DNA from: Lama guanicoe
Lineage: Eukaryota
Assembly: GCA_013239625.1 (NCBI GenBank)
Contig: MU053881.1
Coordinates: 2,728,001-2,792,000 of the forward strand
Length of the DNA: 64,000 bases
Direction: 5' to 3'
The notes beneath the pieces are model-generated. The model was not told where the DNA came from, ran no database searches, and saw nothing but the letters and a program-made list of their open reading frames with translations. This document shows positions 1-64,000 of the stretch, piece by piece (positions within the stretch are counted from its first letter, which is position 1; each line of letters begins with the position of its first letter). The translations under genes and the position numbers were made by a program.

Positions 1-51
1 ACACTCTAAGAAGAGGATTTAGAGTTTTGATCCAATTTCCCTTTCAAACTT

Positions 52-106
52 TATATATATATATATATATACACACACATATACACACACATACACACAT
101 ATATAT
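52..106. repeat. Compound (TA)n(CA)n microsatellite
   Basis: Directly visible. Confidence 0.9.
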
Positions 107-3100
107 GGACTGGTAAATGGGCTTTGCTTCTCCTTTCTGGACTGTAAGCATCTTATGAATAATGTATTCACCTTTGCTCTTTGATGTCTGTGGGACTCTT
201 CTGGTGTTTTCCCTTGTGGCTTGGGAACCAATCTTTCCACCTTACTCCTTCCACATTGTAACCAGCCCCAGCTTCATATCACTGCATACAGTCAAGGTTT
301 GGGGAGCTTTCTCTATTTTCTCTTCTTGAAATTCCTCTCTCCTATATATGTACAAATCTGAGCATTCTTACTTATTCTACCAAGGAGTCCCTTATGCAAT
401 AGTCTTATAACCATTTTAATGGTTATATAATATTCCAATTGGCGAAAACAATATACATATAGATGTTAAAACTGCTTCTGATTTTCTGCTATTAAAACAG
501 CACTTTGATGAACATTTCTGTTTATAAGGTTTCTCTGTATTTAGGATTTCCCCTCTTAGGATCCAGTTAACATTATGGGCCAAGAAATATGCATTTTTTT
601 CACAGTCTCAAATTTCCCTGAGAGGAATATGCATATTTTAAAGCTCTTGATACATATTGTTAAAATGCACTTCAAAAGGCTTATTCCATATTATACTGAA
701 TAGGGCTGCTTTCAACATGAGTCAAAAGCTAAATGTCTCAAGCCGATAGCCATTTCAGCACCAATTAAGTTTTGCAATGCTAGCTTTGTTCAAAAAGAAA
801 GAATACGGCAGCTTTGGCTGGAGACACCGGATTAACTTTGCTACCAATTCTTTCCTCAGCAATAACGTTTTGCTATAAGCACTTACAGAGGAGGTGAAAC
901 AGGGAAGTAGACAGAATGTTGTATTTAATAACCTCAGTCACCGGTTTCAAGTTCCTCCCAAACTAATTTCTTTAGAACTCAACAGGCTGTAATTCTCTTT
1001 TAAAAGGAAATTTCCTTTAAATCTAATTACCCCCACCCCAAAAAATTGAAAAAAAAGGGAACATTCTTTTGAGAAGAGAACTCTTATCTCTCTATCCCCA
1101 AGACCCAGTGCAGAGCCTCACTTAGCATACAGTAGAAAATGTGAGAATGAATCCTGTCCCCATGCTAATGGTCAACTTTGGTTTCTGTATCCCTCTCTAG
1201 TTTTTAAGCATGGTTCTTCTCATCACTCATTTATTCCTACTTTGTGTGAGAACCATGCTAGCCATCTTCACTGCATTTTCCTCAACAATCCTATGAGACA
1301 GATACTGCCATCATGCCCATTATCAGCTAAGAATACCAAGATTCTTCAAGAATTGTGTGGAGGGCACTCCACACTAATTCAGGCATACAACAAGTGCTCA
1401 GTAAAGGTTAGCTAAATCTGCAATCTCTCCTAACTGGCTTGCTAGAACTCTAGTTTACATTTAGATCCACAGACATTTGAGGTGACTTAAGATGGCATTG
1501 GACAAAACAGCTTTGATGTATAGAAAGGTTAACTCTGGGACCTCCTGCTCCCTCTAATCTCTCAGGGCCAAGGTCTCCTGCAAATCCCCTTTTGGGCCAT
1601 CCATCCAAGTCTGTCTTACTGAGATATCCCTTACTCTAAGATGATCTTTCCCTGCTTACTCCTCCCCTTAGAGCTAACTCCTCTTGCATGAATTGTCCTC
1701 CCAAGAACTTAGCATAATACCACATTTAGTTACACCAATTTACACAAAAGTGTAACTGACTGACAGCATTAGCAGAAGGGCAGTATTTATCTTTAGGGCA
1801 AAAAAAACCCCTGGACCCTGATCAATCTCAAACTAGCAAAATGAACAGGATAGATTGGAGGAAAGTGTGTGAGCTATTCTATATACTTCTTCTACGCCAG
1901 CCTTCGTCTAACTTCCTTCTCTCCCAAGGCAGAAGGTAAGAGGCTATCAACACCACGGGGTGACCTAATTTCAAAATACTGTGACCCCTGATCTCTCTCT
2001 TGCTTAAGTATGACTCAAGGAAGTCATCACAATGTTTTAACCAGATGTCTCGTTCAATTATATGGATAGGGATTGGGTAACTAGAGTTAATCACTCCACA
2101 GTAATCACGGGTGCTTACCTAAGAAATGTTTCTCTTCCCACACCTTAGCTGTTTATACTAACAGACACCATAGGAGGGGAGGTCAGTGTGAAATCTCAGC
2201 TGAAATCTACTCTGTAAATCCCACTTGGCTTGTTGGCTCTAGCTTGTTGAGGATGCGTGTTTCAACTTTTGCTTTCAGTTATTCCCGGAGATAAACTTGG
2301 CAAAAAGCAGAGATCTTTGTTCTCCCCTTCCTACCACACAAACAGCTTTGCTTTATGCAATAAGCAGTATGCCCTCTGGGAGTGGCAGGAGAAATGGAAT
2401 TTGAAGTCCCTCCAGGAAGTGAAGTGATCATACCTAGGCTTTGATCTGTAATTAGAGCTCATAAACCTAGATCATATTTAATTACTAATCACCAAATTAA
2501 ATACCAGCAGTTTCCATTTATTAAGCACCTATTACTATGCAATAAGCACCATAAGTAATAAAGCCCTCATTTTCACCATTGAGAAACCTATGGATTCAAG
2601 ATTATGTACCTTGTCTAAGAATATCCTTGTCTAAGAATAATGATACGTGGTGGAGTTGAGACTGAAACCTGCCATAACTACCTCCAAAGTCCAGGTTGTC
2701 TCCTGTGCTATACTGCCTCCCACTATTATTTAATTAATTCATGTTAGAAAACAAGAAGTTTTCCATAAATTCTCAATTCGGAAAATTTCAACAAAACTTT
2801 TGTTCAATTGAGAAAAAGATATCTTTTTAAAACGTTTTAAATTTTCACATAAAGATAAATTGAGGACAATATTTCAACTTCTTTTTGCACAAAAGGAAAC
2901 TGGGGCTTAGTGAAGTGAACAAGCTTCCCCAAGTCACAGAGCATGAAGTCTTGTTCCTGGTCTCTCCTTTCTTCACTGTACCTATTGGTAGCTAAATAAG
3001 AGCTCATAAAAAAAAAAAAAAAAGAGCTCATAGATGTATATAAAATTTCTATTTATGGCCAGGGTTAACAATTAATAGGTAGAGATTTGTTCTCTAGACA

Positions 3101-3234
3101 AAGGATTTGGTGTCAAATAAGACTGGAAAATGCTACATATCAAATTCCCCTTTTGGAAATTCCCAATACATCTTTTAAAGGCTTTGCAAAATCCTGCCTT
3201 TAATTAAAAGGAAAAGGAAATTTAACTTCACAAC

Positions 3235-3660
3235 TGGTCTATAGTTTTCTTGTGGTATCTGGGTATCAGGGTAATGCTGGACTCATAAAACGAGTTAGAA
3301 AGTGTTCTCTCCTTTCCAACTTTCTGAAAAAGTTGGAGAAGGACTGGAATTAGTTCTTTAAATGTTCAGTAAAATTCATCGGTGAAGCTATCACGTCCAA
3401 GAATTTTTTTTTGATGGGAGATTTTTTATTACAGATTCAATCTTACAGTTACAGGTCTTCTCAGATTTTCTATTTCTTTGCGATTCAAAATGTCTTGAGA
3501 GGTTTTACTTTCCTAAGAATGTGTACACCTTCTCTGGGTTATCCAACTTGTCGGCAGACAATTGTTCATAGTACTCTCTTCTAATAATTTTTTATTTCTG
3601 CAGAATTGGTAATAATGTCTCCATTTTCATTTTTGACTACAGTAATTTGAATCTTCTCTC
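3235..3660 (-). mobile_element. L1 ORF2 fragment (old)
   Basis: Typical antisense L1 ORF2 text (ggtatcagggtaatgctgg...ttctttaaatgtt...gtgaagc). Confidence 0.75.
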
Positions 3661-5859
3661 CCTACCCTGGAGGTCAACACCTGCCATTATGTATATTCCA
3701 AAATAGCTTGAAATCATATTTCTAAAATTTGACATGCATAAGATGTGTCTATGTATGTATACGTGAATATACATATAATCTAATATCAAGTCACAAAATG
3801 TTAATTTACTATTAAATTTAGTTAAATAAATTTTCAATCAAAATTTGACATTATATTCTAGGATTTAGATTCAATTTATTAACCCTCTATAAGCCAAGCA
3901 CTGCATTATGTGCTTTCTTATCCATTCTTACAACATTCTGTTAAAATGAGATACATTAGAGTCACTATGCAAGTATGGAAACTGAGGTCTAGAAGGGCTG
4001 ATTAAGTGTCAAGATTTCAAATGGTGCAATTCCTAATATGGAGCTCTCTCCTCTATACCATGCTGCAAAGATGAGAATGTGGTTAACTGGAATTTTTGTT
4101 TTTCCCTTTGTTCTAAAAATGAGATACTTAAAGCTGCTAGAACTGTTTTAGCAAAGAGAGAGACACTAACAGGCATCAAGAAAAACAACAATCACAACAA
4201 AGCCCCTCTGGCTAAGTGAGATTCCTAGTGAGTTATTAAATTCACTCAACAAACATGAACTGAGCCTCATGCAGCAAGCACCACAGAAATCACAGACCTG
4301 ATCCCCCACAACTCTGTGGAGTAAAAAGACACGTAGATAATTAAATTATTATGATAATGACTGACCATATACCAGAAGTAAACAAATCAAAGAGTCTTTG
4401 GGGGACTAGGGAAGATACAATTCTGAGCTGCAAACTAGTGAAAGGAGGTATTTCAGAGCAAGAAAGGAGTATGCATGGAGGCACAGAGGCATGAGAAAGA
4501 ACTTCATGTTAAGGGAAATTTAAAACATCACTGGAAACAATAGAAAAGGTGAAATTATGGAGTTGGATGGTGAAGTATGAGCCATATCATGAGATGCAAC
4601 GAGACTGCATGCTGCTCTAATCAGTACAGAGCAAATGAAAAATCTTAACACAATGACACAATCAAATCCTTGCTAGAAAGTTTATTCTGGAAAAAGTACG
4701 AAGGCTAAATTGAAGAGAGGCTCTCATTAGGGGCACCAGTACAGTTATTGAAATAGTCCAATGGGGAAATGAAGTGTGAACTATGGTAGACAATGCAGAG
4801 TGGAGGATTAATTGAGAGCAGTGGATTTTTTTGACTTTTATTTAACTCCAATAGGAATTTATAAGCACTAATACATATATACATGTATAAATACTGAAAA
4901 AAAACTCCCCAGATATTTAGCATGAAAACATTTTCTTTTCTAAATATAGTCCAGGAAACTGAGAAAATTTTCACAATTTCCTTGGTTGAAAATCTAAAGC
5001 TAACAGGCACCTCAGTGTTCAGTGATTTTGCTATTTATCATCTCTGGCACTCTCATAAAACACACACACAACTAGAAGCAGTTAACATCAAATCTTCAAT
5101 TTTATTAATTTACTATAGTGTTGCAATTCATTTTAAAGAAAAATATAATATTGGAGAAATGGCGAGTAAGATTTCCTAAATATGTCAAATGAGCCTCAAA
5201 TGGCCCAAAAGAAAATTGACAAAATTAATCTTTATCAATATCCACCTCGAAGATATGCTTCTAAAAGAGTATCTGCAGTACAGATAATCCTCTACTGAGT
5301 AATTTGCACTTATACTACTCTGCCAATTACACAAATGTTATTCCTTAAAACACTTAGGAATGCATAAACAAACACTGATGCCCAGCCCATTCTGGATAAC
5401 CCCAAAATTGAACCAACTTGATCACAAATGCCTGTAACTGTTACACAAAGATGTATGTAAAAAAGCTTCCAAGACAACATAACCATGTTCTTGAAGAAGA
5501 ATATTCAACAACATAAATATGTCAATCACATCCCCTCAAATTCACTGACAAATTTATTAAAATTTCAGTTTTGAGAAGTTGAGTATAAAATTCTTTTGGA
5601 AAAGCAAATAAGTAAGAAAATCTGGGAAAACCCTGAAAAAGAGCAAAAAGGGAGACAAGCCTACAAGATTAAAATTTAAGAGTCTATAATTATGAATAGT
5701 ATATACGTATATATAAAGACCAATGGAACAGAAAAGAAAATCGAGAAACCCAAATGCATACAGAAGTTAAGTATTGACAGACATCTCAAAGCAATGAGGA
5801 AAACACAGTTTAAAAAAAATTAATAGACCTTATTTCTTTTTAAGAAATATTTTTAAGAG

Positions 5860-5950
5860 TATATTTTTATTTGTTTAACAGAGGTACTGGGGATTGAACC
5901 CAGGACCTCATGCATGCTAAGCATGTGCTCTACCACTGAGCTATTTTCCC
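5860..5950 (-). mobile_element. tRNA-derived SINE (Vic-1-like)
   Basis: gaggtactggggattgaacccaggacctcatgcatgctaagcatgtgctctaccactgagcta (A and B boxes on -). Confidence 0.85.
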
Positions 5951-5954
5951 CTTC

Positions 5955-6945
5955 CCTTGATCTTATTTCTTAGAACAGTTTTATGTTGAATACAAACTAT
6001 GGAGAATTTCCACATACTCCCTCCCTGACCCCCAGCTTCCCCATCACTAACATCTAGCGATGCTGTATACATTTGGTTTAGCTGTACATTATTATTAACT
6101 AAAGTCCATAGTTTACACTGGGTTTCATTCTTTGTGCTGTACATTCTATGGGTCTTGCCAAATATATAATGTCATGTATCTATCATCATAGTGCCATAAA
6201 GAATAGCTCCACTGCCCTAAAAATCCCCTGTGTTCCATCTATTCTTCCCTCCTTTCTAAACCCCATCCCTGGCAACCACTGATCTTTATAATCTCTATAG
6301 TTTTGTCTTTTCCAGAATGTCATATAGTTGGAATCACAGTATGTAGCCTTTTTGGACTAGTTTCTTTCACTTAGCAATATTCATCTAAGGTTCTTCCAAT
6401 GTCTTCTCATCGCTTGACAAATCATTTCTTTTTTACTGAATAATATTCTATTGTATGGATGTACCACAGTTTGTTTAATATACTGAAGCACATCTTGGTT
6501 GCTTCCAAATTTTTGGCAATTGTGAATAAGGCTGCCATAATCATTTGTGTGCAGGTGTGGATGTAAGTTTTCATTTCACTAAAGTAAATATCTAGGGGCA
6601 TGATACGCTGGGTCATATAATAAGACTACGTTTACCTTTGTAAGAAACTGTCTAACTACTCCAAAGTGGCTGTACTATATTTTATATTCTCTCCAGTGAT
6701 GAATGAATTTCTGTTGTTCCATACCCCTGTCAGCATTTCGTGTTTCAGATTTTAGCCATTCGAACAGGTGAGTGGTGCTATCTCATTGTTCTTTTAATTT
6801 GCAATTCCCTAATGACATTTGATAATAAGCATCTTTTCATGTTTATTTATCACCTTCTGAATATCTTCTTTGGTGAGATATCTGTTCAGATCTTTTACCC
6901 ACTTTTTAACTGAGCTGTTTCTTTATTGTTGAGTTTTAAGAGTCC
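5955..6945 (-). mobile_element. L1 3' end, antisense, interrupting an older plus-strand L1 remnant (~5470-7900)
   Basis: L1 3'UTR / ORF2 C-terminal text; the ORF track shows an AALFTIAK...LWYIHTIEYYS remnant. Confidence 0.8.
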
Positions 6946-9419
6946 AATCATACAAATATTAGAAGAAAACACAAGTGAATTCTTCTGTTACCTGAATGTG
7001 GGGCAAGGCTTTAACCACAACCAGTCATAAGCAATAATGGAAAAGATTTTGTATTATATAAATAAAATTTTGACTGTATAAAAAGTTAAAAAACAACATA
7101 TGCAAAGTGAAAGACGTGGCAATGATATGGAATGACATTTGGAACTTACTTCAAAGACAAAAGATTAATATTTCTAATATACAAAAAATTTTTTTAAATA
7201 CAGAAGGAAAAGGACAATTTGTTAGAAAAGTGAGTAAGAAAAAGTGGACAATTCGTAGAAAAATAAACTCAAACGGCCTTTTAAATATATGGAAAGTTGA
7301 TCAACCTTACTCATAAGAAAAAAGTAAATTAAAACTATACTGAGTTTGACACACACTCTGTTGGTGAGGTTGTTGGAGCCTCATACATTCTAGAATACAA
7401 AATGGTACAAACCTCATGGAGGAAAGTTTGGCAGTATCTAACGACATTACATATTCATATGCATATATATATATAAGCATTTAACCCTTTTACCCTGAAA
7501 TCATTCTAGGAATCTATCCCAAAGACACACTGACAAAAAATAAGAAGTTGGTACACAAGGCTACTTATTGTATTATTTACTACAATCAAAAGATGAGAAA
7601 TAACCCAAATATCCATCAATAAGGGGCTAAATTATGGTATATCCATACAATAGAGTATGACATAGCTGTAAATATGAGAGAAATAATTACCCATATTGTT
7701 ATGCAGTGATCACCAGGCGATACTAGGTATAAAAGTCAGCTGGAGAAACGTGTGTAATATACCTTGCCATTTATCTTTTTAAAAATATTATTTATACTTT
7801 AAAAGTTTTTATTTTTTAATTCTAAGCTTATCTGTAGGGGTAGGCAAGGAAGAGGGTAAAAGGGAAAGGAATAAGTTATATTTCTTTAAATATATTTTAC
7901 ATGTAGATCTGACTTTGGAATCATGTAGCTATTTTATAAAACAAAATTCAAAAAAATAAAGCTGCAGCAACAATCCCTAAATATCAGAAGCAAAAGTCAA
8001 ATGCAGCATAACTATGCCAAATCAAACTGTCCCACATGACTTTAAAGCACAGTTAATTGACTATGTTCTGCAATAAAAAGACTTAAATTGTTTTAAATAA
8101 TCACATTGTTGTTACTAGTATGTGTATTATTATTTGGGGAAAGTTAAGTGGTGATTATGCAATAATGCAAATGAATAATTATGTTAGTCTCATTAAGAAC
8201 CAAATTTTTTGGCATGGAGAAAGGACAGAGGTAAAATGAGGTGCCAAATTTGAACTGGTAGTCCTGAATTTGAATTTGAAATATCAGATTGTTTTATCAT
8301 GAAACAATACAAATATATGTCCGTGTTATATATTACACGTATTTCCTAGTTCTATTAACTAAAAAGCACTAGACCAACCCAAAAGCAATGAGCACTCATA
8401 GCACCCAGACCTGTGGCATCTAAATATCATTTCTTACCAAAAAGAAACAAAGTTTCTTAGAGAAATGGCTGATTCTAAATCTAGGCAGAAAATGCACAAG
8501 ATGAGTCAAACATAATGTCAAACAACTAAAAAAGCTACCAAAGACTACTGGGGCCATGGCACTATGGTAAATCTTTAGGAAAAAGAGTCAAAGACGGCAC
8601 AATCTAAGACTTAACAAGCACAATGGCAATGAAATGTAATACAGCAAATATGCCTACATTCAGTAGTTTACTGTAAACTTCAAAAATTTAAAATTCAAAT
8701 TAAAAAACCCTCATTGGTTACTTTTGGAGAATGCTAGGAAATCAACTCATTATTTAAAAACTAATAAATAACTGAAAGAATCAATGTTTATTTATCCTGC
8801 CTTTACTATACATACTATTATTCAGTGTAACTGAACAGGTGAAGGAACATGTATCTTTATAGAGGAATCCCTATTAACAAATAAAGACGGGAAGAGAGAA
8901 TTAGAATGTCATCATTTTGTATGTAAAACAGCTAGGTAAAAGCTAATGAAATGTAACATATTAATATTAAGTTTATGGAAAATGGTATCTCTAAGGCTAC
9001 TAAAACTGTAAGCTAAATTTGAATTTTCAAGTGAAAAAACTCTACAAAGCTTAATTGTTAACACTTTTAATCCCAAGATCACAGGGGTAAGTCTGTATAT
9101 TTAAAAAATATCAGACTAGTCGTCTGTATGTAAAACCTTTTCTATATGTACCCTTTATGAAGAGGACTTGCGCTCCTTCAAGTATATATTAGGGTACTTG
9201 CTAAGTATTTACCTTCTAAATTGCAATTTTAAAAAAGGATAATATTTTTACAAATTCTCAATTCTACCCTTTATTAAATATTCTCTGGAAAAATAGAAAG
9301 AAAGGTAAGAGAATATGCATACAGTCGAACATTCTCCAAGACTGCCCCTTTTTTGATAAAGTCCTAGATATTTAACAAGGACTTCACATGCATGGTCTCA
9401 TACAATCCTTTTAAGAACC

Positions 9420-12400
9420 CAAGATACCCTTTCATGATAAAAACGTAACTGGGACTAGAAGGGAGCTCCCTCACCCTGTTCTGAGAAACACTCACAGCTA
9501 ACATAATAATGGTCAAAGACTGAATCCCCTAAGATTAGGAACAAGATAGGATGTTTATTCTTGCTGCATCTATTCAACCCTGTACTATAATAATTAAGCA
9601 AGAAGGGGAAAAAAAAGAGTGGGGGGACATCCAGATTGGAAACTAGGAAGAAAAACCGTTATCTATTCACAGATGACATAATCATGTATACAGAAAAACT
9701 AAGAAACCTACAAAAAAAGCTAATAGAGAACTAATGAGTTCAACCAGGCTATAAGACAGAAGACCAATATACAAGTTATATTTCTATATACTAGTAATGA
9801 AAAATCTGAAAATAAAATTAAGAAAACATTTCCTTTCTAGTACCATCAAAAAGAAAAAAAACACGGAGAAATAAATTTAATAAAAGAAGTGCAAGATTTG
9901 TGCACAAAAAACTACAACATCATTGAGAGAAACTAAAGATGACTTAAACAAATGGAAAGACTTCCCACATGGACTACAAGATTTAATATTGTTAAGACGG
10001 CAATGTTCCCCATACTGATCTATAGAGTTAACAGTAATCCCTATCAAAGTCCTAGCTGCCATTTTTGCAGAAACTGCTAAGATGATCCTAAAATTTATTT
10101 GGAAATGAAAGGGATCCAGAACAAAGTTGGAGGAGTCACACTCCTTGATTTCACACTTGTCACTCAACTCCAATAGTCAAGACAGTGTAGTACCAGCGTA
10201 AGGATTGATACAGATCAGTGGACTAGAAATGAGTCCAGAAATAAACCCCTAGTTAAGGTCAATTGATTTTCAAGGAGGGTTTCAAGATTATTCAATAGAT
10301 AAAGAGTACTCTTTTCCAGAAATGGTGCTTGGGAAACTGGATATCCACATGCAAAAGAATGAAGTCAGACCCCTTCCTCACACCCATTAACTAAAAATAG
10401 ATCAGGCCTTATATGAAAGAGCTAAAACTGCAAAAGTCTTAAAAGAAAACAGGTGTAAATCTCTGTAACCCTGGATTAGACCATGGTTTTCTTAGATATG
10501 ACCAAAGCACAAACAACAAAAGATAAAGTAAGTAAATTGGACTTCACAAAATTAAAAACCTTCAAAAGACACCATTAAATGAAAGACAACCCACAGAATG
10601 GGAGAATATTTTTGCCAATGATATATCTGATAAAGAACCTGTATTCAGGATATACAAAGAACCCTAACAACCCAACAACAAAAGACAAAGAGCCCAATTA
10701 AAAAATGGGCAAAGGACAGAAATAAACCTCCACACCCACAGTGAATTAATCTATGACAAAGGAGGCAAGAATATACAACAGAGAAAAGGCAGTCTCTTCA
10801 ACAAGAGTTAGGAAAGCTGGATAGCTACATGTAAATCAATGACATCAGACCATCCCCTCACACCACATACAAAAATAAATTCAAAATGGCTTAAAGACCT
10901 AAATGTAAGACATGATACTATAAAACTAGAAGAGAAATAGGCAAAACATTGGACATAATCTTGGACATAAATCACAGCAGATTAGTCTCCCAAGGCAAAA
11001 GAAATAAAAGCAAAAATTAACAAATGGGACCTAAACAAACTTAAAAGCTTTTGCACAGCAAAAGAAACCATCAGCAAAACAAAAAGGCAATCTACAGAAT
11101 GGTAGAAAATATTTACAAATGATGCAACAGACAAGGTGTTAATGTTCAAAATATACAAATAGTTCATACAACTCTATCAAAAATACCCAACAACAAAAAA
11201 ACCCCCAAACAACAACAAAAAACCCCAACCCAATCAAAAAATAAGAAGTCTTAAATAGACATTTCTCCAAAGAAAACATACAGATGGGCCAACAGGCATG
11301 AAAAGATCATCACATCACTAATTATTAGAGAAATGCAAATCAAACCCACAGTGAAGTATCACCTCACATCTCTCAGTACGGCTATCATTAAAAAGAACAC
11401 AGATAACAAATGATGGCGAGGATGTAGAGAAGTTTCGGAACTCTCCTATATTGTTGGTGGGAATGTAATTTGGTGCAGCTACTGTGGAAAACAGTATGGA
11501 GGTTTCTCAAAAAACTAAAAACAGAACTACCATACGACTCAGCAATTCCACTCCTGGGTATATATCCAAAAACAAAAAACAAAAACTAAAACAAAATAAA
11601 ACAAAACAAAAAACACCACTAATTCGAAAAGATATACATGCACCCCAATGTTCATAGCAGCATTATTTATAATTGCCAAGATACGGAAGCAACCTAAGTG
11701 TCCATGAACTGATGAATGGATAAAGAAGATGTGGTGTGTGTGTGTATATATATAAAACAGAGTACTATTCAGCCATAAAAAATTATGAAAATTTGCCATT
11801 TAAACCAACATGGATGGATTTGGAAGGTATTATACAAAGTGAAATCAGTCAGATAGAGAAAGACAAATATTGTAAGATATCACTTATACGTGGGATCTAA
11901 AAAATGCAACAAACTAGTAGGGTAAAAAAAGAAACAGACTCACAAATACAGAGAACAAACTAGTGGTTACCAATGGAGAGGGAAGGTGGGGGGCAATATA
12001 CAGATAGGAGATTAAGAGATACAAACTATTATGTATAAAATAAGCTAAAAGGATATATTGTACTACACAAGGAATACAGCCAATATTTTATAATAACTAT
12101 AAATGGAGCATAACCTGTAAAAATTGTATATCACTATATGTACACCTGTAGCTTATATAATATTGTATATCAACTGTATGTCAATAAAAAAGATGTTATA
12201 CACACACACAAAATGGAACATTACTGAGCCATAAAAAGAATGAAATATTGTCATTTGCAGCAATATGGATGGACCTAGAGACTATCATACTAAGTGATGT
12301 AAGACAGATGAAGAAAGACAAATATTAAATGATTATCACTTACATGTGGAATCTAAAAAATAATACAAATATATCTATATACAAAACAGAAACAGACTCA

Positions 12401-13480
12401 AAGACATAGAAAACAAACTCGTGGTTACCAAAGGGGAAAGAAGCAGAGGGATAAATTAGGAATAAGAGATTAATAGATACAAACTACTATACATAAAATA
12501 GATAAGCAACAAGGATTTACTGCATATCACAGAGAACTGTATTTAATCTTGTAATAACCTATCATGGAAAATAATCGGAAAAAATATATAACTGGATCAC
12601 TTTGCTGTACACCTGAAATTAACACAATATCATAAATGAACTATACCTCAATTTTTAAAAAATAGACCAAGGATTTGAATTTTTATCTCCAAAAGAAGAT
12701 ACGCAAATGGCCAACAAGCATATGAAAAGATGTTCAACATCATTTCAGTCATTAGGAAAATGCAAATCAAAATGAGGTAACACTGCACACTTAGTAGGAT
12801 GGTTTCAAGGATGGATGATTAACAACTGTTGGTGAGGATGTGGAGAAACGGGAAACTTCACACACTACCAGTCGGGAAAATGGTGTAACTCCTTTGGAAA
12901 AAGTTTCACAATTTCTCAAAAAGTTAAACAGAGTTACCACGTGACCCAGCAATTCTACTCCTAGGAGAAATGAAAACACGTCCATACAAAAATTGGTATA
13001 CAAATGTTCACAGCAGCATTAATATTAACAGCTGAAAAGTGGAAACAATACAAATGGCCAACAACTGATGATGGATAAACAAAATGTGGTTTATCCACAC
13101 AATGAAACATTATTGGCCATAAAAAGGAATGAAGTAGTGACACATGCTACAGCATGGATGAACCTGGAAAACATTACGCTCAGTGAAAAGACGCCAGGCA
13201 CAAAAGGCTTGACAGTGTATGATTCCATTCATATCAATAGCCCAGAATTGGCAAAACCTATAGAGACAGAATATAGATTAGTGGTTGCCAAGGGTTAGGA
13301 GGAGAGAATGCTGAGCTAATGAGCATGGTTTTCTTTCTAAGGTGTTGAAAATGCTCTGGAAATAAACAGTGGTAATGGTTGTACAACTCTGTAAATACAC
13401 TAAACCCCACTAAATTGCATACTTTAAAAGGGTCAATTTTTGATATGTGGATTATACCTCAATAAAATTATTAAAAAGAG
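9420..13480 (+). mobile_element. Nested L1 cluster: an older L1 ORF2-3'UTR interrupted at ~10718-12660 by younger L1 sequence with two tandem 3' ends
   Basis: ORF2 text breaks after aaaaaatgggcaaaggac and resumes at aaaaaatagaccaaggat; 3' UTRs end at ~12190, ~12660 and ~13480. Confidence 0.82.
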
Positions 13481-13539
13481 CCCAAGAGATGGAACTAGAA
13501 AATTAGTAATTACCAAAAAATACAAGAAACTAGATAGAA

Positions 13540-14950
13540 AAAAATCAAAATAAATGTACAAAATTCAACAGCATTTCTATTAGTAATCATTTAGAAATAG
13601 AGATATCCCATTCATAGGGTGTCCAAAACTACAAAATACCGAGGAATAAGTTTAATAAGGAACACACAAAATACTAGAAGTTACAAAAAATATTTTAAAG
13701 GACATGTGACATCTGAATAAAGAAATGGATATGTTCCTGAATTTCAACCTGTCCCAAATTAATATACTATTTTTATGCAAATTCAAAAATCCCATAACTG
13801 CACAAAATGATTTTTAAATGTGTATGAAAGAACTTGTAAGAATTATCAATAATTTTTCAAAAAAGGATAAAAAAGAAAAAGTAGGGAAGGAGTTCTGTCC
13901 TATCAGATATTAAAATTTGGTATAAAGCTATTATTATTAATTCAGTAATGTTACTAGTAGATGGGCTACCAAAAACAGAATATGCACAATAAAGAGGACT
14001 ATTCAAATCAGTGGGGAACGGGATGGACTATTCAGCTAACCTATGGCCTCTTCTGGAAAAATGGGAAAAGTGAAGTTGGGTTCTTATACACACTAAGTAT
14101 TAAATGCCACAATCTGATTTCAAAAAGAAATCCGTAAAATATTTTGAAGAAAACAAATGAGAACATTTACATAATTTCATAAAGTAGAGAGCATTCTTAG
14201 CCGAAACTAAAAATCCGAAAGCCAGAAAGAAAAAAGCCAATTTGGTGACATAACAACTTAAACAAATCTAAGTGAAAAGATAACAAAGATAAATGAAATC
14301 ATGGAAGAAAATATTTGCTATATGTGATTGGTATACATAAAGAACTCCTACAAATTGATAAGAAAATGTCAAATAATCCAACAGAAAATGAACAAAGGAT
14401 AGACAGGCAATTTATAACTAACCATAAATAGCCAAAAGGAGCTCAATCTCACCTGTAATCAGCAGTTTATGGAACAATGGGATTCAGTCTTAAAATCAGC
14501 ACTTTTTATTCTGCAACCAACTTGGCCAGAAAGCGAACATTCCATATACCTGCATTATCTCTTTATTTTTTTAAAAACAAAGGCTGACAAGCCAATCCCT
14601 CACTCTCCCATTTGAAATAGCTTAAAACAAGTGTTTGTATTAGCTATTCAAACTCAACTGATTGCAAAACGAAACTGAGAAATCGAAAACTACAACCACC
14701 ATTACCTCTAGAAATGCAAATTAAAATGAGAACTCTGAAAATGTAATCAGATCGACAACACCTGAAAAGATACCATCCAATTCTGGCAAGGATGTGGAGA
14801 AACAGGTCCTTTCACATCCACTTGGTGGGAGTGTGAGCTGCCAAAACTCCCTGGAAAGTAGTCTAGCAGTAGCTATTAAAGTATACAAAGTACACTGTTT
14901 TGACCCAGAAACACCACATTTTTAGGAGTCTGTTCTACAGAATTAAAAGC
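13540..14950 (+). mobile_element. Highly diverged L1 fragments
   Basis: Degenerate ORF2 motifs (agaaatgcaaattaaaa, ggcaaggatgtggagaaacagg, tttgacccag). Confidence 0.6.
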
Positions 14951-15344
14951 CCTCCTATATTAGCAATATCTCCTAGATTATGAACATCCCTGAACACTTC
15001 CTTCCCCTTTATGTCCTAACTGAAGCTTAGCTTGTCCCTGAAGATACTCCCCTGAAACCCTCTCTCCCATTCTTCTCTCTCATACCTGTGGGTATGGAAG
15101 TGAGAGAACGGTCCTTCTTGTTCATTCCCACTTTGGGGGATTCTTCTTCCCTTCTCCTTAAAAAGTCCATCTTCATGTAGAGGAGATTAAGAGAATTAAC
15201 ATTAGTGATGATGTCCAGGATTAGAACCACACTTCTGGACTTCCTTTGCTGTGTTCTCTTTCTTACAAGTGCCCCATACTATTTCTACTGGCTCTACTCA
15301 CTTACCTGTAGCTGAGAACAAAACAACACCGAGAGCCAGAGAGA

Positions 15345-15540
15345 CAGTGTTAGGTGGTAGGAAGGAGGATTCAGAGTTCTGGATTCAAATCTAAGCTCAT
15401 CACTAACCTTGGGTAAGTTCTCTCCTGATTCTAGTTTACTCACCAATACTAGAACCTACACCATGTGTTTATTGGGAGGGATTCAAAGATACAATGGATC
15501 TAGAGAACTTAGGACAAACTAAATGCTCAATAAGTGTTTC
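15345..15540 (+). mobile_element. MIR
   Basis: ggattcaaatc...ccttgggtaagtt...aaatgctcaataagtgtt. Confidence 0.55.
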
Positions 15541-18329
15541 AACAACACTGAAAACAAACACACCTTCAAATCTCAAATTTCTTACCCCCGTACAAGCAGA
15601 AAAAAATGGGTTTCTTCCTCTATTGGTCATGCATAGCTCCTTTAATCCCTTCTCTCTTTGTCCATGCCATCCTTTTCCAAGTGTTATATTTGGAAATTTG
15701 GGAAAATGAATTCGACAAAAGTGACCTTCCCCATATACTTGTATTCGCTCCTCTTAAAACCCATTATTTCCCATCTGCAGCAGCCTAAAACAAGTATCTG
15801 CATTAGTTATTCACATGCAACAGGTACCAAAATTAACAGGAGAAAAGAAAAAGTAGAAAAATCTTTAAAGACATCAAATGGACTTAGAAGCCTGGTAAAT
15901 ATAATTTAACGAGTTCCAACCAAATCAACGTCACAAAAATTTAAACAAAGGAAACCTGAGATGTCTAGAATACTTACTTTTGCTAACTTCAATGTATCAA
16001 ATGAAACAACATACTGAGAACTGACTCCTAGCAGTGTCACCCTGCTCTGTCCTGACCCCTGTGGAGATTCCAAGCACACGCTCCATACTGTCAGTCTAGT
16101 GTTATTTCACTCTCCAGCTGAAAAGACCTTTGATGGCTCCCTATGCCTACAGCTTAAAGTTTAAACCACTGTGCACTGTGCACTCCAAAATCTGGCTCTA
16201 GTTTACCTTTCCAGTCTTGTTTTCCACCTCCAATTCTCTAAGTCCATCACAACACACACTCCACACTATTCCATATCCACACCTTGCTCGAGCTATTCCT
16301 CTGCTTTGAACATCTTCCAGCCCACCACCTACTGAAATTCCATTCCTCCTTCAAAGTAGCAATCTTCAGTGGAAAGAGCCCAGCCTTGAAGTCCAGATCC
16401 AGACTCAGCAGATTTCTAATTTCATCCCCACTACTTAATAGCTTAACAACCTTGAGCAAATACTTCAGTAGACATGTTTCCTCACTTAGGAGCAGGCCCA
16501 TCACCTGTGGCACTCTACAAGGCTACTGTGAGGATTAAGCATACTGGTTATAAGCTATCTAGCCCCATGCCTAAGGCACAGTAGAAACTTAATGGTACCT
16601 ACTAAGCCATCCTTCTTCCCTGCTCCCACCCCCATCAATATGCCTATCACTCCCTAAATTCCCACAGCATGTTGTTTATACCACTGTGTTTATTACACTG
16701 TGAGCGCTAATACACTGCGGAATACTCATTATTTATGTATGCACCTCACTTCTCCATTAGGTTATAGACAAGATGGTTACAGCTATGGATTTCTAAATCT
16801 CTGCCACTTACCACTTGAGCAAGTTATTTGACCTTTCAGAACCTGTTTCTTCATTAATAAATTGAATTGGGGTTAACACCTTAGAGTGTTATGAAGAGGT
16901 TTAAAAGAGTTAATATCCATCAAATACCTAGTATAACGCTTGACAATCAAATACCTGGTATAATGTTTGGCATTTATTAAATTTCTCCAAAGATGAATCT
17001 GATCCAAGTAGCATGGGTGCTTAAAGAACACACAAATGGTGAAATCCATTTGCTTTATTAAAACCAATTTCACAGTGCAATCTTAATACAACTTTAACCT
17101 GCTACTCACCTCTTACTGATAGAGATACCCAATGAAGACAAAAATGGAGGTTCCTATGCACTTTACCTGAGAAACGCTACCACACATTCATGTTCTTCCA
17201 GGACCAGACTAAGTACTTCAGGACTTACAACTCACATCACCTCACTACACTTAAAACAGCATGCAGGCTTATCCCTCAAGAGTTGTAAAATGTAAGATGA
17301 TCTGCCAAAGTTAAAACCCTGAAATTAGTGGTCCACAAGGAAGTGGAAGCTAGTTGCCTACTCTTTATTCACTCTGATTCTAATGTGCTGTGTCATCACT
17401 TTCCCTACTCAAAATTCCAGTCGAACTTCACCTACTACTATGGCAGTATTTTCCCATTTATACACTTCCAACCCACTGCTCAATTTAAGAGACAAAACAC
17501 TTGAAAATTAACCGCAGTGAAATCTAATCAAGGAAATTACAGAAAAGTGGGGCCGTGCCAAAAAAAAAAAAAGACTTAATATTAGAGTGTTTGCATTTCA
17601 ATCTCAGTTGTACACTGACACTCGCACAGGTTGTACAGCACACACATCAAGAGCTCAGGAAAGGTTCTGGAAAGATGGACGTGGTTTTAAATCTGACACC
17701 ACCACTTAGTAGCTTTGAAACTTAAGCATGTTACTTACGCCTCACATCCCGCATCTGTAAAACAGGGACTGGAACAGTATGAATCTCACAGGACTGTTGT
17801 ATTACATACATTAGCATGTATATATATACACAGTATATATACAGTATATAATGTATATATACAACAGTATATAATGTATATACATGATAATGCATGCTAA
17901 GTGTTCTAGCAAAGTACTTACAATATTTATTGCTATTGCCTGAGCGCTAAGGTTCTTAGTAAATATTGTGGAATTAATGAATATTTAGCACATTTTATAT
18001 CAGGATATAAGTGTACTACTAACTTTAATTCTATCCCAAGTTAAATAATGTTTAATAGTAGCAATACTGATTGAGAGCAGTTTACAGCTTACAAAGCCCT
18101 AGCCATCCATAAACTCATCTGATTGCCAGAACATCCTTAGGGGATAAATACTTTAAAGATACGTGTTTTAGAAATAAGGAAACTGGCATCCATCAGGGTA
18201 ACAAAGAGCCGAAGTTACCTATGTCTCCTCCTCCACTGAAATTCTCTAGCTCAGAGGTAAGTGCCAGAAGTTCTTAACCCAAACAGCCACTAAAAGGAGA
18301 CAGAGCAAGTTACCACCCTCCGCAAGCAG

Positions 18330-19260
18330 AGTCAAGCACGTGAGTCCAGGAATAAGCCCGGGGTAGTAAACCCCGTCGGAAGCCACTGATGACATTAATA
18401 ATGCTGCACTGTTCGCTTACGAAGTGTCCTCCTACACCTTCAGGGCGGGGGCCAGACCTGCACACCGCCGCCCCCGACCCAGAGCGCCCAGCACAGGACC
18501 TGGCACCCCAAGAGGCCCTCAGTAAATGTTTGTGGAAATGGCACTGGAGGCTGGTAGGAGGTTTTCCAGAGGCCCGAAACGAGGCCCACTCCGCGGTGGG
18601 GGTTAACCATCTCAGGAGATCCAGAATCGCGGGGTGCAGAGGGTCCGACCGGTAACCATGCTGGAAAGGACGGGTGAGGACGGGCGCCGCAAAGGGAAAC
18701 CGGAGAAGCTGACCCGCTGAGGGGAGAGAGGGGAAGCGGGTCTGGCCGCAGCCACTGCTGGGAGGCCGGGGACCCACACAGGCTCGGGGCCGGGGGCAGC
18801 AGGGCAGTTGGCGTCTGGGGGGGAGGGGGCCGACTGCTGGTCTGAGAAGAATCTCGCGCCCAATCTGAGCAAGGTTCTGGGCTCCTCTAGGGACCCACTC
18901 CCTAGCCCGCGGCGGCATCCGCTGCACCGAGTACTCGCTGCTACCTGAAACTGCAGCAGCTTCTCGGTCTGCTCCTGGGTTAGATCCCGCTCCTCAGGCG
19001 CCGCCATCTTGCCGCCGCCTCTACGCTTCTGACCCGTCCGCACCGTCACCCGCCGGAAGTGACCTCAGTGGCAACCACATCCGGTCTGAACGGCTGCCGG
19101 CGGCGTGCAGATGCGTTTGGGCGTGCGGGCTCGGCCTGCGGGCCGGGGTTCGTGACGGTTCTCGCCGCCAGAGGGCAGCACTCTCGGGCCTAACCCGAGC
19201 ACTTCCGGAAATCGTCGAGGAACTGTCTGTACAAAGTCGCCCTTAGGATTTATGCGACCG
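18330..19260. promoter_or_regulatory. FAF2 CpG-island promoter with YY1, ETS and CTCF-like motifs
   Basis: CpG-dense. CCGCCATCTT (YY1) at 19001-19010 overlaps the ATG; CCGGAAGTG ~19053 and CACTTCCGG ~19200 (ETS); GCCGCCAGAGGGCAGCA 19164-19180 (CTCF consensus). Confidence 0.8.
18945..19007 (-). CDS. FAF2: FAS-associated factor 2 (UBXD8), coding exon 1; no further exon recognised, remaining exons presumably lie left of the window
   Basis: Translates MAAPEERDLTQEQTEKLLQFQ, followed by donor CAG|GTAG; ATG in AAGATGG context inside a CpG island. Confidence 0.96.
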
Positions 19261-19569
19261 ACAAATCTGCCAAACTTAGAGAGAGTCCGAATGCTCCAAA
19301 CTGGGGAAGTTCCCGAATGTCACTCGGCAGATTTCACCTGCTCCTTAACCGTTTTCCCGTCATCTCCAATATGCCTGAACGTTTATTAGGAAATGGTGGC
19401 TGTTCCCAAATATGGGTTGATTGATGTTTTATTCCAGCCATGTTTCCAAAAACTCCTGACCATAGGTTCCGAAAGTTCTTGAATACTGGGGGCGGGGTGG
19501 GGGGCGTTTTCCAAGCCACCTTCCAGCTGGAGGCTGTATAAGGTGCTGGTCACTTGAAAGTCGTGACAA

Positions 19570-19720
19570 GGGGAGGGTATAGCCCAGTGGCATAGCACAT
19601 GCTTAGCATGCACAAGGTCCTGGGTTCAATCCCCAGTACCTCCAATAAAAAATAAAAAAGTAATGAACTAAAAAAATACATAAATAAACCTAATACCGCC
19701 CCCCCTCCCGCCCAAACCAT
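19570..19720 (+). mobile_element. Vic-1-like SINE with a perfect 14-bp TSD
   Basis: tRNA-like head and A-rich tail; TTGAAAGTCGTGAC at 19554-19567 and 19721-19734. Confidence 0.9.
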
Positions 19721-19977
19721 TTGAAAGTCGTGACTTGCAAGTTGCCTGCTAGGATTGTTCGTAATGGGCCACCCAGGTCGCTGACGATTAGTGGCGCTAC
19801 CAGTCTTAGAGCTTTGGTCCACCCGTCTTGCAACTCTCTTCAACCTCCTCCATCGCTCTGCCCACTGGCCCATCTTCTCTGTGATCAAGGGAAAGGAGAT
19901 CCCAGGACTGGACAAAGAAGACTTGGGTTCAGGTTCTGGTGTCCACCTGGCAAACTGCGGGACATCCCTGGGCAAAC

Positions 19978-20245
19978 TGTTACCCAAAAAACTGCGTTTG
20001 CCTCTTGGCAGGTGTTGAGCCAAAAGACACAACAAAGCCAAAGATCCAGAGAAGGAAGGATTTATTACTTGTAGCCGTTAGGATAACACCGAAAATCTTT
20101 CCCAAAGTAGTGTCCCCAATAGCAAAACTGGGGAACTTTTAAGCTAAGGGTATATGCATATTCTTGAAGGTGCTTGGGTGGTCAGCAGAGTCCAAGCTTT
20201 AGTTGATTGACATCAGGAGGGTCAGAAAAGGTCAATACATATATT
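19978..20245 (-). mobile_element. Probable ERV LTR fragment, cut by an L1
   Basis: Begins TGTTACC, has AATAAA on the minus strand at ~20063, LTR-like composition. Confidence 0.45.
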
Positions 20246-20820
20246 TTAGTGAAGTATAGGCAGTTTACAATGTTGTGTCAATTTCTGGTGTACAGCATGT
20301 TTCAGTCATATATATACATACATATATTACTTTTCATATTCTTTTTCATTTTCATTATAGGTTACTACGAGATATTGTATATAGTTCCCTATGCTATACA
20401 GAAGAAATTTGTATGTCTATTTTATATATTATATATATTGTATGTCTATTATATATAAATTAGTATCTGCAAATCTCGAACTCCCAATTTATCTCTTCCC
20501 CCCACCCTGTTCCCCCCAGTAAGCATAAGTTTTCTATGTAAGTCTGTTTCTGTTCTGTAAATAAGTTCATTTGTGTCATTTTTTCAGATTCCACACATAA
20601 GTGATAGCATATGGTATTTTTCTTTCTGGCTCTCTCCAGGTCTTTCCAATGCAGTGCTGCAAATGGCATTATTATATTCTTTTTTATGGTGAAGTAGTAT
20701 TCCATCACATATATCTTTTATGTATGCTTTCTTTATCCGATCATCTGTTGATGGACATTTAGGTTGTTTCCATGTCTCAGCTATTGTAGATAGTGCTGCT
20801 GTGAACATTGGGGTGCATAT
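20245..20820 (-). mobile_element. L1 3' end
   Basis: ORF track MFTAALSTIAETWKQPKCPSTD remnant plus 3'UTR. Confidence 0.85.
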
Positions 20821-21280
20821 TAAAGGCTTAAATTCATCAGGAGACCTTACAATCCAAAAACATGTATGAGCCTAATAATAATAAAGACTCAAAATAGTGA
20901 GAAGCAAAAACTGATAGAACTAAAAGGAGGCAAAGACAAATCCACAACTGTAGTTGGAGATTTGAATTCTCTCTCAGTAACTGATGGAACAAGTATAAAG
21001 TAAATTAATATGGATATAGAAGACATACAACACTACCCACCAACTTGACTTAATTGACATAAAATACTTCACCCCAAAATGATAGGAAAACATAGTTTTT
21101 CAAGAGCACATAATAGATAAACAAGTTTTTACTGTATAGCACAGGGAACTATATTCAACATCTTGTAGTAACCTATAATGAAAAAGAATATATGTATGTA
21201 TATGTATGACTGAAACATGCTATACACCAAAAATTGACACAACATTGTAAACTGACTATACTTCAATAAAAAAAAGTTTT
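20820..21280 (+). mobile_element. L1 ORF2 endonuclease-region fragment plus a short L1 3' tail
   Basis: gaagcaaaaactgatagaac...gacaaatccacaactgtagttggagattt; then tactgtatagcacagggaactatattcaa...aataaaaaaa. Confidence 0.7.
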
Positions 21281-22074
21281 TTAATTTTACCTTATAAAGT
21301 TGATTTTTAAAAAAGACTGATGAGATATAAATGTAATATGGAAACATTGTTTAGATTCTGGTTCTAACAGACCAACTGCAAAAAAATTATAAGACAATTA
21401 TGAAAATCTGAATAGTTACTGAAGATACGCTCGTATTGATATTCTTATTTTTTAATCTATGATAATTATATTATTGTTGTAATGAAAGGGGATAAGAAGT
21501 CCTATTTTAGAGACATGCTTATGGATGAATTGATACAGCATGTTGGATTTGCTTTAAAAGAATTACAGCACAAGGCATTAGTGGGTATGTAGATGAAACG
21601 AGTTTGGCCAAATATTGATAATTATTGAAACTGGCTGATGGACACACTGGGGTTTATTATATTATCATAATTATAATTTTAGTACTATTTTATATCTTAT
21701 ATTAATTTTGTTGTTATCTCTACATTTGTATATGATTGAAACTGTCCATAGAAAAACATTCTTTTTAAGGAACTTAGAAGTTATATCAACCAAATGCAAT
21801 GCTGTGACCTTGTTTGGATCCTAAGTGGGCAAACCTACAATAGAAGTTATTTATGGCACAATTGGGGAAACCTAAATACTGACTAGATAATGGATGACAG
21901 TAAGGAATTTGGAAGAGGAACTTTTATTGATTTTATAATAATTTTGTGGTTATGTAAAAAAGACGATGAAGACTAAGGAGAAGGCGGGGCCAGGAGATGA
22001 AGCTGTAGTCACAGCCGTGATCACACCTGGCACACGGATCTTGGTTTCTTCCTATTCCTCGTTGAAGTGGCTTA

Positions 22075-23085
22075 TCTTTTTTGCCAGTTTTATTGCGATG
22101 TGAATGACACACAACGCTGAGTAAGTTTAAGGTGTACAACCAGTTGATTTGATACATTCATATATTGCAAAATAATTACCACCATAGCTTTAGCTCACAC
22201 ATGTCTGACATTAATCATCACCGTTTCTTTTTTGATTGAAATGTAGTTGATTTACAGTATTGTGTTAGTTTTAGGGCTATAGCAAAATGATTCAGCCATA
22301 TAAATATATATATTTTTCAGATTATTTTCCATTAGAGGTTGTTATAAGATATTGAATATACTTCCCTATGTCATAGTCAATCTTGTTGCTTGTCTGTTTC
22401 ATGCATAGTAGTCCATGTCTGTTAATTCCATACTCCTAACTTATCCCTGCCCCACCCCCACCATTGAGCCTTCCCCCTCCTTTCCCCTTTGGTAACCATA
22501 GTTTGTTTTCTAAGTCTGTGTGTCTGTTTCTGTTTTGTATATAGATTCACTTATATTGCTTTTTAGATCCACATGTATGTGATATATTTGTCATCCTCTG
22601 TCTGACTTACTTCACTTACTTTGGTAATCTGTAGGTCCAGCTATGTTGCTGCAAATGGTGACATTTCATTCCTTTTTTATGGCTGAGTAATATTTAGTTG
22701 TGTGTGCAAGTGTGTGTGTCTGTGTGTGTGTGTGTTTTATATATATACAACATATTCTTAGACTCATTGTCTGTTGATGGGCACTTGGGTTGTTTCCATG
22801 TTTTGTCTATTGTAAATAGTGCTGCTACGAACATTGGGGTGCAAGTATCTTTTTGAATCAGAGTTTTCATCTTTTCTGGATATATGCCCAGGAGTGGGAT
22901 TGCTGGATCATATGGTAACTCCATTTTTTTGTTTTTGTCTGTTTGTTTTTGTTTTTTTTAAAGGAACCCCCATACTATTCTCCATAGTGGCTGCACCAAG
23001 TTACATTCCCGCCAACAGTGTAGGAGGGCTCCCTTTTCTCCACACCCTCTCCAGCATTCATTATTTGTAGGCTTTTTGATGCTGA
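22075..23085 (-). mobile_element. L1 3' end(s)
   Basis: ORF track [15 protein letters not shown]...CTPMFVAALFTI..WKQPKCPS (L1 ORF2 C-terminus). Confidence 0.87.
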
Positions 23086-24002
23086 AGAAATGGCTGCTTC
23101 ATCTTTTTTTTGTTTGTTTGTTTGTTTTGGGGTGGGGAGGTAATTAAAATGGCTTATTCTTAAGCCTAGAACATTTTGCTGTACCAGAAAGTGATAATGA
23201 GCTCAAAGAATGATGCAGACATTACAGAAACACAGGAGCTAGCTTGAAGGGGCTTCCAGTGACCCAATCTTGGACAATTTGAGCACTAAAATAAATAATG
23301 ATAGCAAAGTACTACAACCTACTTGGATAAAGTTTATGAACCTTGTAGACATAACAAACAAACAGTTTATCAATATTAGAAAGCCAACCAATCTATGTAT
23401 AAGGAATGATGGAACTGGAAAATTGCCATTTGGCAACTATCATTACAATGCCTAAATCATGCAAAAATCAATAGATGCTATAATGAATGAATGGGTGAAG
23501 TTTTACAGAGAGACATAAAATGTACAAGTCTTAGTGTATCCCTCCACAAGGTATTTATTAATTATAAAGGGAAAAGTAGCGATTTTACAGTGGAGAAACC
23601 TGACAAACATCGTCTTAACTAAACGATCAATGTTAATATCACCAGTAACTGGTGAAGTTGACACAATGTGCTTTCTATTTTGATGCACTGAGAGGAACTC
23701 AGCAGCACATTTGTGTTATTCCTGCCAAACATGTTTAAGCTGAATCCAATCAGGAGGAAACCAAGGTAACTCAAATTGAAGGGTGAAATAAGTAACTGAT
23801 TAGTAATCTTCAAGAGGTCAATGTCGTAAAAGAGACTCTCTTTATTTAAAGAGAAGAGCTGTCCTAGATTGTAGGAGATCAAACTGATTGCAATATCTAA
23901 TCTGGGATTTTGTTTTCCTCTATTGTTGGGATATTTGGTGAAATCTGAGTAAGTTATGTCAATTTGATAATGGTATTATATCAGTATTAATACCTTGATT
24001 TT

Positions 24003-24125
24003 TTTTCTGGGGAAGGTAATTAGGTTTATTTACTTATTTAGTTTTTGATGGAGGTGCTGTGGATTGAACCCAGGACCTTGTGCATGCTAAGCATGTGCTC
24101 TACCACTTGAGCTATACCCTCCCCT
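24003..24125 (-). mobile_element. Vic-1-like SINE with a 16-bp TSD
   Basis: TTAATACCTTGATTTT at 23987 and 24128 flank the element. Confidence 0.9.
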
Positions 24126-24671
24126 CTTTAATACCTTGATTTTGATAATTGTATAGTGGGTATGTAAATGGATGTCCTTATTTTTAGGAAAACACAAAGT
24201 GAAATATTTGGGACTGGTGTCTACAACTTACACAGCAACAGTTTAGGAAAAAGAGAAGACAAAAGAAAAAAGCCAATGTAGTAAAAAAATGTTATCATTT
24301 AAGGAATCTGGTGAGAAGCCAATGAAAATTATTTGCAGTTTTCTGTGAGTTTGAAATTATGTCAAAAAAAAACCTTGAAAAAAAAATCAACCAATCAAAA
24401 AAAGATAGAAGGAGCTTATTAGTGGGAATGTAAAATGGTGCAGTAGCTATGGAAATCAGTATGGTGATTCTTCAAAAACTTGAAAATAGAATTAACATAT
24501 TATCCAGCAATTCTGTCCCTGGGTATAAAAGAGATATTTGCACATCCGTGTTAACAGCAGCATTATACATAGTAACAAGGTGGAAGCAACCCAAATGCCA
24601 GGGCCGGATGGATGAAGAAAATGTGGTACTGTACTTAACACTACTGGACTGTACACTTAAAAATGGTAAAG

Positions 24672-24760
24672 TGGGAGGGTGTATATATAGCTCAGTGGTA
24701 GAGTGCATGCTTAGTGTGTATGAGGTCCTGAGTTTAATCCCTAGTACCTCCACTTAAAAA
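24672..24760 (+). mobile_element. Vic-1-like SINE
   Basis: tagctcagtggtagagtgcatgcttag...; near-TSD aaaatggt(a/g)aag. Confidence 0.85.
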
Positions 24761-25676
24761 AATGGTGAAGATTGTAAATTTTATGTGTTTTTTAACCCAC
24801 AGTTTTTTTAAAAGCCCGAAATTAAAAAAAAAAGAAGTTAATGTAGTGAATAGTTTATAGATGAAATTATATAACACATAGGGAGGAATAAAGGCAGTGG
24901 ATGAGACAAGACTGACTACATGTTGGTAATATCGAGGTTCAGGACTTGGTATGTGTCTTTCTACTCTCTGCATGCTTGAAATTTTCCATTTAAAATGTTT
25001 TAAACATTTCTCCATTTCAGACTTCGTAAGTTAAAATTTTGATTCTGTGAGATTGCCTCTTATCATTACTCAACGTTATTTATTGATGTCTTTTGACCTT
25101 TACTGAGTTTCACAATTAGATGGAGAATTAGAAGGCTAGAACTGTATTTAGAGACCTCCAAAGATATTCTGGGAGGTGTCGAGAAACTGGGAATCTCTAT
25201 CACAAAGAAGTGCTACGTGGTTCAAAATATAATTTTAATAATAATTTTTAATATGAATGCTTAAGAGTAAGAGTCACATACTAGAGCAAGCATGGTTGCA
25301 GAATGATCTGGACCAGTAATTTGTATCAATTAAGCATAGAGCTAAATTCTGCTGATGGCTAAATTAGGAAGGAGCAGGAAGGAAGGAGGAAGTAGTTGGG
25401 AAGAACGCTTGCAGTGAATTTGCACCTCTATATGCAGCGTAGTGTTGCCTGAGTTACTGACTGAAGTCTCCGGGAATCAAATCAAAGCATCCAGGGGAGA
25501 TCACAACGGGTGCGTAGACATGTTCAGTAGTCCTTCTGTCTCCACAAAACCTGGAGTTAATACTGATGACTGCTTTGTTAAACTAGCATACTTTTGAGGT
25601 GTTTTCAGCACGTGAGCCTGCAGTTGGAGGATGGAGAAAGAAATGTGGGATAGATGATGGAGCAATGCTGTGCTTG

Positions 25677-26333
25677 TGTTAGAGCAGGCAGATACCTCAA
25701 TATGAGCAGAGAAAGGGGGACAGGTCAAATGGCAGGAACGGGGCAGAAATAAGGGGCATGGGCCAAATACAGGAAACCATACATCTTGTAAGCACCATGG
25801 GTCCCTGGGCAGAGCAAGAAAAGCAGAAACCTCTGGGCTAAGTAGGCACACCTTTTAGGGTGATCAGTGCCCTGGAGGCTGACAAAAAAAGGTGAGAAAA
25901 GGCAGGAATCTCCAGTGTCCGAATTTAACCTTTTGCTTATTATGCCCTCATTACAATAAAATTAGCCTTGCAGATTAGAAGTACCCATCATGCACCGAGG
26001 CCATGACACTTCTGATCCAGATGAAATAAGGACAAAAAATCCCTCCTCCCTTTGGGAAGGTAGAGTTGGGATGAAAATCAGGGAATATGACCCCAGACCC
26101 TTCCCTCCCTAATGAGTGTTGCCCATTCATTTTCACACTCTGTGTAACCAAATTGCCAAAACAAACAAACAAACAAAAATGTCAGGGCAGCCCCTCACCT
26201 GCAATCCCCTTGAGAGTGTACTCTCCATCCCTTAATAAATCCTCACTTTACTTTCTTAACCTCTGCATCTTGTCTCTGAATTCTTTCTGGGATGGGACAA
26301 GAACCTGGACACCGGTTACATCTACTGGCAACA
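25677..26333 (+). mobile_element. Solo LTR (ERV1-type)
   Basis: TGTT...AACA termini; 4-bp TSD CTTG (25673-25676 and 26334-26337); AATAAA at ~26234 followed by a U5-like pyrimidine-rich stretch. Confidence 0.85.
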
Positions 26334-27079
26334 CTTGGACTAAGTTGTGCAGGGCTGGACGTGTCTTTCGTTCTTTTTCATGCAGCTGATAAATGACTGT
26401 ATTCTCACTGTAAGAGTGAAAACTGCATCAAAGTATTACTGCGCAAAACCGAAATTGCCCTTCAGCCCAATTCTGCTTCTGCTTCCTACCCCTGAAAAGC
26501 ACCGCTACCCACAGGCTTCGGGTGCATCTTTCCTTTCTCCCTTCCTGTTCGTAGTTGATCTTGAAGTTTCAAATCAGGAAGGGAAAATCCCAGTCTGGGC
26601 CCCCCAGTACCCTGTGTTTAAACGTCAGCTTCGCCCAGGGTGCTGAGACCGGTCATTTGCCATCTGCTGGTCTTCTAGACTGTAATCTCCCCATGGCCAA
26701 CGCTGAGTTTTACTATATTTTGGAGACTATTTACTGAAGGTGACTGCGTGGAGGAGAGGCAGGTTGCCTGGCTACATTGAATCAGCCTTTCTCAGGCTGG
26801 TTCATTCTTAAGGGACATTTAAGGGGCCCAGCCTCCAAGCAGGGACCGGGTCAGGTAACACAAACTCCGGCAGTCTGAGCTGAAGCCTCTCCAAATGAAG
26901 AGAAACGTATACGAATTGCACGAAAGCAGCACGGCCTGGTGGAAAAGGCCCTGGACTTGCAGGAAAGATGGAATGAAGCCGCGGGACTTAATGTCACCAC
27001 TCCAAGGCTCATCATAATGGAATTCATCATATCTGCCCAGCTTGGGAGAAGAAACTTTGGCAGAATGAGTCAGAAGCAA

Positions 27080-27900
27080 GGTTGCGCAGCGCCCACCTCC
27101 TCAGCGCTCCCAAGGCCTGGGCTGCCCGCCCGCGGTGGCCCTGTGCGCGCTCTGGCCACTTGGTCCAGTCCGCTTCGCGTCTGGAGCGGGCCGGGGCTGC
27201 GCCGTGTCCCGAGGTCCTGGAGATGCGCTCTGCGGGCCGGGAGCGGAGAGCGCCGCCGGGGCCTCCGGGCCCCTCGGGCTGCGCCGCCGTCCTGCTGCCG
27301 CCCTCCTGCGGCCGCTGCGAGGCGACCTCCGGCCGTCCTGCGGGCCCCCTCCCTCGGCCGGTGACATCACCGCATTCCCGTCCCGGCTCCTCCCGCCTGC
27401 AGTTGCAGTGACAGGCGAGCCGGGCCCGGTGGCGGAGAGGAAGTGCGGAGCCGCCGCGCCGAGCCCGTCCCCGCCGAGGCCGGCTCCCCCGGGCGGCTCG
27501 GGTGACAGTGTCGCGGCCGCCGGGCGCAGCGCGGGGCACGCGCCAGGCAGAGCCGAGCGCCGGGCGGACGCTGCAGCAGAGACGCGGGGAAAATGGCTGA
27601 TGACTTTGGCTTCTTCTCGTCGTCGGAGAGCGGGGCCCCCGAGGCGGCCGAGGAGGACCCGGCGGCTGCCTTCCTGGCCCAGCAGGAGAGTGAGATCGCG
27701 GGCATAGAGAATGACGAGGGCTTCGGGGCAGCTGCCGGCAGCCAAGCGGCCCTCGCACAGCCGGGACCCGCGAGTGGGGGTGAGTCAGCTCGGTGGCCTG
27801 GAGACGCGGGGTCCGTCCTGGGACTGGCTCCCGGGGTACCCGGCCGGCGCAGTCCCGGGCTCAGGGCCCTGCGGGAGTGAAGAGGGCCTGCAATGGCCAG
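27080..27900. promoter_or_regulatory. CLTB CpG-island promoter / 5'UTR
   Basis: Very GC- and CpG-rich stretch around exon 1; GC boxes; GAGGAAGTG ETS-like site ~27437. Confidence 0.85.
27593..27779 (+). CDS. CLTB: Clathrin light chain B, exon 1
   Basis: MADDFGFFSSSESGAPEAAEEDPAAAFLAQQESEIAGIEND...SG, including the conserved light-chain EEDPAAAFLAQQESEIAGIEND segment; donor G|GTGAGT. Confidence 0.97.
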
Positions 27901-30900
27901 GCAGGAGCGGGCCTGGGGCTGTGTGTGTACCTGAGGGGTCCTGGGGGAGAAGAGAATGGGGGAGATGGGGGCGAATCTTCTTGGAGATCCCCCTCTGAGG
28001 CCCCGCCTGGGGCTGTGGATCTGGTGGCTCCCAGGATAGAAATTCGTCATGACATTTCATCCCCACGCCAACTCCACTACTGCCTGGCTCTGGGATCGAA
28101 CGCAGTCCAGCTCTGAGAGTCTCTCCTGAGCCTTCCTGTAAGCTGGCTGCCCCAGGCTGAGCCCTGCAGGTGTGGGCAGAACCCCAGACCTCCCTGCCCC
28201 TCAGACTTAGCTTCTTCCTACCACTGGGAAAGCAGGGGACACTGGCTGTTCCAAGATCACAAACCTTCCTCGGGGTCCACCTGCCCTCCTGCAGTCACTG
28301 ATCTAGACGCTTTACTTACATTTAATCATTTCATATAGATTATAAAACCCATGTCAGAGATGGCAAAACTGAGCCTCGGAAGGTATTCTCATGAAACAAC
28401 TAGTAAGTGGCAGAGCAAGGACTTTAAACCTATTTCTCTCAGACTCTAAGCCCTCTGCACTGTGTCTCGCATAGGCCTGGCCCTGGGTTAGACACCAGCG
28501 TGGGGGCAGGGGCACAGAGGGCTTCAGTCAGATGTAGACCTGTCCTCCTGGGGTTTGCCACTTAATGGTTTTCCAAAGGTGGTGCAGGGTTATTATGGTT
28601 AGCTTCAGACTCAGTTTTGGGGGCCTGGTCCTTGCAATAGCATGTTTATCAACAACATTCCTGCTTCAGTTTTTCTTGAAAGATCTTTTCTTAAAATGGT
28701 TAAAAGTAGATGTCACCTTTCGTGGCTGCGTCCAAAACAGACCTTGCTTCCAGTTAAAGTCATTTTGATGGGGTTTAGGGGCCTGTTGGAATTAAGTGGA
28801 AGCTTACATTTTTTTAATGTTTACCAATAAGGCTCCTTATAGTCATGATTGTATTCATTCAACATTAACTGAGCACCTGCTATGTGCCAGGCCCACTGGG
28901 GATACAGAAATGAGTATGAGTTCCTGTGGCTTGAGGAGCTTGAAGCATCTCCGTATACCCTTGGTATGAGAAACATAACAAAGCTTTTGTAACATATGAG
29001 AAACTGGAGGCCCAGAGAGCCTGAGTATCTTGCCCCAAGTCACATAGCCGTGAGTGACAGATCTGGGACTTGATCTCAGGCCTCTCAACTCTGGGCTCTA
29101 TGCTCTTGTAAATGCTGTGGCAACCACCCTGGGAAGTGATGGGATGTAGAGGTAGGGAAGGGGGTCTTTTGCTACCCATCCAAGCCAGCAGTAGAGGTCT
29201 TTTGAAGAAGCAGCAGTTCCTAGCATCTCAGCATGGACCCTCACACATCCCAGGGAATTCCTAGGAAATGCGGGTCTACGTTCACTCTCCCATATTCATT
29301 TGTCCACCCCCCCTCAAGACGACCGGTTCCCTAGTCTGGTTGGCCTGGGAGAGGCCCCACTGGGAGAGCCGACGTCAATACCACCTAAGAGAGAAGCAGG
29401 GAGAAGTCAGGCAGAGGGCAGCCAGAGGCCTCTGGGCATTGAGCAGGCTGGGACCTCTCCCAGGACACTGGAGCTCCAGGGGCTCACAGCCTGGGTGGGA
29501 GGTTCCCTCTCCGGCAGGGGTGGTGTACAGATTGGCCCCATACCTGCGGTGGCAGGTAGGAAAACTGGGACACGGCCCTCTGACAGTCTCCCAGACTTAG
29601 AACCACGGAAGCTGCCAACGGTCAGCTGCCCTGCTGAGTGGGGTACGGGGGTCAGGAAGGTGTTACGGGATGGAGGGTCAATAGATGGCCAGACAGGATG
29701 GAATTGATGTGACCCTCCTCGGCCTAGATGGTACTGAGCAAGTAATCCTCCCTGCCCAGTGATGAATGCCAGGAGCCCGGATGAGGTGGAGAAAATGTGC
29801 CTGGGCGGAAGCTGGCTCCCGCAGCCAGCACCAGTCATCACTTCTGAGTCTCATCTCTTAAATGATGCCCCAGCGCTGAGCACCCTGACATCGGGCCCCC
29901 AGGTATCCCTGGGGAAACAGTGTTTTGTGTAGACCTGAGCCTGAGCCACTTTGAGACTCTCCTGTGGGGCTGGAACCGGGGCCAGCCTGAGCAATGGATA
30001 CGCTGTTTCCATTCATCGGCCTTGGGTAGGGCCCAGAAGGTTTACATTTTCACACCCAGATTTCTGAGCGCTGAGCCTGGCTCTGCCCTTGACTTGCCCA
30101 GTCATTTCCTGGCAAGTTCATTTCCCCTGATGGGCCTCAGTAAACTCCCAGGAATGTTCTGGATCCTGTCTGCCCCTGTTCCGAAAGGGGTCAGGGATCT
30201 GAGGGAAGCAACACCCAAGGAGTTATTTCTGGGCCTCGGGTCTGCTGAGCCCCTGTTCTGCTGGCTTCAGAGTGTGGACACGTGGTTATCAATGTGCAAT
30301 AGGCTAGTCAGAAAGCACTTGTGGGAACAGACTGGTAATTCTGTGTGTGGCTGTGTGTGGATTCCCAAAGAGGCTGAAGCCTCATTTCCAGGGTCATGCT
30401 CATGGGACTGAGAGACAGGGCACAGACACTTTCTGAAGGCCAGAGAGGGGCACCTGGCAGCTCCTGCAGACGAAGGGCCTGAGACTGGGACCGGGCAGGG
30501 TGAAGTGGGGCTGTATAACTTCCACTCCAGAAATGCCAAGTGCACAGACTGGCATCCTCGTGAATGGACCCCAGGCCCTGGTGGAGGAGGTGCCCCAGGA
30601 GAAGAAGCCCCTTTGCAGGTGATGCTGCCATCGAAACCCCATCAGCGCACCTGATTTAGGAACCAGGCCACCCACGCAGGAGAAACTCTTGTCTGAATGA
30701 GCAGGGAGGACGGCTGACATGGCGGTAAAATCAGTCACCGATGACTCTGAAAACAGTTGATTATAATTTATATCAGCTAGGCATTACTTCCATGGGGTTA
30801 AAGCACTGTCAGTGTTGCTCACAGCTCTGGCTGGCTGGTGAAGTATACTGGGCCGTCTGTGATAATCTCATGTGGCCTCCTGGGGCTCTTGGCCAAGAGG

Positions 30901-31344
30901 CATTTCTGAGAGTCCTCAGGCCTTGGAGATAACAGTGGGGCCCAAAAGAGCAATTCAGCTTCTACTGAGCCAACCCTTACTGCTCACCCTTGAGAGCTGA
31001 ATGGGGTACACAGCCTGATAAAGGGGCGTGTGACCTCGGGATTGCATCAGAGGGTGGGAGGCGGGTGCTGTAACGTACTCTGGGATACCCCAGAGATGAG
31101 ACCTTCCAATAGCGCCCAGGGAAGTAGGGGAAGTCGTGGAGGGCTTCCCAGAGGAGGTGACTTGTGAATTGGGCCTTAGAGAACGCCTGGGTCCCAAAGA
31201 GCATTCTTTAAGAGAGGGAAGTAGGAAGAAAGGCCTGGGGTGTGGCGTGGTGTGTTTGGAGAAGGAGGAAGCCAGAATAGGGTTTGTGGGAGGGACTGGT
31301 GGGAAGTGGCAGGAAAAAGGGGGCAGGGCCAGATTGTAAAGCTC

Positions 31345-31700
31345 CTCATTCAGTCAATATTTATAGAGCCCCTGTTGTGTGCCAGGCACTGTTCTAGTTG
31401 TTGGACCCCAGTAGTGGGCAAAACAAAGTCCCTGCTCTCATGGAGGGTGCATTCAAGCGGGGAGGACAGATAATAAACACATACAGAAATAAACACATCG
31501 GGCGGGGGTAGGTGCCCTAGAGAACATATTGCCCAGAGGAGGCAGGAAGGGTGCTGGACGATGAACGTCGGGGGTGGTCAGGAGAGGCCTCTAATAAGGC
31601 AATGTTGGAGCAGATGCTAAAGGGAGTGAGGGAGCAGCCCACGCAGAAGTAGGCAGGAGAGCCTTCTAGATGGAGGGGACGGCACCTGCCGAGTCCCCAA
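31345..31700 (-). mobile_element. L2 3' end
   Basis: cattcagtcaatatttatagagcccctgttgtgtgccaggcactgttcta... Confidence 0.6.
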
Positions 31701-32787
31701 GGAAGGAGCAGGTCCTACAGGCCGCCGTGGTCCCTGGGAAGAGGATTTCTTTTTGGTTTGTGTTCATTACTTGTTAATTGGGGGAGTGACATAGGTAAGC
31801 GTGTGCTTCTCAAAACATCAGCCCTGGCGGGTGGTTTGAAAGAGACTTGGGAGAGGGTGAAGATGGAGGTAGGGAGGCCTGGGAGTGGACAGAAGCTGTT
31901 TATTCTTTCTTTCTTTTTTGCATTGATTCATTTATTTATTCAGCAAATAGTTTCTGAGCTCTTCCTGAGTCGCAAGTATGGTGTCCGGCTCTGGGGAAGA
32001 CAGTGGAGGGGATAAGGGCACAGGTGTGCCCCTCCAGGTGCCCGCCGCTAGCAGAGCAGACACACCAAAGTAGCTGCACCCGTGGGCCAGGCAGGGGGCG
32101 GAGGGCAACTCTGAGGGTCCTTTTTGCAGCAGCAGCCACAGGAATTTGTGACTAATCAGATGTCAGGGGAAGGAACAGGAAAGAGCCACTGTTGAAGGCA
32201 AAATAAAATCCTTCTGGGAGGGGCAGGAGGGGGAAAATAGGCCAGGTGCTGCCTGGTAGGGGCTGTGGTTCCTGCTCTCACAGGTGGAGCCGTTGCTCAA
32301 GGCACCACAGGGACAGGCAGAGACGCGCAGGCCCCTCTTCCCCAGCCCTCGTGGACCCCGCCCTGAGCCTCCAGCACCTCCGCCTGCTCACTGAGCACAG
32401 GCTTCACCGACAATTGGGCCATTCCCAGCTGTGGCTGAGGGGAATTTCATTTCGGGTGGGTGAGGAGCTATTACTGGCTGGGTGACCTTGGGCAATCATG
32501 TAGCCTCTCTGAGCCTTGGTTTGAAAATCTGTAAAATGGGTTGATAATAACTTTATCACAAGGCTGTGGTAAAAATCAGATGTGATCATGCCTGGGAGAA
32601 GGCTTTGTGAACAGTCAAGGATCGAGCCCAGGTTATGTATGTATGTATCTGTTATGTCTGCATGTGTGGGGGTGAATACACACACAGGCGTGTATGGAGG
32701 TTGGCTTGGGTGCTAATGTAGGACCATTCCCTGCTTGCAATAAACTGAGTAATGACTTATGCTGTCTCCTTGTTCTCTTTCTATCAG

Positions 32788-32831
32788 GTTCTGAGGACAT
32801 GGGGACCACAGTCAATGGAGATGTGTTTCAG
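32788..32831 (+). CDS. CLTB: Clathrin light chain B, exon 2
   Basis: Pyrimidine tract + CAG acceptor; (G)SEDMGTTVNGDVFQ; donor CAG|GTAAGC. Confidence 0.95.
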
Positions 32832-35800
32832 GTAAGCAAGATTCAGTCTTCACAAGGGGAGGGACCGACTGCCTGGGTTTCAGAAACTTATGGCCCCCAC
32901 CATTGGTAGGATTCGGGCTTCACGTTCTGTTCATTGGGATGGGGACATTGAGAAAGGTTTTGACATTAAAAAAAAATTGTGTAGGGGAAGGGGATGAAAA
33001 ATAAGGACCACTAGAGACAAGGGTCAGTGGGGTTTGCCCTCAGATTGCCCGTGGTGATGTCCAGCTGTCAGAGGGTGAGATAAAGTGGCCCACAGTGGCA
33101 TGGACTAGAGGAAACACAGGGCGCTGCACATGTGGGTGCCATTAGTGGGAGGCTGAACTCAGTGGCCATCTCCACCACGTCTGAGCATTTTAACTGGGCA
33201 GGCTTTGGATCCAGAGAGTCTACTTCTCAGAATTTTCCTAAAGGAATTAACTGAACAAGGACATCCGGATTCTTTGCAGGATTATTTACAAGAGCAGACA
33301 AACTGGACACAACCTAAGTGCCCAGCATCAGGGACCTGGGTAGGTAAACTGGAAAACCATGCCGTTGTTAAAAAAAGCAATCAGAGCTTTCTGTATTGAA
33401 ATGAGAAGAGGCTCATAAAATCGTAAATGGAAAAGCAGCTTGTGGAGTAATATGCACAGTATGGTCCTGCTTTTTCTTTTAGAAATATGTTTGCACGAAA
33501 GATCTGAAAGGATGTGCACCAACTGTTAACAGTGGTTAGCCCTGAGTTCATGGGAGGAGGGGGCTAAGAAAAGGGCTTTTACTTTCTCTGGATTGTTTTA
33601 CAGTTCTTTGTAGTGATCCTGTAGCACACATGCAACACACACACACACACAAACCAGGAAAAATCTGGCTAGTAAAGATATTTCTAGTTAAAAACTGCTT
33701 CTCTCTGTACCCACCTAACCCCCTCCCCTCATAATATACAAACCATCTTAAAAGTACTTAAAGAACTTGGACCACAAATGGCATCCCCAGGACCCCACAG
33801 ATGGCAACAGTCCTTCACAACCTCCACCCCCACCTGCAGATGCCTGGGTGGGGACAAGCCTCCACTGGATGAGCCTTAATTCCCGCTGGACCGGGTCAGA
33901 GACCCTTGACCGCTGAGGTTACAGCTGCGGGATCACCTGAGCTCTGCCCGGTTGGGGAGCTGGCCTCCTAAATCTTCAGGGAGAACAAACAATACTTTTC
34001 TTATGTAAGAGGGATGGGCTGGTACCTTACACAGGGCAACTGGCCAAGCCCCATTTCTGGAAAATTACTCAACTCCCAGCAAGCTGGAAAGGTCAGTCTC
34101 TGGGACTTTAAGAGCTTCGTTGTCTCCTTGGGCTTGAGAGCATCAAATAAGCGGCATTTACACCTGTGCGGGTTGGCAGAGCATTGAGACTCAGGCTGCC
34201 CCTGCCCTGGGCACACTCAGAAGGACTTCGTGTGACCCAGAAGATCTATATCCTAAAGTGGCCTTGGACCTGGAGATAACGCTTGGGACCGCAGAAGTAC
34301 CTAGAACACCACACTTGCTGTACGTTAGGATCTTGAGGTCTGATCCCTCCTCACCCCCGGGCTCACTGTGTATTTAGTGGATCTGAGGAACCCTGGGCCT
34401 CCTCCCCAAGTTCAGTGGGGACTCTTATTCTCACTGCTACCAAGAATAACCCCAGGTATGTTTATCTGTAAATCGCTTCACATCTGTGCTATCACAGCAT
34501 CCTTCCAGGGAATGGGGAGGGGTCCCAGATGAGGTGAATCGCTCAGAAGCTTAGTGGCCAAGTTTAGGTTCATGTAGATCTCCTGCTCCTGATCTGATCC
34601 CCTTTGTACCACCCCTGTGTTGCTGGACAGGGCCGGCCATGGCGGCCGGCTTGCAAGGGGATTGCCCCCCACAGACTTTCCATAGGATGGAGCCTAGAGC
34701 AGGGTCTGTCTTGTGGTGTAGGGGGAGAAGCCTTGCCTGTGCACGCCGCATGCTTTTAAGGGTCCTGGGCAGAACTTTCTTGCTACCTTTCTTAATCTTT
34801 TCTGGAAGCCTATGGGACACTAGGGGGTCCAGCTAGGAACCTGATCCCCAACAAGCCCCTAGGATAAGCCCGCCCACACCCATTCCAGTCTGCCTGATGC
34901 TGCCAGGGGCAGGGAGAGAAGGGCCCGGCAGGGCTCCCTCCTCCCGCACACGCTCTCCCCCTTCCCCCACCCACTGCCATCATCCCTGCTGAGCTACTTA
35001 GAGGAATCAACAGCTCAGCCCAGCTTAGCTTCAGCTGGTCAGTGCCAGAGATCGGGTGTGCCTCATCCTCCTGGCTGTCCGTGGAGTCATAGAACATGCT
35101 CTGCCCTGGTGGTGGTGCCCAGTGTCCAGCACAGGGGTCCCTCAGGAGAGGGCTCGGGAAGCTGGTCTGAGACCAGTTTGGTCCTGAACGTAGCCTCCTG
35201 CCTTTTGGTCCCAGCCATTCCCCACCCCTCCCCTCCCCTGACGAGCTTGGAAGGGGCTCAGAGCATTCCTGCAGCCCCTGGTGAGCCCTCCTGGGCTGCC
35301 AGCACCCTAGTAGCTGACACAATTTCCTCACTGGCAGGGTCGGGGCAGGAAAATAAGTCGGGAGTGGCCAGAGAAGGGGAGCCAGCAAATGGCTTCTCAG
35401 GACCGGGTCTGCTGGCAGCATGGCTGTGTTCTTCCTGGTTGTGGTGGTGGCGCAGCCTGGACTGGCCTGCTCGGGGCCCGCCATGTGGCGACACCGAGCC
35501 CTGCAGCTCCGCAACCCTGGCACGTGCACACCCGCTGCGGGGCACCGCAGTCGCAGGGCGGTTATCACACACGGGTCCCACTTCGCACCCGGAGTGGGGT
35601 GTTGTCACTCCCACTTAACGGGTGGTGAGACCCAAGGAGCCCAGGGAAGGGACTTGTCAAAGGTTGTGCATCCAGTGAGTGGCAGGAGGGGACTTAAAGG
35701 CCAGCCCCTCTGACTCCGTGTCCCAGGCTGTTCCTGCGTCGGCCACATCGCACATCACTTTGCAGGGGGCCCCTCATTCCTTCACTTAGTCAACTCCCAT

Positions 35801-38800
35801 TCTCCGCCAGCCGCACACTGTGCTCAGGGTGGTGGATATAGAGGCAAATCCAATTGTTTGTCCTCAAAGAGCTTGCTTCTGACAGAGGACAGAGACCTGA
35901 AAGATGGGGTGTAGGGGGCGGGGGGAGAGGGGGACAGCACAGGACGGCAGGGGTTTGGGTGTGAGGCTGGTATCAAGAGCCAGGAGACTGGGTTCTTACG
36001 ATGTGTCAGGTACCACCTAAAAGTTTTACATGGATTAACTTATTTCATCCTCCCAACACCCCTACCATGTAGGTTCTGTGCAGATGAGGAGGGAGAGGCA
36101 CAGGGAGGTTTAACAGCTCCCTCTGGTTACACAGTGGGAAGAGCTGGACTCCAATCAGGCTCAGGCGCCAGATGCTGCACTGAAGTCAAAGGGTGCAACA
36201 GGGAGGGATGCTGGAAGTGGGCTTCTAGGCTGCCCAGAGCGGTGTGGGTGGTCCTGGCTGCGGGAACAGCATGTGCAAAGGCACAGAGGGTAAGGCACTC
36301 AGTCTGGGGCTCGCCTGGAGCCTGGCTCCTGCTGCAGAGAAGGGTGTGCTGAGGGAGCCTGAAGAGACCACAGGGGCAGGGCTGGTGTGTCTGCAGGTGG
36401 GAGGACCAGCGGCAGGGGGTGAGGGGTGTTCTGGGCACAGCTCCCAGCCAGAGCGCTTCAGTGGGCCACGCTGCTGGCTGACCAGTGGTGGAGGAGGCGG
36501 GCCCAGCTTGGCCAGGCTTGGCACCCTCTGGGCACGACATGCTTGGAACACACTGTACAGTGGCCCTGGATGTGCTGTGCTGCTGCTCTAGGGGCTAAGA
36601 GAAGCACTGAGGGTCTAAGCGGTTTCTCGAGGCTCCTCCTCCACCCAGACTGGGGCGATGTGGCAGGTTGCAGCGGAGGAGTTTGGATGGACTCAGACAA
36701 ACTGGGCTTCATTCTTGGCTTTTCCCAGCTGGACGACCTTGGATCAGTCACTGCTCTGAGCCGGATTTCTCACGTGTAAAATGGGGATTGGAGGCTTTGT
36801 CCTGGTGCCCCTCCAGGTCTGTTGAGAAGAGTGCTCTGTAGCCCTGGAGGCTTCTTATAAATCCCAGACGTAGGCACAGAGGGACCCAGGGCAGGGTACG
36901 GGTGTGGGTGTGAGAGAGAGATGGGGAGTGGGGCGTGGGCAGTGGGAGGGCGCACAGTCCTAATCTTGGGAGGTAGACTTACCAGGGAGACAGAAATCAT
37001 GTGCCACGGAAGTGACTTTGATCCCTATTGGCTACGTGTGGCCAGTACGTTTACACCCAGGAATTCAGTTTGAATTCTGACTCTGCCAGTTCCTGCCTGG
37101 CTGAACTTGGGACTTTGGAGTTAGACTTTTCCTACCTATAAAATAAAGATAATAAAACCCACCATGTAGAGTTGTAAAGACCAAAGAGAACCGTTTAATT
37201 GCAAGTTTCCTGTAGGCTTTAAAACACTATAACCTGTGAGTCTTAATTTTAGGGTAGTCTTGATGAAGATGGTGAGTTCTGCCCTTAGGACCGTCTCTAG
37301 CCCACCTCTCCCGCCCCATCTCCTCCATGCCTAGTAGCATCTCTGTACTCAGATTTCCCCAAAGGCACCAGCTTCACATGGTCCTCACCCTGCTGGCTCT
37401 TGGTCTGAAATGCCCTTTCCCCATCTCTTCGTAGCCTGCTCTGCTCCCAGCCTAGAAGGGTCACACCCTCCCTTGTCCCTCCTCTTTTCCTGACCTGTGT
37501 TACAGCGCGAACCCCAGGTTCTCATTTGTGAGGGACTCCTTCTGCCAGACTCCCAGTTGATGGGCTGTCTTGTTCATCCATGTGCCCAAGCCTGATCATC
37601 ATTTAATTCATTCATTAAATGTTCTTGAAATCCTCCTACAGCCAGGCCCTCCCTGTCCTAGATACATTACAGAGACAGGCAGTCTGTGTCGTCCTGGAGG
37701 CCACTGCTTGGCGGGGCGGGGTGCGTCGGGGAGGGCAGATGGTAAACATGTGAACAAACCAGCCTTTTAAGATATAGATGAGTGCCAAGAAGAAACAAAA
37801 TGTAGCACCTGGATAAACACAGAGACATGAAAGGGACTGCCATTGTCTGCAGATGGGACATTCTCTAGGATTGGGCAGAGGTCCTTGTAGCCTGGCCTCG
37901 GGACAAGGTTGTTCCCGGAAGTGGGCAGGGTGGGGCTCACCCAACATCAGTGATCCGCTTGTCCAGATTAGGGCCCTGGAAAGGCTCCTCGAGATGTCAC
38001 GAGAGACTCTAAATTGAAGCATAACCCTGTGCAGGCCCACTCACAGGTGGGCCTGATCTGAGGAGCCAGGCTGTACCGCCTCACCCTGGACCTGCCCTTC
38101 CCTCTCCCGCTGGACAGCTAGAGATGCAGCCTCGATGTCCCATCTGTGTGCTCCTTCACCCTGCTGCCCAGAGCCCCTTGGGCAGACGCTGACACAGCAC
38201 CTCCCCTGAGCCAGGCATATGCTGGTTCCGGGGATCTCCGTCCATACATCCTCTGCTTACTGAGCAGTGGCTGTGTGCGGACAGTGGGCATCACTGGACA
38301 GGTGCTGTTGGTGGGAGAAGACATTAAACAACACCAGTGTTCATGAGAGTTTCGGAGAGTGCTTGAAGGAGGAGCCCCGGGAGTCATGAAAGAATGGAAC
38401 GGGGGTTCAGAGGGTATAAACTAGGTTCTGCCCTGCCCACTGGGAGCTCGTGGTCCAGCGGGGAGACGCACACAGTAGGTGAAGGTCGTGCCAAGGAGCC
38501 CAGGGAGGAGGGGGCGTGAAATCTGCTTGGGGTTGGGAAATGTCCCAGAGCTGGTACTTCTGAGATGGAAACTCAGGGCATGGAATAAGATTTCATCAAC
38601 CGGAAGAAGGAGGGAGGAGGCTGCAGGAGCAGACAGCGGTGGGGCAGCATGAGTGCGGGGATGCCTGCAGATGGGGATGCATAGGGCGGACAGAGCACCA
38701 CAGCGGGAGTGGCAGGAGGTGGCACTGGATTGTAAGAGGTCTCAGTTTTGTAGGACCACAGGGAGCCAGCTCCTTGCTGGACTGAGCTTTGAGTCCCCAC

Positions 38801-38934
38801 CTTGGCAGGAGGCGTGGAGAATCAGGCAGAGCCCTGGGCTGGGAGTCAGAGGCCTGGACTCTGGCCCTGGTTCTGCCACTGTGTTGTGTCATCTCTCCTC
38901 TCAGTTTCCTCCCCTGTAAAATGGGAATGAATAA

Positions 38935-39185
38935 TAATAGTAACTCTAGCTGGCATTCACGGAGCCATCACTCCATGCCAGACACCCTTTCAAATGTCTT
39001 ACAAATACCGTAGCATCAAACCCTCACAACCGCTCTTAGAAGTAATAAAACTATTATGATTCCCCTCTCAGATGAGAAAACCGAGGCCAGGCCAGGTGAA
39101 GCAGCCTGCCGCGGCTACACACCTAGATAGCAGGCAGTAGAGATGGGATTTGAACCCAGATAGTCCAGCTGCAGAGTCTGAGTTT
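38935..39185 (-). mobile_element. MIR
   Basis: cctcacaacc...cagatgagaaaaccgaggc...gggatttgaacccag core. Confidence 0.7.
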
Positions 39186-39399
39186 TCCCTCCCTGCACAG
39201 TCTTAGCCGTGGCCGTTTCAGGGCTGCTTGTTCACTCAGCAAACAGTTATTAAGTATCTGCTGTGTCCCAGGTACTATGCTGGGTGCTGGGGACATAGCA
39301 ATGAACAGGACAGGCAAGGTCCCTGCTGTCACAATGGTGACATTCATATGGAGGAGACAGACAATGGACCAGTAAGCATATTATAAAGTGAGGCCATTT

Positions 39400-39665
39400 G
39401 GGACTGTGTGTCACTGGGTAGAGTGTGTGCTTAGCGTGCACGAGGTCCGGGGTTCAATCTGCAGTACCTCCATCAAAAAAAAACAAAATAAGGCAAAAAA
39501 TAACCCCCCAAAAAACAGAAAGAAAAGAAAGACTAGCACCTAAGAAATATAGGGGGTGGGAATAACTCAGTGGTAAAGTGCATGACGAGGTCCTGGGTTC
39601 AATCCCCAGTACCTCCATTAAAAAATAAATAAATAAAATTCAACCGTCAACAATTTAAAAAAACT
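39400..39665 (+). mobile_element. Two tandem Vic-1-like SINEs
   Basis: Two ggttcaatc...cagtacctcca heads, each with an A-rich tail. Confidence 0.8.
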
Positions 39666-39986
39666 ATAATAGAGAGGGGCTTTAGTGATAGAAACATAGC
39701 GGACTCCTCGTGTGCCAAGAAACGTTTGAAGTTCTTTACCCTTTTTAACTCATTTCATCCTTATATTAACCTATGGAGTGGGTGCTATTTTGGAATTTTA
39801 TAGTGAGGAAAGTGAGGCACAGAGAGGTTGCTGGCGGAGGACACAGCGAGAGCAGAGGCAGGGAAGGGTCCCAGGAGACAGTGGGTGTGAGGTTGTCTGA
39901 GATGGGAGGGGTGTCGGGTGCTTGGGCTTCAGAGACAGCCGGGCAGGTGGATGGGCTGGACACACTGCTGTACGTTTGTGTCCTAG

Positions 39987-40104
39987 GAGGCTAACGGTCC
40001 AGCTGACGGCTATGCTGCAATCGCCCAGGCCGACAGGCTGACGCAGGAACCCGAGAGCATCCGCAAATGGAGAGAGGAGCAGCGGAAACGTCTGCAAGAG
40101 CTGG
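39987..40104 (+). CDS. CLTB: Clathrin light chain B, exon 3
   Basis: TAG acceptor; EANGPADGYAAIAQADRLTQEPESIRKWREEQRKRLQEL; donor G|GTGAGG. Confidence 0.97.
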
Positions 40105-40304
40105 GTGAGGGCAGGGCTGAGGCTGGGAGCCGGGCTGGGGCGCCCCCGACCCCGGGTTCCCTGCTGGGTCGGAGTGGGCAAGCCTTAGGGTGTATGGGGC
40201 CCTGCGCCACCGTAATGTGGGAACTGGCGGGGGACGGACCAGGGCAGCTGTGCCTGCACATCCCTCCTGGAGAGCTGCTGCTCACTCACCTGCTGGGGTC
40301 GCAG

Positions 40305-40416
40305 ATGCTGCCTCCAAAGTGATGGAGCAGGAGTGGCGGGAGAAGGCCAAGAAGGACCTGGAGGAGTGGAACCAGCGCCAGAGTGAACAAGTGGAGAAGA
40401 ACAAGATCAATAACCG
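40305..40416 (+). CDS. CLTB: Clathrin light chain B, exon 4
   Basis: (D)AASKVMEQEWREKAKKDLEEWNQRQSEQVEKNKINN(R); donor CG|GTGAGG. Confidence 0.97.
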
Positions 40417-40424
40417 GTGAGGAG

Positions 40425-40805
40425 CTGTGAGGGCACGAGGGGGCTGTGGGGACGGCAGCAGGGACAGGGACGGGGGAGGACCATGGGGATGGCAGTGGGG
40501 AGAGGGACAGGAGGGGGCTGTGGGGACAGCAGCGGGGACAGGGACGGGAGGGGGCTGTAGGGAGGTGAGGGGCCATAGGGACATGAGAGACCTATGGAGA
40601 CATGAGAGAACCTATGAGGACATGAGAGGAGCTATAGGGACATGAGAGGTCCTATGGGGACATGAGGACCTATGGGGACATGAGAGGACCTATAGGGACA
40701 TGAGGACCTATGGGGACATGAGAGGAGCTATGGGGACATGAGGACCTATGGGGACATGAGAGGAGCTATGGGGACATGAGCGGGCTGTGGGGACATGAGG
40801 GGAAC
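40425..40805 (+). repeat. G-rich minisatellite at the start of CLTB intron 4
   Basis: About 11 units of GGACATGAG(AG)GA(C/G)CTATGG (19-21 bp) at 40579-40800, preceded by GGGGGCTGTGGGGAC repeats. Confidence 0.92.
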
Positions 40806-42466
40806 TACAGTGTGGGGGACAGTCTCGAGAATGGGTGACTTGATGGCAGTAACACAGAGGAGGGAGAAGCTGAGCTCCCAGAGCTATTTCCTCCGTGGCC
40901 TGTGGAGTTCGGAGCCCTGAACTCTGCAGAGCTGGCACGCTGTTAAGCCCTCACCTCCTCACCACGAGAGAGAAAAAGGGAGTTCTGTCAGTTAAGAGAT
41001 GAGGCCCCAGGACCCACTGGAGCGTGAGCCAGGCTGTCCCATAGCCCAGCGGCCAACGTCTAGGCCTCGGCCCCTTGTGGCCACGGTTAGCATCCCAGAG
41101 GACACAGGCTGGCTGGGCGGGAAGAACCGAGCTGCGTGCAGGATTTTATTGCTTATAGAAATGCAAGGCTTTGACCCAGAGTGGCTAAAGAATAAAAGAA
41201 AATGAGTGGCCCGTGTAACTGGGAACCAGGGGGAGGGCTGCAGGCACCATGGGCACAGGGGCTGAAACCATGTCCGTCAGCGCTCACCTTTCCTGTCTCG
41301 GCTCTGCTTTCCTGGCTGTGACCTTCACTCCTGGCCACCCATGCCTGGGAAGGGGGCAAAGATGGCCACCAGCAGCTCAGGCTTCTGTGCTATTTTCTTG
41401 GCATCTTCAGTGGGAATAAGCCTCTTGCTCCCAGTAGCTCCAGCTGAGCTGACCTTCACTGGTCTGGTGTGGGTCACGGGCCCATCGCAGGCCCAGTGAC
41501 TGTCCCGGGGAGGGACTCTCCGTGGCACCCAGCCTGGGTGGTACTCCCATTCCTTGGGTTGTGCCTGGGATCCGGTCCCCCCCAAACCACAGGGACCAAG
41601 TGGAGGCAGCTGATGCTTCAAAGGACAATCTGGATGCCCCTCCTGGAAGAAGAGGGACAGATTTTGGGCAGGAAAGACAGCAGATGCCCTCCACAGACCA
41701 CCTTGGCAGAAATGGTTTCAGACTAGACACAGCCCAGCAGCCCCGGCCTTTGAGGCTGTGCCCTTCAAGGTACCAGCCCTGCCAGGAAGGGAAAGGCTGG
41801 CTCTGGGAAGCCCCCTACTTCTGTTCAGGAAGCTGCTGCATGCCAGGCTCTGGGCTGGGCACTGGGGAGACAGATGAGAAGGACCCAGTCTGTGTCCTCA
41901 AAGAGCTCAGAGGACAGAAACACACATGCACAACTGAACTGGAGAGTAGGACCCTCTGCAGGAAGGCTCTGGAAGCAAGGGACGTAGGAGGGGCAGGGAC
42001 CTCTGTGTCTGGGGTCTGGGTTTTGGAGGATGACTAGGAGTTCTTCAGGAAAGAGGGCAGAGGATGGGCAAGGGTATTCTAGACCAGGGAACAGCATGAT
42101 ATGAAAGGACTTTGGGTCTTGGGCACCAGGGAATGGTGGGAGAGAGGGCAGGAATGAGGGCTCCTATGTGCAGGGCCTCAGATGCCAGGGTTGGGCAGAC
42201 TCAGGCTGTGGGGAGCCACTGGAGGTTTGTAAACAGGGGGCGTAACATGATCAGGGCTGAGTTATAGAAAATGCCACCCACTCGGGTGGGTGGAGGCTCC
42301 CCGCTCTCCTCTCTGGGCTGTGGAGACTTGCCAGGCCTTCCAGAACTGTGCTTCCTAACGTGTCCCCGACTGGAGGTACTAACGCTGTCTCTCTTTCTCT
42401 TTAACCCTCTGCGTGTCCGTCTGTCTTGCCATCCTGCCTTCCCCCACCTAACCCCTTTCCCTCAAG

Positions 42467-42520
42467 GATCGCTGACAAAGCATTCTACCAGCAGCCAGAT
42501 GCTCATATCATCGGCTACGT
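42467..42520 (+). CDS. CLTB: Clathrin light chain B, 54-nt neuron-specific cassette exon (EN)
   Basis: IADKAFYQQPDAHIIGY(V); AAG acceptor after a CCTAAC branch point; weak donor GT|GTACGT; frame-preserving 54 nt. Confidence 0.94.
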
Positions 42521-43851
42521 GTACGTGTCTCCTTTGCTCCTCTGCAAAGGCCCCTGTGTGTGGCTGGTGCCATTTCTGGTCTCCCACTTGCGGGGTATAA
42601 ATGAGTGTGGCTGGGCCTGGGGCGATGATCAGAGCAGGAGGTGAGCCCGCGGGGCGGGCACAGGCACTGACCTTCACCTCCATCCCTCCAGCAAGTGTTT
42701 AATGAGCATCTCCTGTGCCTGGAGACAGCTTGGCTAAATCCAGGCAGAGAAAAGAAAAGAATGCCTGGCCATCCCCAGGTGAGAGGCCAAGGGCAGAGCA
42801 GCCAGCTCCCTCCCTCTGAGACGCCTCTTAGGCCCAGGAGGTGGGGTGAGTCTTCTGTTGAACAAAACAAATGTTGAATGCAGAAGGAATGCGCAGCCCC
42901 GTCCCCTGCTCCTGCCCCCAAGTGCACTGCTCCTCTGCAGAGCTTCAGCCTGCATTTGGCCACGAGCCCCTGCCCAGACCACCATGGGCCCCCTCACGTG
43001 TTCCTGGTTTGGGGTCTAGTTGGTCCTGCGACTACTTTAGACCTGAGACGGCAGAGATCTCCTTTCACGCCGCCCCAGTTTGTTGGTAGTGACAGCCTGG
43101 AGGGTGTGTTGCGGATTGTGAAGCCGAAGGAAAAAAAATGCAGTGATGACGGTGTGATGATGGTCACGTGTGTAGATGCCAAATATTTGCTGTTCGTTGC
43201 TCTGGGTCCGCCCTTGGCAGGCCTCTGCCGCTGTCTGGGCTAACCCTTTTCTCATCGAACACCGGACACTCCAGAGTAAAAGCCTTCCGCTCCTTCCTTC
43301 CGTCCACGCTCCCATCTGTCCAGTACTTATTGGCACTTACCCAATGCCAGCGTCTGGTCAGACAGGAATAGGACACACACAGCCCGTCCCCTCCAGTTGC
43401 TCCTGGTCAGGAGCATGTTGTGACAAGAGCTGCATGGAAGGCCACGCCGGGATCTGGGAGCCACCGTCTGTGGGGGGAGACAGGGCGGGCTTCAGAGATG
43501 CAGGACCTTCAGCTGGACCTTAAAGTGTGAGAAGGAGTGTGCTGGGTGGGGAGGATGCGAAAAGTCGCTGAGGCAAAGGCCAGGAGACCAGAAATACTTA
43601 TCTGCCTGCAGCGGCTGGGGCAGGGAGGTCAGTTTGGAGCAGGGTTGCAAAAAGCCTGTTGTATAGTGTTAAAAAGCTCAGACTTGATCCTGAAGGCAGT
43701 GGGGAGCCAGAGGAGGTTTTAAGCAGGAGGGTGTGGACGGCAGAGGGGCACTGGCACTGGGGAACACCACAGGGGGTTCAGTGCTCTTGCTGTGCCTGAA
43801 GAAATGGTCAAGGAACACCCACGGGAGTCCTGAAGAGAGAAGAGTCTAGAC

Positions 43852-44012
43852 CAGTGCTTCTCAGACTTCTCAGTGCCCGTGAATCACCAGGGGATCTTGT
43901 CAAAATGGAGATTCTGATTCAGGAGGCAGAGGTGAGGCCAGGATTCTGCACTTCCAACAAACTGTAAGGTGATGTCGATGCTGCTGGTCCATGAACCCCA
44001 CTTGGAGCAGTG
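43852..44012. mobile_element. MER5A-like hAT MITE
   Basis: cagtgcttctca...gaatcaccagggg...gattctgattcag...gatgctgctggtcca. Confidence 0.8.
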
Positions 44013-45015
44013 AGGTTAGAGGGGAGCCTCTTGACCCAGAGGAGAGCTCCTAGGATTGCTTTCCACAGCCCCGCTGGCCAGCCGACTCCACACAGCACTA
44101 CATTTTCCCCAAGCCTGCACACACCTGCTGCTCTGTTCGATTCTCAGCCCAGTGAGACAGATCTGCTAGGCGGAGGTGCTGATCCCCACTTTACAGGTTA
44201 GGAAATGAGCCCAGGGCAGGGAAGCAAGATCACTGGTGGCGGGGGTTGGGGGGAGTGGGCAGTACACCTGATCCAGGGCCAGCTCATCCTTGATCCCCGT
44301 GGGGGTCACCTGGAGAGCTCTCAGCCGTCAGCCAATGCCTGGCATGTGGCAGAACTGGTCCTGCTTGAGATGCAGGGGGCACTTCCAAGGAGAAAGGGGC
44401 TTTCAGGGACACTTGTTGGCCAAACAGGACACAGACCCAGTCCTTTCCACCCAAGAACCCCTTATTGTCTTTCTCTTAATGACTCCCATGGTTAGGTTTT
44501 GTCCACTAAACTGCATTTACTATATTTGCTTCTCCACTGTTCCTTAACAGTGGCTTCTGTCACTGTCAGCCAGAACTCATGATGAAGAAATCACCAATTT
44601 TCATCCTAACTTGATTCTAACCAAAAGCACAGACTTCCATGGGGCGCTCCCCAGGCTGTGGCTCCATAGAGGTTAACGGTCATTCAGGGCTAAAAAGAGA
44701 CCTGTAGTCAAACGTGCTTGAGAGGTGGTAGGTTCTATGCCCATCACGGGGGTTCGTGATGCACACAGCGCATTGAAGGCTTTGAAGATCCTCTTTTGAG
44801 ATCTGCTGTGATGTTTGACCACAGCCGTTTTCAGCAGAACACGTAATGGGGTCCACAGAACCCTGAGGGAATGCTGACCCAGATGCTTCAGTCACTTAGG
44901 GGGTTAGTCAGTGTCCTGTCTCCGCCCAGTTTCTGGAAACACTGAAAATAGCTGAGGTGCTGTATTAGTTCCTCCAAAGGCCTTTAAATGTCAGGAGCTC
45001 CAATTTGGGAACTCT

Positions 45016-45159
45016 TTTTTTTTTTTTAATAATTTTTTCCCTTTTTGGGAGGTAATTAGGTTTTAATTAATTAATTAAAAATGGAGGTACTAGGGATTGA
45101 ACCCAGGACCTCATGCCTGCTAAGCACACACTCTTCCACTGAGCTATACCCTCCTCCCT
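45016..45159 (-). mobile_element. Vic-1-like SINE with TSD
   Basis: CCAATTTGGG(A/C)ACTCT flanks at ~45000 and ~45160. Confidence 0.9.
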
Positions 45160-45557
45160 CCAATTTGGGCACTCTCGATGGAGTGGTATTGAACAGAGAG
45201 TGCTGGGGCAGGGGGAGGAGGCTACTTTAACTGCAGTGGCAAGAAGGGAAGACCTTTCTGAGAAGGTAAGCCCTGCACTCAGATGTGAGTGATAAGAAGC
45301 AACAAGCCATGAGCAGGTCTGGGGGAAGCCGTGACAGCAAGTGCAAAGGCCCTGAGGCAGGACCAAACTAGGCTTCCTTTGCTGCCCAGGCTGTTCCTGG
45401 GGGCCTGAGGTCAGAAGGCACGGGGCTGGGGAGGAGACATCTGGACAGAGTACCCCGGAGTAGACTGGGCAAAGCAGCCTTGCCCAGTGGAAGCAGAGTG
45501 TCACTGATTCAGGGGGAAGGCAGACAGCTATGAAACCTGTCCTATCTCCACCTGCAG

Positions 45558-45729
45558 GGCATCTGAGGAGGCTTTTGTGAAGGAATCCAAGGAGGAGACC
45601 CCAGGCACAGAGTGGGAGAAGGTGGCCCAGCTGTGTGACTTCAACCCTAAGAGCAGCAAGCAGTGCAAAGACGTGTCCCGCCTGCGCTCGGTGCTCATGT
45701 CCCTGAAGCAGACGCCGCTGTCCCGCTAG
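45558..45729 (+). CDS. CLTB: Clathrin light chain B, last exon (spliced total 687 nt = 228 aa)
   Basis: CAG acceptor; ASEEAFVKESKEETPGTEWEKVAQLCDFNPKSSKQCKDVSRLRSVLMSLKQTPLSR*. Confidence 0.97.
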
Positions 45730-46562
45730 CAGCCTGCCACCAGCATGGCCGCAAAGCAGGGGCCGGGCCGGGCCGGGCAGAGGAGGAGCAGCTGGTCTGG
45801 CTGGGGTGGGGGGGAATGCCTCCAGCAGCTGCTACACAGCCTATTCCGTTCCTCCCCATCTCCCGGGGCTGGGAAGGGGAACCCTCACCCCCTCACCCCT
45901 TGTTCCCTCACGGCCCTATGCCCTAGCCCCTCACACTTTCAGTCCACAAAATTGTGACTGGCCCTCCTGATGTATTTTTTTGTCTTGGCTTAAAGGGTGT
46001 GTTGTTAACTCTTTTTACACTTATTTATTATCATTCTCATTTCTCTGGAAGCCACAACTGGTGTCAGGGCTCAGTTTGTGCTTAGAACTTTCCCAGCTTC
46101 ATGGACTTGAGAGAAGGGAGGGCTATTCCCCTGGAAACCCAGGAGCTCCCCCTGGAAGTGGGGGTCCCCATCTGTCTATGTCTGCAGCCCCCAGCCCCAG
46201 GGGAAAAGACCACCTCTCACAGAATGCTTTTGCAGCCTTGATCCTTTCTGATCCTTGAACAAGCCTGTGAGATAGGGATTCTGTTGTTCTCATCATAGAG
46301 CGACAGACCCCCAGAGGTGAAGTGGCTTGGAGGCAAGAGGCAAGACCAGAAGTTCCTGGTGGGGGCTCCCTCTACACCTGGGTTAGAGGCTGGTGAGGGT
46401 AGCCTCTGCTAGAGCCCCTCCCTCCTTCAGCTGTACTTTGTGGATTTGAGAGAAACGGTCGGTGACTATACCTTCTTCCCCATCAGCAGAGGTTGCAGAA
46501 AGGCTATGTTCAAGCCACCATGACCTGAACAGTGTTTAAAAAGATCTGAGTACCTATCAACC

Positions 46563-46965
46563 GTATCAGTTTCCCAGAGCTGCTGTAACAAAGTACCACA
46601 GCATCTGGCTCAGAACAATGGAAATTTATTGTTTCACCATTCCACAGGTCCGAAGTCTGAAATCATGGTGTCAGTAGGGCCGTGCTCCCTCTGAAGGCAC
46701 TAGCGGAGGGTTTGTGGCAGCCTTGTCTTCTAGCTTTGGGCAGCTCAGGTGTTCTGTGGCTTATACAAGCATTACTACAATCCTGAGTTCATCTTCATAT
46801 CACCTGCCCTCTATATGCATCTGCTTTTGTGCCCAAATTTCCCTTTATTATAAGGGCACCACTCAGACTGGATTAGGGCCCACCCTATGACCTTATTTTA
46901 ACTTGATTACTTCTGTAAAAACCCTAGTCCCAAATAAGGTCACATTCTGAGGCACTGAGGTTATA
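46563..46965. mobile_element. MaLR (MLT1-like) LTR
   Basis: gctgctgtaacaaagtaccaca...aaatttatt...gaagtctgaaatca...ccaaataaggtcacattctgagg. Confidence 0.85.
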
Positions 46966-47932
46966 TCATTTTTTTTTTTGGTCGGGGGGTAGGGTAGGAG
47001 ACACAACACCAACAGTTAAAAATAGTGGTCATCCTTTTTAAAAGTGCCCTAGTCCTCATCACTTCCCAGATGTTCCTTGAATCGTGAGGCCACAATATCC
47101 TGCTCTACATTTATGATCTCTGCCTTACAGCTGAAAGACCATGGTGGGGACAAGAAGCTTAGCTGGCCTTAGTCATACACTCCACTGAGAAATCTGGACT
47201 GTGCCAGGAGGCTCAAGAAGTAGTTGTATTGTCTTCACTTCCTCTTTTCTGGCAGCTTGCAGGTGGTGTTGAAATTGATGGTCACAGATGGAAGGAACCT
47301 GGATGTGAATCAACCCTTTAGGGCTGACTGCAGACCAGGAACCCCTGTCTGAGACTTCACATGAATGAGAAACTCACGAGTCCCCTCTCTTCTAGAGTCT
47401 GCTCAGGTCCCCGTCCTCCTTTCTTCCGTAACCATAAAACACGAGGTGCTGCCACAAACCACTGGCAAGCTTTGGGATTATGCGCTACGCTCTTTCCATT
47501 ATGCTAAACTGCTTCTCTAAGCCTCAGTTTCCTGTTCTGTAAGAGGCATCAAGACCCAAGCTGAGATGGTCTAGATCAGTGGAGCCTCAGGCGGTGGGAG
47601 TGGGGTCAGGAGCACACGCACAGTGGAGGGCAGAGCTCCCTGCCCCGGACAGAACCGTGGGAGGCCTCATGTGAAGGAAGGTTTTCTAATGAAAGTTTGA
47701 AAATTGTTGGAAAGATCAGGTTTTTTTCAGATAACATCACTCACTAGATTCTTTTCTACTTTTAACAAGTGATTGTTAAAGGTGACTGTTACCAGGAAAG
47801 TTTGGGAATCATTAGACTATCCCATGTCTAAGGGCCCCTGCAGTCTTTAGTCTGTTTTCTCCTAAAACCAAAGATCAGAAACCATTGGGGTGAGGCTGGA
47901 AATGAATTCACCAAGCTACAAGTAGGTCAGAG

Positions 47933-47938
47933 TTTATT
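47933..47938 (-). terminator. HIGD2A polyadenylation signal
   Basis: AATAAA on the minus strand ~235 nt downstream of the stop. Confidence 0.75.
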
Positions 47939-48170
47939 ACGTAGGGAGTGGAGAGAGTTCAGCACAAATAGAGAAGTATGCCACACCCAAACTGAACCGA
48001 ACCTAAGGTTTCTGAAAAAAAAAAAAATCTGTCGATTTCACAATTGGCCACTTCCGCCCCCGCTGATTCAGGGGCACATCAGGGGAGATGAGGGAATAAT
48101 TCCTGCCACCGGTGGTTGCTCCCCGGGGTGGGAATAATCTCCCCGGAGCTTTCAAGGCCAGGCCACCAGC

Positions 48171-48337
48171 TTAAGATCGAGATCTCATTGAAGATACAGC
48201 TAGACCCGCCAGGATGGCCACGACCGTGAAGCCCTGGGCGGCGATCCGGGTGCGCATCATGAGCTGGGAGCGCTGGCTCTGACCCCGGTGGAAGCAGAAG
48301 AGGCCGTAGGTAAGGGCAGCGGCTGTGCCCAGGCAGC
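48171..48337 (-). CDS. HIGD2A: HIG1 domain family member 2A, exon 2 (total 106 aa)
   Basis: CAG acceptor; GCLGTAAALTYGLFCFHRGQSQRSQLMMRTRIAAQGFTVVAILAGLAVSSMRSRS*, carrying the HIG1 QRRQ motif. Confidence 0.96.
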
Positions 48338-48686
48338 CTGAAGAGGAGCCAAAATATGTGAGAAGTGGCAGGTCTGGCCCGCTTTGGGCCTCCCTCCCGG
48401 TAAGGTCAAGAGCTCTAATCGGCAGCTGAGGGGAGGAAGGTACCGGTGGGGTCTGGGTGGGAGGGGTCGGTGGAAGCGGGGTCCTGCGAGTCAGAGTCCG
48501 CCCCATCCCAGCCGCTCAGGCCCCCTCAGCTCCAGCTCCAATCATGTTCCCGCCCCGCCCCGCCCCTTTGCTACATCTCTGGTCCACCCTCATTCTCGTC
48601 CCCCCTGGTGTCCCCGGTCCTCCACTATTTCATTTCTTCCGACATCACCAACCTCTCGGTCTACAGTTCCTACCGCTCCCGCTTAC

Positions 48687-48840
48687 CTATGGGTACCATT
48701 GGATTCTCGCGGGTCTTGCGAATAAACTTGTCCTTGAAGCTTTCAGAAGTGCTGTATACAGTGGGGCCAAAGCCCTCAATGACTGGGGGCTGCGATGGTT
48801 CAAAGGGTGCCTCCGGAGTCACAGGGCCAGGAGCCGCCAT
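48687..48840 (-). CDS. HIGD2A: HIG1 domain family member 2A, exon 1
   Basis: MAAPGPVTPEAPFEPSQPPVIEGFGPTVYSTSESFKDKFIRKTRENPMVPI; donor G|GTAAGC. Confidence 0.96.
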
Positions 48841-49121
48841 GTTCCAGCCAACATCTGTAGGAGAAATCCCGGACGCTAAGCTCCGCCTCCTGATGAAGTC
48901 ATTAAAGAGGGCGGGGGAAAGAACTATGCTGAGCGTTGTACGCAGGCGCAGACGCTCATTGCGTTCTGGGAGTTGTAGTAATCAGCATGCTATCGCTACG
49001 AGGAGGACTACATTTCCCAAAAATCTGCAAAACCACGCGCGCACTCGCCGGAAGGAGTCTGCTCCACGAGGTGCTGGGGTGAGAGCATCCAGTTTGAGTT
49101 GCCGGTGTTGTGGTCAGCGCG
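48841..49121. promoter_or_regulatory. HIGD2A/NOP16 bidirectional promoter
   Basis: Head-to-head ATGs separated by 281 bp; two opposed ACTACAnnTCCCA motifs (48967-48979 on -, 49007-49019 on +); NRF1-like CGCAGGCGCA 48941; CCGGAAG 49048. Confidence 0.88.
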
Positions 49122-49228
49122 ATGCCCAAGGCCAAGGGGAAGACCCGGAGGCAGAAATTCGGTTACAGTGTTAACCGGAAGCGTCTGAACCGAAATGCTC
49201 GACGGAAGACAGCGCCGCGGATCGAATG
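49122..49228 (+). CDS. NOP16: Nucleolar protein 16, exon 1
   Basis: MPKAKGKTRRQKFGYSVNRKRLNRNARRKTAPRIE; donor TG|GTGAGG. Confidence 0.96.
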
Positions 49229-49318
49229 GTGAGGGGACTGGGCTTCAGGAGGCACGGGGCCTCGGCCAAGACTGCAGGCGAGATGACAGTTCCGCTGTCG
49301 CCCTCTCTTTTGCCGTAG

Positions 49319-49427
49319 CTCCCACATCCGACATGCCTGGGACCAGACCAAATCGGTGCGGCAGAACCTGGCCGAGATGGGTTTGGCTATGGACCCCAAC
49401 AAGGCGGTGCCAGTTCTTAAGAGAAAG
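49319..49427 (+). CDS. NOP16: Nucleolar protein 16, exon 2
   Basis: (C)SHIRHAWDQTKSVRQNLAEMGLAMDPNKAVPVLKRK; TAG acceptor and AAG|GTACTG donor. Confidence 0.96.
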
Positions 49428-50544
49428 GTACTGACATGGTAGGCTCCCGGCCCTTGCCGCCTGTCCCCCGCCATACTTAGGGTTTCAGAATCCTGGCCAT
49501 TACTTCCCTCACTCCCCACAGCCAACTTGGTCAGCCCGTACTGACTGTGGTTGCCAGGCCCTTTACCTGTACCTCCCTCGTACTTCCTCCCCAGCACATA
49601 CAGGACGTGGGTTGGAGCTTCTCCTTTCCTTCTCCACTCACCTTTTTCTCTGAAATTAAACTGTTTGGGCCCCTTGGCATCTCAATGGTATTTTCCAGAA
49701 TTTACCTTTCGTCTGCCCTTAGCCTTCCTGGTAAGGAGTTTGAGATCCTTACTTCCTGTTCATTACACCTTTCCTCAGTTATCCAATCATCCTTGGTCTG
49801 AGGCTTCCCTAGGGCTAGTTCCTCCTGAATAAGTCTTTTTCTGGACCACTCTCAAAAATAGCACCCCTTTTCACTCAGTAACTTTTTCCCTGCTTTGTTT
49901 TAATTCATTGGCACTTGTAAATACTTGATGGTATATTACATTATATATTTGTTTATCTGTTTATTGTCTTTGCCTGTTCCCCCCAACATAATCTCCTTGG
50001 GGACAAGGACTTTGTGTTCCATTCACTACTAAATCCCCAGTGGTGCTTAGGTTGTGACTAGTCCTCAATAAATAGTTAATATGAAGAGTGGGCTTGCTGG
50101 TTGAATTTTGCCCCCTTACTTTGAAGCAAGTTTCTTTTTATCCCTTCATTTTTCCAGAGGAAGATGGCCCTACTGTTTCTTGAGCAAATGTGAAGCTGTA
50201 GCCAAGCATTGTCAGCTTGCTCTTCCCCATAGAAAAGATAACCTGATATCTCTCCCTCAGTGTAAAGTCCTTTCATGTGCATTGTTTCATTTGATAATTG
50301 CACAATGAAGTGAGGCTGGCAAAGGGTATTATGCCCATTTTATAGACTGGCACAGAAAGATGAATTGCTTGCTTGAGCCTCTTGGAAACCATGAAATGTC
50401 CGGGGCATTGGTTGTTCTTGTCATCTGTTCCTGCCTGACCTTGTAGAGGAATTCTTATGGGTAATGCAGGAGCCTTTAGAATTTTCCCTTATCCAGGATC
50501 TTTTCCTTTGTCTACTAAACTCACACGGTGTCTGTTCTCTGCAG

Positions 50545-50614
50545 GTAAAGGCCATGGAGGTAGACGTAGGGGAAAGGCCTAAGGAGCTTGTGCGGAAGCC
50601 CTACGTGCTCAATG
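50545..50614 (+). CDS. NOP16: Nucleolar protein 16, exon 3
   Basis: VKAMEVDVGERPKELVRKPYVLN; CAG acceptor and G|GTGGGT donor. Confidence 0.95.
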
Positions 50615-51799
50615 GTGGGTATAGGTCACTCTAGGTCACCATCCAGCAGTCAGGGCTGGAAGGGACTCTCAGATCTTCTCATTTTACAGATGGAGAAACT
50701 GAGGTTCAGAGGGAAGAAGCAGGCTGGTTCAGGGCTCACAGAGTTAGGACTGTGTCCTGGCTGAGACATTTTCAGTCTACTGACTAAACTCCAGTGTATG
50801 AGGGGAGCTCAGAGATGGTCACGGAGGATGGAACCAGTGCCTAAGCGGATAGAAAAGAAAACTGTCTCAGGCATGCATTCAGGTTCTCATGAGTTTAAGG
50901 ATGAACACATTTTTAGAGATTCCACCATCTAATCTTTCCAGTGACAAATCAATTTCATGTATATTAAGGCTACAGAGACTGAATATTAAAACAGAAGGTA
51001 GATTCTGCAGGGAAACAGGAATGCTATGAAATTCTCTACCCTTCCTTCCTCTTACCTGTCTGAGATTTTTAATAGTTCTTCTGAAGGTTAAAGTATTTGA
51101 ATGTCCAGACATTTGATTCAGAATTCTGTGAGTTCCTCTCTTTAGCCTATCTCAGTGATTCTCCTAAGAGTTATTGCACAGGATTGTATATAAAAAACTG
51201 TGTGTACTTATTGTAGTCAAAGCTAATCTTAAAAAGTTTTAATTCTTTGATTAAAGAAGTTTTTAATCGTGGTAAAAAAACACATAAAATTTACCATCGT
51301 AATCGTTTAAAAATCTGTAGCTCTGTAGTGTTAAATATATTCACATTGTCAGGCAACAGATCTCCAGAACTTTTCTTTCTCTCTCTTTTTTGTTTTTGAA
51401 TTTATCAATTTATTTTTAATTTTAAAAATAACTTTATTGCAGTATAATTTTTGTACAGTAAACTACACATATTTCAGATGTACAGTGTGATGAATTTTGA
51501 TAGATCTGTATGCCTATGAAACCACCACTACAATCAAGATACCTAACATTTCCATCACTCCCCAAGAGGTGCAAATTTCGAACTCCCAGTTTATCCCTTC
51601 CCACCTCCTTTACCCCCTGGTAACCATAAGTTTGTTCTCTAAAGTCTGTAAGTTTGTTTCTGTTTTGAAATAAGTTCATTTATGTCTATTTTTTAGATTC
51701 CAAATATAAGGAATATCATACGGTATTTTTCTTTCTCTTCCTGGCTTCATTTAGAATGACAATTTCCAAGTCCATCCATGTTGCTGCAAATGGCATTAT

Positions 51800-51910
51800 T
51801 TTATTTATTTATTTATTTATTTTTAATTTAAGGGAGGTACTGGGGGTTTGAACCCAGGACCTCCTGCATGCTAAGCATGCTCTCTACCACTAAGCTATCT
51901 CCACTCCCCT
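51800..51910 (-). mobile_element. Vic-1-like SINE nested in the L1
   Basis: Same SINE head, flanked by ATTTTATT repeats. Confidence 0.85.
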
Positions 51911-51945
51911 ATTTTATTCTTTTTTATGGCTGAGTAGTAGTCCAT

Positions 51946-51947
<2 letters not shown>

Positions 51948-51985
<38 letters not shown>

Positions 51986-52030
51986 ACATATATATATATA
52001 TATATGTGTATATATATATACACACACATA
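51948..52030. repeat. Compound (TG)n(TA)n(CA)n microsatellite within the L1
   Basis: Directly visible. Confidence 0.9.
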
Positions 52031-55000
52031 TGTACACCATGACCTCTTTATCCAGTCATCTGTTGATGGACATTTAGGTTATTTCCATGTCTTGGCTATT
52101 GTAAATAGTGCTGCTGTAAACATTGGGGTGCATGTTTCTTTTCAAATTACATTTTTCTCTGGATATATGCCCAGGAGTGAGATTGCTGGATCATATGATA
52201 AGTTTATTTTTAATTTTGTAAGGAATTATACTGTTTTATACTGTCCTCCATAGTGGCTGCACCAATTTACATTCCCACCAACAATGTGGGAGGGTTCCCC
52301 TTTCTCTACAGCCTCTCCAGCATTTGTCATTTGTGGACTTTTGAATGATGGCCATTCTGACTGGTGTGAGGTGATACCTCATAATTGCTGGATCATATGA
52401 TAAGTTTATTTTTAATTTTGTAAGGAATTATACTGTTTTATACTGTCCTCCATAGTGGCTGCACCAATTTACATTCCCACCAACAATGTGGGAGGGTTCC
52501 CCTTTCTCTACATCCTCTCCAGCAATTATTGTTTGTTGACTTTTTGATGATGGCCATTCTGACTGGTGTGAGGTGATACCTCATGGTAGTTTTGATTTGT
52601 ACTTCTCTAACAGTTAGCAATGTTGAGCATCTTTTCATGTGCCTTTTGGCCATCTGGATGTCTTCTTTGGCAAGCTGTCTATTTAGATCTTCTGCCCATT
52701 TTTTGATTGGGTTGCTTGTTTTTTTTTTATATTAAGCTGGATGAGCTGTTTGTATATTTTGGAAATTAGTCCTTTGTCAGTCAAATCATTTGCAAATATT
52801 TTCTCCCATTCTGTAGGTTGTCTTTTCATTTTGTTGATGGCATCCTTAGCTGTGCAAAAGTTTTTAAGTTTAATTAGGTCCCATTTGTTTGTTTTTGCTT
52901 TTATTTGCATTACTCTAGGAGCTGGTTTGAAAAAAATATTTCTGGGATTTATGGCAGAGTGTTATGCCTATGTTTTCATTTAGGAGCTTTATAGTATCTG
53001 GTCTTAAATTTAGGTCTTTAATCCATTTTTGAGTTTATTTTTATATATAGTGTTAGACTGAAATTGTCTTTTAAAGGTAGCTGTCCAGTTTTCCCAGCAC
53101 CACTTATTGAAGAGACTGTCTTTTCTTCATTGTATATTCTTGCCTCCTTTGTCATAGATTAATTGACCATAGTGTAGATTAATTGACCATAGTGTGTCGG
53201 TTTATTCCTGGACTTTATCCTGTTCCATTGACCTCTGTGTCTGTTTTTGTGCCAGTACCATACTTTTTTTTTTTAAATTGGAGTATAATCAGTTACAATG
53301 TGTCAGTTTCTAATGTACACTATAATGTCCCAGTCATGCATATATATACATACATTTGTTTTCATGTTCTTTTTCATTAAATGTTATTACAAGATACTGG
53401 ATGTAGTTCCCTGTACTATACTGAAGAAATTTATCGATTTTTATATATAGTGTTTAACCTTTGCAAATCTCAAACTCCCACATTTATCACTTCCCACCCA
53501 TTTGCCCCAGTAACCATAAAATTGTTTACTATGTCTGCAAGTCTGTTTCTGTCATACAGTTTTGATTACTGTAGCTTTGTAGTATAGTCTGAAGTCAGGG
53601 AGCGTGATTACCCCAGCTCCATTCTCCTCTTTCTTTGTTTTGGCTATTCGGGGTCTTTTGTATTTCCACACAAATTTTAATACTTTTTGTTCCAGCTCTG
53701 TGGAAAACGTCATTGGTAATTTGATAGGGATTGCATTGAATCTGTATATTTCCTTGGGTAGTATGGCCATTTTAACAATATTGATTCCTCCAATCCAAGA
53801 ACATGGTATGTCTTTCAACTTATTTATGTTTTCAATTTCTTTCATCAGTGTCTTATAGTTTTCGGAGTACAGGTCCTTTGCCTCCTTGGGGAGGCTTATT
53901 CTTAAGTATTTTATCTTTTTTGGTATGATGGTAAGTGGGATTGTTTCCTTAATTTCTTTTTCTGCTATTTTGTTGTTAGTACATAGAAATGCAACTGGTT
54001 TTTGTATATTAATTTTGTATCCTACAACTTTACCAAATTCATTGATGAGCTCTAGTAGTTTTCTAGTAGCTTCTTTAGGGTTTTCTATGTACAGTATCAT
54101 GTTATCAGCAAACAGTGACAGTTTTACTTCTTTTTTCCAATTTGGATTCCATTTCTTTCTTTTTTTCCCCCTCTGATTGTTATAGCTAGGGCTTCCTAAA
54201 CCATGTTGAATATAAGTGGCAAGAGTGGGCATCTCTGTCTTGCTCCTGATCTTAGGGGAAATACTTTCAGCTTTTCACCACTGAGTATGATGTTAGCTGT
54301 GGGTCTGTCATATATGGCCTTTATTATTTTGAGGTATGTTCCCTCTGTGCCTACTTTCTGGGGGCTTTAACATAAATGGATGTTGAATTTTATCAAAAGC
54401 TTTTTCTGCATCTGTTGAGATGATCATACGGTTTTTATTCTTCAGTTTGTTAATGTGTGGTATCACATTGATTGATTTGCAGGTTTTGAAAAATCCTGGC
54501 ATCCCTGGCGTAAATCCCACTTGATCATGGTGTGTGAGCCTTTTAATGCATTGTTGGAGTTGATTTGCTAGTATTTTGTTGTGGATTTTAACATCTAGAT
54601 TCATAAGTGATATTGGTTTATAATTTTCTTTTTTTGTGATATATTTGTCTGGTTTTGGTAGCAGGGTGATGGTGGCCTCAAGGAGTGAGTTTGGAAATGT
54701 TCCTTCCTCTGCAATTTTTTGAAATGGTTTCAGAAGGATAGGTGTTAACTCTTCTCTAAATGTTTGGTAGAATTCCTCAGTGAAGCCATCAGGTCCTGGA
54801 CTTTGGTTTACTGGGAGTTTTTAAATTACTGACTCTATTTCAGTACTGGTAATTGGTCTATTCATATTTCCCATTTCTTCCTGATTCAGTCTTGGCAAAT
54901 TGTACCTTTCTAAGAAGGTACATTTCTTCTCCATTGCCTTTTTTGTTGGCATGTAGTTGCTAATAGTAGCTTCTTATGATCCCTTGTATTTCTATGGTGT

Positions 55001-56751
55001 TGGTTCTAACATCTTTTTCATTTTTGATTTTTATTAATTTGGGCCCTCTCCCTTTTTTTCTTGATGAATCTACTAAAGGTTTATCAATTTTGTTTTTATC
55101 TTTTAAGAGAACCAGCTTTTAGCTTCATTGATCTTTCCTATTTTTTTTTAAAGTCTCTCATTTATTTCTGCTTTAATCTTATGATTTCTTCCCTTCTACT
55201 CACTTTGGGTTTTATTTGTTCTTCTTTCTCTAGTTGCTTTAGGTGTAAGTTTAGGTTGTTTATTTGATATCTTTCTTGTTTCCCGAGTTAAGCTTGTATC
55301 ACTATAAACTTCCCTCTTAAAGAACTGCTTTTGCTGCATCCCACAGGTTTTAGATTGTTGTGTTTCATTTTGATTTATATTCTTTGATTTCCTCAAAGAT
55401 CCATTTAGTAGTATATTTTAGCTTAGGAGTATATTGTTTAGCCTCCACATGTTTGCAGTTTTTGTAGTTTTTTCTTGTAGTTGATTTCTAACCTCATAGC
55501 ATTGTGGTTAGAAAAGATGCTTGATATGACTTCAGTTTTCTTATATTCACTGAGGCTTGCTTTGTGGGTCAGCATGTGGTCGATTCTGGAGACTGTGCAC
55601 TTGAGAAGTATGGTTTCTGCTGCTTTCAGATGGAATGCTCTAATAATACTAATTAAGTCCATTTGGTTTAATGTGTCATTTAAGACCTCTATTTCCTTAT
55701 TGATTTTCTGTTTGGATAATCTGTCCATTGATGTAAATGGGGTGTTAATGTCCCCCACTATTATTGTGTTATTGTGAATTTCTCCTTTTATGTCTGCTAA
55801 CAGTTGCCTTATATATTGAGGTGCTCCTATGTCGGGTGCATATATATTTACAATTGTTATATCTTCTTGGATTGATCCCTTGAGGATTATGTAGTGTCAT
55901 TTGTCTCTTGTAACAGTCTTTATTTTAAAATCTATTTTGTCTGATATAAGTACTGTTACTCCAGCTTTCTTTTGGTTTCCGTTTGCATGGAATGTCTTTC
56001 TCTGTCCCCTCACTTTCAGCCTGTATGTGTCTCTAGCTCTGAAGTGGGTTTCTTGTACACAGTATATATATGGGTCTTGTTTTTGTATCCATTCAGCCAG
56101 TCTGTGTCTTTTGGTTGGAGCGTTTAACCCATTTACATTTAATACATTATTGATATGTATGTTCTCATTGCCATTTTGTTAATTGTTTTCGATTTGTTTT
56201 CTGGTCTCTGTTTTCTCTTCTTTTTGTTCTCTTCTATTGCTGTTTAATGATTGTAGAGTTACATTGGTTTGCAGTTATGTCTGAGGTTTTGGTATAGAAG
56301 TCTATATATATATACATAATTGTTTTAAGTTGCTGATCTCTTAATTTCAAATGCATTTTAGATGCCCTGCGTTTGTACCCTTTTCCCCTCACGATTACTT
56401 TTCTTGTTTCTAGTTATGGCCTTTTCTTTTTTTACCTAGAGAATCTCCTTTGACATTTGTTATAAAGCTGGTTTGGTGGTGCTGAATTCTTTTAGCTTTT
56501 GCTCATCTATGAAGCTTTGATTTCTCCATCAAATCTCAACGAGAGCCTTGCTTTGCATCTTACAAAACTGAAGCTCTAGAGTATTCTTGGTTGTAGGTTT
56601 TTCCTTTTTATCAGTCAACCAGGTCAAAGATAATCTTGACTATAAACAGTTTTAGCACCTGATCCTGGATAAGATTCGACTACTTCGTTTCTGTGAGGTA
56701 GCTATTTTTCTGCCTTCATAGATGTGGAATCGGGGAGTGTTTGCCTAGCTT

Positions 56752-56865
56752 CTTTTTTTTTTTTTTTTCAAAAAATTTTTAAAATAGAGGTGGGGGGATT
56801 GAACCCAGGACCACATGCATGCTAAGCATGCACTCTACCACAAGCTATACAAACCCCTACCCCCG
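56752..56865 (-). mobile_element. Vic-1-like SINE
   Basis: gggattgaacccaggaccacatgcatgctaagcatgcactctacca with a poly-T tail. Confidence 0.85.
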
Positions 56866-57369
56866 CTATTTTAGAAGTAAGGCCATTATTGGCTCCATTG
56901 CTTGGGTTTTCCCCTCACACGGAGCAGAGAGCTGCCTCAGGCCCTAGTTCTCATTTATTCAGACCTTTCCATTTTCATGCACTGCTGTTAACACCTGAAG
57001 ATTTTCTCAGAGAGTCTTAGAGCTGGAAGGGAGCCCTGCTCTGTGGACAGACAGTGTGTTGTCACCTCCGTCCCCAGGAGCTGGCACTAAGAGATTATTG
57101 GTTTGGTGCCTTCCTTTTACCCATCTGCGGCCCAAAGAGAGACGACTTGCCTTTTAGGTAGCTGCCATCTGATAGATGCTTGTGCCTTAGGCAGAGCCCG
57201 GGACCTGAGGGGCCAAAGGGGAAGGTTGTAGCACTGAGTTTGGAGATGGAGAGGCAAAGCTCATCAGATGGCTGGTGTAGCAACTCTTGTGGCTTGGGCC
57301 TGACTGAGCAGCTCAGATTATGTGGGAAGCAGGGCCTCATTCCCTGTCTCCTGGTTTCTCTCAACCCAG

Positions 57370-57476
57370 ACCTAGAGGCCGAAGCCAGCCTTCCAGAGAA
57401 GAAAGGAAATACGCTATCCCGGGACCTCATTGACTATGTTCGCTACATGGTGGAGAACCACGGGGAGGACTATAAG
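57370..57476 (+). CDS. NOP16: Nucleolar protein 16, exon 4
   Basis: (D)LEAEASLPEKKGNTLSRDLIDYVRYMVENHGEDYK; donor AAG|GTGAGC. Confidence 0.96.
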
Positions 57477-57729
57477 GTGAGCGGCTCAGGCCTGGCAGCA
57501 GGAACCGCTTGGGCCCGTGGGGAAGGGACCCTGGACCATCCGGGGTCCGATCTGCCTGCCTCCTGCCTGTTTCCTGAGACTGAGTGGAAACAAAGGGAGG
57601 AAAGAGACTCTGGGAAGTGAATTCCATTGACAGAATGATCATAGCTGGATAGACTGAGGGCCTGTGGGTCATATCCCACTCCTAGATACATTGTTTTGCT
57701 TGCATGGTATTTTTAATGAACTTGAACTA

Positions 57730-57844
57730 CAGTTGACCCCTGAACAATTTGGGAGTTAATATGCGTATAATTTATAGCTGGCCCTCTGGGTCTCTGGTTC
57801 CTCGCATCTGGGAATTCGGCCACCCGTGGACCATGTAGTGCTAT

Positions 57845-57886
<42 letters not shown>

Positions 57887-57958
57887 TAGTGTTACAGTAT
57901 TTACTATTGAAAAGTATCTGTGTATGAGTTCAAATCCGTGTTGTTCAAGAGTCAACTG
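57730..57958. mobile_element. Tigger2-family MITE containing a (TTA)n microsatellite
   Basis: TIRs CAGTTGACCCCTGAACAA / TTGTTCAAGAGTCAACTG with TA on both sides. Confidence 0.88.
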
Positions 57959-58313
57959 TAGTTGCCATTTTTATTATGGGAGGTTTCAAATAAAGGTCCT
58001 TATTTTTGGCTTCTCTTAAAAACTGAAAGTTCTAAAAAACAAAACAAAACAAAACAAACCCTGAAAGTTCTGGCTACACTGGACCCCTGTGCCCAGGTGG
58101 GATCAGCTGGCTATGGATGGAGAATGAGCTGCTCTGCTGGCCCAGTTCCTGCCTAGTCGCTGAGGGCATCCATCCCCACGTCCCCACTTACACTATGGCT
58201 TTTGAGGTGAGGAATCTGATCGTCAGGAGCGGGAGGTGACTTGCCCAGCGCAGGGCTAGGCTTTGAACCTCTGCCGGTCCAGCCCTCCTCAAGCGGCCCT
58301 TCTCCCTTCTTAG

Positions 58314-58457
58314 GCGATGGCCCGGGATGAGAAGAATTACTATCAAGATACCCCGAAACAGATTCGGAGTAAGATCAGCGTCTATAAGCGTTTTTACCCA
58401 ACAGAGTGGCAAGCCTTCGTCGATTCTTTGCAAAAGAATAAGATGGAGGTTGAGTGA
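58314..58457 (+). CDS. NOP16: Nucleolar protein 16, exon 5 (total 537 nt = 178 aa)
   Basis: AMARDEKNYYQDTPKQIRSKISVYKRFYPTEWQAFVDSLQKNKMEVE*. Confidence 0.96.
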   Translation, partial: AMARDEKNYYQDTPKQIRSKISVYKRFYPTEWQAFVDSLQKNKMEVE

Positions 58458-58744
58458 CTGGTTTACGTCTGCCCCAGGCTGAGGCCTCCTCCTGGACCAG
58501 AGAAGCTGGAGCCAGGGTCTAAGACAAGAAGGGGCATGCTGCCAGAGACGCGGCTGGCCAGAGCCCTGGAATCAAAAGGTTACACGCACACGCACATGCA
58601 CACGCACACCCACTCTCACACTTCCCTCTCTGGGGAAGACACTGTCTCCCAGAGGCTCCAGTTTAGAGTCTTCTGGGAGCTCCGGGAAAAGTCGGAACCT
58701 GCTGTTTTCAGAGCAGATGATGTGTTTGAATATAGACTGTGTAC

Positions 58745-58750
58745 AATAAA
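58745..58750 (+). terminator. NOP16 polyadenylation signal
   Basis: AATAAA preceded by TGTA and followed by GT/T-rich sequence. Confidence 0.8.
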
Positions 58751-59519
58751 ATACAGTATTTTACTTCCCTGATGGTTTTGTGTTTGCTGTTCCCTGCCAC
58801 GCCCCGGGGCTGCCCCTGCAAAAACCTACTCAACCAGGGCAGAGGGGCCACCAGCCCTTTCTGCTCCACATTCATGGGCTCTCCCAGGCGCAGCCTCCCT
58901 CCTCTTCTGCCCTGTTCTGGTTCTCCTGCTCTCTGCCTTGGTTTCCTGCACACACAGTTCCATTAACGCTGCTACGGAAGCCTGCAGGGAACCCGGGGCT
59001 GCCTGGAAGGGGCCTGCGTGGCCAGTGCTAGCCCTACCCCACTCCTTGACCCTGGTCTCAGGCCAGCTGTGGCTCATGTGCCAGAGGATCAGGAGGTACA
59101 CAGCTGCCTCCTGGTCTGCCTTCTCCCCTGCTTGTCTCTCCTGATGGGAACCTGAGCCCCCAAATCTGCTGAGACTGCTCGGTGGACTGCTGAGTACCAC
59201 TCTGCTGTGTGCCAGGCACTGGGCTGCACACTGCACGGTCATTCCCTGGGGCCAGGCCTGCCCGATTTGGTTGCCAGGACCACAGGCAACATGTGAGGTG
59301 GGCACTTTATATCTTCAGTTATTAATAATACAAAAACCCTCTCGTTCCTAAGGTTTCTCTTTAAATCTGTCTCCCCTCACTGCTCTTGAAAAGGGCTTAA
59401 TGTTCTCACACAGAACGTTTCACATAAAGCCCTGTTAGGTGGTGTGGGTTTATCCTCATCTTACGAGTAAGGAAACAGGATTGAGAGGCGTCAGTGTGGG
59501 GTTGGTCTGATGACGAAGC

Positions 59520-61017
59520 CTAGACTTTCACTTGCCGACCTTCTCTTCGGCCCCTGAAGGCAGCCCATCCATCCCACACCATTAAGGCAGGCTGGAAACT
59601 GGACAGAAACCCCGTCGGACCCAGTGCTGGGCGCCGGCAGTGACTGGCCACCGTGCGCACGGTTAGCGCAGCCTTTAGGATGGCGTCTGCAGCAGACCTC
59701 CCGAGGGCCTTCAGGATTTGGCCTCCTAACTTCTGTCCCTCACAGCATTCCAGATTCAGGCCTTTGACTAGGCTGGGCCCTTCCCTTGTTTTCTCACCCA
59801 GCTCAGGTGCCAACTTGAGGAAGCCTTCCGCTGCCCCAGGCTGTGGGAGTGTCCCGGAGTCCTCATGCCCGACTTCCTGTAGCAACCTCTCTCAGTCCTG
59901 CCCGCTGCTAGTCGGCTTGACAACCCCTACCAGACTGGGCTCGAGTGCCAGGACCTCGTCTGGGAATCCGAGAGCCCAGCGCCCAAGCAGGTGCTTGTGG
60001 GGGTGCTCGCAGGACGGCACGGCCTCCATCCGGACCTCTGGCGTGGAGGCAGGCAGACGTCCTGCTCCCGTTTCCACGGCCAGCCCTGGAACGCCTCCCC
60101 AGGAAGGGTCTGGGTACCTCCCTCAAAGTACTGGGCTGGACCAACGCTGACGTTCTTGCCACCCGACTCCCACAGGGACTGAAGGGACAGGGAACTAGGA
60201 CTTGGTGTTTGGCAACCTGTGTCGCAGTCAGTGTCCCAGCTGCCCGTCACTGGGACTGTGAGCACCCAGCACATGTTCCTCGAGGTCAGAATTCAAAGGA
60301 CACCACATCCAGATTTTTGGCATTTATTGTACACCTCAAACAGCCACCGACACTCCATGTTACGCATCTTGTGGGTCTGGGGTCACAAGGCCTGGGCTGG
60401 GGCAGCCAGGCTGCTTCTTCCAGATCTTTGATGGGACTCTTCCTCTCGTCCCTTAACGGGTGCATCTCCTAGAGGCAGCAGGGGAAGCTGGAGGTTCCCC
60501 TTTCACAGCTACTAGACAGGACTCTGAGGACATGCGAGCAGACGGCCCGGACTGCCCCAGTCTAAGATCTGGGTCAGCTGCGCGAGGACTGACAGCACAG
60601 GTTTTAGCAGCTGGATGAACTGCTGGCGGTAGCTACTGAATGTCCTCCAAAGGCAAGTGGAAACATTTGTTGGAGAATCTGAGTTTTCACTCAGGCAGAC
60701 AGGCTAGTTGTGAGATTTTTCGTCAGCATTTCTCTGCGGAGGGTCGGGAGGCCGTGATGGACCAACTTCACCTCCTCCCCAGTGCTTATAGCTGGATGCC
60801 CCCGCGTCAGCGCAAGCTTCCAACGGGCAGGTCTGGGCACCAGCAGGTGCCACAGGAGGCTTCTTGGGACAGGCAGCCAGTCCATGGTGGTGGTCCCAGC
60901 AGCCTCAGGCGCTCTCTTGCCCAGACGATCCGTATGTCCAAGCTCTGGGCCAAGCTGGCCTCTGCTCAAAGGGATGGCAACAGGTCAGAGAAGAGAAGCT
61001 CAGAAGCCATGGTTTCA
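59520..61017 (-). pseudogene. Candidate decayed tandem-CARD (death-fold) gene
   Basis: Acceptor (pyrimidine tract + CAG at 61020-61018), then ACCATGG (ATG 61010); three CARD-like segments with in-frame stops (60968, 60471, 59894) and frameshifts. By-eye similarity only. Confidence 0.55.
60323..60328 (-). terminator. Possible ARL10 polyadenylation signal
   Basis: AATAAA on the minus strand preceded by TGTA and followed by TGTGGTGTCCTTT; ~3.4 kb downstream of the ARL10 stop. Confidence 0.4.
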
Positions 61018-63701
61018 CTGAAAGAAGTCTTAAAAACAGAAGATCCCAGTGCCAGGGTGAGTGATCCAGGCACGGGTTCAACTGGCAAGAAGCAAAAGCT
61101 TCCTTCTCGTGTGAGGTGGACACTGGGTGGTCAGCGCCCACCCACTCTCGGAGAGTCTTCATTCGAATATGAGAGCTGCCTACTGTTTACTCCCTACTCC
61201 CAGGCTTAGGCGGGTGGGTAGCTGTAGAGGCAGGGCAGTGGGGAGGAACACAGGAATTCCACTTTGAGATGAACAGCTGCACGTAACGACTGGTTCCCAA
61301 AAGCATTTATCTGGGCTCCTGAACCAAAGTCATGTTCAGGAACAAGTAGGGAAGAGGATGACAAGGCCAGGCAGTTTGGTGTTCTTAAGAAAGGCCATTC
61401 CCCCACTTGGCTGCATCTGGTCCTGGTGGAAGCTGGAGCAGATGAGTACTGGTTGGCACCTGGCCTGGAGGATGGGCCAGCAGCTCCACCAGAGGGGCGC
61501 CGCCGTCAGCCACAAACATGGTGAGGCACACCCCCGGGCCAGCAGAGCGTCTGTGCTCTGTCCAAGTACCAGAGAGGTGGCACCCCGTACCTTCAGTGCC
61601 CCTCAGCGGTGTGTGTCTTCTGGTGTGCCACTGGGACCTGCTGGTTCTGGTAGTGGTCTCAAAAAGCCGCTCAAGTAGATATAGTTAAACTCTATACTCA
61701 AGTTCACGTTCCCACAGTGGGGACTTTAAACTCTGTACTGCATAATGATACTCATTAGACCAAAGGCAGATCTTAGTAGAAAAAGGAGTCCCCCCGACAA
61801 TGCTGGCTCCAGACACCACTTTCAAATGCTAGAGGACAAGGCGGAGTTCATAGAACAGAGAAGTAAGGTTTCTCAACCTTCCAAGGACAAAATGAAACGT
61901 CAGCGAAGTTTCAAAGGCTACTCTAAAACCCATGGCATTCCTGAAATATGAAATCACTTCTTAATGCAGAAATTTAATCAGAATTTCAAACAATCGGATT
62001 CTATTCTGAGACACCCACAGCCCAAGAGCTTCCAACGATCGCGCTCACTTCTGGACTCCGGGAGCCTCCTGCCCCGCCTCCCTGCCCTGCCCCTCTGGCA
62101 CGGCCACGGCGTGGAACTGAAGCACTCTGAGTAAATGTCAAATGAAACAAAGGCACATAATCTCTATTCTCAATTAAAAAGCAAACCGAGTTGGGTTTCT
62201 CCCCTAAAAAAAGGTCCATTTGTGGCTGTTGACTATTCAGTGGCCCAATAGACAAAAGGCTCCTTCTTCTGCCTGCACCAAAGAGAAGTGTCAGTACAGA
62301 GACAGTCCTTGCGCTGGCTGATCACTGGGAACAGGAGAATCACAGAAAGTGTACTGGAGAGGACACTAGAAATCCTGTCCAGCTTTGCCTCAGCCAGGGA
62401 GTCAGCAGGTCCAGAAAGGCGGATGGACCACAGGCTACCTAGCAGGTTGGTCTGCTAATTCTCATTACTTTTTATGTGGATGTCCACGATAAAACTGCCT
62501 GAGTCACTTGTTACCTATGCAGGAAGGGTCTGTATCCCTTGGATGTACTGGTGGAGTTTAAGTTCACGTGGATCATCGTGACGTATTATGCTGTCAGTTA
62601 CAGCCACAGAGGGTGGGGGCAGCTGGAGCCCTGTCTCCACTGACGCACGTGGCTTACCACACCGTCATTCATGGTTCCAGTGGTCTTCCTTGAAGCTCCC
62701 GGTTCTCCATGACAGTCATCCGGGGTTTTGATAACAGCACCTAGAAACAGAGCCTAAAACTCTGGCCTGTTCCTTTCATAAATAAATAAATAACTAAAAC
62801 GCAGTTCGGAGGCCACCGCTGACAGTCTTCTTCCCAGGGACACACGCGGCTCCTTCCTTCCCCAGACGTTATGTAAACATGGGCACTGGCACAGTCAGTG
62901 TAAGAGCAGCAGCCTCTGTCTCCAGATTAGGTGCAGGGGGTGGGGTGGGAAGGGGGGTGGGGCTTTCAGTTTTTCCAACGAGGGCGTGAACACCACTTAC
63001 TCCGCAGTCAAGAGAGGCTGGCAGTCCAGGCCTCAACCTTAGGGAGGCAGGGAGGCTTCGGAAAGCTCCTTGCTGGGACCGCGAGGATCATTCTCATGCT
63101 TCCTATGTTCGTGGCTGGGAAGTGCATCTCCAAGTTAGAAAAAACCATACAAATCACCTCCCTTTAAAAAGGGTGGCCCTGGGGCCAGAGGCAGAGATTG
63201 CACAAGGCCACACGAGCCAGCTGGGGCTGGAGGACAGTGCAGGACTTGGGGCGAGAGCTCAGGGCGTGCTGCCCAGAATCTGTCTGCACGAGAGGGGTGT
63301 GAAGCCACCAGGAGGGAACGGTCTAGACTGGGCGTCCTTGGCACACCTACGCTGGTCCTCAACCACCAGGACCCGCATGGTGGGGAGAAAACAGCACACT
63401 GAGCAGCTCACTGAACAGGCCAGAGGAGGAGGCTGCCTTCCCTGGTGAAAGCGGGATCCACACCCGGCCGAGAATGAGCAAGACACTGTCCTCTCCCACA
63501 CTCTGCCTCCCTGTTTCTGCCTCACCAGGAAGGCTTCTGTGTGGTTCCCGGCCCTGCCCAGGTCCTGCTCTCGAGAGGGCAAGGAGGGGAGAAGGGAAGT
63601 GCCGCCACGTGGCCCCTGCCCCAGGCCCCGCTGGGGATGCAGAAGCAGGAGGAGCAGCACTGGGGTCCCCAGGGCTGACCGGCGACCAGGCAGGCGCTGC
63701 C

Positions 63702-63875
63702 CTAGGAGAGAAGCTCCAGGAGCAGTCTCCAGATGTGCACGGTACCAGGGTTCTCGAAGCCAGGTCCTGCAGGGGCGATGCTGGCCGCCAAGAGGAAAAC
63801 TTCCCGTTGGTTATCGACAGCCTGCAGGCCCAGCTCCTGCTGCAGCTCCACCATGCTCATGGCCTCGCTCAGGTC
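63702..63875 (-). CDS. ARL10: ARF-like GTPase 10, last coding exon (upstream exons beyond the window end)
   Basis: CAG acceptor; [57 protein letters not shown]; position matches the known ARL10-NOP16-HIGD2A-CLTB-FAF2 order. Confidence 0.92.
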
Positions 63876-64000
63876 CTGGGGGGAGACAAAGTCAGCACTG
63901 GCAGTGTCTCCCAACAACACCCCCTTGTTACCCAGATAATAAGCTTCTCTGGCTACCCCAGGGGAACACCAGGGCCTAAGTTCCCAGAGGCGGCCCCTGG

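Follow-up and report, generated by a model that had tools for sequence, protein, structure and literature searches.

The 64-kb window, by which the whole stretch of DNA analysed here is meant, is of mammalian origin. Its Pfam matches are to HIG_1_N, clathrin light chain, L1 reverse transcriptase and, weakly, Nop16. Combined with the recognisable translations, they give a gene order that we take to be FAF2, CLTB, HIGD2A, NOP16 and ARL10. The Nop16 match (E = 0.12) sits on the exon preceding the last exon of NOP16, and the name ARL10 for the exon at 63702..63875 is presumed from its translation and its place in the gene order. The order FAF2-CLTB-HIGD2A-NOP16-ARL10 is matched in excerpts of the sheep and cattle gene lists (PMC10376747; PMC12075139), and arl10 and nop16 adjoin in an excerpt of the salmon list (PMC8102513). 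In these excerpts, which hold named genes only, no gene is named between ARL10 and NOP16.

The interval between these two genes contains a candidate remnant of an exon coding for a CARD, a six-helix death-fold adaptor domain in immune signalling that acts via homotypic CARD-CARD binding. The candidate is on the ARL10 strand, 3.05 kb past the ARL10 stop and 1.7 kb from the poly(A) signal of NOP16. Since it is placed between the ARL10 stop and the NOP16 3′ end (~58750), it lies in 3′ UTR or intergenic DNA. An earlier note on this DNA had described three modules here, the middle of which it read as a CARD remnant of NLRP1/ASC type. The features discussed below are as follows.

63702..63875, minus strand: last coding exon and stop of ARL10 (translation; stop at 63704-63702)
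60634..60885, minus strand: upstream frame opened by an ATG and containing the first module of the earlier note; probably not coding
60632..60650, minus strand: piece 1 of the middle module and the first break; probably a non-coding 5′ edge, possibly an eroded splice acceptor
60533..60631, minus strand: 5′ half of the putative CARD exon remnant, spanning helices 1-2 and the beginning of helix 3 in a single open frame (translation)
60454..60540, minus strand: 3′ half of the putative CARD exon remnant (helices 4-6), shifted by one frame relative to the 5′ half and interrupted by an in-frame TAG (translation)
60469..60471, minus strand: premature TAG within the 3′ half (sequence)
60412..60453, minus strand: in-frame tail past the terminal motif (translation)
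60323..60328, minus strand: AATAAA, 126 nt past the terminal motif (sequence); candidate signal
58317..58750, plus strand: last exon of NOP16, including its poly(A) signal (58745; sequence)

Layout and breaks of the candidate remnant

As the earlier note had described, the middle module runs on the minus strand in three pieces (60650-60636; from 60634 in a second frame; 60540-60454 in a third), and it is interrupted by two frame changes and a TAG at 60471-60469. The two frame changes cancel, and piece 3 therefore shares the frame of the upstream stretch 60885-60634. The module has 94 nt from the start of helix 1 to the start of helix 4, whereas the painted-turtle Caiap row, counted by eye, spans 129 nt (43 codons). 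This leaves it ~12 residues short of the painted-turtle Caiap CARD, which bears out the size of the helix-3 deletion of about 10 residues that had been proposed. With a frame change between the halves near 60541, the TAG at 60471 and these missing residues, six-helix length is not reached in a single open frame, and a CARD reading needs an assumed loss of 12 residues as well as a one-residue gap. The ~200-base remnant makes no CARD today, and no frame yields one.

Past the terminal motif, the last 7 codons of the in-frame tail, which follow 7 extra codons, may resemble the end of helix 6 in C-terminal CARDs. The AATAAA further on could be a signal of a lost gene or of the ARL10 3′ end.

Base composition over 25 codons of the 5′ half is GC3 0.80 and GC2 0.24. 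Measured against 365 codons from 8 neighbouring exons, synonymous codon use gives no coding-like signal in either half (P = 0.07 for the 5′ half, P = 0.32 for the 3′ half), and short chance pairs are the only tandem or dispersed repeats found over the module. The stretch is contained in whole or in part in 20 of the 24 sequencing runs listed, and the 5 runs recorded as RNA contain only 0.20-0.30 of its words.

The opposite strand is also fairly open. A plus-strand frame at 60262-61209, in register with piece 3, has ~315 codons and just three stops, and a 189-codon part of it is matched by a close-relative ORF, P0011. For the opposite-strand frame over the module, one of 36 candidates matched, and that match is confined to DNA 5′ of the module.

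Resemblance to CARD columns

Column classes were taken from the 25-species vertebrate Caiap CARD alignment, as excerpted from the supplement of PMC5662874, and the 3′ half was scored on all 28 Caiap columns, misses included. An earlier score of 22.5 bits (next 11.5) was discounted because columns missed by the target had been omitted from it, and it is superseded by the 28-column scoring. On the latter, the 3′ half (60537-60457) ranks first of 127,816 frame positions for Caiap helices 4-6, with 15.1 bits against 11.3 for the next position, and matches 13 of the 28 column classes with one gap. It thus has the residue pattern and spacing of CARD helices 4-6. Among 4,198,754 simulated positions, 3 and 8 reached this score under two weightings, a chance expectation of 0.09-0.24 per 64-kb window; Caiap, however, is the sole subfamily scored, and was picked after the fact out of perhaps 30 possible CARD subfamilies.

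The helix 4-5 block allows a cleaner comparison, having been left unused in the earlier note and having its register set by the terminal motif. Here 9 of 18 Caiap columns are matched, for an analytic P of about 3e-5 per position, and a score of 9 occurs at 3 of 127,894 window positions, the remnant included. The P becomes about 1e-4 over three registers and, by our estimate, ~3e-3 when ~30 CARD subfamilies are allowed for.

The 5′ half is less consistent. It ranks fourth of 127,816 positions on a generic helix 1-2 pattern drawn up with hindsight, once the sequence was known, and scores just 3.3 bits on Caiap-derived columns. When the hindsight pattern is placed 94 nt upstream of the 3′ half, the joint score is 29.7 bits, with the next independent site at 16.5, and none of 12 simulated 400-kb sequences reaches it (maximum 24.7). 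When Caiap columns are used for the two halves alike, the site remains first in the window with a joint score of 18.3 bits, which is nevertheless reached in 8 of the 12 simulations, at 18 positions. The L-x-E-x-H-P motif of the earlier note and a helix-1 pattern each occur at 2 of ~128,000 frame positions; one of each is found here, 157 nt apart and in the right order. Taken together, the motif tests are mixed and lean towards a CARD.

The main competing explanation is chance, in which non-coding DNA of the ARL10 3′ UTR or of the intergenic interval mimics a CARD once three frames are joined at freely picked points. We regard this as the less likely of the two readings. Untuned motif scores of this kind arise by chance 0.1-0.5 times per window; the two frame changes, the stop and the 12-residue gap all act as free parameters; codon usage is neutral; and the excerpted cattle, sheep and salmon lists of named genes show nothing between ARL10 and NOP16. 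Against chance stands the fit of helices 4-5 at a pre-set register, with the P values given above.

Database searches and the flanking DNA

Library searches of the remnant were negative throughout, which speaks for chance resemblance. No CARD came up in Pfam for nine single frames at and near the module, the sole match being CHCH (E = 1.3), located elsewhere. The read-through gave 0 families in all three versions, as did each half alone (E ≤ 10), and the Pfam CARD hit above background by which the earlier note had proposed to check its reading was therefore not obtained. Another 21 flank frames showed no other CARD-gene domain and matched just an L1 piece and a DUF (E = 0.38). No FIIND/UPA or PYD was matched by Pfam in minus-strand frames at 59499-63700, where decay could mask them. 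Among 177,635 PDB sequences the read-through had no match at E ≤ 10, and 0 matches were returned for the downstream relative P0002 and for 60388-60140. A word-seeded search for longer proteins scored none of 10 word-sharing candidates, and Rfam gave a single match (E = 0.38), outside the module. HMMER filters discard matches above about E = 0.1. Because profile and sequence searches discard weak matches in this way, a decayed fragment of 60-70 residues could go undetected.

Wider searches were similarly uninformative. A CARD-motif scan of viral contigs for reference CARDs returned 2 chance matches, and in two scans of metagenomes for exons of ARL10 and NOP16, 0 of 599 and 0 of 595 stretches were confirmed, with no vertebrate contig among them. 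Neither these scans nor the search with the opposite-strand frame yielded an orthologue of 60631-60454 itself. No report tying a CARD gene to the ARL10-NOP16 interval was found in the open-access full-text literature, and ARL10, NOP16 and their neighbours are absent by term look-up from the excerpted text of two papers on inflammasome evolution (PMC11258412; PMC13076529).

The DNA around the remnant is alignable across mammals and carries frame-breaking indels. Just upstream, all three candidate relatives are ORFs, at 95, 49, and 46% identity. The two distant ones, P0009 and P0010, match 60930-60636 only through 3 and 6 frame switches, respectively, which fall at differing places, and this lack of frame constraint next to the module counts in favour of chance. 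An ATG at 60885 in near-perfect Kozak context opens the 84-codon upstream frame (60885-60634, minus strand), which has one TGA; the close-relative ORF P0008 has no stop in its place. As an ancestral start, this ATG was ruled out because it is absent from P0009 and P0010. The frame switches and the missing ATG indicate that the upstream module is old alignable DNA under no frame constraint. Nor does it qualify as a duplicate of the CARD-like module, since a score at least as good is reached by 432 of the 568 DNA tiles and, among peptide tiles, by 401 of 1,684.

All three orthologous upstream ORFs stop at the 5′ edge of the remnant, in a frame other than that of piece 1. Piece 1 is therefore unlikely to be the N-terminus, and its inclusion in the domain by the earlier note was probably mistaken. 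The ends of the upstream ORFs are preceded by residues with mostly pyrimidine-rich codons. From the peptides alone, the edge may represent either a pyrimidine tract with a splice acceptor, part of which this genome has lost, or a helix 1 whose beginning has decayed.

Downstream, a minus-strand frame at 60122-59523 runs for 200 codons with a single stop. A phmmer search with it among 1.84 billion proteins gave 3 matches. One, P0002, is a close-relative ORF that is 87% identical and does not have the stop (six surrounding residues are absent); the other two are rich in repeats and were judged artefacts. No family, structure or distant relative was found for this frame. Atlas searches of the downstream ORF and of P0002 gave no usable match and low recognition, and the single-sequence fold of P0002 (pLDDT 43.5) is uninformative. 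Nearer the remnant, the stretch at 60400-60290 on the minus strand, in two frames, may resemble the NOD2 CARD1-CARD2 linker (~60400-60330) and the start of CARD2; Pfam and PDB searches found nothing there. The scheme of three modules is thus weakened, the upstream one being neither frame-conserved nor a detectable duplicate and the downstream one having no intact relative among the 1.84 billion proteins.

Comparison with known CARD genes and possible origin

The remnant resembles a CARD in helices 4-6 and falls outside the family on profile score, length and open frame. One known CARD gene to compare it with is Caiap (a CARD followed by 16 ankyrin repeats). In the excerpted report on this gene, intact copies extend from cartilaginous fish to marsupials, with none found in placental mammals (PMC5662874). 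The remnant shares with the Caiap CARD the helix 4-6 spacing and the column classes of its 3′ half, in a mammal from the clade reported to have lost the gene. In contrast, its 5′ half fits the Caiap CARD poorly, it is shorter by the helix-3 region, its frame is broken, and neither the Pfam searches nor the protein search with the downstream frame found ankyrin repeats behind it. We accordingly consider it very improbable that this is the copy of Caiap missing from placental mammals, despite the fit of the 3′ half to Caiap helix 4-6 columns and the excerpted report of the loss in that clade (PMC5662874). The 5′ half gains little on Caiap columns, no downstream frame matches an ankyrin repeat, the search with the downstream frame of 200 codons brought up no Caiap among the 1.84 billion proteins, and the room to the NOP16 3′ end is only 1.7 kb.

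The C-terminal CARDs of NLRP1, ASC and CARD8, compared by eye, seem to share with the remnant the hydrophobic spacing of helices 1-2 and the terminal L-x-E-x-H-P. A poly(A) signal behind what may be a last exon is a further likeness. CARD structures of this type are present in the PDB. The remnant, however, has no PDB or Pfam match, no FIIND or PYD was found upstream, and its helices 4-5 are nearer to Caiap. The NLRP1/ASC-type label thus finds no support in these searches. By eye, the helix 4-5 region also seems similar to NOD2 CARD1 and to CARD6. NOD1 and NOD2 nevertheless differ from the locus in gene order, and no NACHT or LRR was found at the locus; in the vertebrates compared in the excerpted source, NOD1 lies between ZNRF2 and GGCT and NOD2 near NKD1-SNX20-CYLD (PMC3791470). 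The remnant does not amount to a complete Caiap, NOD1 or NOD2.

An old retrocopy fragment of a living CARD gene (e.g., PYCARD, CARD8 or CARD6), inserted past ARL10, would account for the single-exon look and the AATAAA downstream. We nonetheless give it hardly any weight, since neither a poly(A) tail nor a target-site repeat is visible, Pfam finds no PYD upstream, and no solved mammalian CARD matches at E ≤ 10, where a copy of placental age might still do so.

Mammalian genomes contain many remnants of decayed genes. Like the unitary pseudogenes left by genes that placental mammals have lost, the locus has a decayed coding-like patch, a fixed syntenic place and nearby DNA that is alignable without frame conservation. 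It differs in that this label requires an intact counterpart, and none has been identified for the remnant.

On balance, 60631-60454 is probably the dead remnant of one CARD-coding exon, which we assign to no subtype or parent gene. The earlier reading of a CARD-type remnant is carried forward by helices 4-5 and by the first rank of the 3′ half, and goes without backing from Pfam and the PDB. The boundaries, with upstream ORFs ending at the 5′ edge and AATAAA following, hint at a single exon. On this account, an exon of a CARD gene would have lain on the ARL10 strand, and the gene would have died early in placental mammals. Later decay would have brought the frame change, the stop and the loss of ~12 codons around helix 3. 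The ancestral protein, judging from what is known of the family, may have taken part in inflammasome or NF-kB signalling by homotypic binding between CARDs. Since no parent gene was found, the remnant points to a gene that may have been lost rather than to a working system; at present it is a dead fragment without function in this animal.

A more specific proposal, offered tentatively and in our view somewhat doubtful, is that an undescribed vertebrate CARD gene, either Caiap-related or a tandem-CARD innate-immune adaptor, lies between ARL10 and NOP16, is intact in marsupials or reptiles, and was lost at the base of the placental mammals, with the remnant as its fossil. If so, a member of the CARD adaptor repertoire would have been lost, and the remnant would mark the spot where, as with Caiap, an uncharacterised inflammasome or NF-kB adaptor may survive intact in non-placental vertebrates.

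Elsewhere in the window, HIGD2A (start 48840, minus strand) and NOP16 (start ~49200, plus strand, approximate) appear to stand head to head within a few hundred bases and likely share a promoter. Short repeats at ~58190-58280 and 59400-59540 are presumably MIR-like. An intron of NOP16 holds a decayed LINE-1 on the minus strand (~53500-56400), of which ORF2 pieces and a fragment of the ORF1 end are left (Pfam RVT_1 and Tnp_22_dsRBD).
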